Under the pieces are notes generated by a model that saw only the letters and a list, made by a program, of their open reading frames with translations, was not told where the DNA came from and searched no databases. From Blasia pusilla (taxonomy: Eukaryota), in NCBI GenBank assembly GCA_050084515.1, contig CM114271.1:13020001-13084000 (forward strand): DNA of 64,000 nucleotides, read 5' to 3'. Below, piece after piece: positions 1 through 64,000 of the stretch; the stretch's first letter is position 1; the number at the start of each line of letters is the position of its first letter. A program made the position numbers and the translations under genes.

Positions 1-2142
1 ATCATTCTCTTCTTCCCCACCCTTCCTAGCTTCCATCTTCTCCGGTTTTCTTTTCGAATGATGGTTGTAATTATGCCCTGGCCTTAGTCATAGAGACGCT
101 AGTGGTGCTGCAGGAGAAACTACGCAAGTGAAATGGTGCTATTCGTAGTAGTAGCAGTTACCAAGAATTATTCCAGTACGCATTTCGGTCGACCGTAGGT
201 CAGACGCGGGACGGAGGAAAACGGAACGTTGATTAACTTGAGGATCCGGATGTCGACGTGATGCACGCGGCGGCACGTACTTATTTTGGCAGAAAGCTCT
301 CCAGCACCCACGGGCGAGCGTGCACACGCGCGCTCGGCTTTGGGCAATTTGGCCCAAAGCCCCTGCGACGGGTGAAGCCGTGGAACCAAACGTGGTCGGC
401 CGTTTACCACTTTCTACAGCCCAAAACAGAAGAGGAGACCGCGCAGGCCGTGGAGAGCTTCGCACGCAAGCAATCCCACGACAGTTCGCAGGTTTTGGAT
501 CACGCAACCGTTAAACGCTTTGAACATTGCAGTCTGAGATGGACCAATTAGTTTGGATCCCAAGGTACGGTATAGTGTAATTGTGTTGCGAGGATGAGCG
601 AGGGAACCGTATAAGTTTCTGCGGATGCGAGACTCCAAATATTTTCCCCGTCCGTAAAAATAGACCTGGAAAACGAACTGGCCGGGCACTGCTTGGCAAT
701 ACTTAGATTGCGGCACATGGCCAGTTGGACAACTTGCAATAGGACTCGAATGGCATGATCGGAATTATCATATTCTTATTCCCGATTTCGATCTTTCCCG
801 ATGACATATAGCCTTCCCGAAACCTTTAAATGGAGTTTAAACAACTCATGCAATGTATGAGTGAATAGTGCATACGCACATTTCAAGGGCACAGGTACTT
901 TCAGGAAAATAAACAAATTTACTTCATCTATGAAGAAAGAACTCAGCTCTCCAAGTTTCACGAATCAAATATGGAGGTTTTTGAAACAAGAACCCATACT
1001 CTTTTAATAGTATAGATCCGTAACGATCCGCACGTGGATCCGGATCGCTACACATTACACTGTTAGTGTGCGCATGCGCCCTTCCATGACCATGAGGCCA
1101 TATGCGGTTCGTGGCCCAGCCTCGCAGGTCTCGTAGCCCGCAAAAATTATAAATATGATGGCTTACATTCCCAAACTCGAGTGTGGCCGTCATTTCCGAA
1201 TAGGGCCATTTGTACATCACATCCTCTCTATTCGTGATGACGTCAGGCACCTTCAACTAAGATAGCCCGTTGGGCCGAAGGAGGCTCCGGGGAGTTTTTT
1301 CTCGTGAGAACCGGTGCTTTACCGGTCTGTACAAAAGAGAACCGTAAGGAATTTCTTAATTCGGTCTGCTATTTAGATACAAATACAAAGGAGAGTCTGT
1401 GGTTTTTGAGTCCGTAATTTTAAAAAATTCTTCCAGCTAGCTCAACCCCGGTTCTCCCCGACATCGGGCCGCACTCTATTTGATTCTTTTGTCATTATAG
1501 GAGCATATACCCAATTTCGGGTAGTTTTTCGTTTTTTTTGAAAATTTGAAAATTGTTTCTCTTTCATGGCAAACATGGTGAACATAATAATTATTTTGCA
1601 TTTAAGTTTCACTTATTTATTTTTGTATGTTATATAGAGCCAACATGAGCTTTTTAATACCTGGATTTTGAGGTTCTTAAGATACTTTTTCGAGTTTGGT
1701 TGAATTTTTCATCATCCTTTGCCCCATCCATGTTTCTATGTCCACGTAGAGATCTAGAGAAGCACTCACTCGAAGTCCCTACCTCTCCTATTCATTCCGT
1801 CACGAAGGAGAGTGGTATTATGCCTCCTCTCTTGAAGTCTCTTCCAATAATTTTTTTAAGAGACTTCAAGAGAAGGAAGTCTCTACCCTCTCTTTACCTC
1901 TACTCTTAAATCTAAAGGAATGTAGTTTGTTTTTCCCTATCCTTTCTATGTTTGCATTTTTTTACTCCCCTTTAGAGTTGTTATTACCTTTCTTTGTCTT
2001 CTTATGAGATTTCTTTTATAATAAAGTGGATAACTTATTCTCTCCATCTCATATCTATGATCCCTCCCTACTCCTCCCCACGTCTATTCCTTTGCAAAGA
2101 TTAGAGATGAAGATGGAAGGGTGAAGATATATAAACTTTGTT

Positions 2143-2435
2143 GAAGGTTGCATGTGGACATAGTGTGTCCACTGACTTGTCCATGTGCGTGGACTTATGT
2201 CTATCTGAGGAATGGACATAGATATGTCTTTGTGGGAAATTTTTCCCAAATCCTGCATCTTGCATTTGTGCCTATCCACTTCCTGCACCTTGCCAACTCG
2301 CCCATGCGCTTTGATCCGAGGTCTACGAACCACACCCACTCCCTGGTGCTCCACCACAAGAAGGGGGGTGCAGCACGGACTTGGGAGGGGCACAAAGGCA
2401 AGTTAGGGCTTATGTATTTGGTGAGCCTTATGTGA
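2143..2435 (+). mobile_element. Truncated copy of hAT-type MITE family
   Basis: Starts aaggttgcatgtggaca like the left end of the complete copy at 9619-9942 and has the same ggacttatgtc-type subterminal motifs; no right TIR or TSD seen; right boundary approximate. Confidence 0.5.
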
Positions 2436-5322
2436 TTGGAACTTTATCCCTTTTCTCTACGTATTTTCATCCCTCATTGAAAGATTATCTTGTGAAGACA
2501 TAACTCACTTATTTTAAACAAGAGGACTCAACATTATAATCCCCTTTCCTTGAATTATAATCTTTTAGGAACTCTTACAGTCAATTGAAATTTTATCTCA
2601 TTTAATTCAAAGAAATTCCATTCATATACAATGCTTCTTAAATTCACTTAATAGGTTCTACTTGAAGAAGAGTAACTATCATTGTTTCTTTCAATGGAAA
2701 AATATATTTAATTCTATTGAAGCCAATTAAGGGCTTATGCACGATGCTTTTCAAAGTCAAGGTTCTGAATCTGATTTGTAGAATTATCAATAAATTATTT
2801 TAATAAAATTAAAATATTTGGGGTTTTTTTCCAACTTTCCTTGTAGGAAGAACACTAGGTCATAATCCAGGTGCCACAAAAATGTTGGATTTCCCCATAT
2901 ATAATCGAGAATCGAATATTTGATAAATTTTTTTGAACATTTCAAATATTTGGGTTAGCACGCCCAACATTTCCCAAAGTAATCAACACCTCATCCTTTT
3001 CGTCAAGGTGAATCAATCCAAGAATTAAAGGATTTGACTACATGTCCTTCATCTATGTAAGTAGGAAAAGCTATAAGATGGCCTAATATAGAGATATTAT
3101 CACCCTCATTTACCACAAGTCCATAAAACGGCTAAGTCTTACTCTACTTCATACTCCTTTTTGGAAGTTTTTGCATAACACATATTATCATAGGCACACA
3201 AACTTTTTTTCTTGACACATAGTCTTTGTTATTTTGGTAGAAACAACCTTAAGTAGCTCAAAAGTTATGGAAAAGACAAGAGTAGTATTTTTCTTAGCTA
3301 CAACTTAAAGGATATTTCATAAGGATTCAACACACACTCTATTACATGAGGCTTTGACTTTTTTGATCCTTTTCTTCCCACAATGATGACCATAAGTCCA
3401 TGCTAATCAAGCATTTTCCTTCTATTTACCACAATCTATGAATTGAAACACTACTAGAGATTCAAGTGTGGGCACGCTCCATTGCAAGTCTATTTTTTGC
3501 AAGATCAAGCCCTACTTAGTGAGTCCATTAGTGCAACTGTCAATTTGTGAGAGTCCCTTTTGGCTCCATGAAGCTTTGCATGTCACCTTAATAGTGCGGC
3601 TTGTGCAAGTTGACAATAAAACAACTTTGGGGGACATAGGTTGCAAAAATGCCAAAGGTACACCAAATGAACAAGGGGTCAATATGAATACACAACAAAC
3701 CTATAAAGACAAATTTTTTTTAAAAAGTCACAAAATCCCAAACCATGGAGCTATGGGAGATGTAGAGACCCATGGAGCCTTAGAGCTACAAGGAAAATTG
3801 CAGATGTTAGTGATAGTCATTAAATTGTTTGAAGTTAAAAATTCTAATTCTTGAAATATGAAAGAGAATTTAGTGAAGAAGATATATTGTGCAGACTCCG
3901 GATTGTTGAATAGTGCAAGCTAGACCAAAAGCTAGACTGGACCGAACTCGAGGATACAACAAACTTGCTAACTGAGCCTAACTCGTGGTCTTCATTGACA
4001 AGGTGGATTACTTTCCCTTATGGGAGCTAAGAAAGGAGACTTTTTATCCAAAAATCTGAAAACTTTGAAACCTCTCAGATAGGGTTCTTCTATTTCAATT
4101 TTGGATTAGGGAAAAAGAAACAGGGTTAAAAAAAGTCATTTTAGCTTAGAAATAAGATAGGGGCATGAAGGTCTCTGTAAATAAATAAATATTTATTTAT
4201 TTTTTTACTAATATTGGAATATTACTGACAAACAAATAATGTATATCTTCTTTAAAAAATTAATTAAAGAGTACACGGTGCTCCCAAGAGCACCAATAGG
4301 AGACCTTAAACTTATAATTGACCTAACATTATGGAAAACTTATAATGTTAGGTCAATTATAAGTTTTCCATTTAATTACATTTGATTTTATTATGTAGGG
4401 TCTTCCTTGGATTCCAGAAATTTTGCATATTTCTAAATTTATGGGATTTATTTTAAGGATACCTCTTTCTCACTTATTTTCCCTGGTTCACGTCCCTAAT
4501 AGTAAAAGCTCATAGCAAAACTTTAAAATGTTCTTTATTGCTTTTGTCTTCCCTTCATAGTTGGAAAATTTGATTAAGGCTTCTCCATATCTCCAAGGAA
4601 ATGGTCGAGAGTGATATAAACGTGATTGTGGAAACAATATAAGTGGGACATAATTATTTCTTTTTTTGGATTACAATTTAAAAATATCGTATCCCTTTTT
4701 ACTTGAAAAAATTTCCATTCTTCTTTTTTCATCACAACAATTTGTCCAATATTAGTTCTTTTGAACCCTAAAATTGTTTGCATCCCTCGTTTCTCCCTTG
4801 TATCTTCCAAACTTTAATTTTACTAAATATTTATAAAGTTGAGCAAATATATCCTAGTCAATCATACTTGCATAGTGTGCTACTATTTTAAAAAAATTGG
4901 TCAAGATTGTGGTTAGAGGATTAATTTTCATTTTAAAAAACTCCAAAAATTTAAGTATCGCAAGAAAATTTTCAATTCATGACGTGAAGGTGGGAGGCTA
5001 ATGGACTTTAGAATCAAAGACGGGAAGGCTAAATAAATTTCTTACATTTGGTGTCAAATGCTACAAGGACAGCAAAATTGAGTATCAAGTGCCAAAAGGA
5101 TATTGTAAGGCCAAAAGGCATTGGCAAGGTGTTGATCAAAAGGTCATCACTATTGGCTATGAACACTAGAAGTCCACTCAAAGGAGGATATGCTTGTGCG
5201 TTTATGAGGGCAAAGGGGCATTGGTTGCATTATTCATGAGCATGTTAACCATCCATAATGACCACATGACCGATTGGATGATAACTAAAGTAGCGGGAGT
5301 ATTTGAAATCATAATCAATCAA

Positions 5323-5355
<33 letters not shown>

Positions 5356-5409
5356 ACATATACATCTGAGTTTTTCTCTAAGAGGTATGTTTTATGCTAA
5401 AAAAATGAT

Positions 5410-5920
5410 GGGTGATTTTATGGAAGAAGAGGATATAGAACTTTCGGGAAATGTCTCGACTTTAAACTTGGATGGAGATCATGGGCCTTCAAAGGAAAAT
5501 ATATTATGGTTTTGTGTAAGATGAATTTACATTTTTATAAATTAGGGAGAAAATCAAGATAAATTACACAAAATCTATAATTTCCGTAAAGGGAGGTTCT
5601 ATTCAGATCTCATTAGATTAGACCAATATCTAACTAGGAAATCCATCGATACTAATAATGGAAAGAAGCAAGATCAAAAAAATTTTAAGTATACAAATTC
5701 TCATTATCGAATGCAATTGTGGCTACAGATTGATTGCAAGCTGCAATTATAGGTAGAAGTAATTATCAATATTTTGGTGGTATTTTTGGATGTAGAGGGT
5801 TTCATCAAGGCTATCAAATTAATATCTCATGCATGATTAAAGATTCAAAGTGGATTTCAGAAATGATCCTCCATCAAATCAAGGAGATGGAACAAAAGAA
5901 TTTCCCTCATGAAAGTCATA
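5410..5920 (+). pseudogene. Decayed hAT transposase fragment (DUF659-like region)
   Basis: Frameshifted translation IINILVVFLDVEGFIKAI / NISCMIKDSKWISEMILHQIKEMEQKN fits the hAT pattern LIN..V....G..F.KAID.S...KD...I...L...IEE.G..N; many stops. Confidence 0.5.
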
Positions 5921-5989
5921 AGTAAGCAACTTTTCTAACCCTCTACAAAGAAAGACAAGGGTTCTTTTCTTTCTCCCAATAACCAAAGA

Positions 5990-8250
5990 AATCAAATTTG
6001 AAATGTGTAATGAAGGCTACCCCTAAACCAAAACATAACCTATCTCCAGAAACGGGGTTGATAAACTGATTCCTCTAAATAAATTGTCCCTAAAATCAGA
6101 GGAGAATTTAGTTATAACTATCTATTCATACCTTTCTTCCTAGTCTACTAGATCAAGGCAAGTGCAACTACAGTCCATACCCTTTGCTAATTGTAGTTCC
6201 TAGATGACTTATGGACGCAATACCATCCATATGTCTTGTGTTTGGAATGTACGACGTTCTCAACATCTTCCTTGGAGTCTAATGACTCACGTGTAAGAAA
6301 ATGGATATTCTAAATAACGATAAGTTTGGAAACAAAAACTAGAGAGATAACACCCCCACCTAGCAAGCATCCATGTAAGCTCGTTGGATTCCATCAACCA
6401 CCTCAAAAATTGATAATAAGTGAGAAAGGCTTTCTGAATAAACAACACTTATAATGTTACACAATCCACACTATAGCCAAGAACTTAAATTTCCTCATAG
6501 GAGATGTACTTCACTTTTGTAATGTTGTTCGATTGGCTTACCTAAGCCTCAAAGAACTCCATCCACTCATAATCTCTCTAATTAAGTAAGCAACTCTCTT
6601 AGGCCCAACATGCTCCAATCTGTTTGTAATTGGAATAGAAGATCCTAATAGATCTTTGTAAAATGATCAAGGATGCCTACTTGTCCTTAAGAGCTCTTGA
6701 AATGGTCCCTCATGATCATCTCCCCAATGCCGCATCTAATCAAGGATGGTTAGCAAGGTCAAAGACTTTGCAATATAATTAAAAACATTGATATACCATC
6801 TATATAATTTTTCCAAGCCTAGAAATGCTCAAACTTGACTCACGTCTGTGGAGCGTGGGATACGTAGACTCTATCTTTGTAAATTTAACACTTAACCCAC
6901 CTAGATATATAATGTGCCGTAAATACTTGATTTGTTATTGGAAGAATATGCACTTACGTGAATGAAGCTTCCATCCATATAATTAAAATTATCAAAATAC
7001 CTCCTTTAAGTGTCGCTTATGCTTCTCAACCATTGAACTAAATCTATAGGATAATATCATCTATGTAACATCATACCTACTCCAAACCATCTAGAATTCT
7101 ATTCATGACTATCTTGTACCCCGCAAGGACATTCTTCAACCCAAATGGCATCAACCGTCACTTGTACAAATTATCTCTCCCCTATTGATCTATCACCCAA
7201 AAATTTGGCCTTCTCTTTGTTCTTCATCCTAATTAGAAGGTGATAACAGCCAACATAGAGATCTAAATTAAAGAAGATCTCTAGGCGCCTAGGCTACTGT
7301 ATCAAAAATCTCCTCAAGAGTATACATGGGCTTGAGCATGGGGTATTAATCCGACCTTGTCTGTCAATTGATAAGATGGAAATCTCCACATATCCACATA
7401 TCCGCCATACATATTTTTATTTGATGGCATGAGTTTGGCAGATGCATACTCTCCACGCAATAACTCCAATAGTCTTGCCTCCCACAAGTCTCATTGCCTA
7501 CTCTAAATTAAGGCTCTCTCAATATTGGAATACACGTCAGATTAACAAAAGATTGGCATATTACTAGCCAAATCAATTAGCACATTAGGATCCTTCAAAG
7601 TCCCAAAATCCCTCATTTTCTACTGAAGGCGCAAAAACTAATTTTCCCTCAAGAACCAATATATTCGACATCTCTCTCCTCTTGTCAAGTCAAGACCTAC
7701 CATATGCTCCCCAGTCTCCATCGATTGTGACCTTACTCAAAGAAGAAGATTCAGATTGTGATTACTACTCAACAATCCAAGCCACCTTCACTACATACAC
7801 CCCAATCTAATCTCCGATATCATGCTCCATATATGAAAAAATAACATATTCTTCTTTGGTTGCCTTAACACTCTCTACTCTCATGATGTCCTTAGAAGTC
7901 CATGTATGCCTAACTATCTCTCCTCTCTCCCCCGACCAATACCCCCACAAACTCTATAGACTGAGTTCTAGCCCATGGATGACATCCGCATTCCTTGTTG
8001 CTGAATCAAACCTAGGATGACTGTCCATGTGAGATGGTTCAAGTCCATTTTCTAACCAAGCACATCAGCACATGTCTTCGCGAGGCCTTTGATATCTCTC
8101 GGATCATTGGGAACATGTGAAATCCCTATGTATGTGGAATCGACCGTACGTTTTTTTGTCACGAGCTATGGGATTCACGACTTGCAAGTCAGAATTTCAT
8201 GATCAAGTTGGATGATCTGAGGTTAGGTTGCTCTATTATATATTTTGGGA
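5990..8250 (-). mobile_element. Decayed Ty3/Gypsy pol remnant
   Basis: Minus strand gives LMPFGLKNVLAGYKIVMNRILDG (~7090-7155) and CYIDDII (~7050-7070), the Gypsy RT motifs MPFGLKNAP and YxDD; heavily interrupted; boundaries approximate. Confidence 0.75.
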
Positions 8251-9495
8251 GTATTGGAGGAATACTATAGAGTGCAAAGGTGTTCGTAAATAGGTGAAGG
8301 CCCTATTGCATAACCGTAATGTTGGGAAGACCTAGGAAGAATATGCCAAGGTTAGAAAGAGAGTATTTAACCCTATTTCTTTGTCTTGGGTTGAAATTAG
8401 AAGATTTTACAGAGCAATTAATTATATGTATATTTCAAAATAGGAGGGGTTTCTATCATATAACTTACAAGGAGTGCTTCAAATTTACAACGAAGGGAGA
8501 TTTCATTTTGAGAATTGACAAGGAAGATAAGATTGGGACTTAGTGAGGGACAAGATCAACGTTGATGCCTATGAAGTTGGACTATCTTACAAAGATTAAA
8601 GTCCAAACGTAAGTTCAAACTTATGCTCAAGAGAGGAAGTTATTGTATTAAATGAATTTCAGGTTGAGAATAAGGGTATGTGCACTATGAACAAAGAAAC
8701 ACAAACTAGATGTCCTCCTAGAAGAAGAAACAAAAGGGAAGGATTTGTTAGGATTCCTTGGTAATATCATGGTATCCCATAACAGTCAAGCCTTTGGAGG
8801 AGGTGAAGCTTTAATAGACTTTCTCCAAGACATGGGAAGGAACCTAAATAGGAAATAGAAAGAACATCATTACATAGGCTACATTGGAGGCTTTACTACA
8901 TTTAGGTGAGAGACTTGTAGCTTGATGGTTCTAAGATTGAAAACTGTTACATTGAAAAGAGATAGAATCGAATTTCTCACCTTTGAATGCCGCATTAGAC
9001 TTAAGATTTTTTTTGAAGTAGAGAGAATTTTAATTGTAACAAATGCGTACTAGAAAAAATTGATTGGGGATGTCCTTATGATATTTGCTAAAGCTAAAAC
9101 CAAGGTTAAATGTTGAGTAAAGTGACTTTCCATTATGTGAAAGTTTTGGTCTTTATATATTTTCCATTTTTGCATGTGGGATCGTGTTAGAATGTCTAAC
9201 TCATACAAACTCTTGGGTACAATTAGGACTCCAAGTGGGATACTTTGGAGGGATTTTTTGGCCTAATTGAATATCATAATTTTTCTTTGGGATTAGAAGT
9301 CTTAGTTAAGGAGGATGATGAGGGTTATGAGAATAATCTTAACTTTTATGAAAGAATTGGTACATATGGTTGTATTATTATTATTGTGAACCCTTTGACA
9401 ATGCATGAAAAGTTTCCTAATTAACTAGTTATTTGTGCCACATACACATGTAATAACTTTATAGCAATAGGAAGAGATGAAAGAAATGTGGGATA

Positions 9496-10714
9496 TCTAT
9501 ATTATTAAAAGAGGACGGGGTTTGAGAACCCCTTCTCCCGTGGTGACACGTAGATGTTTTGAAGCCTTCCCCTTACGACACGTGTCGACACAAGAGAATT
9601 CAGCACATGGTAGGGGAGCAAGGTTGCATGTGGACAAAGTCTATGTCTGTGGACATATCCGTGGACTTATGTCCGTCCTATGGAAGGACTTGTCCGTATG
9701 GGCCCCATCTTTTGCTTCTTTCTCATTCCACTTACTTGCCTTCCTGTTCCATACTCCCCTATTTCTTCCTCCCTCCACCTCTACTCCCTTCTCTCTCATT
9801 GCTCCTCTCATCCTTGCCTTGCCTTCCATTATGGGCTAAAAGTTTGGGTCCTACCTCTTGGAACCCACGTCCGTGTATATGTCAAGACTTGTCCGTCCAT
9901 GTCCGTCCTAAGGAAGGACTTGTCCGTTTTTGTGCAACCATGTAGGGGAGGGGGTACGGGACTGTTAAGAGGAGGGACATTCAAATAATAGTAATCCATT
10001 TTACTATTTGAACCACATTAGATAGGTAAAAATAGACCAAGTAGAAAAAACTCATAAGGATTTGAATGAAATAGAAAATTATTTCATTATTTAATATCAT
10101 AATGGATTATTATAAATGGAATATTTATTATTTAAAAATTATAATTTATGTCTTAATTCACATGTGATGGAAAGAGAAAATAAATTTTAATGGAGAAGGA
10201 GTACATCAAATTTTATGGAAGGCTAAAATTAGTTAAGAGATTAGGATATCATTTAAATTTGAATGGAGTATTGTAATTACTTAAAAGAGAGAATATTACT
10301 ACTCTTCTAAGATTTTAGAAAATAAGAATTATATTGAAAGTTTGAAATTAATGATGTGATTATTTTAAAAACTAATCATATTAATTCACATGTGATATTT
10401 TGGGAAAGGAAAATTATTTCAGTAGTTAAAGTTAATAAAAAAAAAATTTTAGTCAATGTGATTTTGGTGGGAAGAGTGGAAGGGGAAGAATAATTTTTGT
10501 TGGAACTTTTAGGGAGGAATGCAATTATTTAGGGGAGATGGATATTATCTAAAGGTGATTTTCTTACTCTTTTAAGATTTATGAAAATGGAAATTATACC
10601 TAAATTTTGAAATTAAATCTATTTTAAGTATAATTTTTTAAAAATATCATTAAAATCTGTTTTTAAGCCATTCTATTGAGGAAACTATGTTAGGCGTGCA
10701 TGGCACGGATAACA
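9496..10714 (+). mobile_element. Non-autonomous Helitron-like element
   Basis: 5' end A|TCTATATTATTAAAAGAG at 9496, AT-rich body, and subterminal hairpin cgtgc-atg-gcacg at 10695-10707 directly before another Helitron-type 5' end. Confidence 0.55.
9619..9942 (+). mobile_element. hAT-type MITE, complete
   Basis: TIRs caaggttgca / tgcaaccatg; perfect 8-bp TSD taggggag at 9611-9618 and 9943-9950. Confidence 0.9.
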
Positions 10715-10790
10715 TCTATATTATTATGGGAGAGTGCCTTCTTGATTTGCAAATACCTCTCTGTTTGACACGTGGCAACTAGGAAGTAAG
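10715..10790 (+). mobile_element. Helitron 5' terminus, same family as H2/H3
   Basis: A|TCTATATTATTATGGGAGAGTGCCTTCTTGATTTGCAAATACCTCT aligns with TCTATACTATTATGGGAGAGTCCTTTCTCGCTGCGCAAACACCTCT at 58887; the 3' extent was not found. Confidence 0.6.
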
Positions 10791-13557
10791 AAAATGTTTC
10801 TCCTTATGTAAACAACAAAGAAAAAGTTTGAATTTGTGTGTAGCATCATTAATCCCTTCCCTTCACAAGTAATATACTAAAAAAAGTTCTTCAAACACTT
10901 TTTATTCTTCGAACACTTTACTAGTATATTATAGGGCACAAGTAGGCCTTGTATTGGGTCACTCCTTCAATGGTGATGCATAGAGATGAAAGCTTATACT
11001 CAAGAATTATATGGGGAAAGGTCCATTCAGAATTCAAAAAATTGGATTAGGAAGGCTGGGGATTCTCCATCCATGAGTACCCTAATGGGTATTGTGATGG
11101 GTTTGGTAACTTTGGTGACTAAAATCCTACTCATTGTCGTAAAAAACTGTTACATCCATTAGATTAAGAAAACCATCTAATGATCTCAAGTACTCACGTT
11201 GCTTCTTTGGAATATGTACAAAAGGTTATCATCTTTATCCCCACAAGAAACACATGTTAAATTTAATTACATAACTAGGAGGGATCAAAATTTTGGGCTC
11301 TTCCTAGATTGTTGATGGCAAGGAAGTGCTTCATCCATCCTTATTTGCAAGTCTCCATGATTTGCAAGCAAGGAGGGATGGAGAATAAGAGAGGACATTA
11401 GGAACTATGGTGCATATCTCCATATGCATAGATTACATTGATGTTTTTTATTCCCATAATTGTGTGAATCATGACTTGTGGATCCAGATGATTCATGCTT
11501 TGCTCTAAAATCACTTCATTCCTACAATTATGGAGGTTATGCTTGAAACTACATTGTCATACATAAAGTAAGAAGAATGTGATTAGTATACAAGCATTCC
11601 ATGATGTGCGTATGTCATGTCATTTTGCTGTTTATCTTAGTTTTCTTTTCTAAAAAAAACACTTATTGCTCTCTATTCCTCTCCATATGACATGTTCTCA
11701 TTCTTGATTTTTCTTTTCTAAAGTTGGAGGGATAGCGGGTCATGAGGTAAATTAAGATTTTGAAGCTTGCTTTGATATATTTTTTGTTAGGTTTGAAAAA
11801 TCTAACAACATTGGAATTTGGTGCAGAAGGCTTGAAATAAGCTTGGTAGAGATCATGATGGAATGAAGAAAATTTGGCATGATTTACGTATACATTTTTT
11901 TCTTCCCATCCCGGTGGTGTTGTAGTTGGATGATTGCTGTAGTGGTATAAGAGATATCTCAATGAGGGAGGACTTGAGGCAAGGTTTGTGGAAGGCACAA
12001 AATCTATGCTCAAAGTTAGAAATGAATCCTTGTATAAGAGAGATAGATACTAGGTGGTACTACACACCTTGGATTATAGAGATCTAGATTTGGAAAAAAT
12101 ATGTCATATTAACATGGAATATAGAACCTGATCTAGATGGAGAACATAAAGTTTATTGTGCTTGAAATTTTACCCTTGAGAAGGCTCCTTTCTAGCTAGT
12201 GGCATTGGAAGATCAAACTCAATTATAGTGACTAAGGGACCAACTTGAGAATAAGCTAACTTGAAGGACACTACATTGTGGAACACCATTGATACTAATA
12301 CACATTTATTTGGAGATGAGGAGATGTAAGTAAGAGGCTGATTATTGCTATATTTATAGTTGGCACCAGAAGAAATTTTGTATTACATAGTTGATTTCTG
12401 ATAAATGCCTAGTTCAAGTCATTCATTCATAATTCATTGTAAATGACTCACAATGACTCATAACCATTAGAGTTATTTAAAAAAAGTCATTTACCTCAAA
12501 TGACTATGACTACCCGCTAGTATATGACTAAAGTCATTAATGAATAAGTCACTATTAATATTTGTCTAATATATCTTGTATGAGTGACACGTCAAATTAC
12601 CACATTGGTGTATGACTTCGCAGGCATATTGTCATATGGCCATCATTGAATGACATGTGTATGTAATAACTCAATCATAAATACTCTTTCCATCTCATCG
12701 AACGACTTGCCATAATGATTCGGATTGTCCACATAAATTCACATATGATCATGTGTTACTATAATGTGGAAATGAATGACTGAATCGCACACTCAATCAC
12801 TACAGATACTCACAAGGATTGTCATTATGCAATGATATAATGCCATATGTAAGAAAATCATCCAATGACCTTATAACATGTGGTGAAAAAAACTTGGTCA
12901 CAGAAAATATATTCATTTCATTAGTGTATGAATCATTTTAAATTCTTTTAAGACTTAGTCTTTTGATATGACTAGATCAATCACTTTAGATGACTAGTTG
13001 TTATGATTGTATCATCATTGACATGATTATATCAATCATAACCATATGAATAAAAGCTACATTTAATTACTGTAGTTGATATTGTGTTGAGTATTTGAGT
13101 TATTTTCCTCATTACATTAGTCATTGATAGACATTAGACTAAGTAAGAATAGATAGAGTTTGGAACATAGGTCCAAATTATGGACAAGTTCTTAAGCTTG
13201 TAGATTTTTGCAACATGCCAAGCACACAAGGTTGTACATACACAAAGTCTATGCCCATGGACACATGCATGCAGGCCCACGTACCCACGGCACGCACTCA
13301 AACCCGCCCTTGCCCGCAATGACTATTGCCCGGAGATGCACTGATGCTAGTAATAGCCCTTGCCACCTCGCCCCTTGGTGATGCTAGAGGCATTGGTGCC
13401 TAATGATTTTCATCCACCATATAATGGTGGATGAAAATCCATCACTGCATCAACAACGTCGTCATGATCCTCATGTATATAAGTGGTTGAATGTAGTTGA
13501 TACAATTTGGGTAGTTAACACTCATAGTGGTATGTATTCCAACCTTCCAAACCTGAT

Positions 13558-14488
13558 CAAGGTTGCATATGGACAAAGTTTGTGTTCGCCCCTAGGATGG
13601 ACATGTCCATGTGGGCCCAAGTTTCCACGACCTGCATCCGATCCTACCCCACCGATAACGTAGACTTACGCTCGGCCAACCTACAACTTGTCCTACGACC
13701 TATCACCCATCTTTGCCACCGATTTTGCAGCCCACACCAAGCTCACATGGCTTGCATCAAGCCTCCATGGGATGCCCCGCCCAATGACTGGCACACATCT
13801 GGCAGGCTCAATGTAAGCTAGGTAAGAGCTCGTAGCCCGCACGCCCATTCAATCGCTGCTTGCCTCCCTTCATCCGAACTTGCACATGTTCCCGCATCGC
13901 GCTCCAAGCCTGCGAGGCAAAGTTACACGGAAATGGACAAGTTTGTCCAAGGGACAGACATGCCCGGCGCGCCCCTAAGCCACGGTAGGCTCTGGCGGGC
14001 GACGCAACGAGTACGGGCTCCGTCTGTCTGTGTCTACGCGGCGGGCATGGGCGGGCTCGGGTGTGCAGGCCCGCGCAGGCCCTATACGGGCCACGATCTT
14101 GCATGGCGGACTTTGGGCGGGCGCCCTACGGCCCCCCAACCTGCCTTGCAAGCCATATATGGGCCCTGAGCCTGCCCAATGGGGGCCACGCCCACCCTAC
14201 GGGCCTGGTTGAGGGCCTACCGCAGGCCTTGGCAAGCAACGCAACAGGTGGGTGCTCCGTCAGCCCGGATCTACACGGCGGGCTCAAGTGCGGGCCGCGG
14301 GTACCTGGGCCCGCATAGACATGTCTGTCCATAGGACGGACATAAGTCCACAAACATGGACTTTGTCTGTGAGCAACGTTGCCGCGAGGGCGACCAGGGT
14401 ACCAAGAAAACCCGAGCCGGGGAACCATTGAGCATGTCCCTAAACATATGCATCCCAGGACGGACAAGTCCATTTTCGTGCAACCATG
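13558..14488 (+). mobile_element. Non-autonomous hAT element (931 bp, GC-rich interior), same TIR family as the MITE
   Basis: TIRs caaggttgca...tgcaaccatg; 8-bp TSD aacctgat / aacctaat (1 mismatch). A truncated related end lies at ~13226-13310. Confidence 0.85.
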
Positions 14489-17012
14489 AACCTAATGTCG
14501 GAGCTACATGTATTTATGTGAGGCACCAATAGGCGAGCTAGAAGAATCAACCCAAATGTTTTGGAACTTCTTAGGCCACAACCAATTAAAGATTGATGGT
14601 CAATCGAGTTTCCTTCTATTGGAAACTATCACATGCAATCGATATGGAACAACCCTTTTGGTGCAAATTTAGCGGAAACGGACGTGGCATGCTTTGCGTT
14701 GAAAATCGACCATGGCACAAACGGAATATAAAAAATATAATAGGGTGAATTCAAATTGAAGTAGAGACAAATTCCAGCCAGCTACACATGTGTGTATTCC
14801 ATACCAATTCAACAAATGGTTGATAATCGAGAGATGAATGAATGATGGACTTGTCCAAAATGTCGGTGTCTCTCCAAAATGCCCTACTCCAGGCTCTTTA
14901 ATCAATAAAAAGGAAGTCAAAGGTTGGATATAAGAATAAGTGGGATCAAGACTAGGAGACGGTAGCCGGTAGATCCGGGCCGCTTGTGGCCTTCACGTGA
15001 TTCTCCCTCTTTTAGCTCCCGTGGGTTCCCATCACCCCTTTTTATTCAGCGAATTGTCCACGAGTTGTTTCAAATGGAGCCCGATCATTAACACACGGTC
15101 TAGGTCAAAATTCAGCGGAGGAGCTTCCAACAAATTGAATCAAATCAACTGTCGAGCTGAGGCGATGCATCTGAGTCCAAAAAGTTAGAAAGTTTCAAAA
15201 GCTTACATCACAAAAATTACAAATATGTTTCATCCAATGAAATCTATTTTCAATTTTTTTAATCAAGAAACTGCTCAAGTCTCGGACACCGACAGTCTCG
15301 AGATTACTACTCTGCGAGCGGTGATAGGCAGACGCTAGGTAGATTTCCCGAAAGCCGGAATATCGGCACAACATGATTTAGGAATCGAGAGGGTTCTGTT
15401 GCTATGTGTACGTAATTACATGGAAGGTTCCCGACGGACGTTGACACAAATGAAGGTGGAAGCGCGCATGAGTCAGCCATGGATGCTAATGTGCCAGTGG
15501 GAAGCTACAAGCCTGGATCTACGCAGTGCGAATTGACCGCCTGAAGAAACGAACTCCATAGCCTGAATCTGCTCTGTGCGGGCCCGGCTTGGGGCTCGGA
15601 ACATGCTCTCGCAAGCTGGTAATGCCCCATCACCGCCGAGTACTCACTTGCCATGCGCATCAATTTCGCGGCGAAGTCTTGAGAATTCTAGTGACTGGAC
15701 TGAGCTGGCGAGAGTTTAAAACGAAAACGACCTTGCTTGATATAGATGGAAACGTGGAATCGATCCGGGACGGCTTACTAACCTGGAACGATCTTGAGGT
15801 AGCCCGGTATGCTCCAAATACATTCCGATCGAGGACTGTTCATTGGTGAGAGACGATCCGGAGCCTCAGGCGGGGGTCCTCATCCGCCTTAGTTGCACGA
15901 CTGTTTCACGTATCTCTCTGGCCGCATTCAGTACTAGTAACACAAATCAAGTGGATCGGTCTCACTAGCAGTTCAAGCCCTAGACCGCAAAGACTCACCC
16001 GCCATCGATATCAGGTTGTCGTGGTGGATTTAAGTCTATATAGTATAGCCCGTGCTACTTTCTCCTGGCACAGAAAATCAAGTGCTTAGCCTCGATCTGG
16101 TTCCATCCCTCACAAAGAGAGCTGCAGCTGGTCCTTCAGGCTCCATCTTAACGATCGAATCCGGATCGTATCTATCGGCTTCAATCACTAGTTGAAGGAT
16201 TCGTCAGACACGAGACTCGAGATAGATCTGATTTTGTACTGGTCGATAATCTTTCATCGAATGCTCAGACGGTCGCGAAGACACTTCATTTGAGAGAAGT
16301 GTATTTCTGTTAAGGGGATGTCGATTTAAGCGTGGTGGAGTTCTTTTCCTCACGATCGAGGCGTTCAAACTTTCAAGGTAAGAACAGATAGAAGTTCCAT
16401 CTTTGCAATCGAAAATGTTCTGTAATTTTGGTCCTAAATTATCTTGGACTCTTGGACTAATGGTCGTACAGAATCATCCCTCAAGTTTCTCCCTACGGGA
16501 ACTTTTACTACGTTCAGTCTAAGTAGTGAGGTCTCCATCCTACTCAATCCTGTACAGAAAGTAGGACTTCCATGCTCCGATTACCAAAGCGATTATATCA
16601 AGAGGACATCCGATTCAGTCATACAGCACTTGAACATTATCATACTTCCATGGCCGGTTGATGACTGTATATCGAAGATTTTCCTTTATTTTGTAATGAC
16701 GACCGCCAGTACGTAGAATCTCACGATACAATACATCGCAAGCTTTCCCATTAGATCCAGATCGATTTAATCTCAGCCAGACTGGCATGTATTACATTGT
16801 CAAGTCTTGCAAGCGTTAATTGATCTTTTGAATAGTAACCACGAATCAAATTGTATACACGAGTTCTTTCGTTCAACTTGTCCAGATCGATGTACATATT
16901 ATGATCTGAAAGTCCAATATATAAAGCATGCAAACACCTAATCGGCTGTCGTAGCACTTGTACCATTACTATCTCGATCTGACTCCAAACTTTGTGTCTT
17001 CTCTGTAGAGAT

Positions 17013-18508
17013 ATGACTTCTACTCGTGCAATGTTACAACTTGTGGTGTGTGCGTTGGTACTCCTCTCTAGCGGCGCCAGGCTTGTCAGTGCTTCGGATG
17101 GCCCTTACGCCCGTTTTAGTTGGACACCTGCGCATGCCACATTCTATGGAGGTGCGGACGCTAGTGGTACCCAAGGTAAGAATAGTTACTGCACCTCCCC
17201 GGAAAATGGTCTTATGTTTCAAAAGAAATGTCCATATTCTTAGAATCAGTAAGAGACATGGCCGTTCTTGTTATTAATTGCAGCCTAAAGGTCCGCTTTA
17301 CGTTAATGAACTGTCCAGAAGAGCTCAGCAGTGATCATTTGACCATCAATTGGCAATCTTCGAACGGAGTCTAGACTTCGTCCAGTTGATAGTTTTGATG
17401 GCAGTCCGCTTGAAGGCGGCCGCGGGAGATGTATGTTAAGTTCTGATTGCAATTCCTTGCTGTTCGACCTCCAGGCGGTGCTTGCGGCTACGGAAACATG
17501 TACGCCAGGGGCTATGGCGTGAAGACAACCGCCCTGAGTTACACATTGTTCAACAACGGGCTCTCTTGCGGAGCCTGCTTTCAAATCAAGTGTGATTTGT
17601 CCTTGAAGCCAAGGTGGTGCTATGCTTCTGGTGGGTCGGTCACTGTAACCGCAACCAACTCATGCCCACCTAACTGGAGTAAGCCCAGCGATAACGGAGG
17701 TTGGTGCAACCCTCCCAGAGTGCACTTCGATCTGGCGTATCCCATGTTCACCAAGCTGTCCCAGGCAGTCGCTGGCATCATCCCGATCCAGTACCGCAGG
17801 TAAATTAAGGTGTCGTTAAATTGGACCATAATGATGGATGCTGCTGGTCGCGATCGAGCATTATGGCCGATGCATGCATACATAGATATACAACAGTTTC
17901 GCAATAGATGGAAAGATTCGAACGTAAGACTGAACCAGCCGATTCGGCATTCTGCTTTGAACCATCTGTTTGCTTCAACTAGTCGAAGTAAACCTATGGT
18001 TTGACCGATCGGTGGGCACGACTGTCAACGGATTCGAGCTGTTGCTTCTTCTCAATTGACAGTGCATGTGAAAGCGGAGTTCATTTGCCAGTAGTCATTT
18101 CTAGACTGTCATGAACGTACTAAGGGTGGTACCTCGGAACTGCTTCATGTGGTGCAGAGCTCATACTAATATATATGTATTTACTCTGTGAATAATTTCA
18201 GGGTGACTTGCATCAGGAGCGGAGGAATCCGATTCACGATTAACGGCAACCCATGGTTTAACCTCGTGCTTGTGCACAACGTGGGTGGGGCCGGAAACGT
18301 CGTGAGACTTTACATCAAGGGCAGCGGCAGCACCTGGTATCAGATGAGCAGTAACTGGGGTGCGAACTGGGAAGATCATCATAAACTCACTGGCCAAGCG
18401 ATCTCGTTCAAGGCAGTTCTTGGTACCGGTGTGACCAAGACCTTCTCTTCCGTCGCCGACACCTACTGGCAACATGGCCAGACCTTCGAAGCTGACTATA
18501 ATTTCTAA
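17013..18508 (+). CDS. EXPA: Alpha-expansin; exons 17013-17175, 17475-17799, 18202-18508
   Basis: Signal peptide, then [29 protein letters not shown]-like [35 protein letters not shown] (HFD motif), [30 protein letters not shown] introns keep the frame. Alternative start at 17031. Confidence 0.96.
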
Positions 18509-20906
18509 TAGGTTATGTGTTAAACTAATCGCCCTCAAGCCGACTTGTCGAATCAAATTTAATTTCTTATGAAATCAGGCCTGCGCCAAACTCATCGTCA
18601 AACGCCTGCCCTTGATATCAAGTCACGTGTGCAGGTCGTCAACACTGGGCGGATCTCGCAAACGCTATAGACGGGGTGGCTTCTGCATCGCACAAGCTTT
18701 ACAAAAGGTCTGCATTCCTTGGCCCCTGTACCATTCAGCAAGCACGAGCTCGAGCTTGATGGACTACAATGGGAAGGGTCGAAAGTTGTCTCCACACGCT
18801 TGATCAGGGCCAGACAGGCAGGCAGGCAGAAACCGAGAGAAAAGAGTATTCTTCAGTTCAAACTCGAACGTTTGGGTAGATTTAGGACCAGCGATAGTCC
18901 CCGGAAATCTCAAGATCAGATCAGATCCTCTGCATTTAGCCGATCGATTTCTGATTGTAGTTAAGCAGTCCTGGCAAGCTCAGCTACCAAGCCAAGTCTG
19001 AAGGCGACATTCCACTGACTGGTGGTCACCCTCAACAGTTCTGCGAGTGCCGTTTTCCGGAGAAGATTCGTAGTTACGTAGCGAATTCCACCAATAAATG
19101 ACCCTCTAGTGTTTTCAAGACATTAAGAACAGCTGTCAATCCGTGTTGATCGAGAGCTTGAGATTTTAGGTACGAAAGAGCCTATGTATATTCTTTCTTT
19201 GATTTGCAATACTGTAATCATTGATAAATTCAAATGGTTTATGTGAATTTCATCTTAAATTTTCAGCTAAAATACTAGAACCGGTCTAGGTTCATTTAAA
19301 GCTCGCCCAAACCTAACTTGCCGAGTCCTCAACCTTGCTATTCGGCTAGCTCCTCAGATGTGAATGTGCTCCTCCCTGGTGACGTGCATCTTGTCGAGCT
19401 TTTGTCATTAACTCAATTTAGGGTCGGCTTTTCACCCTCATCAACGGTTCTCAACATGAAGACCACCCACCCACTTTCGCTCATTGGACATCTTCAGCAC
19501 CAAGCTCATTCAATTCTCAGATCCTCGTAATAGCCAGCTCCTCACAGGACCGGGCATTTGAGAGACATTGCCTAAAAAATTCTTACCCACACATCATGGT
19601 CACCGACAGGCAGTGCTGATGCTTGGAGAAAATGGTGTGAAGCATGTGAAGAGGTCTCTCGGATTTGGAAGGTATAGTTAGGCATTGGGCGTTTGTCTTC
19701 TGCATTCTGTTTCAATAGCATATCTCGGGGAAATTCTCCCGCAGAGCTCTCGTCGTGTAGTACTCGGACTGAGATCGACCCTGGAGCAACTCGGTGTTGC
19801 ACTTCGGCAACAGATGACGACGTGCAGTCGCAAGTAACAAGTATTTATAGGTAACCTATTTTTTCCATAGTCGTGCAAAGTAACACACTCCACCATATTT
19901 GTGCAAACATCAGAACTACATTCCCCCTACTACTTTAACAGCTAGCTGAATAGTTGTGCACAAGCTGTACAGATAATTTTCAAGAACAGGCTGCCGCATA
20001 TTACTAGTTGTGTGACAGCACGGTACATTCCAACACTCGAATAGCAAGTTGACTAGTACTGCACAAGTTGGACAGATGTTTCCTCGCCCGCAATAGCTGG
20101 TGTGTGCAAGTTCTTCCCCAATCACGTAGATAAGAAACATTTGTCGCAAGGGGCTCTACCCTCGTGCTCCAAGGGGAGAGACCCGTACTTGAGTAGATTC
20201 TTATTAAAACATAGTGAGGTACCCACTTCCCAAACTCTCAGAAAGGACGATTTAAAGCTGAAATTGTTCTTAAAAACTACAACAAATTAATCTTGGGAAA
20301 GTATATCTCCTTTCAAACTTACTTTTCGCTACTGTTTTTGGAAATTTAATTACACAGATCTTCCAACATTGATCATGTGATTCAGTGGCCAAATCAAATG
20401 ACTGTTACAGCGGATCGGAAGAACGCAGCAATTACAGCGAAGCAGATTGTTGGATTAGTGGACAAAGATTAGGTCGCTCATTCATTTCTTCAAACATGAA
20501 CTCCGTGAGATGGTCTTCCAGCGAAGGCAAGGCGAAACTGAACTACAGATATGTACACAATGCCGATACATATTTACCATTGACAGTTGTCTTCCATACT
20601 CCAAATCCTGCAAAGTAAGCATCCAGTGTGGTCATGATTCCAGAACAGACTTTTCACTCTTCATCTCCAATAATTCGTCGTATGGTACAATTATCCGTAT
20701 GCTACAATTTGGTACCCCTTTTGTATCCCAAACACGGTCTCAGAACCTCACGATCGAAGCTCCGAGGCACATAGGCAACGCCATCTTACACACATGCCCT
20801 TTTCCGTAAATACTCCTGTCTCTACCCTTATGATTCATACCTAGGATCATGACATCTTCCCCAAAAGTAAAATGGATAACATTTCAATCCTGTCATTCAC
20901 GTGCGT

Positions 20907-21746
20907 TCACTTCGCAACCGGCCCGCCTCCCCCAAAGTACTTCCAAACACCATAGGCAGCCGCACCCGCTAGGAACACTCCAACGCTCGGAGTGAACAGA
21001 GGATACACGACATTGACAGCGAATTCGTCCCACTCTTCAGGCAGGAAACCTGCCACCGAGACAATGGAGGCTCAGAATTCGGGAAGTCCATGAAAAAAAA
21101 ATTAGAAGGAAATCGAAAATATGAAACTAAGAAAATTTCTCGTGAAAGACAACAGACGTGAGGAGACGACACTCATCAACGCGTCTGCAGTAAGTAACAG
21201 AGGAAAACTTAATGTACCGGATGCTGCGAGAACAATCCCCTCCAATAAGATGCCGGAGAATAGGAACACAAGAGCTCCAACAGCAGCAGTCTCGAATTGT
21301 TGAGTTTGCTCGTCTGTTTGCACTCCTATGAGTGGTTTCGCGGGAGCAGGCCGTCGAACACTAGATGATGAAGTAGACGACGGCTTCTTCTTCTCCGCCG
21401 GTGCTTTAGGCGCTCCAAAACCTACTCCCCTCGCCTTCGATGATGAGTCATTAGAAAAGTCCGTGGCGGTTCCAACCCTATCACTCTCCTCTCCCACTTT
21501 CGCGATCCATGATCCCCCGTAATTCCTCTGTTTCAGTGCGTAATTTCTCTGTTCCAGTGCCCCAACTCGTCCTTGCGAATTCAGCTTGCACTCCTGCGAC
21601 ACTATCGTACACGCCACACACCTCCTCCAGTCTACTTTTGTGCTGTGAAGAAATCTTTCCGCTCCCCTGTTCGCATCAGAAAGCCTCGGACCGATTCTGC
21701 TATCTACAGCGTTCAGTGTGAACCTCCTCGCCATGTCGCAGAACAT
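20907..21746 (-). CDS. LPA2: LOW PSII ACCUMULATION 2-like thylakoid membrane protein; exons 21746-21218 and 21049-20907
   Basis: Transit-peptide-like N-terminus, a GFG motif, then ILLEGIVLAASG|FLPEEWDEFAVNVVYPLFTPSVGVFLAGAAAYGVWKY with two TM helices, matching the LPA2 C-terminus as I recall it; canonical GT-AG intron. Start could be 21734. Confidence 0.85.
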
Positions 21747-22157
21747 CTGTGTGTACAATTGGCTGCAACCGGACCCAGATTGCCCAGCCCTCGTAGACAA
21801 TCCCAACCGGAGAGAGCAGATTCGAGCGCCCCCTATCCTGTCATTTGAAGATTAGGATACGGGGAGAAAGGAATTCCGTCCCGGGCGAGTTAAGTGGCGT
21901 CTCAAATAAACCCCCGTAAACAAGTCTGCGGCCCCAATTCGGCACAGTGACTGAAGTAAGCCCAAGGAGAGCGATGGTACACAATAAATATCACGCTGAC
22001 CCAGAGCAAATATGAAGTGGGGTATAATGTTGAGCGAGTAGGTGGTCGGATAAAAAAAGGAGGATCGTTTCATTACGCGGTGAAGGCCGCCGGTTGATTA
22101 GACTGTGAAGGCAGCCGATAAAGTATTTACGAAGTTTAAAGCACTTTTGTTGGAATA

Positions 22158-22290
22158 CTAGTCATCGAAATGCACGGGTGAAACCGGTCCCGTCCACCTT
22201 AATTTAATTATTAGCTCGTGTTAAACCCATCCCATATCAACACAAGAAGGTCTAAAATGCTTAAATTCCAAACTCTTTTAATAATATAGA
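22158..22290 (-). mobile_element. 133-bp mini-Helitron upstream of LPA2
   Basis: Minus strand begins A|TCTATATTATTAAAAGAG (same as 9496) and ends CTAG|T, with a subterminal stem acggg...cccgt (~22174-22193). Confidence 0.65.
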
Positions 22291-23259
22291 TTACGGGAGA
22301 TGCATAGACCAAATGCATTTACTATTGTAGCCGCAATTTTCAAGTAGTTTTCGAGAGGATGATGAACATGATAGATAGGCAATAATTATGAGAGTCAAGG
22401 GTAGCTATTTATCATGGGCTACTAAAGTTGTGATTAAGTAAGATGATTGTATACAAAAAGCAAGACAATTCATATGAAATGGCACAGAATTGTGTGAATT
22501 TTGCAACACTTAATTTCAATGACCTAAGATTTCAAGTATGAAAGGTATATGAAAGTAAGAACCTGAACCATTATATTATTTACCAACGACAAAAGAAGTG
22601 ATACATAGTGGACAGAGAAGCTATGACAACTAAAATGATTGGCAATAAAGCAATTAATTCAAAAACAATATGCTTATAACTCACGATGCATAAAGATATG
22701 AACAGGAATCTGTAATCAAAGAACGCAGCAGAGTCGAGTTGTAGTGGCATGATTCATGTGTCTCAAACAAGGAAACACAACTGACTGAATGCATACAGTA
22801 GGGGCATATTCAAAACCTTCTGCAATTGATACGAAGTACTGCTCATACATTTGGAACACTAGTATAGATAGTAGTGAACCGAGCTATTACAAAAATGAGT
22901 GCTAGGAAGCAACTATGTCTGTTGTGATGACAAGGGCAGTTCAACGAAACATAGGTAACAATATGAAAAAACCAGGAAATATAAAAAGAGTAAGTTTATT
23001 GCAATTAGGAGAGTAGTAGGTTCCAAAATGTTTAGGGTGAAGCTGTCGCTAATGCAAAGTAGAGGTTATTTGACACTGCAAAGAGTCTCCAAAGAAGACT
23101 AGAAGAGTAATTACAGAATTTAGTGAGACGGATTAGTAGATAGTTGTAACAAACCTGTTTTGTGTTGAGTATTGTAAGAATGTCATTTCTATGACATTCC
23201 TTCTTCTATACTTCTCGCAAATAAAGCATTTATTTTTACATTGAAGGTGAAATTGGTAA

Positions 23260-24730
23260 GTGTGATTTTTGAGCTCGTGGTCATAACTCCATTTTTCTCA
23301 AAACTTTGCAAGAGTGCTACAAACGCAACTTGGGAAAGTTGGACATGATGAAAAATGAAAAAAAAAACCTTCTTTCCATTGAAGGTTAAGTGGTTCAGGG
23401 CCAAAAGGTACTTACATATTTTTGAGGTTTTCCTCACAATTCCATTTTGGTTGAAACTTGGCAAGAGTGGAACAAGCACCTTGGAAACCATGTAGAAAAA
23501 AATTCAGCTCAAGATGGGAAAGTTAGACAAGGTGGAAAATGAAAAAAGCCTTATTTTGATAGAAGGTCTGATGGTTCGTGTCCAAAAAGGAGTTAGAAAG
23601 TTTTGAGCTTTTGCTCACAACTTCATTTTGCCTAAAACTTGGAAAGAGTGCTAGGGTCACCTTGGGGACCATGCTGGCCAAATTTCAACTCAAGATGAAA
23701 AAGTTGGACCAGATGAAAAATGGAAAAACCTTATTTAGATAGAAGGTCTGATAATTCGGGTCCAAAAAGGAGTTAGTATTTTTTTACCTATTGTTCACAA
23801 CTCCATTTTTCCTAAAACTTGGAAAGAGTGCTAGATGCACCTTGGGGACCATTTTGGCCAAATTTCAACTCAAGATGACAAAGTTGGACAAGATAAAAAA
23901 TGAAGAAACCTTATTTTGATAGAAGGTTTGATGGTTCGGGTCCAAAAAGGACTTGTCAAATTTTGAGCTTGTGGTCCCAACTCCATTTTTCTTGAAAATT
24001 TGCAAGAATTCTAGATGCACCTTGGAGACCATGTGGACAAAATTTCACCTCAAGTTGAGAAAGCTGGAGAAGGTGAAATATCATAAGACATTCTTTTCAT
24101 TAAAGATTTAATGGATCGGGCCAAAAAGGAGTTAGTAATTCTTGAGCTTTTGCTCACAACTTCATTTTTCATGAAACTTGTCAAGAGTGCTAGATGCACC
24201 TTGGGGACCATACTGGCCAAATTTGAGCTCAAGATGACAAAGTTGGACAAGATGAAAAATGAAGAAACCTTATTTTGGTGAAAGGTGTGATGGTTCGGGT
24301 CCAAAAAGGAGTAAGTAATTTTTGGGCTTTTTCTCACAACTCCATTTTGCATGAAACTTTATCAGAGTTTAACATGCACTTTGGGGAACACGTGGGACAA
24401 ATTTCAGTTCAAAATATGAATGTTGGACAAGATAAAAAATTAAAAAATCCCTATTTTGATAGAAGGTCTGATGGTTCGGGTCCAAACTAGACTTGCCACT
24501 TTTTGAGCTTGTGGTCCCAACTCCATTTTTCTTCAAACTTGGCAAGAGTGCTAGATGCACCTTGGAGACAACTTGGGCTAAATTTTAGCTTAAGATGGAA
24601 ATGTTAGACAAGATGTCCGGTTAAAGACTTTTTTTTTCCATTCAAGGTTATATGCTTCGGGTCCAAAAGGTCATTTTAAACTTAATTTGGGATGAGACTT
24701 TGCCAGAGTGATAGATGTTACTTTGAGACC
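23260..24730. repeat. Tandem array of ~180-bp monomers, about 8 copies
   Basis: aagagtgctagatgcaccttggggacc-type motif recurs at ~23310, 23463, 23644, 23824, 24004, 24183, 24363, 24544 and 24705. Confidence 0.92.
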
Positions 24731-25046
24731 ATCTGCACTATTCTATAGAATGTTAGAAGAGTTCTTACATTTCACTCTTGTAAGTAATTAGACTCTTGCA
24801 ATCAAATGTAAATGATATCCTACTCCGTAGAGTAAATTCATCCTTCCATAAAATTCAAACCAAATCTATTTATTCTCCATTAAAATTCAATTCCCCTTTC
24901 CATTACATATGAATCAAGGCACCTCTGAATTTATTTATCTAACATTTTTTTGGAAATGTTTTACAAAAAATGAGAAATATCCCACAAAACATCTGGATTG
25001 CGAGGAACCTAATACTTATGTACATTACAAAGATATAAATATCAAC

Positions 25047-27340
25047 TCATTCTCTCTTATTTGATTCATCGTCCAATATATATAACACCGGTGCTGACGT
25101 CTCACCATTTCTTCCTCCTCTTTCCCTAGCTCTAGTCACGCGTATCCCACCTCCACGAGGAATAGTCCTTTCCAACTCAACATCAGCTTTACCATCATCA
25201 GTTTCTAGTGTTGGCTGTGTCGGAAACATCTCCCACTCTCTCTCAAAGAATCCAAAGAGTTCATCCTGCATTCGACGAGGGTAATAGTATGTTCGAGGAT
25301 ATCTGCCTTTAATCCTTTGAGGAATATCTTGCCATAAGAAAGGTGGCAAGATCAATTCGAGTCTCCTCAAAACAAGCTCATCCATCAATGGATTTTGATG
25401 ATGGTTTAGCACAAGTTGTCGAGTTGTGTTGAGGGCGTCTCGAACTTCTTGTAAATTCAACCCTTGAGCAAAGAAGAATTTTTCTGCCTCTCAATTTTGG
25501 AGATCAATGGTTGTTATGTGGATGAGCTCTCCTCAATCGTACATGTCAATGAAGCGGACCAACCACGCTCGCATTGCCCGATCAATCCTCCACTCGTGAG
25601 GGATTTATGCTTGAACCACCCTGTCTATATTCACTTCGAGATTATAGTTTGATCGGGGGCTAAGATGTCCCACACTGAAAGTGAAATTTTCTTGCTCTTG
25701 GGTTAATTTGCGATAAATGGGTGGTGCATTGCCATCAGGAGCATGGAAAGATATGCCGAAAAGGTGATAGAATCTTCCTGACCAAGCTTGTCTACAAGTT
25801 GGACACTTTTGAGATAGAAGCATGGCCTTTTGAAGACAATATGGATGTCAATAACAAGCTTTACATATGCCTGTCACTTAGCAACCTTCTGCAACAATGG
25901 GGTTGAAGCAGATCATGTATTTGGGGTAGTTTTTTGGCATGAGGGCTAAAGGCAAATACATGATCTGCTTCAACCCCATTGTTGGAGAAGGAGGCCTTCA
26001 CATATTGCAATTGCCTTTATCCAATCCAAAAGATATTGCACTTGTGTGTTCGGATTAAGAGGCATTGGTGCCAACATCATAGAGGCATAGTTTGCAGCGT
26101 TTGGATCTACGACATTGTCCCATGCTGTGCATAGAGCTAGAGGCCTCAACTCCTCGATAGGTTGAAATAAGATCATATCAACCTCCTTCACGAGACGACC
26201 CTCAAGTAGGGTTTTCTCGAGGGTGAGTTGTCCCACGTTACCTCTTGCTCTCCATCGCACCAATTCATCCATCTCTTGCTGTCGTCTTGCCATGATGTTC
26301 TTGTATGCTCTCCTTTATTGCTCTGTGTGGTCAACCATTACAACTCTTTGCCTTCTATGGAGGTCATCTCTGGCAATAGATTCGTTCAAAAGCCTCTCCA
26401 TCTCTTTCTTCAATCCAATGTAATCCTCATATAGTTGTTCATACTTCCCCTTCAAAAAGTTGAATTATGCAGCCAAATCAAGATTGAGTTGGGAATTTGC
26501 TATTAAACTCTCCAACTATGATAGACGAGATATTACCTCGCTATTTTTCGGAGCACTCTCCCCACGAATGGTTCAAGGAGGAGCACCGCTATATATAGGG
26601 CGATCAAAACTCTCCCCAGGCTCATCAAAACTTGTACTACGGCCTACATAGAAGTTATTCAAACCATCTCGTCTATCCTCCGCCCCCATCTGTACTCGCT
26701 CTTCATCTCCACTCTCATCTTGTATATATTCTTTAGTACGACAATTTCTTTTTTGACCATTTAAGAAAGATAGTATGGCTATAATGCTCTTTGACAATCC
26801 ACCTTGTTGATAATGGCGTGATGACGCTTGTGGTGATGAAGCTTCCACTCTTGCTTGTTTCAAGTGTTGTCGTGGGGTTCTACTGACATCTTCTCTTGGT
26901 CTCTTATCTCTTCTCAAAGACTCCTTATCCACATCGCCATATTGGACCTCCATTCCTTCATCAACTTCGCGACTTTGAGTTGAACAAATACCTTGCTCAT
27001 TGACTTCATCTTCCTCTTGGGAAGGTCTTCGTACTTTCACACACCATTGAATAAAGCCCAATCTTTTGTCCAATCATTCTCTTCCACTTTCCTTGCAAAT
27101 TATCCAATTGCACGCTCCGGCCACTTCAACCGTGACTTCTTGAACTCTCCTTTCAAAACTTGTGGATCAATGGCGCTTTCCAAGTGCGCCTTCAATTCAT
27201 ATTCTGTGACAAATTGCGAGATCGTCTTCTTGTTCATCTTCGGAGGGATCTCTAGTGTTGGTGTATCGAGGGGCTCCTCCCCTCTTCCGTTGTCGTGATT
27301 TTCGTGAGTGCTACGATCTTCATGAGGTGGCAACTCCATC
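25047..27340 (-). pseudogene. Decayed intronless ~750-codon ORF with coiled-coil and RING-finger-like region, probably TE-borne
   Basis: Minus-strand ORFs 27100-27417, 26573-27073, 25970-26293, 25605-25823 and 25047-25460 are collinear pieces broken by stops and frameshifts; they include a heptad-like stretch (KYEQLYEDYIGLKKEMERLLNE) and YMICFNPI...C...ICKACY.HPYC...KCPTCR. Confidence 0.55.
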
Positions 27341-27488
27341 TTGTCTTTTATCGAAATATAAAAAGAAAGGTGATTTAGAAATGATTCTAATAATAGGGAT
27401 ACAATGGCACACAACACATCCGCACATCAATCAAGATTCATCATTTACAAAATTTCATAGTAACATATTCATCTTTTTGAACCAAGTC

Positions 27489-28795
27489 TGTCGCAACCCC
27501 CATAACCAAACAACACCAAATAGGCGCCAAACGAAACATCAAAACTCAAGTGGACTCACGCTTCGATGTTTGCGCTTTGGAGAGGCGTTTGGAAAGGTCT
27601 CTTGGAAAAGTTCAAGAGACAAAATGCGGAACAGAGTTGTGCATTTTGTGCATTAGTGGTCGTGACCATGAAACCTAGACCAAATGCAAACCAAGACTTA
27701 AGATGAGTTGAGTCTTGGAAGGTTGGTTGCCAACCAATTTTGGAACACGAGTAGCATTTGGGGAATTTGATTATGTTTTAGACCATAACGTTTAGCTCCA
27801 AGATGCGTTTGGAATAAGTAAGTGCGCGTTGCAAAGCTTATCTTGAGACGCTTTCAATGCACCAAAGATCTTAGCAAACGCATATGTATAGACTGAGATA
27901 TTGGCTAAAAACAATTGTGAGAGCAATCGGGTAGAGGGCCAATTGGAGAGGCCCGGGTGTCTTTCCCTAAAGGTAGGGGGACCCCGGAGATCCTCAGAAG
28001 TACTAGTAAGGGAGGAGTCTCTCCAAGATGTCTTGGAACACGAATCCCCACTTTGAGCGCCAAATGGTGTCCCAGAGGCACGGGATAGAACGAGAGTTTG
28101 GCATTGGAACTCGAAACCCAAACCTGATCCAAGGGAGTGGACTTTGTACGCCACACTTGGATTCCAACCCAAGATTCACTTTGTGCAAGTCTCGGTTAGG
28201 GACTCTATTGGATTCTCAACATCCACTCCTCTGAGCACCATTGATTTGATTGGCCCCCTTGTATGAGGAGAAGCCTAGATCGATGGTTCCGACTTAGACG
28301 TCGAAGGAGTCATAGTAATATGACGTAGGTGGTTTACGGAGTAGCGTTACTAGGTTTATCTAACCCTATATTGCATCAGGGTGCGGGGCACCCTGATACA
28401 ATATAGGGTTAGATAAACTTTCTGTAATAGTTTGGTTTCTAAGTTTTTGTAAAGATTTCAGTGATTTAGTCACTTTCTGTTTTCTCACAGACTCATTGGA
28501 TTTCCATAAAAAAATTGGAACCGCCAGGCGCGAAATGCCGTTGAGGTTCCTGAACCGACCAGAAAGTCTGTCCCAAGTCTTTCGAGACTTGCCCGTGTTG
28601 TAAGCCGCAAAACTAGGAAGGTTGAGCTTGATGAGAGACCGAGACGAGAACTCGGAAAGTTAGCCCGCTGATTGATCCAAGACCCGACTAACCAGAGTGC
28701 GTGTTTGGATGCAGATCAGCGTTGAGAGCGTGACCTACTAAACGCACGCTTCCGCAACAATAAGATTAACGTTCAAGAAGAGTAGGCGCATGACC
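27489..28795 (+). mobile_element. 5' LTR of a Ty3/Gypsy-type element, containing a ~290-bp extra insert
   Basis: Starts tgtcgcaacccc; homologous to 33908-34896 and 35538-36545; followed by tRNA-Met-type PBS tggtattagagc at 28798-28809. Confidence 0.85.
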
Positions 28796-28928
28796 CGTGG
28801 TATTAGAGCAAATCCTTGGTGAGCGTAAACTTGGGGTCATGGAAGATCTCAAGGTAGCTAGGAGATCGCAACGCTTGAGGAGGAATGCAAGAGACAAGGA
28901 GGATATCTGAGAAAGCGAGAACTGACAA

Positions 28929-29388
28929 ATGGCGACAAAAGGCGAAGAACCGAGGAAACCGCGAGTCAAAGCAAAAATTCTGAGAGATGAATCATTGACG
29001 GACCGTGAGCCGGAGGTGGAGATGGCGACTCCCGAAGTGCCGAGTCCCAAACATGAGGATGTTCCAAATGAAAATCTTTCTGCGGGACCTTCGGTTCTAA
29101 ACTCAAACGATCCAACCTTTTATATCCAAATGATGGGATTGATGAAGTGATGGCGGACCAGATGGCCGAACATAGCAAGGTGATAATAGAATTCAAGTTG
29201 AATGGAGCCTCTAGTTCCGGCAAGAAGCTTTGTAAGACAAATTTTCCAACGCCATTCATAGGAATGGGGCCCCATTCATAGGAATGGGACGTTCTAACGG
29301 AACTCGAACTTTATTTCGAAGCGCAACACGCAGATGAGCAAGACAAAGTGACTATAGCGGTCATGTTTCTGAAGGATCATGCTCTCCA
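28929..29388 (+). pseudogene. Truncated Gypsy gag (retrotrans_gag-like)
   Basis: Lies after the PBS; LELYFEAQHADEQDKVTIAVMFLKDHAL is gag-like; cut off by the Helitron 3' end at 29389. Confidence 0.7.
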
Positions 29389-29845
29389 CTAGTGGGGGAT
29401 CGCGGGCCAAAAAAGCCCGCGCGCGGGATGTTCACGGGCCCTAGAGCCCGGATACGGGCTAGGCGTGAAGCAACGAATCAGAGGGCGCAACGCGATCCAA
29501 TTTTTCTGCGACACGCGTCCGACATAAAATTGGGGGCCGGTCATGATGTGCACTGGGCAGGAAAGGGCGGATTTCTCAGTGTGCACGGGCCCGAGTCCAG
29601 GACGCGGACACAAACTTTGTCTTCGTGCAACGTTGCTCATGAACAATGTCCATTGGTTGAGATGTATCAATATCTCTTGACAACTTAAATGAAACTGCCT
29701 CAGGTCCTTTATATACATATTTGTATAGTTACTTCATAGCTGAAATACTACTTGCAATCTCCAAAATTAATGTGATAGTAAAAAAGGGTGCACAACATAG
29801 GATTATAGGGCACCATCCAATGAATAGTCATGTTTAAGTATTGCC

Positions 29846-32800
29846 CTACCATTCTCCAACCTGCAAGAATGCACTAATGATGTATGAATACATCATATAT
29901 ATCATATTTTTACGAAGAAGAAAAGGTAATTCAGGGATAGAGGAAAGAATACTTGCGAAAGATTGGATAGCCATCTTCCGTCTCTGTAGTGTTGGCTGTG
30001 AATGATTTAGGATACACTTCTTAGTTTCCTTATACATATATGGTGCATTTGGATTCATAGGTCCACATGGACCATGAATCATAGAATTTTCAAATGTAGA
30101 ATAAAGCTTTGGACAGATACATTGATCGGGGATTTTCGCTGAAATTATTTGGTCATAATTGGAAGTGGTACATGATTTATTCTCACGACCTAAAATAAGA
30201 AGGACATGCATATGTGGTAGACCCATTTTTGGAATTCCATCACATGAATGCACCGGATAACTTGCCTAATATTTGCTTGTTGATGATAAGTTGTAATAAC
30301 TCCTTCTTCTTCTTAAAGACGCACGCAACCAAATTTGGTCAATTCGCAATTGACTGACAAGGTAACAATGTTGAAGTAATATCTTCCTTGAATCTCTTCC
30401 CACTTTGGATTGCATGTCATAGTCAAGAAGTAATCAGACTTTCCCAAGTGACTCATAAGTGCCATTGCATCTTGATACAATTGATGCATATGACACGACC
30501 CTCCAATAAATGAAGAGGGTAGCACAATATATCTTCTAACCCTTCTACTCTTGACATCATGACGATACATGCATCCTTTACACCTTGATACAAGTCAGCC
30601 CTCAACTCCTTCTGATTTAAGCACACCCATGATAATCATTGCATCTCCATTGTGTCATAGAGGTCAACCATATATTCTTGAGTAAGTCAACCAAATTGAA
30701 GTCGTCGATTTTGATCTTCCCCTCCAAGTCGAAAAGTCGAAAACTTGAAAATTTCAAGGCTATATAATACACTTTGTCCTTCTCTCCCCCATAATATCAA
30801 TGTCAAGTCTTTCCTCATTTCATTCATCTGAAATCATCTTCCACATCCGTATGTCTAACATTTCTTTGAGGTTCAGGCGTCATGGCGCATTGGAGTCTCC
30901 CAAATGATATTCGAGGATGCCAACCTGCTTCACCATAGACAAATAAGAGAACAAAGTGTTATGGAATATATACTTCATTAAGGTATGATATATGCCTTAT
31001 TCCTCCTCCATGAAGTCGTACAATAATGTCACGGTGGTCTATGTGCTTAAAATAGTGGCTACCTTGGATGTTGCTAGCAAGTTATAACACGTTGCATCTA
31101 GACCTCTCTTGCTTGCCTTTAGGATGATCCGCATATTAAGATCACTTGCCATATGATGAAACATCTTCACATATGGATTGCTTTTATGTAGCATCTCTTG
31201 CAACCCATTTAAGATCTCAAAGTTGAGATCTGAAGACCTAGACATAAGTCTTTCACGATTCTCCAATTCATTTGCCATATCATGAATGTAGGTTGATCAA
31301 ATTAAGGATGGCATCCTATCTCAGGATGTAAAGGTCTAATAGAGTGATAAATCCTACCTTCAACCCTGAAGTGTCATGTGTCACTGACTTGCTTATTTAC
31401 ATGCACCCCGGTAGATGCTAGTTGAAGTGCAGAATTATAACTTCGAGCATGAATAAGAGAATGAAGACTCCTAGGACCAACACCTAAAATTAATGACTTC
31501 AAGGATGGAGGAGATGGACTTAAGAGGGGTATGTTTATCTTCCCATGGTCAAAACACAAACCATATGGTGAGTTGTGAAACTTCAACCCTCTGACCAGTT
31601 CACATCTCCAATGTAGAGCATGGCATGAAGGGCATATTTTTGTCAAATAGCCCAACGTATGACGACCACTTGTAGAATTCAAACTCCTTCCTAATCTCAA
31701 CTTCCTAATATCACTTTCTTGGAAGTTGGGTCTCGTTGCAATATGAAGTAATTTGCTTACTCTTATGACTCTATCAATATTTGGAAAAGGACAAAAAGTT
31801 TGACCGTTTAGTAAGGTGTCACTATGTGTTGGTAACATAATTCTATAAACTATAACAAGCACAGGATCCACTATTGATGAATCTTCATTGTGAGGATTGG
31901 GAGGAGTCGAAGTATTATTGATGACGACATGTAGAGGTGCAAATAGATTATCCTGAATTGGGGATGTCGGAGGTAACTCATCTCTTAGTGCAGTCATAGA
32001 GGTAGGCCCAAGTGGGATGTTGGGCAACTCAATTCTTGACGATACTATCATGGCAACATCTTGAGCATGAAGTGTAGAATCATCTAGAACGAATTCATCT
32101 TCTCCACCTCTTCGATGAATAACATGATTTTCTTCTACCATAACTCCATCCTTATTGAAAGACATGAAATAAGATCAAAAGCTATATAAATATGATTGTT
32201 CAATGGTAAGAAGGATAAGACATACATTGGAGTATGCCCTTATGATTGGGCTTCCAATAATTGGCGGGTCAATAATGGGAATACGTGGAGTGGCGTGTAC
32301 TCTCGCCTATACTATTGGAGTAGAGCCAGAGAGAAATTAAAGAGCTCTTTTTAGAGTCTCCTATCCGCTTTTTCTGTCGAAGAACTGCCATTTTTCAACA
32401 CGAAAGGCCTGTTTCAATCTGTTTTTGTGATTTGATGATCAAAACCTTACGATAATCCTGTATATCTATAAGATTTCTAAGAATTTGGAGTCTGGAAGAA
32501 CATAGGAATTATAACTGAGTGAAATCAAATATAAGTGAGGAATAGTTTGGCATGGGGAATGATCATGGATGGAATGAACTAACTTTAGAGACATGTTGCA
32601 GGAAGCAAGGTTCTATTTCCAATTCGCGTACAAACTTCTCTAAACAACGGGCACAATGTCTTTTTTGAGCCTCCGCACATGCCAATTTGCACAATTCACG
32701 TAGATGTGTAGAATTTGATGGAAGAGGAAGTCTGCATAAAAATTGGAGAATAGTGCAAGATTTAAGTCATGAAGGAAGATGTCATAGAAGAAAGAAACAC

Positions 32801-32949
32801 TACGTAATGAAACACTCTTATGATGTAGCGGAGAAGCTTTGTGCTTACATTGGAGAATGGTGCTTCAATATGCTGAGATGTTCCCCAATATTTTGAGATG
32901 CAATAGGAATATTTGTCATGGGAGTCAACGGCGGTCTCTCCACGTCCAT
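29846..32949 (-). pseudogene. Helitron RepHel pseudogene (zinc finger and Rep domain; helicase part missing)
   Basis: CPSCHALHW...YGLC..HGKI, YNSALQLAS, NPYVKMF, LPSSFIGG..HMHQLYQDAMAL...GKSDYFLTMTCNPKWEEI, GLPHMHVLL (HUH) and MIHGPCG; many stops. Confidence 0.93.
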
Positions 32950-33329
32950 CAATATGTGATTGAGACTTGACATCTGCATTTTAACGAAACATTGAGGAGA
33001 ATAAGAAAATAATACATTTTTTCCAAAAGAAAAATCGTTAGTATAGATTTTGAAATTCCAACAAAACCAAACCATGAGGAGAAAAAAAAAGTCATAAAAA
33101 AGATGAGTGCTAAGGTCTTTTTTTAATCCTAATAAGAAGGAAGAAAGAAAAATCAAGTGTTTCCTAGTAGAAAAAAAAGATTTTTTTTCCAAAAAAAGTG
33201 TTAAAAAGAGGATGGAAAATATTTAGAGTATTCCCTAGAGGAATTTTTTTAAATCCACAAAAAATATTAACATGAGGAGAGGATTTTAAAAAATGAAATT
33301 TCACTAAATATTTTTTTCTTTTTATTTCA

Positions 33330-33720
33330 AACCCTATCCCGACCTGAAACTTAACTCTAACCTCAACTCTAAAAACTAACTAAATTGGGCCCTAAGCTCC
33401 GACCTCGACCGAGTCGACCCCAAGCCCTAAACTCGAATCTAGGCCCTAAACTCTGATCTCGACCCCGACCCCAACCCCTAAACTCGGACCTCAACCTTGA
33501 CCCCTAAACTCAAACCAGGGCCCTTAACTCAGACCCCAATCCCGCATCCCCGGCTCCGAACCTTCGATCCCTAAACTCAGACCCCGACTCTAAACCCCGA
33601 CCCCAACCCCCCCCCCGGACTCTGACGGTTAAACCCGGCCTTGACCCCTCACCCCTACACTCGATTACTGACCCCTAAACCTAGTTCGAACCTTCGCGCT
33701 GTGGCCCTAACTCTGACCTC
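33330..33720. repeat. Degenerate C-rich minisatellite (ccctaaactc / gaccccaacc) inside H1
   Basis: Repeated ccctaaactc and variants with irregular 20-40 bp spacing. Confidence 0.65.
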
Positions 33721-35537
33721 CGTGACTTTGACTCCGCCGTAATGCAGCTTTCACTCCGACAGTCCAACCCGTGCGACTCCAACTTTGCCACCGCGCCGCC
33801 CTAATCCTATAGTGGCTGAATATCGTTGAATCACAAAGGATATGATCCAATGGCTAAGATTCTCAATGTCCTACCAGCCTCCTCTACTATTTTCCTTGGG
33901 ATGGCTCTATTGCGACCCTCATAACCAAACAAGCACCAAGTGAAACATCAGAAATCTAGTGGGCTCAGGCTAGGATAGTTTGCGCGTTGGAGTGGTCTCT
34001 TGGAAGAGACGCAAGAGACACATGAGATGAGACATGAACAAGGTTGAGCATTTCATGCGTTAATGGTCGCAAGTGGGAAACCTGAACCAAATGTGAACCA
34101 AGGCTTGAGATGAGTCGAGTCTAGGGAGAGTGGTTGCCAAAGAGGCGAGAACTGGATTTGGAACGTGACTAGCATTTGGGGTTCTTACTATATTTTGGAA
34201 AGTAAATTTGAGTCCCAAGATGTGTTTGGGACAAATAGAATGGTGTTGGAAAGCTTATGCAAATCCCATTCCAACGCACTAAAAATCTCAGCAAATGCAC
34301 AAGCATAGGCTGAGAAATTTCCCGAAAACAACTATAAAGGGAGCTAGGTACGTTGAGGGCAAAAAAGAGTGGCCCAAACGTCTCTTCCCCAAAGATAGGG
34401 GGAGGGCAGAGAAATCCACAAGTACTAGTAAGGGAGAAGGTCTCCAAGAGTGTTTGGGACTCAAACCCCACTTTGGGGCGATTCAAGGGCATGGAATGGA
34501 TTTGGAGTTTGGCATTGGGACTTGAAACCCGAACCAAGTCTAATAAAGTGGATTTCAGAGATCCCTATTGGATTCCAACCTACGGCCCATATAGTTGGGT
34601 CTTGATTGGGGATCATATAAGGTCCATTAGACATTTGGGACCTCCACACGTACAAATGTCGTTTTAGATGCTTGGACTAACCAAAAAGTTTATCCCAAGT
34701 CTTGAAAGACTTGCGCGTGTTGGGAAACTAGGAAAAAGGAAGGTTGAGCTTGATGAGGTGTCGAGTTGATAACTCACTAGATTGAAGGCTGATTGACCCA
34801 AACCATACTTATATATGTGTTTGGATGCAGATCAAGAGTGAGATTGTGTCCTACTACATGTACGCTTCCGCAACACTAAAGATTGACGTTCAAGAGTGTA
34901 GAAAATTGCTAAAGAAGCATAACTGGTGGAAAACGGCTCTCACACTCACACATCACCATGGAGAACAAAATTTTGCAATGAGAGAATGAGTGCAGGCTGG
35001 TCCCCTTCTCAATTATATAGGATATGTACAAGCAAACCTAACCCTAATCTTAACCATAGTCTCGAGTTAGACTAACTACGATTAACTAATCCTAGTTAAG
35101 ATAATTGCACTTAATTGACTAACCAAGATTAAGCTTCCCTACTTTGTGTGAGTACCAAATATAGCAGTTCAGGTGTCTCATGAGTTTGATTGTAACAAAA
35201 TCTTCAATACTCCCCCTCAAGCTCATATTGATATCGCTAACGCCTAAATGATTTCTAAACATCTCAAACTTATCTTTAGACAATGCTTATGTAAAGATGT
35301 CAGCAATTTGCTCATCTGTATCTATATACACAAGATCAATTTATCCTGCAAGCACTTTCTCTCTGGTAAAATGATAATGCACCTCAACATGCTTTGTACG
35401 AGCATGAAACACAAGGTTGTTAGCAATCTTGATGCTACTAATATTGTCTACATATATTACACTAGGTCTTAAGTTACTAATACCAATCTCAACAAGCAAT
35501 CGATGAAGCCACACTGCCTCACATGCTATATTGGTTG

Positions 35538-36545
35538 TGTCGCGACCCCCATGACCAAACGAGTGCCAAAGCTAAAACATCGAAACATTAGCGGGCTCAC
35601 CCTAAGATGGTTTGCGCCTTGGAGTGGTCTCGAAGAAGAGACAAGAGACGGGACGCAAGCGAGGCTTCGCGTTTCAAATGTTATGGTCGCGACTGAGAAA
35701 TCTGGACCAAACACGGAACAAGACTTGAAAGGAGTTGAGTCTACTAGAAAGTGGGTTGCCAAAGGAAGAATCTGGATTTGAAACGCCACTAGCATTTGAG
35801 AGTTTCCGACTGTATTTATGGCCATAAATTTTAGCGCCAAGATGCATTTGGATCGAACAAGGATGCGTTGGAAGACTTATGGAAAGATGATTCAAACCCA
35901 CTAAAGATCTCTGCAAACGCATAAGCAGCAGTTGAGAAACAACCCGGAAACGGCTGTAAGTAGAGTCGAGTTGAGGACCACAATGAAGGGCCCGACCCTC
36001 CTTTTCCAAAGGGGGGGGGATTATTGGAGAACCCCAAAAGTACTAGTAAGAGAGAAGGTCTCCAAGAGTGCTTGGAACTTGAACCCCAATTTGGGCGCCA
36101 TGGGGCGGCTCAAGGGCATGGAACGGATCGAGAGTTTCGGGTTGGGTTGGAAAACGTGAACCAAGTCTATGGAGGCAATTCTAGACATCCCTCTTAGATT
36201 TCACCCCGTGACTCAATTACTTGGGTCTCGGTTTGGAACTCACACGAGGTCCGTTGAACAGTTGGGATCGCTAGGCGCGCAAGTGCCGTTTTAGGTTCTT
36301 GGACTACTCATGAAGTCTGTTCCAAGTCTTGAAGGACTTGCCATATTTTGGAAACTAGGAAGTAAGGAAGGTTGAGCTTGATGAGACACCGAGTTGAGAA
36401 CTCCGTGGGTTGGAACGTTGGTTGGCCCAGACTCGACTAACGAGAGTGCGTGTTTGGGTGCAGATCGGCAATGAGATCGTGTCGTACTGAACGTACGCTT
36501 CCGCAACAATAAAGATTGACATTCAAGGAGAGTAGGGGCGCGACA
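35538..36545 (+). mobile_element. Solo LTR of the Gypsy family inserted in the Copia RNase H
   Basis: Termini tgtcgcg...cgcgaca; perfect 5-bp TSD ggttg; the RNase H reading resumes across it. Confidence 0.93.
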
Positions 36546-39500
36546 GGTTGCTCCTCTGTACTCAACCTCTGTTGAAGATAAAGCAACTATAGGTTACTTC
36601 TTTGAAGCCCAACTTATAACTGCGCTTCCCAAAGTAAATGAATAACCAGATGTGGAGTGTCGATCTGACACGCTTCCTGCCCAATCAACATCTGTGAATC
36701 CCTATAATTGTAAACTCGGAAAAGGTTTAAATTGAAGCCTAATTTGAACAGAGAATTTCACATACCGCATAATCCTCCTCACAGCATTAAGGTGATGTTT
36801 TTGAGGTGCTTGCATAAATTGGCTCACTAGGCCAACTGCATGGCTCAAATCTGGCCTGGTTATAGTCAGATAGATCAAACTTCCAACCATGCGTATGTAC
36901 ATATTAGAATCTGCAAGAAAATCTCCTTCATCCACTCTTAGCTTCACACTCTGGTCCAACGGTGTAGAGATTGGCTTACAAGCCGTCATACCATATTTTG
37001 AAAGAGCATATTGTCGTTTACCCACATGCTCTCTCCAACCTTGATAAAATCAACACCAAGGAAGTACTTGACTTCTCCCAAGTCCTTTGTATCAAATTCT
37101 CCCTATAATTTTAGCTTGACTTGTTGTACCATATCCTCAATACTCCTAGTAATCAAGAGGTTTTCAACATACATCACAATGATAATCGTATGATCTTGTC
37201 CTCTCAAGACATATAACGAGGAGTAAGAGTAACATACCCTAAAACCCAACTCTTGTAGGACGTATGTAATCTTGCCATACCAAGGTATATGAGCTTGTTT
37301 GAATCCGTATAGAGCTTTCTTCAACGTACCTACATACGCAAAATGGAAACCCAAGATGCTCATATCCAGGTGGTTGAGTCATATATACCTCCTCATATAG
37401 ATCTCCGTTTAAGAAGGCATTCTTGACGTCCATGTGATGTAATCTCCACTTCTTACTTACTACAACTGCAACCATTATTCTTGTAGTTGCCATCTTTGCA
37501 ACAGGGCTAAAAGTTTCTTCATAGTCAATGCCATATTGTTGTGCATAGCCCTTAGCCACCAATCTTGCTTTGTATTTGTTAATTATATCATCTTGATTGC
37601 GCTTGATTTTGTAAACCGATTTGCAACCAATAGCTACCTTACCGGAAGATATATCAACCAGCTCCCAGATCAGTTGATGTCTTAATGCAGCAAGCTCTTC
37701 CTATATAGCTTCAATCCATTTGGCTTTACTTGCACCTTCTTCAAAACAACTCAACTCCTATTCTTGAAGGGTAGTCATCATATATACATGATGTGTCACA
37801 AGGAAACCTTCATTTATAAATCTATGAACATGATGTGTGATTCTACTTGATCTACAAAGTTGTTGTTCACAAGCAGATGCCTCTGACACGTAGCTCAAGC
37901 TCTCACTAGTGTCAACAAACTGAATACGTACTCTTCTCGTCCATAGACTCACAGATTTAACTGACAAATCTAGGACCTCTCCTAATCCTGCACTAGTACT
38001 TAGGAAATTTGAAGACAGTATCTGTTGGTTTACAATCATATTCTCCTCCTCAACAGACAAGTTTAGAGGTGGAATAGGCTTAGATGGAGCATACCATGAC
38101 TTTACCTCATCAAAAACAATATTGTGACTAATAATAATCTGCCTAGAGGATGGAATGTAGCACTTATATCCCTTAGTTCCATAATCGTAGCCAATGAATA
38201 TACATCTTTCAAATTTGGGGTCTAATTTTTTACGTCTCTCAGAAGGAACATGCGCATAACAAATACAACCAAATACTTTCAGGAAGGAAAAATCAAGTTT
38301 ATTTCCTGTCAAGACTTTGAATGGAGTCTTATCATGAACTTCTGCAGATGGAGTTCGGTTGATTAAGAAGATTGCACATGCTACAGCCTCTACCCAATAC
38401 ACCTTAGGCATATTCTTCTCATTCAGCATAGCTCGTGCCGCCTCAGCAATATGTTGATTCTTCTTCTCAGCCACTCCATTTTTTTGTGGAGTATAACAGC
38501 AAGTCACTTGACGTTGGAGGCCATTCTAACGTAAATAGTCATCAAACTCTATTGAAAGGTACTCTCCTCCTCCATCACAATATAATTTCAAAATGTGTTA
38601 TCTAGTCTGCTTCTCTATTAGAACTCTGAATGTTTGAAAGACTAAGAATATCTCTAACTTGGCTTTCAGAAAGTATACCCATATAAACCTAGAGAAGTCA
38701 TCAATAAATGAAATAAAGTATTGGAAACCACTAAGGCTATGTTGTGATCCTATCCACACATCACTGTGGATCAACTCCAAAATCTAGGATGCTCTTCTAT
38801 CTTGCTTTGGAAAAGGAAATCTAGCTTGTTTTCCAAATTGGCAAGCACGACATACCTCTAACGTAGCAAGACTTGCTAATTTAGGAAGTGCCATTACTAT
38901 ATTAGATGATGAAAGACGTTGTAATCTTTGAAGATTCTTCTGTCCAATTCTCTTATGCCACACATTTAGATATGTGACTTGTTGATCAATTTGACCATAC
39001 ATTGTTGTTTGAATTTATGGCATAGAAACATCTCATTTGAACATTCTGCCAGATCTAGTTCCTTTGGTTATCGTAGTCTGGTCATCCATTATTTCAATTA
39101 AACAATCATCTGTGTTAAACTTCACTTGATAACCCCGTTCTACTATTTGTCCTACAAAGATCAAGTTTCTTGCAATGGTAGGAACATAGAAAATATTTCC
39201 ATTTGATATTATTAGAAATACCGGTATGCGTGATATGATGATGAGTGTCATCTCCTGTGAGCAAAATTGCATGATCTTTCACTGGCTCCATATTATTGAA
39301 CCATTTAGCTTGTGAGGTCATGTGATTTGATGCACCAGAGTCAATACACCGATCTGTTGTCGCGCCTTTCTTGACCATTGCTCCCATATGATGAATCATG
39401 ACCAAGAGATGCTCAGTTTGTGAATGTTGTTGTTCTTGGTACTGCCCTTAGTATTGTCGCTCCACATCTATTTCGTAGATGAATGACCCGAGAAAGTAGT

Positions 39501-39811
39501 TTTGTTGTTGTAAGGCTTATGTTCTCATATCTACCTTCTTCTTGAAGCAAAACTTTGCATAATGACCCTTTATCCAACAGTAATTGCAAGATCCAGGGAC
39601 CCTCTGCTGCTAACCTGGACCCCAACAATTTCCACCATCACCACCTTGTGATTGTGTCTGGTATTGATTCGTAGTTGATTGAGTAAAGTTATATTGAGAG
39701 CCTCTTCCTCCATATGTTTGATATCCACCACGACCACGGAGGCTTGTACCACGACCCCTGCCTCTATTTAATCCATAACCTGCAAATAGCGCACTCTCTT
39801 ATAGACTAGAC

Positions 39812-40091
39812 CATGGTTGCACAAAAATGGACAAGTCCTTCCTTAGAACGGACATGGGTTCCAAGAGTTGGGATCCACACTTATAATCCATGATGGAAGG
39901 TAAGGCAAGGATGAATGGAGCAATGAGGGAGGAGGAAGTGTAGGTGGAGGGAGGAAGAAACAAGGGAGTATGGAACACGAAGGCAAGTAAGGGGAAGGAG
40001 AAAGAAGGGAAAGGTGGGGCCTATATGGACAAGTACTTCTATAAGATAGCCATAAATCCACGGACACGGACTTTCTCCACATGCAACCTTG
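39812..40091 (-). mobile_element. hAT-type MITE inserted in the Copia gag
   Basis: Reverse-complement homologue of 9619-9942; 8-bp TSD gactagac / gactaaac. Confidence 0.88.
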
Positions 40092-42179
40092 GACTAAACG
40101 AGCTACTGCTGCCTCTAGGCGCATCTCTTCACTGATTAACAATAAGACTAACTCTTGAAAGGTTGGATACTTCTCTCTTACAGAGATAGAGATCTCAAAG
40201 GACTTGTAATCTTTTGGAAGGCCTTGAAGAGTGAACATAATCAGATCATCATCTTCTACTGTCATTCCAATATTATTCAACTGATCAACAATATGTTTGA
40301 TACTCAAAATATAATCGTTGATGCTCTACGATCCTTTCCTCACTTCGTTCAATTGCTATTTCAATTGAAGCTCTCTGGCCTTTGTAGATGTCTAGAACAA
40401 CTTTTCCAATGCATCCCAGATCTGGGATGCATTGGAAAAGCATCTATGATCCACTTGAAGCATAGACCACTCCTACACAAAAATTGACTTGAAATTTTCC
40501 AAAATTGATCAATTGTATGAAAGAACTAGTCGAAATTGGCCTGTAGAGAGCAAATTGCACAACTTTTTTTCACTAATTGCACTTTCCTACACTGAAATTG
40601 CGACTGTAGGAGCTCAGAATGTTAGAATCGAGCACTTTTGGATGCGTTGGAAAGCTCTCAACAAGCTCTATAAGACTATTAGAATGAGTCTATGGCATCA
40701 TTTTAACCGATGCAGAACCAGATGGATCAATCGACTGGGAAAGCCCTAAAAAATGCCTCCAACGTTTATCCACCGTCAAAGCTCCACCTGAAATCTACAC
40801 CCATTGAGCTATGAACAAAATTTCCTTCTCTCAAAGTGAAATTGTGCCTTCTCTTTCCTCTCTTCTCTCCTCAAACACCAAGAACTTCAAGTGATGTTCT
40901 CTTATCGCTCTAATACCATGTAGAAAATTGCTAAAGAAGCATAAGTGGTGGAAAACGGCTCTCACACTCACACACCACCATGGAGAACAAAATTTTGCAG
41001 TGAGAGAATGAGTGGAGGCTGATCCCTTTCTCAATTATATAGGGTATGTACAAGCAACCCTAACCCTAATCTTAACCATGGTCTCGAGTTAGACTAAATA
41101 CGATTAACTAACCGTAGTTAATATAATCGCGCTTAACTCACTAACCAAGATTAAGCTTCCCTACTTTGTGTGAGTACCAAATATAGCAATTCAGGTGTCT
41201 CATGAGCTTGACTGTAACTCAATCTTCAATAAAGAGGAGTAGGTGCACGACATGCAGCCCTCCCCTCACATTTCTCCTTCCTTCGAGCCTGACGCCACAC
41301 CTTGCTATGCACTCGTGACCGAGTGAGCCCCGTTGCAAGTCACTAGGCATTGCTTTTTTTTTTGTCTTGGGCTATTTTTAACTGCTCCAACTATGCTCGA
41401 TTCTCTCTAGGCTTGTGTGCTAGTGCGATCAAGCGCTTGTGGGTTTGTGACTGTGTGAGATCTTGGCTTGCTGCGCACTCGTGTAATTCTATAGCTTTCC
41501 TATCTTTCCAATTAAGTTGATATGTGTTTTATGCTCGTGCCATATTTGTAGCTACAATCACGTTTCAATCTTATAATTGCAAGCAGGTTCAGTCTTGCAT
41601 CCAAAGTTGCGCTCATAGTTGCAGCTCTATTATAGAGTAGATCATATCCGTTGAGTTGTTTTGCAAGCTTAAAGCACTTCTGACTAGTTGTGCATCCACA
41701 TTCCTAGCTACATGTGCATCGCTTTCATGCTCATAGCCGCAACTCTTTAATTCAAGATGCACCTATACAACATATGTGCTTGACATTGTGACTAGGAGTA
41801 GAGATTCTTTTGATTACATCGCGGGTGAGTAGGGACACAATCATGCTCACGGGTGCGGCTAGTCTCATTACAATCAACAGCCAAGGTCTTTTTCTCTCAG
41901 TGAGTAGGCAAGGGTTTCTCTCTCAACGGATGGGGGTTAACTATTAAGATTTTGTACTAAACGTTCACTCAATAGAATAAGCCGCTCTCCAAAACACACT
42001 CTCCAACTCACACATCATTATGATAAGTGAGGGCTCGAATGTAAACTTCCATTTCAAGCTTGCATAGTGACCATATAAGCATAGTTCCCCAACCTATAGT
42101 TGAGTGCATTCTTTTGCTCTACACCCAACTTCACAATGAAATCTTAATCTTGAGCACCACACGTCATTTATTATTAGCT

Positions 42180-42710
42180 TTTTGTGCTATTATTGATACT
42201 CGTAGGATCGTAGTTCCTTCCCTGCCCTTAGAAGATAAGGTTGCCTTATCTTCTAAGGGCAGGGAAGGAACTATTGACGGTGGTATCCCCTAATGTTGAG
42301 TATTCGGAACAAGTGTGTTCTAGGCTGTTTTGATAGATGTGGAGCCGCCTCTCTGAGTGTTAGTCCTCTTTAAATGGTGTTGAGGGGGCCCCGAAAGATC
42401 TTCCTTTGATATTCCCTGAACATCCTTAGGGACATATCCCTTACTTGACTCTTCATGGACATTAGACGAAGGGATTGAGTCCCTTTATGCATCTCCATAG
42501 TCTGGACCTTCTGAGGGGCTCAACCGCATGCCCCTTGAGGGACTAATATCTGCGAGTGGATTTTTATAGTCACTCACTCGGATAGATTCATCAAGAGAGT
42601 TGGGAGACCAGTTGTTGCCTTCTAAAGGTGAAGCATTTGCATGCTTTATCCCATAATGCTTTTTGGATGGGGCTACAAACGCTGCCATACTCTTTCCCTT
42701 CCCTTGTGAA
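42180..42710 (-). pseudogene. Diverged, 5'-truncated copy of the Helitron-borne SKKHYG ORF (H1)
   Basis: SQGKGKSMAAFVAPSKKHYGIK...NWSP...DYGDA*RDSIP...SKGYVPKDV aligns with the copies at 57369-57992 and 59910-60479. Confidence 0.75.
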
Positions 42711-45700
42711 AGTTGAATTTGGCCTCCAAATCAAAGATTCATTGGAAATTCTTTATTCAACCCTCCAAATTTGATAGATAAGATATAACCTTGCTATTCT
42801 CAAAGCATTCTCTCCATGAAAGGTTTGGGGACTAGTGTACAAGGCAATCAAAGCTTTCTCTAGGTCCATGAAAACTCATATTATGACCCGCGTTGAGGTC
42901 GTTCAAAATACCTCTCACATCCTTATATATCTCCTCTTCCAATTGGACTAGACCTTCACAACTATCTAAATGATCCAAGCCATCTTGACCTTGGCGATGT
43001 CTATTTTTTCCATCCAAAGAAGAAAGTAAAAGGCCTCTTAACATTTCACCGTTGTGATGTTCATCAAATATCATGCAATATGGTTCAACTCCTCCTTCCT
43101 CTCCTTTATCCGGTTAAGAAGATGACGATTGATGATGATGTCAGGGCTAAGGGCCCATACTTTCAAAGTTGGCTAAAGTATTAAGACTTGGTTGTTTTGA
43201 CTACAACCATGGGGTCTTCAAGAAAGGTTAAGAGACTGAAAGTATCAGACTTGTGGTCTCTTAACCTTAAACCCTAAACACAAGTCTAAGACTTACAGTC
43301 TCTTATCTTAAAATTTTCTTGAAGACCCATTCTCCACATCACTATAATAGACTTCTATCTGCTTTATCAACTTCACAACTTTGAGCTTCACAAATACCTT
43401 GCTCACTAATGTCCTCTTCTTTGCTCCAAGGTCCTCATAACTTGCAAACGCATTGAAAAAGACCTAATCCCTCTTCAAATTTTCTTCTTTGACTTTTTCT
43501 CTAAATTTGGCTATTCGATTCGCAATTTCCACCATTACGGAGTGGAGGGTCTTCCACGACCACCGTTGACATGATGATAGGTCATATATGCATGGATCAT
43601 ATATCCATAATCATTTACAATGACTGAAAATCACACATTCAAAATTTTCAATCATGCCTTCTATTCCTCATGAAAAACATACAATCCTCAAACAGATTTA
43701 TAGCGACACTATCTTGGTAAAAGAAATCCCATCATGATAATCTCAATGAGTATATGTGCATGGTCTTACACGTGAATCTATATTTTCTACACCTAATTTT
43801 TTTGGAATTTAATTTGGGATATGCAACAAGATCTTCTAGGATTTTTTTATCAAAGGGATTTTAGGCTAATGCCCAAATTCAAATCCAATCCAAATGAGCC
43901 ATCTAATTTTTTTGTAGCCATCCTCGACAACAAGGTTGTGCATCACATGGTTCAAATTCTTCATATTGATAATTCCTATGGCTTATTGAGCCTTACTCTC
44001 AACTCTTGTGATGTATGCCCCAACATGCTTTTTTCTATTCATGGGGCCATCATTTTTAAGACGAGACTAAGCACTTGTCATCCCACAAGGCGTTTCCCAA
44101 ACCTTCAAACTTAATACAAGGCCCAGACTTAGATCCAAAATGAATGAAAATTTTCTTAGGGGGAATCACAAACGCTTGTGGATGATCTTCATGGTAACAA
44201 GAAGACAACTACAAGTTAAATGTCATTCAAGCCAAAGTGAGACATTGAACTTTTGCAACTCTCTCAAACTTGCCCCTCGGTTCTTGAAGGTATGGCATGC
44301 TTGCTTCCAATTCTCTTGGTGCCTACCATTTGAGTATGGATAGATGGAATGCTCTATCAACCTTCCTACCATTGGAAGTTGGAACTATTCCTCGATGTAA
44401 GATGGAAGAAAACACTTCCTCTCACATTATTGGTTGTCTCAAATATAATAGAGATACTTTCTTAAACATCTTCATGCAATATTAAACATCTTCGCTAAAG
44501 CCATGGTTAACTTTAAAAATACATAGAATTGCGTAAACCTTAGCCCAAAGTATCATGGCAATTATCTCCTATGAATACATCTTTGTTAGGAATCCACACG
44601 ATTCCATAAGGAACTACCAATTTCTTCCCCACTACAATCCTATGTCTCTTGAAAAGACCCATTACAATTTATTTAACATTGTAAAAGTATAGGGTTAAAA
44701 ATGCTCAATATAACTACATAAATTCAAGGACACGAGAGAACTCCACGTTCATAACCTCTTACCTAAAAAGAATAAGTTAGAGTTTGATTAAGAGATAACA
44801 AGGAGTGTAAATATCCATTTCGGTCTTACAAATTTCTAACTATCCCCAAAGGCACGCAAAGAATTTCCTCAAAAAATTCCTAGTAACCTTGAAAGCTCTC
44901 AAGGCTCGAAAAGAAATTTGAGGCCCAACCCAAAAACTCATCTTGCACTCAACAAAAAGTGAAGGAAAATCATATGGTAAGTGGGTTTAATTAAAGAACT
45001 ATTAAAAGTTAAGTTCATTTTGGGGCCAATTTTTTTGTTTAGGGAAAGTTTGGAGTGGGGGAGAGTAGGCCAAGGATGGAAAGCTCCACCGATTTGGTCT
45101 CTCTTCGTCGCGACATGGGAGTTCGCGAGATGCATCCACATGTAGATTTAGGCACCACAAAACCAAAGCCATCATGGGGTTTGCAAGACATGGGGGGAAA
45201 CGCAAGAGATGATGAAAGCCAGACATAGGGTGGAATAATGAAGATGGTGCAAGCCAACTAGGCTTGCATCATCTCCATTATCATGAGGAAGGGTCCAGGA
45301 TTGTGAGCGGGAAGGGCCACGGTACTAATCTTCCACTCGAGGGGAGGTAGGAAAACTTTTTTGCACTCATTCTGATTTTTTGAACAAACATAGGTTCATG
45401 GACACGAACTTCATTTGTGTACAACCTTTTTTCCTACCATACTTGAATGTAATTAATTTAGGATTTTAAAATATTATGTGGCATTTGCACAAGAGAGGAT
45501 AAGAACGTAAAATATTAAAGTGTATTCTCTTACAAGCCTTCATTTCTTCTCGAGCAAAGAACAATCTTTTCTCAATCTTTCGAATGTTGGTAGCAAGACA
45601 ATGTTTACCTAGACATTAGGAGCTTGTTTGAGTCTCTTTTGGAGCAAAGGAAGTACTAGTGTTCCAACACTTGGATGGGCATTCCAAACCTTAATGACAC

Positions 45701-46786
45701 TAGAAGTGAAAAATCTTAGGGAATATATACTTCTAGGTAGTATACCTGTGACCACTATGACAATTTACAAAACTATTTAGATCAAGCATATCATCTAGCC
45801 TTGAGTGCTTGTCTCAACCATAGATGTAGATGTGGTGTCTCAAGATATGTGTTTTGACCAATCCATACTTCTTGTGTTTAACCATGTTCATGTAGATCAG
45901 ACTTAAGTGCAAGTGTTCTTGTGTTCAACCATGTTCATTAGACTTGAGTGCAACTGTTAACTTATGCATAATTCAAGATCTAACGGCACAAACCGGTGCA
46001 GATATGCTCGATACCTCCATCCCATACTTTGGAACCAAGTTGAATTACATACGCAACTTCCTGGTCTTATATCTGCGGAAATACTGCATATTAGACCTCT
46101 AATAACTATATATTGGCTTGTTTTAGTTGTACTTACCAAATCATGGGTTTTTCCACCATTACGGAAGAAGTTGGATTTTATATATTCTCACTATGCTAAT
46201 AATACACTCAATATATAAAAATTACTATTAGAGAAAAGATGGGTAATTTAAATTACCCATCATTAAATTGTCCAAGATCTTAACCGAAGTGACCCCAACC
46301 TACCCTTCCAAGTGACCCCAACTACACAAGTTCCCTCTAACCTACTCAGATGGCACTCCATGGATTTCGACTGAAATGGCTCTCTCCAATTATAGTATAG
46401 ATACCTTCTCGGACGTTGCCTAGAGTATAGGTATAGCGCAGTCCTATGTCGTCATAGAATAGGCAGCAAGAGCATATAGTTTGGTGCAACTCACATGATC
46501 TGCAGATTCCTGCTTACCATCTCACCTGTTAGAACTTGGTGGCCGAGGTGGCTCCAGAAATTCGGCGATTGTAGATGGCGGCACGCAAATTTATAGCTTC
46601 TTTTTACCGGACCACACTACAACAAGCTCTGCAGGACAGCGGTATGCAAAGGACTGCGCTGCCTGGAGAACTAGTTTGAGCTCATTCACCAGTGGATCGG
46701 ACGACTCTACGATTGGGCAAGATAGGGCCGGGAGCAGGCACGCAGAGATTCAAGCTTAGAGGTCCCAGAAATGAATCCAACTACGA

Positions 46787-49700
46787 CTAGCCTAGGTTAC
46801 GCTGGAATATTTCCAACATTGCGCTGCAAGTTTGTGGAGGAGTTAAAGGTCCGCACATGAGGTACACCACATTCCCCAATGGTCTAGTGTAGATCCCGTC
46901 AGCTCGCAAGCTTCGGATCAGTTCTCTGGTCAACGTCGATCCATACCTGTTTAGACACATGCCACTCCTCTTTAGCACCTCACCTTGAATACATGTTAGG
47001 TCCTGGGATACAGAATAACATCTACACAATCATCCCCTCTTCCATACTAGCAACAGATTATTCAAAATGTCCCCATTCAGTACCACTAATAAGGCATCAA
47101 ATGTTTCGCAGATGATTCAAAATTACAATCAGTCCACCCCAGTGAAGTATACATACCCTAATTTTGTACCGTTGTCCAGCAGTTCACAAGCGAAGAGGGT
47201 TCCAAGAGAAACTACCCTTTCGACAGATGGATGACATGATATGTGCGCGACAGTCTTGCTGTCCCATAACTACAAAACCGTACAAAGTGATAGCGTACTT
47301 TGAACATATCCGATGGTACCGAACAGAAGTGATCATTTGCAAGACATTGTCACATATGCAGTTCCTTTCTGAATCTTCGCAAAGCATCATCTTTCCTTAC
47401 ATTTGTTAAACGATGAAGTTGCTCGCTTCGACACATACAAGCTTTGGTCAATAGCCATGTAGCAATATCAAACCCTCTTGAATCGTAAATCTCTCTACCT
47501 ATACATGTACCTTTTCAGAGTGCAACCTCACCTCTTGAAGCCGACCGTTTTGTTGGAGATTCAAATTCTTAGAGCGATCATTGAAGTACTCCATCGATGT
47601 TACTGCTGTTGCACAACCAATGGCATGTGCGGAGTAGGAGTGACCATGTAGTAAAGCGTCCAGCTATCCCCCCGATTCAGACGAGAACAGGCCATATCAG
47701 ATGAGCATTCCACCAGAAAAAAGTTTTCCGAGTAAGTAATTCTGTCTAGGAAGGTAACTAAGGTAGTGCATTCGCAGTGCCTGCCTAAGATGCACGTGGT
47801 GATGGTTCTCGAATCCAATTCAATCTGTTCAAACTATCTAACAAGGGAGTTTCTTGATCATCTTGCATACATGAGTGTGAAAGCAGACAAACCTTGGAAT
47901 TTCCACTGAAGGCTTCAAAAACACTTTCTGTTGCTAGAGTGGCTGCTAAGGGAATGGTGCCTCCAGTTAAAAGTTTGGCGTAGCAGGCAATGTCAGGGTA
48001 ACAGTTCAAGAGCTCTGATGCAGACTGCAGATAAAAAGATCCAAGAATGTTAGTTAACTAACATTGGCCCACAATAGTGAAAGTTCATCCAGCTGATAAC
48101 GAAAGCCAACAAGATGCTCCACCAGGATACATAAACTGATGGTTAAATGCTCTCCCCTTCAGAAAATCTTTTCATGGATTGCGAGAAAACTGCTACAGCA
48201 AGTCCAGAAAACACCACACCTTAACGCCCAGGCGCCAACATCCTACAAACACCTCATCAAATATCACAGGTATATTTCTGCGCTGACATTCATGTACGAG
48301 GCAACGCTGAAACAGAGGATCTACCATCTCCATTCCACCTGCACCATGAATGACTATGATCCAAATCTAAAATTAGTACAAGGCGTAGACTGTTGAAGAA
48401 TAAGGCAAAAGTCACATCTAAGATGAAATGCCAATTGAGATTAAACTCTTGTCCTGCTTAATAACAGCCTCCAAGTCAATGTACCTAGCAAGGATACAGT
48501 AGCAAAACCATGTGACTTGTCTACAGGAAGAGTTCATCACCTCAACCTGTGGGGAATGACATCAAAAGCGAAACAGACAGTGAGGAGTATGATAAACCTA
48601 ATACCGGGTTCAATTATCAGAGCAGCAAGAAGATCTGTTTCCTTTTTGGTCTCATGCAGGAAAAACTGCCTTTGGATATATGTCTCATATACACCACAGA
48701 TGTTCGTACGATCTCTTGCCAAATCAAAGATATCTTCTCTTGACTTGAAATTTACATCTGCAAAATGATGAAACCATATTGGGATCCAAGAAACAAATTA
48801 GTACTTGCAGATGTAATGTGTTTGGTTTGGTTTGTCTGACTGGCTGATTGATTCCCAGTACTGGACAGTCGTATTCAAACTACAGACTACATGGGACTTG
48901 AGCTACCATTATTGTATTGTAAACATCGTATTTGCCAGGCTCCTTGACTTCAATTAGTTCATGATGTGGCCATTGAGGCTTTGTTGCAACAGTCTGCCAC
49001 TGCTCAAGCTTCAAGTCTGAATAGTATCATTCTAATAGTACGGAGCTAACTGTTAAGAAATTCACAAAATTACCTGTTGTCAGTAGGTTAATCGTAGTAA
49101 AGATGAGGCTTATGACTAGGAGGAACAAGAAAATGGACCTGTGTAATTTTCAATTCTCTGAAGGGATTCTGGACACCGCAACAACCACTGACTATTATGT
49201 TGATAGACTATAGGAGGGTCCACGAACAATCCCCGCCCAGAATACCTGGAATACCAGCCACCACAAACTCTTACTAGTGATATTTTAGAAGGGTCGCAAG
49301 AGGTGAGAACAATTTTAATTGAGTCCACAAAATATATTTGAGCGATTTTAGTCAAGGTAGTTTGTAGCTGTTACAATTCAATTCAAATGGGTGGCCATAT
49401 GCAAATTTCAAAGTCTCTACAATGGTCTAGTGAAGAAATACCCTATTAATAAATAATTAAGAATGTTAAGAAACATAGTCTAATGGTACAAACCATGGCT
49501 GCTGGCGAAATCCTGTGTATGGAGAAGGAGCCTGTGCATCCATGGCTCCCAATGTGTCACCATGATATGAACCAGACAAGGCCAAAACCTGCAATATTTC
49601 TATTAACAAATCAAATGAGTACATATCCTTTTCAGTGCTCCTCTTACATCCAAGTCTCAAATCATCTTTGAAAGCACGGAAGGCCAAAACCTGCAAAGTT

Positions 49701-52700
49701 TCTATTGACTCATCAAATCCATACATCCTTTTCAGTTCTCCTCTTACGTCTAAGTCTTGACTCGTCTTTTGAAGCACTTAGAAATAGTCAAAGTTCTGAG
49801 ACTGAGTAGGTTTAGGAATCATGTCTCACAGTTCCAACTCTACTTCTTGTCACAGTTATACAAGTTTCAAAGAAAACGACCAGTCACCTTCAGCTGAGGT
49901 TGGTTTTCTTGAGGGGCAAAAGATACATCAGCTTCCAAAAGTGAACCCTTGTCCGTAACAAATTTCCGGAAGGCCATTTTCAAGGCGATCTCAATAGCGG
50001 TTGACCCATTATCTGAAAAATACACCCTCTTTGCCCACCCTGAAATAAAAATGTTCTGATGAGTTTGGCTTCCATAGGAGAGAACATATGATCATAGTTG
50101 GAGACTTCTTGAAAATTGGCAAGAATTCGAAACCACAAATGAACTGGAAATATGAATCACATTCAAGACATTGGACTATTCAAGACAACATGAGAAAGTT
50201 AACCTTTGCCCATTCCGTCAAGGAGTAATTCTGCACAACGCAAAGCAGGTTCATAGACATTTTCTGGGAACATGACATGGCCATATCGCCCAGCTGCATA
50301 AGCCGCTTCTCTAGCAAGTTCTGGCTGCCATCAGTGCACCAAAAAGATCAGATCAGCTAGAAAGAGACAATCTTAGGACGTCTTTGAAGCATAGCTTATA
50401 ACATGAAAAGGGAAAAAAAAAATCACTTGATATTTCTAAGCATAATTCCAAGATCCTGATCAAGCCAACATTTTGGCCATGGTAAAGATAAAAAAAAGGC
50501 GCACTTGTAGACGTGCATCAGGTCCCTGAGTCCACCAGCTGGCACACCCATCAAACTGCTTCACTAGCACATCTTCAGTGATATTCTACAGACAAACAAA
50601 CAAAAGACAAAATGTTAAAGTATCCTGTGAATGACCATATGGCTCTGCAAGGAAAAGAAATCTAATTTGGGTTCTTCATAAGCTTGGAACAGCCATGCTT
50701 CATTCTGAGATGTGTCAAACTAACTTTACCACCACCGCCTTACTGGATGACAATTTTAGCAGGGAAATAATTATCCTTAGTGCAGATGGAAGTCACCTTG
50801 TGAACCGAAAATGTCTCTCCACATCTAGAGTCAATAACTGTTACATCCCCTTGACGAACCATAGTATGCTGGGTAAATGGCCACCAAAGGACCTCTCCAG
50901 CTCTCTTTGGCATCTCATGCAATCTCTCTACTCTTCTCAGATGAGCTTCCTCCAGACTGCCTTGTAGCTGTGAAAAAACAACCTCGGATTGGACAAACCA
51001 TTCTGCCAGATCCTCAGTGGGGTTTTCTGGTACTGGGGGAAGAACAAGTACAGGTATCCTGTACATGATACACATATCCTCTTGGTCAGTGGAAATCAAT
51101 TACAGACACGAATGTCTGTCTTTATAATTAAAGTCATGGATTCTGCTGCACAATTAACCTTGCCTCTAGTAATGTTCTTCTAAAGTGAACGTTGATGGCT
51201 GAATCCCATGATCAAATGGATTATATCTACTGCACAATAAACTTGGCAGATTGAGTGATGTGTGGGTCTACCCTAAACCATTAAGTTTCACTCTTTCCCA
51301 AGTGAATCTTAATGGTTGAATTGGATGACTGAATACATTATACATTTCTCTTATTCTATCGCAAGGTACAAGACTGTATTGTCCAGTGAAAGGATGATTC
51401 AACTGTTTTCATTATGTCTGAACAAGTGGATTTGTACCTAAGACATGAAGGGCCTTCCTGTCCCCAGATTCATTTGACAAGGATTTTGGTTATTCTATTG
51501 TTACACCAAAAGCCCTCTTTTTTTTTCTGACTCTTGAAGGTAATTATAGGTTTACAGTAATGAGCCAACCAATCCATGAGCAACTTGGGCCCTGCATTTA
51601 GTCTTTCCAGTCAGAAAATCTACTGTGATGCAGGAAACATAATCGTATGGTTTAATTTGGGGGTAACTTTGAGCAGGAGAGGTGTACGACAATGCTTTTA
51701 CAAGGTATGCTAGGTACTATTTCAGCATAGTTTTACTAACTAAAGAGCAACAAGCGAACAACATAGAGGCAGGGTGAAATGACACAAATGTTGATGCATC
51801 TTTGGTTCAATTTGTCTTTCTTTTCTGATCATTTCAATGTTTAAATTACTCGGCATTTTGAATCTCATCTGCAACCTCACCGAGAAGAGACAACTAATAC
51901 CTGCCCTGTAGGTATTTGAGCAGAGGCTGTTCATTGCTCAAACCAGTGTCAATCAAAATAACAGCTGTGATGTCATAGCCACGTACGTGCAGGCTCTCAT
52001 ATGCTGCGATTGTGCCCGAGACACCTCCTAGTCTCCCATCACCCACAAGAACACCGGGAAACCTCAAGGGTCTGCAAGAAAATGCGGCAAATTTTCTTAT
52101 TTTGAAGTTGGTTTGCTATTTCTAGAAATAAAGAATATTCTCAAGACTCCAATTCGATGCTTCACCAAACGAAGAAGAGCGATAATGGTCATGGAAAACA
52201 GCAATCAGCACATCCCAACTAGGTCTCAGTCACCCAAAAGGTCAACAAGATTCCCTCCAAGTTTTACATCCCTTTGATGATCTTATCATAAACACTCCCA
52301 CACTTGACTTGGAGGTCTTCTGCAATAAAAGAATGCACTGCTATTACTACACTCAAACTTTTAACCACGTTCCTCTGAACAAGATTTACTGAACTCAATG
52401 ATGATGTTGAGTGTTTTACTCTACAGCTTGAAAAATACAGGTAAGAAATCACCTGTACAGGTCACATTGTAATGTGCCAGAAGGTCCTGGACTAGCAACC
52501 CCACCAGCAGTCTCAATGACAACCCACTTTTCTGGTCTTCCTTTTTCACTGCTTGAGTGGAGTCCACCTTCATCCAATTTGTCTTTGAGGAAACTTTGGA
52601 GTGATGTGAGTAAAGACTCAAGTACAGAGGAGTCATCTACTATTGTTTTTTCAGTTTGAGCCGCAGAATGTGCGGAAACTGCATCAAACCACGCCCACAA

Positions 52701-53896
52701 TGTTTTACAAGCTAAGTGGGAGGGCAGTTGAACGTTGTAGGATGAGACATTCCTCTCGCTTGCTACATGAGTGTCAGCCATTGGATCAACCAAATGATAG
52801 GGACAAGAGTGAATGATTTCATCAAGTACGAGTTCTTCATAAGCGCCCAAGTCTTTCATTCCTGTCTCCTCCTGACGAACCAAAAGATTACGATCAGACT
52901 CCGGATGATGTTCTAGATAGCCCTCAAGCTCCATAACGAAAGTAAACCCTCAACCCTGGTAATGAAACGGAGCACCAATTACAACCATTGATAATCTCTG
53001 TGTTATCAATGGTTGCTCTTGCCAATAGTCATAGTGGTTTGACAGCCGCTAAGTCATGGTGGTTTGAAAGTTGGCAACTGCCAAACCACGATGACCACTG
53101 ACAAGAACACCGTTCTCAAGTGGCAGTTGGTGACAAAGCTTCTCCAAAACATTATGAACTCACCAATTCCAACTACTACAAAGAATGTGGATAGATTGCA
53201 ATGTTTCTTGCCACATTAAATTTTTTGGCAAATGAAATACAAAATAATCAGTAGCTATCAGTACTTGAAAGGAGGGAGAAAACTGTTGAAAATCGAGAGA
53301 ACATCCAAGTGAAAGAGCACCTTAAGATTAACGACTTGGTGTACAGCTGGCGAAGCCTTCAACGTATGATTTGAAATGTAAATCTTGTTGTTGGTACCAT
53401 GTTGCCTGCCCTTCAGCATTTTTGAAACTTGACGGGTCACAAAGGAGGCGTCGGAATCTCGGGGAAACCCAGTTTGAACAGGCTTGAGATATAAAACATC
53501 TTTGGCTCTACCTTCACCAACACTCCTGCTATCGTAGTTCATTGGTAGCATCTTGGAGTCTAAATTTGATAGAATGGAGCCCGATAATCCAGCTGAGACG
53601 AGGGTTTTGCCAACGCCTGTGTTTGATCCCCATATCATATAGGTGGGATGGGTGAGCTCTATCTGAGTAGAGGAATTTTGACTCGGAGCCTTTGCGTCCT
53701 CAGTAAAGTTCTCTAGTACTGCATTGCTCCCAGCTTTCAGACTAAATGATCTGCACCTTACATCCTCTACTCTAAAGGCATTAATCAGCCTTATATCAAC
53801 ATAGGGGCGCCGGGCAAGAGCTACAACGCGAGACATGGCTAAATGTGTCAAGAGACTGAAACTTTGTCTCCCACCGCCTTGCGCGAAGTGAGACAT
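46787..53896 (-). CDS. BIO3-BIO1: Bifunctional dethiobiotin synthetase / 7,8-diaminopelargonic acid aminotransferase; exons 53896-53321, 52871-52453, 52071-51901, 51058-50797, 50585-50505, 50324-50204, 50039-49888, 49588-49494, 49245-49139, 48757-48605, 48353-48220, 48024-47893, 47663-47532, 47269-47157, 46946-46787
   Basis: BioD motifs WGSNTGVGKT (P-loop), YLKPVQTGFP, IETAGGVASP and LVGDGRLGG; BioA motifs WWPFTQH, FDGCASWWTQG, DNGSTAIEIALKMA, SYHGDTLGAMD, IFDEVF, YAKLLTGG (PLP lysine), LLHGHSYSAH and RPLGNVVYLM; all introns GT-AG with consistent phase. Second in-frame ATG at 53836. Confidence 0.96.
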
Positions 53897-54706
53897 GAAA
53901 CGTAAATTAAGAACCCGGGAACTATGATGCCCTTGTTCTCATCGCTCCTTTCTCTTAAAAATTAGGACTGACATCCAGGACAGACTAAAGTCCAGAGCTC
54001 GAATTATGCTCTTCCCCGCCAGTCTCTCCTGCTCCCCCCTCCGCATCATCTGGCACACCTCCACAAATTTAGACATTCCACACGACAGATCCTTGAAACC
54101 CCAATCACACAACACATTTTGAAGACGTAATCCAAGATTGATGCGGTGCCGACCGCAGAAATCACCGCGCTTCAGACAGCAGCATCAAACACCGCAAATT
54201 GGTTTCCGAAAAATCCCTCCCCTTACTTCACTCCCTGTTCAGAAATGTGACAAAACCATAAGCCCTGACATCGACGGTGACGGTGACGGCAGGAGGGGGT
54301 CGCTGCTCGCAACGACGGTGACGACAGCGCAGTGAGAGTGTCACGTATAGAGTCTATAGACGTGGGCGTATCACGTAGGACTGCCCGAGTCTAGTGGTGA
54401 TTGTGGCAGACTATTAAGGGCGGGTTATACTATCGCGTTTGGTATACTAGGAAAAGATATTTACCTTCATGCATTCACCATGGTGAATGCATGAAGGTAT
54501 TATTTGAGAAGCGGAATGGCAACATGTGTCTCTTTCACTTATGCCCGTGCTATGCACGGCGTAAGATTATTAGCAAAGAGTTTTTGCACCATTATTCACC
54601 GTGTAGATCGTGGGTTGCTTCTTTAGAATCTTTACAGCACAAGGGCAAGGTCACATGGGCTGATAGTATGAAGAAAAAATTGGAAATCTAGAGAGAGAGG
54701 TTTATA

Positions 54707-54788
54707 GGATCGAGGGTTGTTTCCAAGATGAGTACTTTTGTGATGTTTTATTGGATCGAGGGTTGTTTCCAAGATGAGTACTTTTGTG
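54707..54788. repeat. 36-bp direct duplication, 46-bp period
   Basis: ggatcgagggttgtttccaagatgagtacttttgtg at 54707 and 54753. Confidence 0.9.
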
Positions 54789-55285
54789 CAATGCTGCCAG
54801 ACCAGATTGTTGTCGACCTACAATTGCCCGACTCTCTCATCCTTCACCATCACCATCAAATGGTTTATGCACGGAACCGTCTCATAATCCTATCTCCATT
54901 GTGGAGAAGACTGAGGGTGGCACGGGAATTTCAATGGCTGACCAGGAGAAGGGAACTTCATTCCATTACTCGTTAATTAAACAAAATGTGAGAGAGAGAA
55001 GTGACTTATTCTCCACGAAGACCCAAGAGAGCCATCAGCCATGAGAACAGAGCACTACCAAATAGCCGATGGCCCCGTGTTTGTTTCTGGAAAACTGATA
55101 CGAATTGACGTATTCCCGCAAGATCGTGTTCATACGTCAGTTCGCTTTCAGGTAAGCTAATCAAGCCGAAGTAGAAGATTTTGAGCCAAACCTCACCAAT
55201 CTCGCGGACTTAACGGAAACTTACTGATCCAATCCCTCGGACCAGACGATTCGGAGCCATTGGAAATTGGAGAAGTGGTTGAGAG

Positions 55286-55858
55286 ATGTTTAAATTACCT
55301 TTAACTTTGGTTTGTCTTAGCAATGATTGCACTCAATTAATTTGTACACACCGTACCAATGTCCAACTTTTCAACCTTATTGCGCTTTGCAAACTATTTG
55401 GTGTAGCTGAGATCTTTCCATTACATGTAACTACAGATGCCCCTACTGACCCGCAGTTTAATAAGTGGATCTGCAACATCCAATTTCATGAACTTCAGTT
55501 TTTAGCAATTGGCTGTAAGGTCTTGCTTACATCAAACATTGACCTAAAAAACTAGGATGCAAATGGTGCATGGGCAACGGTTGTAGATTGTGTATATAAG
55601 CAAGAGGAACTGAGTGCCATACCGGTGAGCCTCCACTCAAATAGCAAGGTCATTAGAGTAACAAGGACTAACTTTGCTACCTTGAGGCATGGGCCTAGCC
55701 AAAAATACCACAACCGGACATTTTCGCTAATATTGGGGTACACTATGACAAACCATAAGAGTCAAGGCCTCACTGTGAAAGGCAAGTGTTTACTCAACAT
55801 CAAGTCTACTTTTGCTACAGAACTTGTGTATGTCCTAGCATTACTCCACCATCATTAG
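55286..55858 (+). pseudogene. PIF1-family (Helitron-type) helicase C-terminal fragment
   Basis: IGCKVLLTSNIDLKN*DANGA matches G..VML..N.D.....NG; YTMTNHKSQGLT matches motif V (T.HKSQG.T); VYVL is the start of motif VI. Confidence 0.75.
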
Positions 55859-55949
55859 AAGGCCTGAAAAAATTATCCACATGTTATAAAGAATAGATAT
55901 CCATAAAAGAAAGAAAGATTTTGAGTTGACTTTTATATATATATATACC

Positions 55950-58886
55950 TTATGAATTGACTACCAATAATTAGAACCTCCTCATTTGTAATAGTTGCAA
56001 TACTCTCAACCACCAACGCAAGTGCAACTTGAACATGATTCGCCTTCCTTTTTTTCTATATTCTCGACAATATGTCTTTCTTTTTCTTTGAGAGCTTCCA
56101 TTTTATCAACGCGAATAGCACGTTTTCATTTTTGGGCTTCGCCGCGGAGAACCTTATGAAAATCACGTATATCAACATAATTCAATGGAATGGGAAGTCT
56201 GAAATAACACAAAAATGTTAAAAGCAAAGAAAATTAGAAGTAGAGATTATATAGGATGGGAATTTGGACATGCTAAATGATTTTCAATGCAATGAACTTA
56301 CGTTGGAGATGTTTCGGGGTGGAGTTCATCTTCAAACATTGTTTGTTGTACTAGGATTTCCTTGCAACGTGCACGCCTTTTTCGTTGTGCAATCACACGC
56401 ATCAATTTTTGGAAGTGACGTAAATCTGTAGGATTTGATGGGACAGGAAGTCTATGCAATAATTGTAGGAATTTCATGATTAAAAAAATATTTTTGAAAA
56501 TATATTTACAAATCGAATAAGTAGTGTAGGCCACATACTTACATCAAAGAGGTGTTCTTCAATACTTCAATTTGTCTCTGTGAAATTTGTGGTATATTTG
56601 TGATCACACCAAGTGGGCGTCTCTCCATGTTCGGTATAATCCCCACGAAGTCACCATCTTCAACATACAACACGGAACTATTCATTAGGGTTAGAGGTTA
56701 AGGAGAATGATGAAATTAAAGAGGAGACTCAAGAAGAAATCATAAATTTGGAGGATAGAGGATAGATGCCCATTTTTGTAAAAAATAAATAAATATGAAA
56801 GAGAAAAGAATAGGGTAAACAATAAGAAGGTAAATTATAAGAAAAAAAGGAAAGTTTGTTAGAAATTCTTAGTAGAAGAATAAAAAAAGGAAGAGGGAAA
56901 AAATAGGGTTTAGTGGTAGTGAGAAAATTTCTTTATAAAAATAAAAAATAGGAAAAAAATAATATTTAAATAAAAATGTATTATATTAATTGGATAGGTT
57001 CGGGCCATACGCCTAGGTTCGGCAGCCCGAACCTAAAAACCCGCCCAACCCTCCCGCCGCCGCCACCTCCCCAGATCGTGCGGCCTGATCTCATGGCCCC
57101 CAAATCTAATGGGACAGACGATCTGGCCCAAGGCGCAAATCGTGCGTGCCCTCGACCTGAACTCTCAATCCCCTTCGACATCTACCCCCATTCCCCTCCC
57201 ATTTGCGCGCTCTCCCATTCTCCTCATTCACGAGAGCGTCCCGGCTCGTCCCCGCTCCTCTTAACTCCCGCACTTCCGCACTCCCACACTGCTCGTCTCC
57301 TCTCCCATTTTTCAAAAGTAGCTTTCCTTATCAAAGATGATTTACATGTATCCATCGCTACGCTACTCCTACTCTCTCATCAAGTACTGTGTCACTATCT
57401 GAATGTTAATAACCACACCCTTACCCTTTTGCTTTTTCTTAGGTGAGTTCTTACTCGCCTTTGGTTCTGGGGTACATTCAGTGGGCACCTTGGTGTCAAT
57501 CAGGGACCTCCTATGAGATGGTGATTGAACCTCATTTACATTGGGGTGTGGTGACTTAACACGCTTCTTTGATGATGCCCTCTCTGTAGTATACTCCCTT
57601 TCACTGTTCGGCCTCCTAAGCCGATATGGGGGTGTCCCTTGGATTTCTAAAAAAATATCGTTTCCCAAGTCAGGTACTGGTTGTGGAAAGTACCCCTTAT
57701 TTGACAACCCAGGTTGCCCTCCAGAGGGAAGTGAATCTTTTATGGCATGCTCAAATCCTAGAGCATGCTCAGGGGTGAGTCTCTCTCCCCAAGGAGGACT
57801 ATCTACACAATGCAAATTTTTCCACTTACTCATACGCATGAAATCCTCTTGGCATACAAGAGGCCACTTGGAACTTTGCAATGGATGGAGATCGAATGAC
57901 TTTACACCATAATGCTTCTTTGATGAAGCGGCCTTGGACACATTTTGCCCCTTCCCCTATGTAGACTTTTTGGTTGTAATTCTTGTTGCCATGTGTAGAT
58001 AGCTTTGTCTTGTTGTGCACCTTTCTTGCAAGTTGTCGGAGCTGCTTGAGTTGTTGAGCTACTAGAGGTGTGGAGCTGCGGGAGCTGCTAGAGGTATGGA
58101 GGAGCTGGTGAAGCTGTGCAGCTATTGGAGCTAGAGCTTGGGATCTGCTCGTGCTGTAGCTCAAAGAGTTGTTTGAGCTATATCTCGAAACGTGTCTTCC
58201 GAGAGTTGCTTGACCTGCAGCTGGATTCAAGAAGTAGTCAATTGTCATAGTAATAGCATAGTACTCTACGATTGAAAAAGCATTAAGAAGTGCATTAGGG
58301 GAGCTTGTAAAGTCTTCAACTCATCAACTACTCTACTTCTGCTTCTGTAATACTCCAAACACCACAGCAATAAACGTTGGAAGTTGACGCCTAGTGTCTA
58401 TAAATGCATGCATGAAAAGTAGTCATGACGCTACATGAGCAAGTGAGTGATTGTCGGGAGCACAAAAACTCGGGAGTTGTGTAATTCGGACATCGGCAAT
58501 AAATACTCAACTCCTGCAAGTCCTTTGTGGTTTTACGACCGCAGTGACAACCTGGTTCCCCCCACCATGTTCGAAAATCCAAAGGGCCTCCTATGATCGA
58601 CAGATCGTAATTGTCAAGGACAAGAATTTGAATTTGTACAAAACCGTTAAATCAGTGCGGCGCATTTTTCAGAACCCTAAACTACACATTCCAACAGCTC
58701 AGAATGGCACACGTCAGACGTCATGTCCTCCAAACCTCAAAAACCCTAAAATGCCACGGGTCAGAAGTTCCAGGTGCAAACGGCGGAAGTTCTCCCGTTT
58801 GCATACGGAACTATTTTTAGTTGTTGAAAAGGACACGTGTCACGGACTATGGGGCGTTTGCACATCTAGAGGCCACTCTCTCTTAA
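55950..58886 (-). mobile_element. Helitron H2, 5' portion only
   Basis: Inverted homologue of H3: near-terminal ttaagagagagtggcc...gcaaacgcc, SKKHYG ORF, GC-rich then T-rich spacer, and RepHel 5' exons 56628-56543, 56451-56302 and from 56198 on; left boundary approximate. Confidence 0.85.
57369..57992 (-). pseudogene. Helitron-borne uncharacterised basic protein (SKKHYG ORF), H2 copy; stop at codon 12
   Basis: MATRITTKKST*GKGQNVSKAASSKKHYGVK... is open for another ~195 codons and aligns end to end with 59910-60479. Confidence 0.8.
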
Positions 58887-59294
58887 TCTATACTATTATG
58901 GGAGAGTCCTTTCTCGCTGCGCAAACACCTCTCCAACTGCCATGTGGCACTTCAAGCGAACCAGGGTGTTCCGTGCTTACGTCTGACGTAGTCTGTTTTA
59001 GGGTTTTGTTCATAGCCACCCTAGCCTCCTGTAACAATTTTCCTAACGAACGTGGAATTTTGGCGCGTCTGAAGCGTAACTAGCACGTGCGACTAACTTA
59101 GGGTTTCATTTTTGGCCGCAAATTTTGTGTCAATTTTCTGTCCTTTCTGGTTTCGATCCTTCAAACCAGCGTCGTCCGATGAGATTGGCTTCTTATTTCT
59201 CGAGCAGTGAGTGCGAGGGTTTTGATTCAAACTTGACCCTATTTATTCACTCTTACAAATTACAGTCCCCATTTTTCTCATGAACAGTTGTTGA

Positions 59295-59766
59295 GGTAAA
59301 GTGAACTCATTCATTCACTGTCATTCATTCTCGCTGAACTTCATTTATTGCTAGATAGAGTAAGACATGTCTCTGCTTTACGAGTCTACATTGCTTTGAG
59401 CTCTATGAACTAAAATAGTGAGCTCGGTGTAGTTGCGGATGAACATAGCAAGCTCAGTTTGCCCCGAATAAGCGGCCCTTGATGTGATCTCAAGATCAGC
59501 TCGCGCGTTCTTGACGTCCCCTACCCTGGTAAAGTGAACTCAGTCATTCACCGAGCTCTACTGTCATTCATACATGCTGAACTTCATTTATTGCTAGATA
59601 GAGTAAGACATGTCTCTGCTTTACAAGTCTACATTGCTTTGAGCTCTATGAACTAAAATACTGAGCTCGGTATAGTTGCGGATGAACATAGCAGGCTCGG
59701 TTTGCCCCGATTAAGCGCCCCTTGATGTGATCTCAAGATACGCTCCCGCGTTCTTGACGTCCCCTA
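59295..59766. repeat. Tandem duplication of ~235 bp in H3
   Basis: ggtaaagtgaactca...ttcttgacgtccccta starts at 59295 and again at 59528, highly similar. Confidence 0.9.
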
Positions 59767-59909
59767 CAACAACAACTTTAACGACTTTTCGAGAGCTCCT
59801 ACACATTCAACGTTCGCTCCATCACCTCCTAAGCTCCTCACATTTCGGACAGCTTCCGACATCTGCAACATCCGAAACAGCAAAGGAGCAGAACGAAAAC
59901 TACCTAGAG

Positions 59910-60479
59910 ATGGCAACAAGAATCACAGCGAAAAAGTCAACACAAGGGAGAGGAAAGAGTGTGTCCAAGGTAACGAGCTCAAAAAAACATTACGGTGTAA
60001 AGTCACCAGATCTCGAAGCATTGGAGAGTACAAAATGGTCTCCAATAAGTCATGGGGACTGTATGCGCTTGAGCAAATGGAACAAGTTGCACTGTGATCG
60101 TCCCACTTGGGGAGAGCCGATCACCCCCGTGCATGCTCCGGGATTTGAGTATGCAATAAAGGACTCCATGCCCGTTGCACTCCTCCCTACGGATTCCGAC
60201 AAAGGGTACGATCCGAAGCCAGTTTGAGGAGAGGGAATAGATGTTGTAGAGGAGGAAGGGACTCCTCCCTATCACATAAGGAGGCCCGGCATGGAAAGGG
60301 AACATACCGAGGAGGGAGCCTCTGCTAAGAAGCGGAGAATGACCCCGCACACTAACCGAAATCAGCAAAGCTCACCATCCAAGGGAAGGTCCGCGGTAAC
60401 TCCAGAGTGCACAAAGAAATCCCCACATAAAGGGCAAAAGGGGAAAGAAGTTGTAGTGAATATTCAGATCCATATCTGA
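59910..60479 (+). pseudogene. Helitron-borne uncharacterised ~190-aa basic protein (SKKHYG ORF), H3 copy; one in-frame TGA at 60225-60227
   Basis: ORFs 59727-60227 and 60291-60479 are in the same frame; MATRITAKKSTQGRGK...SKKHYGVK...KGYDPKPV*...AKKRR...KGKEVVVNIQIHI. Confidence 0.8.
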
Positions 60480-60699
60480 ATTTGGGATCTAGGAGAGGGT
60501 GAGCACGCCGATCAGGAGTAGAGTAAATCAAATAGTCATGTACTGCTTACGTTGAAATGAAAGCGACATAAAAGTTTTTTGAATGTCTCTGCCAACCCCT
60601 CTTTCAGTATTCAACTTGAGTACTAACTCCACCCATTTTGCCCCTACGTGTCCCAGGTGTACATGTGTAATAGGAGAGAAATAGCTTCGGAGACCAATA

Positions 60700-61680
60700 G
60701 CCTAGCTGTCAAAAGAGACACTGTAGCCGAAGTGTACTATCAAACGAGCCCGACCATCAAAAGCACAGTAGCCAAACTAAATCCCCGAGACCCGATGTGC
60801 AATGTTGTGAGAGCCCGACCGTGAAGAAATCCCCGAGATTCGATCTGCAAGGTTGTGAGAGCCCGACTGTCAAAAGCACCCGAGTCAAACAACTAGCAAG
60901 AGAGCCCGACCGTCAAAAATACCGAGAGTCGAACAAGTAGCAAGAGAGCCTAGCAAGATAACCTGAGAGCCTGAGAGTTAGGGAAAGAAGTCAATCAAGA
61001 ACACCGAAGAGCAGAACCGGAAAGGGGATGAGCCTAGACAGCTTGCAATCAGATCTCCAGGAGCTGCGGCAGGTTCGCTGCATTCGAAGATATTCCTGGG
61101 CGTTGGCCGAAAGGTACCCGAGTCAAAGCTAGCAAGACAGCCTAGCTCAGAGCCGAAAATGAACATTGCAGATCGAGTGCGCACGAGCCGGGAGGAGGGT
61201 GCGCTGGAGTGCTCGAGCGCGCACGAGCCGGACGGAGGGGCGCGCTCAAGTGCCCCTCTATAACGCACTCAGAGAGCAAGCGCCTGAGGGATCGGAGAGG
61301 AGGGCGGAGAGAGCTAGCAAGAGAGTAAATCAACTACCTAGGGAAAGACAGAAAAATTCCATCATCTGAAAGGTAAGGTGCATAGTACCCAACGAAAACC
61401 CTAAACGAAAATGAGCCAAAAATGAGCCAAAAATGATCCGAGAATGAGCGCACTCGAGCTCGTGCGCTCGAGTGCGCACGAGCCGGGAGGAGTTGGAGTT
61501 CTGGAGTGCTCGAGCCTAGCCAAAAATGCGCCGAAAATTAGCCGAAAATGAGCGCACTCGAGCTCGGGCGCTCGAGTGCGCACGAGCCGGGAGGAGTCGG
61601 AGTTCTGGAGTGCTCGAGCGCGCACGAGCCGAACGAAGGGGCGCGCTCAAGCCAGAGAGCGGACAGACGAGCTCGCAAGG
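60700..61680. repeat. Internal repeats of H3 (gagagcccgaccgtcaaaa units, then palindrome-rich GC units)
   Basis: ~5 gagcccgac units at 60745-60980; ctcgagtgcgcacgagccgggaggag-type units at ~61173, 61467 and 61572. Confidence 0.8.
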
Positions 61681-62174
61681 GCGAGCGACTGAGAGTGGAG
61701 GTGGGAGTGGGAGTGAAGGGGGAAGGGTGGAGGGGGGAGGGTGTAGGGTGACGGCTCACGGCTCATGCCGTGAGCCGTCAAATGCACCATCTAACGGCCT
61801 CTTTTTCTTGGCCGTTAGATGGGAGAGTGATGATCCAACGACCCTAGGATTTGAAGGCGGCGCATGAACAGGGGCGGGACTCGGTTCAGGGCTAGGGTTG
61901 GGAATGTTAGGTTAGGCCCAGGTTCGGCCTATCGAACTTGGGTTTTTTTTTATGAATTTCCTTACAAAATTTTTTTAAATGTAATTTTCTCCTTTTTTAC
62001 CTTTTTTCCCAATTATTTACAATTTCTAATTTTTGAGAAAATTAAAATAAATCTTCCCCCTTACTCTTCTTCCCTAAATTCTTTTCTTTCCCTAAATTTT
62101 ATTTTATAAATTTCATTTTCTCTTTGTTTTTCTTTCAATTTCTAATTTTTATTAAAATAAATCTCCCCCCTTAC

Positions 62175-64000
62175 AAAAGGCGTGTCCGTCGCAAGGAAAT
62201 CTTAGTTCAACAAACACGTCGCAAAGATGAACTCCGACCTGAAACATCTCCAACGTAAGTTTACTACATCGACGTTCATTTAGCCTGTCCAATTTCCTGC
62301 CAAATATTGACTTTTCATTTAATTTTGTAAGCTTTTAACATTCATAAGTTGTTGTAGACTTCCAATCCCATTGAATCCTGTCAATATACGTGACTTTCGG
62401 AAGGTCCTACGTGGCGAAGCCCAAAAACGAAAGCGTGCTATTCGGGCTGATAGAATGGAAGCTCTCAAAGAAAAAAGGAGGAATTACTATCGAGAGTATA
62501 GAAAAAGAAGGAAAGGGCTTAATGGTCGAGTTCAGCCTGAGAGTATTGCACCTATTCCATTAAATAGGTACCTATATCTAACTATTCACTTCATAACTAC
62601 TTGATTTACTCCATATTTGATTTGTATTTATTCTTATCAATATTTTGACATATTTTCTCAGGCCTTCAAATGAAGATGGAATAATAGTAGAAGAAAATCA
62701 AGAAGTGAGCGAACAATCGACGGATTATATTTATATATCGCCAAGACTCGTGTTAGTTGACAATGCATTTCATGAAGTTATCGAGAATACATCCACGATT
62801 GGGCCACCACAAGTTGAGTTACCTACCACTCCTCCTATTCCAATTCAAGATGAAGTTGTCAAAAATTTGTCGACCGCTCTTCCTATTCAAGTTCAAGATG
62901 AAGTTGTCGACAATTCGTCGACCACTCTTCCTATTCCTGTTCCAGATGAAGTTTTCAACAATTCGTCGACTTTTGCCCAACTCGGGGATGAATCAAGGTC
63001 AAGAGTAGATGCCATGTCTCCTAATGGAGTTTTGTTATCTCCACAACATGCCACTGTACCAAACACTTCTATAATTTGTGCATCGTCTGCCCTTGATAGA
63101 GTTGTAATATTAAATACAACTCTCAATCTTGCAAGGAGGCCAAATTTTCAAGAAAGTGATATTCGAAAGTTGCGATTACAAAGGAGTTTGAATCATACCA
63201 GCGGTCGTCATACATTAGGTTCTATGACATAGATATGTCCCTCATGCCGTGCTTTGCATTGGAAATTTGAAGTGGTCAAAGGTACTAAGTTTGGTGACTC
63301 ACCATATGGCATGTGTTGTGGCCATGGAAGAATATACTTACCTCTCTTGAGATCATCTCCTCCATTTCTGAAATCCTTGATTTTGGGTGTTGGTCCTAGA
63401 AGCGTTCATTTTCTTACACATGCTCGAGCTTATAATTCGGCACTTCAACTTGCATCTACCGGGGTACATGTAAACGAAAAAATTGGTGGCACTGGACACT
63501 TTAGGGTCCAAGGCGGGATCTATCATTCCATTGGACCTTTACATCCTGATATTGGGGGACATCCTCAATTTGCTCAACTATACATCCATGATACTGCAAA
63601 TGAATTGGAAAATCGTGCTAGAGTTATGTCTACATCTTCTATTCTTAATATGGATATTTTGAAAGGTCTCCAAGACATGTTACATGAATGCAATCCATAT
63701 GTGAAGATCTTTCGTCATATGGCATATGAAGCAAGTGATCTTATTGTGCGGATTATCCTCAAGGCAAGTAAGAGAGGACTCGATGCAAGGCGTTATAACT
63801 TACCAATTGCGTCTGAAGTTGCTGCTATTTTTCCGGGTGATGGAAGTGAACAAGTTGAGCATCATGATATAATTGTACGACTACATGGAGGAGGAGTCAA
63901 ACGTATATCCGACCTCAACGAAGCATATATTCCCTTACACTTTGTTTTGTTATTTATCTATGGTGAAGGAGGTTGGCATCCTGTAATACCCTTTGGGCCA
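62175..64000 (+). pseudogene. Helitron RepHel 5' part (zinc finger and N-terminal domain), one in-frame TAG at 63230-63232
   Basis: Short 5' exons, a 16-aa (48-bp) repeat x3, then ICPSCRALHW...YGMCCGHGRI...YNSALQLAS...FRVQGGIYH...PQFAQLYIHD...NPYVKIF...RRYNLP..SEVAAI...YIPLHFVLLFIYGEGGWH, open to the window end. Confidence 0.93.

Follow-up and report, generated by a model that had tools for sequence, protein, structure and literature searches.

A selected open reading frame linked to Helitron Rep sequences in Blasia pusilla: a candidate accessory gene with a histone H3-like start

In a 64,000-nucleotide stretch of the Blasia pusilla genome (assembly GCA_050084515.1, contig CM114271.1, positions 13,020,001 to 13,084,000; hereafter the window), an open reading frame (ORF) at 59910–60479 is, to judge by its pattern of substitution, or once was a real gene under selection, and there is good evidence in the surrounding DNA for its linkage to a Helitron family. 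The reading we favour, with a probability of roughly 0.55, is that it encodes an accessory protein that serves the element in the nucleus, where its charge would let it act on DNA or chromatin. The resemblance of its first ~14 residues to the tail of histone H3, which first drew attention to this ORF, is most likely a coincidence of composition in an N-terminus rich in lysine, serine and threonine.

The ORF occurs three times in the window. Copy 1 (59910–60479, plus strand; 189 codons plus stop) begins at the first ATG of its frame (59910), a frame that is open upstream to 59715, and its product starts with MATRITAKKSTQGRGKSVSK... (MATRITAKKST); a single in-frame TGA at 60225–60227 precedes the terminal TGA at 60477–60479. 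A TBLASTN search of the window with the read-through translation returned two further copies. The full-length copy 2 (57992–57396, minus strand, E = 1.4e-57) shares 56–59% of its amino acids with copy 1 (55.8% over 199 tblastn columns) and starts with MATRITTKKST, followed by a TAG at codon 12 (57959–57957) and then by GKGQ. Copy 3 (42730–42350, minus strand, E = 2.1e-17) is decayed, with 33–37% identity to copy 1 (36.9% over 122 tblastn columns, at 42709–42350), an internal TAA (42487–42485) and no C-terminal half; it has neither an ATG nor a MATRIT start, and FGGQIQLSQGKGKS after a TGA replaces the MATRITAKKSTQGRGKS of copy 1. All three window copies are pseudogenes. What the first-pass annotation had read from the letters, namely the starts of the ORF and of its second copy and a nonsense codon in every window copy, is all present. 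In the three-copy alignment the invariant residues cluster in SKKHYG.K, in KGY.P and at a few W, P, G and R positions. Only 1.9 kb separates copies 1 and 2, which are arranged head to head and may represent an old local inverted duplication and not two insertions; a weak 47-nt palindrome (58766–58812) is found between them. The window itself is rich in transposable elements (TEs), with 41% G+C and no N.

Comparison of copies 1 and 2 provides the main evidence for a coding past. Over 185 codon pairs the Nei–Gojobori method gave dN = 0.300 and dS = 1.277, hence dN/dS = 0.24, a value that comes from the one informative copy pair and that, since dS is saturated (~1.3) and both copies are broken, should, if it errs, lie too high for the functional phase. 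The ratio was 0.20 for the first 104 codons and 0.27 for the remainder. As a frame control, the same nucleotide alignment was read in all six frames, giving 0.24 and two stops in the ORF frame as opposed to 0.43–1.60 and 10–19 stops in the other five. The ratio near 1 that the annotation had named as speaking against its proposal was therefore not observed, the low value being confined to the ORF frame. Within the ORF the two copies share 73% of their nucleotides, and the similarity found by blastn sets in 14 nt ahead of the ATG and does not reach beyond the ORF.

The predicted protein is about 190–200 amino acids long and rich in lysine, serine and proline, with an isoelectric point of 9.56 in copy 1 and 9.92 in copy 2, 32 and 34 lysines plus arginines, and eight and seven [ST]P sites, respectively. 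A KKRR segment is present at residue 139 of copy 1 (KKR at 141 in copy 2), and copy 2 contains SPKK. The lysine-rich tails of linker histones carry minor-groove binding motifs of the S/T-P-K-K type, and the K/S/P-rich basic character of the ORF product, with the SPKK of copy 2 and KSPHKGQKGK in copy 1, recalls these tails in composition only; unlike linker histones, it contains no globular H1 domain and has no detectable homology to them. An AlphaFold model (mean pLDDT 50.1, pTM 0.15, 114 of 189 residues below 50) consisted mostly of coil with two short helices, and although a low-confidence model built upon an alignment of three sequences is weak evidence of disorder, the protein is probably largely disordered. 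Residues 1–105 matched no Pfam family at E ≤ 10, and neither this search nor the AlphaFold model revealed a histone fold. The annotation's portrait of a basic, SP/TP-rich polypeptide with an NLS-like KKRR and no histone fold thus agrees with these data. The remainder of the protein gave unrelated Pfam matches below threshold only, and sub-threshold matches to Gag_p12 (17.4 bits against a cut-off of 25), Aquarius_N_3rd and DUF1918 were set aside as compositional.

Searches for homologues were uniformly negative within their scope. A phmmer search of 177,635 distinct PDB sequences gave no match at E ≤ 10 for residues 1–105 or 1–25, HMMER filters being liable to lose very short weak matches; 18 candidates of near length included none at E ≤ 0.01; and a profile of the three copies found no match among 1,835,955,588 representative proteins, land-plant proteins included. 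The ESM Atlas gave no usable match, none of 192 pattern matches in a first scan of metagenome contigs was confirmed and a second scan gave no matches, and Rfam had no match in 55000–64000. An ordinary host gene fragment, the origin that the annotation had held up against its own proposal, finds no backing here, since no host gene or known family was matched. The stops in all copies, the failure to find homologues or a confident fold and the low-complexity composition are what one would expect of a chance open frame in repeated DNA with no gene behind it. Such a frame would not, however, leave a co-linear, full-length protein alignment with 56–59% identity and two stops while the flanking DNA has diverged beyond detection, nor would it yield a dN/dS of 0.24 specific to one frame, and we consider this explanation scarcely credible.

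The link to Helitrons is one of position. All three times, a Rep N-terminus follows the ORF on the same strand, at a distance of 1.5–3.8 kb once a nested copia element has been subtracted. Downstream of copy 1, the N-terminal coding region of the Rep/helicase of element B (62621–64000, plus strand) runs off the window; it matched 47 proteins at E ≤ 1e-5 with 31–45% identity, most of them with PF14214, and a tblastn search with five of these proteins agrees. The Rep region downstream of copy 3 (element C, 32180–29669, minus strand) is homologous to element B over 32174–30899, and contains a Helitron_like_N domain (PF14214, 30316–30594, minus strand, E = 2.4e-17). Downstream of copy 2 there is a remnant (56381–55840, minus strand) comprising a conserved block (56381–56026) and ~60 nt from the start of the Rep N-terminal region, beyond which nothing was found there. 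The corresponding block between copy 1 and its Rep (62175–62532, plus strand), shared with 56381–56026 on the minus strand at 78% and partly with 32757–32650 on the minus strand, probably represents short coding exons. Copy 3 and its Rep are separated by a nested Copia-type LTR retrotransposon (34897–41231, minus strand; LTRs at 34897–35209 and 40919–41231, 93% identical), in which Pfam identified Retrotran_gag_2, SH3_retrovirus and RVT_2 and for whose integrase the best named relatives are land-plant sequences, ranging from liverworts and ferns to angiosperms, which points to a land-plant host that is possibly not an angiosperm. No helicase part was found in the window by tblastn with five Rep/helicase proteins, which recovered N-terminal and Rep parts only; element B extends beyond the window, and A and C are truncated elements.

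Neither a terminus-to-terminus element nor an intact copy of the ORF was seen in the window, and as no element is seen end to end, the placement of the ORF inside Helitron borders is argued solely from this threefold linkage. Helitrons have a 5'-TC terminus and a 3'-CTRR terminus with a 3' hairpin, and ATCTATACTATTAT resembles the plant Helitron 5' end. A candidate 5' end, TCTATACTATTAT preceded by an A, is located at 58886–58899, some 1.0 kb before the ORF; a 3' end was not recognised. Words resembling ATCTATACTATTAT with up to three mismatches number 18 in the window (for example at 1004, 10714, 46389 and 58886) against 8.5 expected, a count reached by 2 of 100 shuffles, and further Helitron ends may be present. 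Over 63233–64000, the closest named relatives of the Rep sequence belong to agaricomycete fungi (37–40%) and rank above the single named plant match, from Wolffia (35%), an order that may reflect database content only; the nested copia element, by contrast, is clearly of plant type.

Since the ORF always precedes Rep on the same strand, with short coding-like blocks between them at 62175–62532, it might be supposed to belong to the Rep/helicase gene as its first coding exon. We judge this very unlikely. Both full-length copies reach a stop no more than 12 codons after the shared ...VV(V/I)NIQI, and a single good GT donor follows copy 1, situated past the stop. No RNA joint between the ORF and downstream parts was seen, RNA coverage there being very thin, and the failure of the three-copy profile to find any match means that the retrieved Rep relatives have no ORF-like N-terminus.

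The DNA upstream of the ORF also points away from an exon of Rep. Doubled ACGTCA motifs are typical of plant histone promoters, and a promoter-like cluster between the head-to-head copies (58673–59105) contains two ACGTCWGACGT motifs (58711 and 58979) together with four telobox-like AACCCTAA words (58673 and 58742 on the plus strand, 58998 and 59098 on the minus strand), mirrored towards copy 2 and copy 1, with each motif set 560–930 nt upstream of its own ORF. In the window AACCCTAA occurs 11 times versus 2.23 expected, a count that none of 100 shuffles reached, and ACGTCWGACGT twice versus 0 expected. Copy 3 likewise has a AACCCTAA at 43270, ~540 nt upstream and in the same relative orientation. 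Further AACCCTAA words occur at 35040, 41056–41069 (some of these in the copia LTRs), 56685 and 61397. A tandem duplication (59317–59767, plus strand; 243 nt, 1.9 copies, 93% matches) lies upstream of copy 1, and a CT-rich leader precedes the ORF. These features suggest that the ORF would be a transcription unit of its own with a plant-type promoter. Given the upstream motifs and the leader, such a unit fits an accessory or a captured gene and not a Rep exon.

Sequencing reads bearing the same species label were taken from one DNA run and three RNA runs and placed at 80% likeness. Among 1471 DNA reads placed, 7 were at least 99% alike, and depths of 21–47 over the ORF and 91–136 over Rep indicate that the ORF/Rep family is multi-copy. 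Position 60225, the T of the internal TGA in copy 1, is G in all 24 DNA reads covering it and in the single RNA read, restoring a sense codon, so that this TGA is private to copy 1; DNA reads also differ from the window at 60099, where 28 of 29 have G for C, and at 60175, where 22 of 22 have C for T. In DNA reads over 59780–64000, the differences between family copies comprise C>T at 131 places, G>A at 116, A>G at 100 and T>C at 77, an excess of C>T and G>A as expected for methylated, silenced repeats. A 48-nt tandem repeat in three copies (62825–62970) lies inside the Rep N-terminal frame, and in five DNA reads 31 other letters take the place of 127 nt (62858 to 62986), indicating that the Rep N-terminal part varies in length among family copies. 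The segment 61331–62175 has a DNA depth of ~2–4 and contains GC-rich 104-nt repeats, and on the upstream side of 62175 an alternative sequence is shared by 26 diverging DNA reads; this segment seems specific to this copy or its subfamily.

RNA reads were placed in all three runs (211, 329 and 208, respectively), none of them at least 99% alike, and copy 1 itself is therefore unseen as RNA. A 38-nt block around the ATG (59897–59934, plus strand, agreement 0.99–1, loose ends at 59897 and 59934) holds 125, 224 and 142 of the reads, which are confined to it. The flanks of these reads resemble the upstream and coding sequence of copy 2, so the abundant RNA derives from a relative that is diverged and resembles copy 2. 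In a table read by hand this relative appears one base shorter in the A-run at 59930–59935, placing its KKST apparently out of frame with the ATG after codon 8. First mates fall on the plus strand in ~98% of cases at the ATG block and mostly on the minus strand in the Rep region. A few RNA reads of other relatives cover the ORF. Members of the family are thus transcribed, while expression or translation of an intact ORF does not follow from these reads. The RNA-seq evidence sought by the annotation accordingly exists for the family but not for copy 1, and its most abundant source is apparently frameshifted.

Transcription of a relative and a plant-like promoter would both be expected had the Helitron family captured a small host gene that encodes a basic nuclear protein, taking up its promoter, its leader and its coding region, and carried this unit since as passive cargo with no role for the element. 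Helitrons commonly capture genes (PMC4683698, available text), the AACCCTAA and ACGTCA motifs are conserved in position and orientation among copies, and the one single-sequence relative abundant in three RNA runs could be a host or domesticated copy. Nevertheless, the protein collections searched, land-plant proteomes included, contained no homologue of such a gene, both copies in the comparison that reveals purifying selection are linked to Rep remnants, and the transcribed relative is apparently frameshifted with respect to its ATG. We therefore retain capture as a tentative alternative of rather low probability.

Our preferred reading makes the ORF an accessory gene ('ORF1'), specific to its lineage, that a land-plant Helitron family carries upstream of Rep/helicase and that has its own promoter-like region and CT-rich leader. 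As far as composition can tell, the ORF1 protein would enter the nucleus and use its basic stretches, which resemble linker histones, for non-specific binding to nucleic acid or chromatin, and in this way it may aid the element's own transposition or expression. This accessory reading offers no specific explanation for the N-terminal 33 nt, the best-conserved stretch of the ORF. A precedent is found in the RPA-like gene that plant Helitrons often carry (PMC4683698, available text), and more generally in plant Helitron accessory and captured genes, which like ORF1 are extra ORFs beside Rep/helicase. In contrast to the RPA-like genes, ORF1 has no RPA/OB-fold or other Pfam domain, no fold and no homologue in the collections searched, and it differs from known accessory genes in lying upstream of Rep and in being small, basic and predicted to be disordered. 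Abundant as plant Helitrons are, their proteins beyond Rep/helicase and the RPA-like protein are poorly known, and a selected orphan ORF is of interest both as a candidate accessory factor and as a family marker.

It was the N-terminus that led the first-pass annotation to propose an H3K9-tail mimic and anti-silencing factor. MATRITAKKST aligns with the N-terminus of H3 with one gap (M-A, T, then T-A-(K)-K-S-T-x-G-(K)), the likeness starting at the very N-terminus directly after Met-Ala and ending, by eye, at about residue 14. With the family lysine at residue 14 (copies 2 and 3), T-A-K-K-S-T-Q-G-K agrees at seven of nine positions with H3 residues 6–14. A six-frame translation of the window (127,996 residues) contains the motif TA[KR]KST a single time, and 8 of 200,000 shuffles of residues 2–40 with composition preserved produced it, frequencies to be read in light of the fact that this ORF was picked for its H3 likeness from a very large scan. 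The likeness is real as letters and may be no more than a selected coincidence. A second H3-like block, GVKSP (compared to H3 residues 34–38), was dropped, the other copies reading GVKSF and GIKHA.

Between the two informative copies, conservation does not single out the motif. The N-terminal 11 residues of copies 1 and 2 are identical at 10 positions, a level reached by 5 of 191 eleven-residue windows, four of which lie over SSKKHYGVKS; a uniform identity of 57% predicts ~2% of such windows by our own binomial estimate, about as seen. The annotation had asked for conservation of its motif above that of the rest; in these two copies the motif is no better conserved than the SSKKHYGVKS block. 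At the nucleotide level, the N-terminal 33 nt are the best-conserved stretch between these copies (29 of 33), with 8 of 11 third positions identical versus 94 of 187 overall, which points to constraint on the start context as much as on the peptide.

The residues flanking the lysine are also at odds with a functional mimic. Motifs of the H3K9/K27 type (ARKS/T) have alanine at position –2, arginine at –1 and serine or threonine at +1. The core is A-K-K-S in copy 1 and T-K-K-S in copy 2, so that –1 is lysine and not arginine in both, as the annotation had itself cautioned along with the shortness of the match, and both of these caveats hold. Copy 3 has no motif, a loss that weighs little in a pseudogene, although SKKHYGIK is kept there. 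For the human G9a/GLP enzymes, arginine at –1 is the main contact after the target lysine, and G9a accepts no substitution at this position (PMC2797608, available text), a preference that may not hold for plant SUVH enzymes.

According to the mimicry hypothesis, the N-terminus imitates the H3 tail at K9, or descends from the 5' end of a captured H3 gene, and serves as a decoy for writers or readers of H3K9 methylation, thereby shielding the element. The one-gap alignment directly after Met-Ala, the retention of 10 of 11 residues between copies 1 and 2 under a dN/dS below 1, and the rarity of the motif in shuffles (8 of 200,000) are consistent with it, and anti-silencing factors of plant TEs do exist, in the form of VANC (10.1101/2024.04.02.587720, available text). 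Against it stand lysine for arginine at –1 in both copies, in a position critical for human G9a/GLP (PMC2797608, available text), threonine for alanine at –2 in copy 2, the missing motif of copy 3, a conservation that the best other block equals, and the lack of any H3 match at E ≤ 10 among PDB sequences and of any likeness after about residue 14; moreover, GVKSP is present in copy 1 only, and the ORF was selected for the resemblance. We consider mimicry highly unlikely. The same low standing applies to its most elaborate version, in which the ORF1 N-terminus would be a functional H3-tail surrogate, a T-A-K-K-S-T-x-G-K head of ~14 residues that a basic nuclear protein borne on a Helitron acquired or evolved, expressed from a host-like promoter (AACCCTAA plus doubled ACGTCA), and would blunt silencing of the family by rivalling nucleosomal H3 for an enzyme or reader directed at K9 or S10; if true, this would be the first transposon-encoded histone-tail decoy. 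In sum, the proposal of the annotation gained no positive evidence beyond the letters. The outcomes that it had listed as fatal did not refute it either, as the dN/dS value is less than 1, the TGA is a private change of copy 1 and no host match was found.

Comparison with known systems places these doubts in context. Automethylated mimics in G9a/GLP create HP1 binding sites (PMC9768651, available text), and with such histone mimics, including viral ones and the ARKS/ARKT type in general, ORF1 shares a K-S-T core after a basic residue in a basic, flexible region, as it shares with H3 itself the location of the motif at the very N-terminus. It differs from the mimics by lysine at –1 in both copies, threonine at –2 in copy 2 and the absence of the motif from copy 3, and its likeness is known from sequence alone. 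The VANC protein of VANDAL elements (Mutator-like) in Arabidopsis, a folded, sequence-specific DNA-binding protein with a MAIN/MAIL1-like domain (10.1101/2024.04.02.587720, available text), is in the literature consulted here the only well-described plant TE anti-silencing system. It resembles ORF1 in being a TE-encoded accessory protein besides the transposase, but ORF1 has no fold and no similarity to VANC, and belongs to another TE superfamily. The survey of Arabidopsis TE products in the available text of the same source found no Helitron with relevant ORFs. Among the matches listed in a literature search, as far as titles and abstract openings reveal, none described a histone-tail mimic encoded by a Helitron or other transposon. 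Short histone-like motifs arise easily in basic tails, and a claim of mimicry consequently needs the critical residues, family-wide conservation and biochemistry.

Two further features of the window lie outside the ORF and Rep regions. A perfect hairpin at 42207–42273, on the 3' side of the truncated copy 3, has a stem of ~29–30 bp and a 3-nt loop, and folds as single-stranded DNA with –36.7 kcal/mol (z = –14.85; none of 200 shuffles fold as well); could it be the end of a foldback element or the source of a small hairpin RNA? A tandem array at 23195–24741 consists of units of ~180 bp with 70–78% identity, and is partly open on the minus strand.
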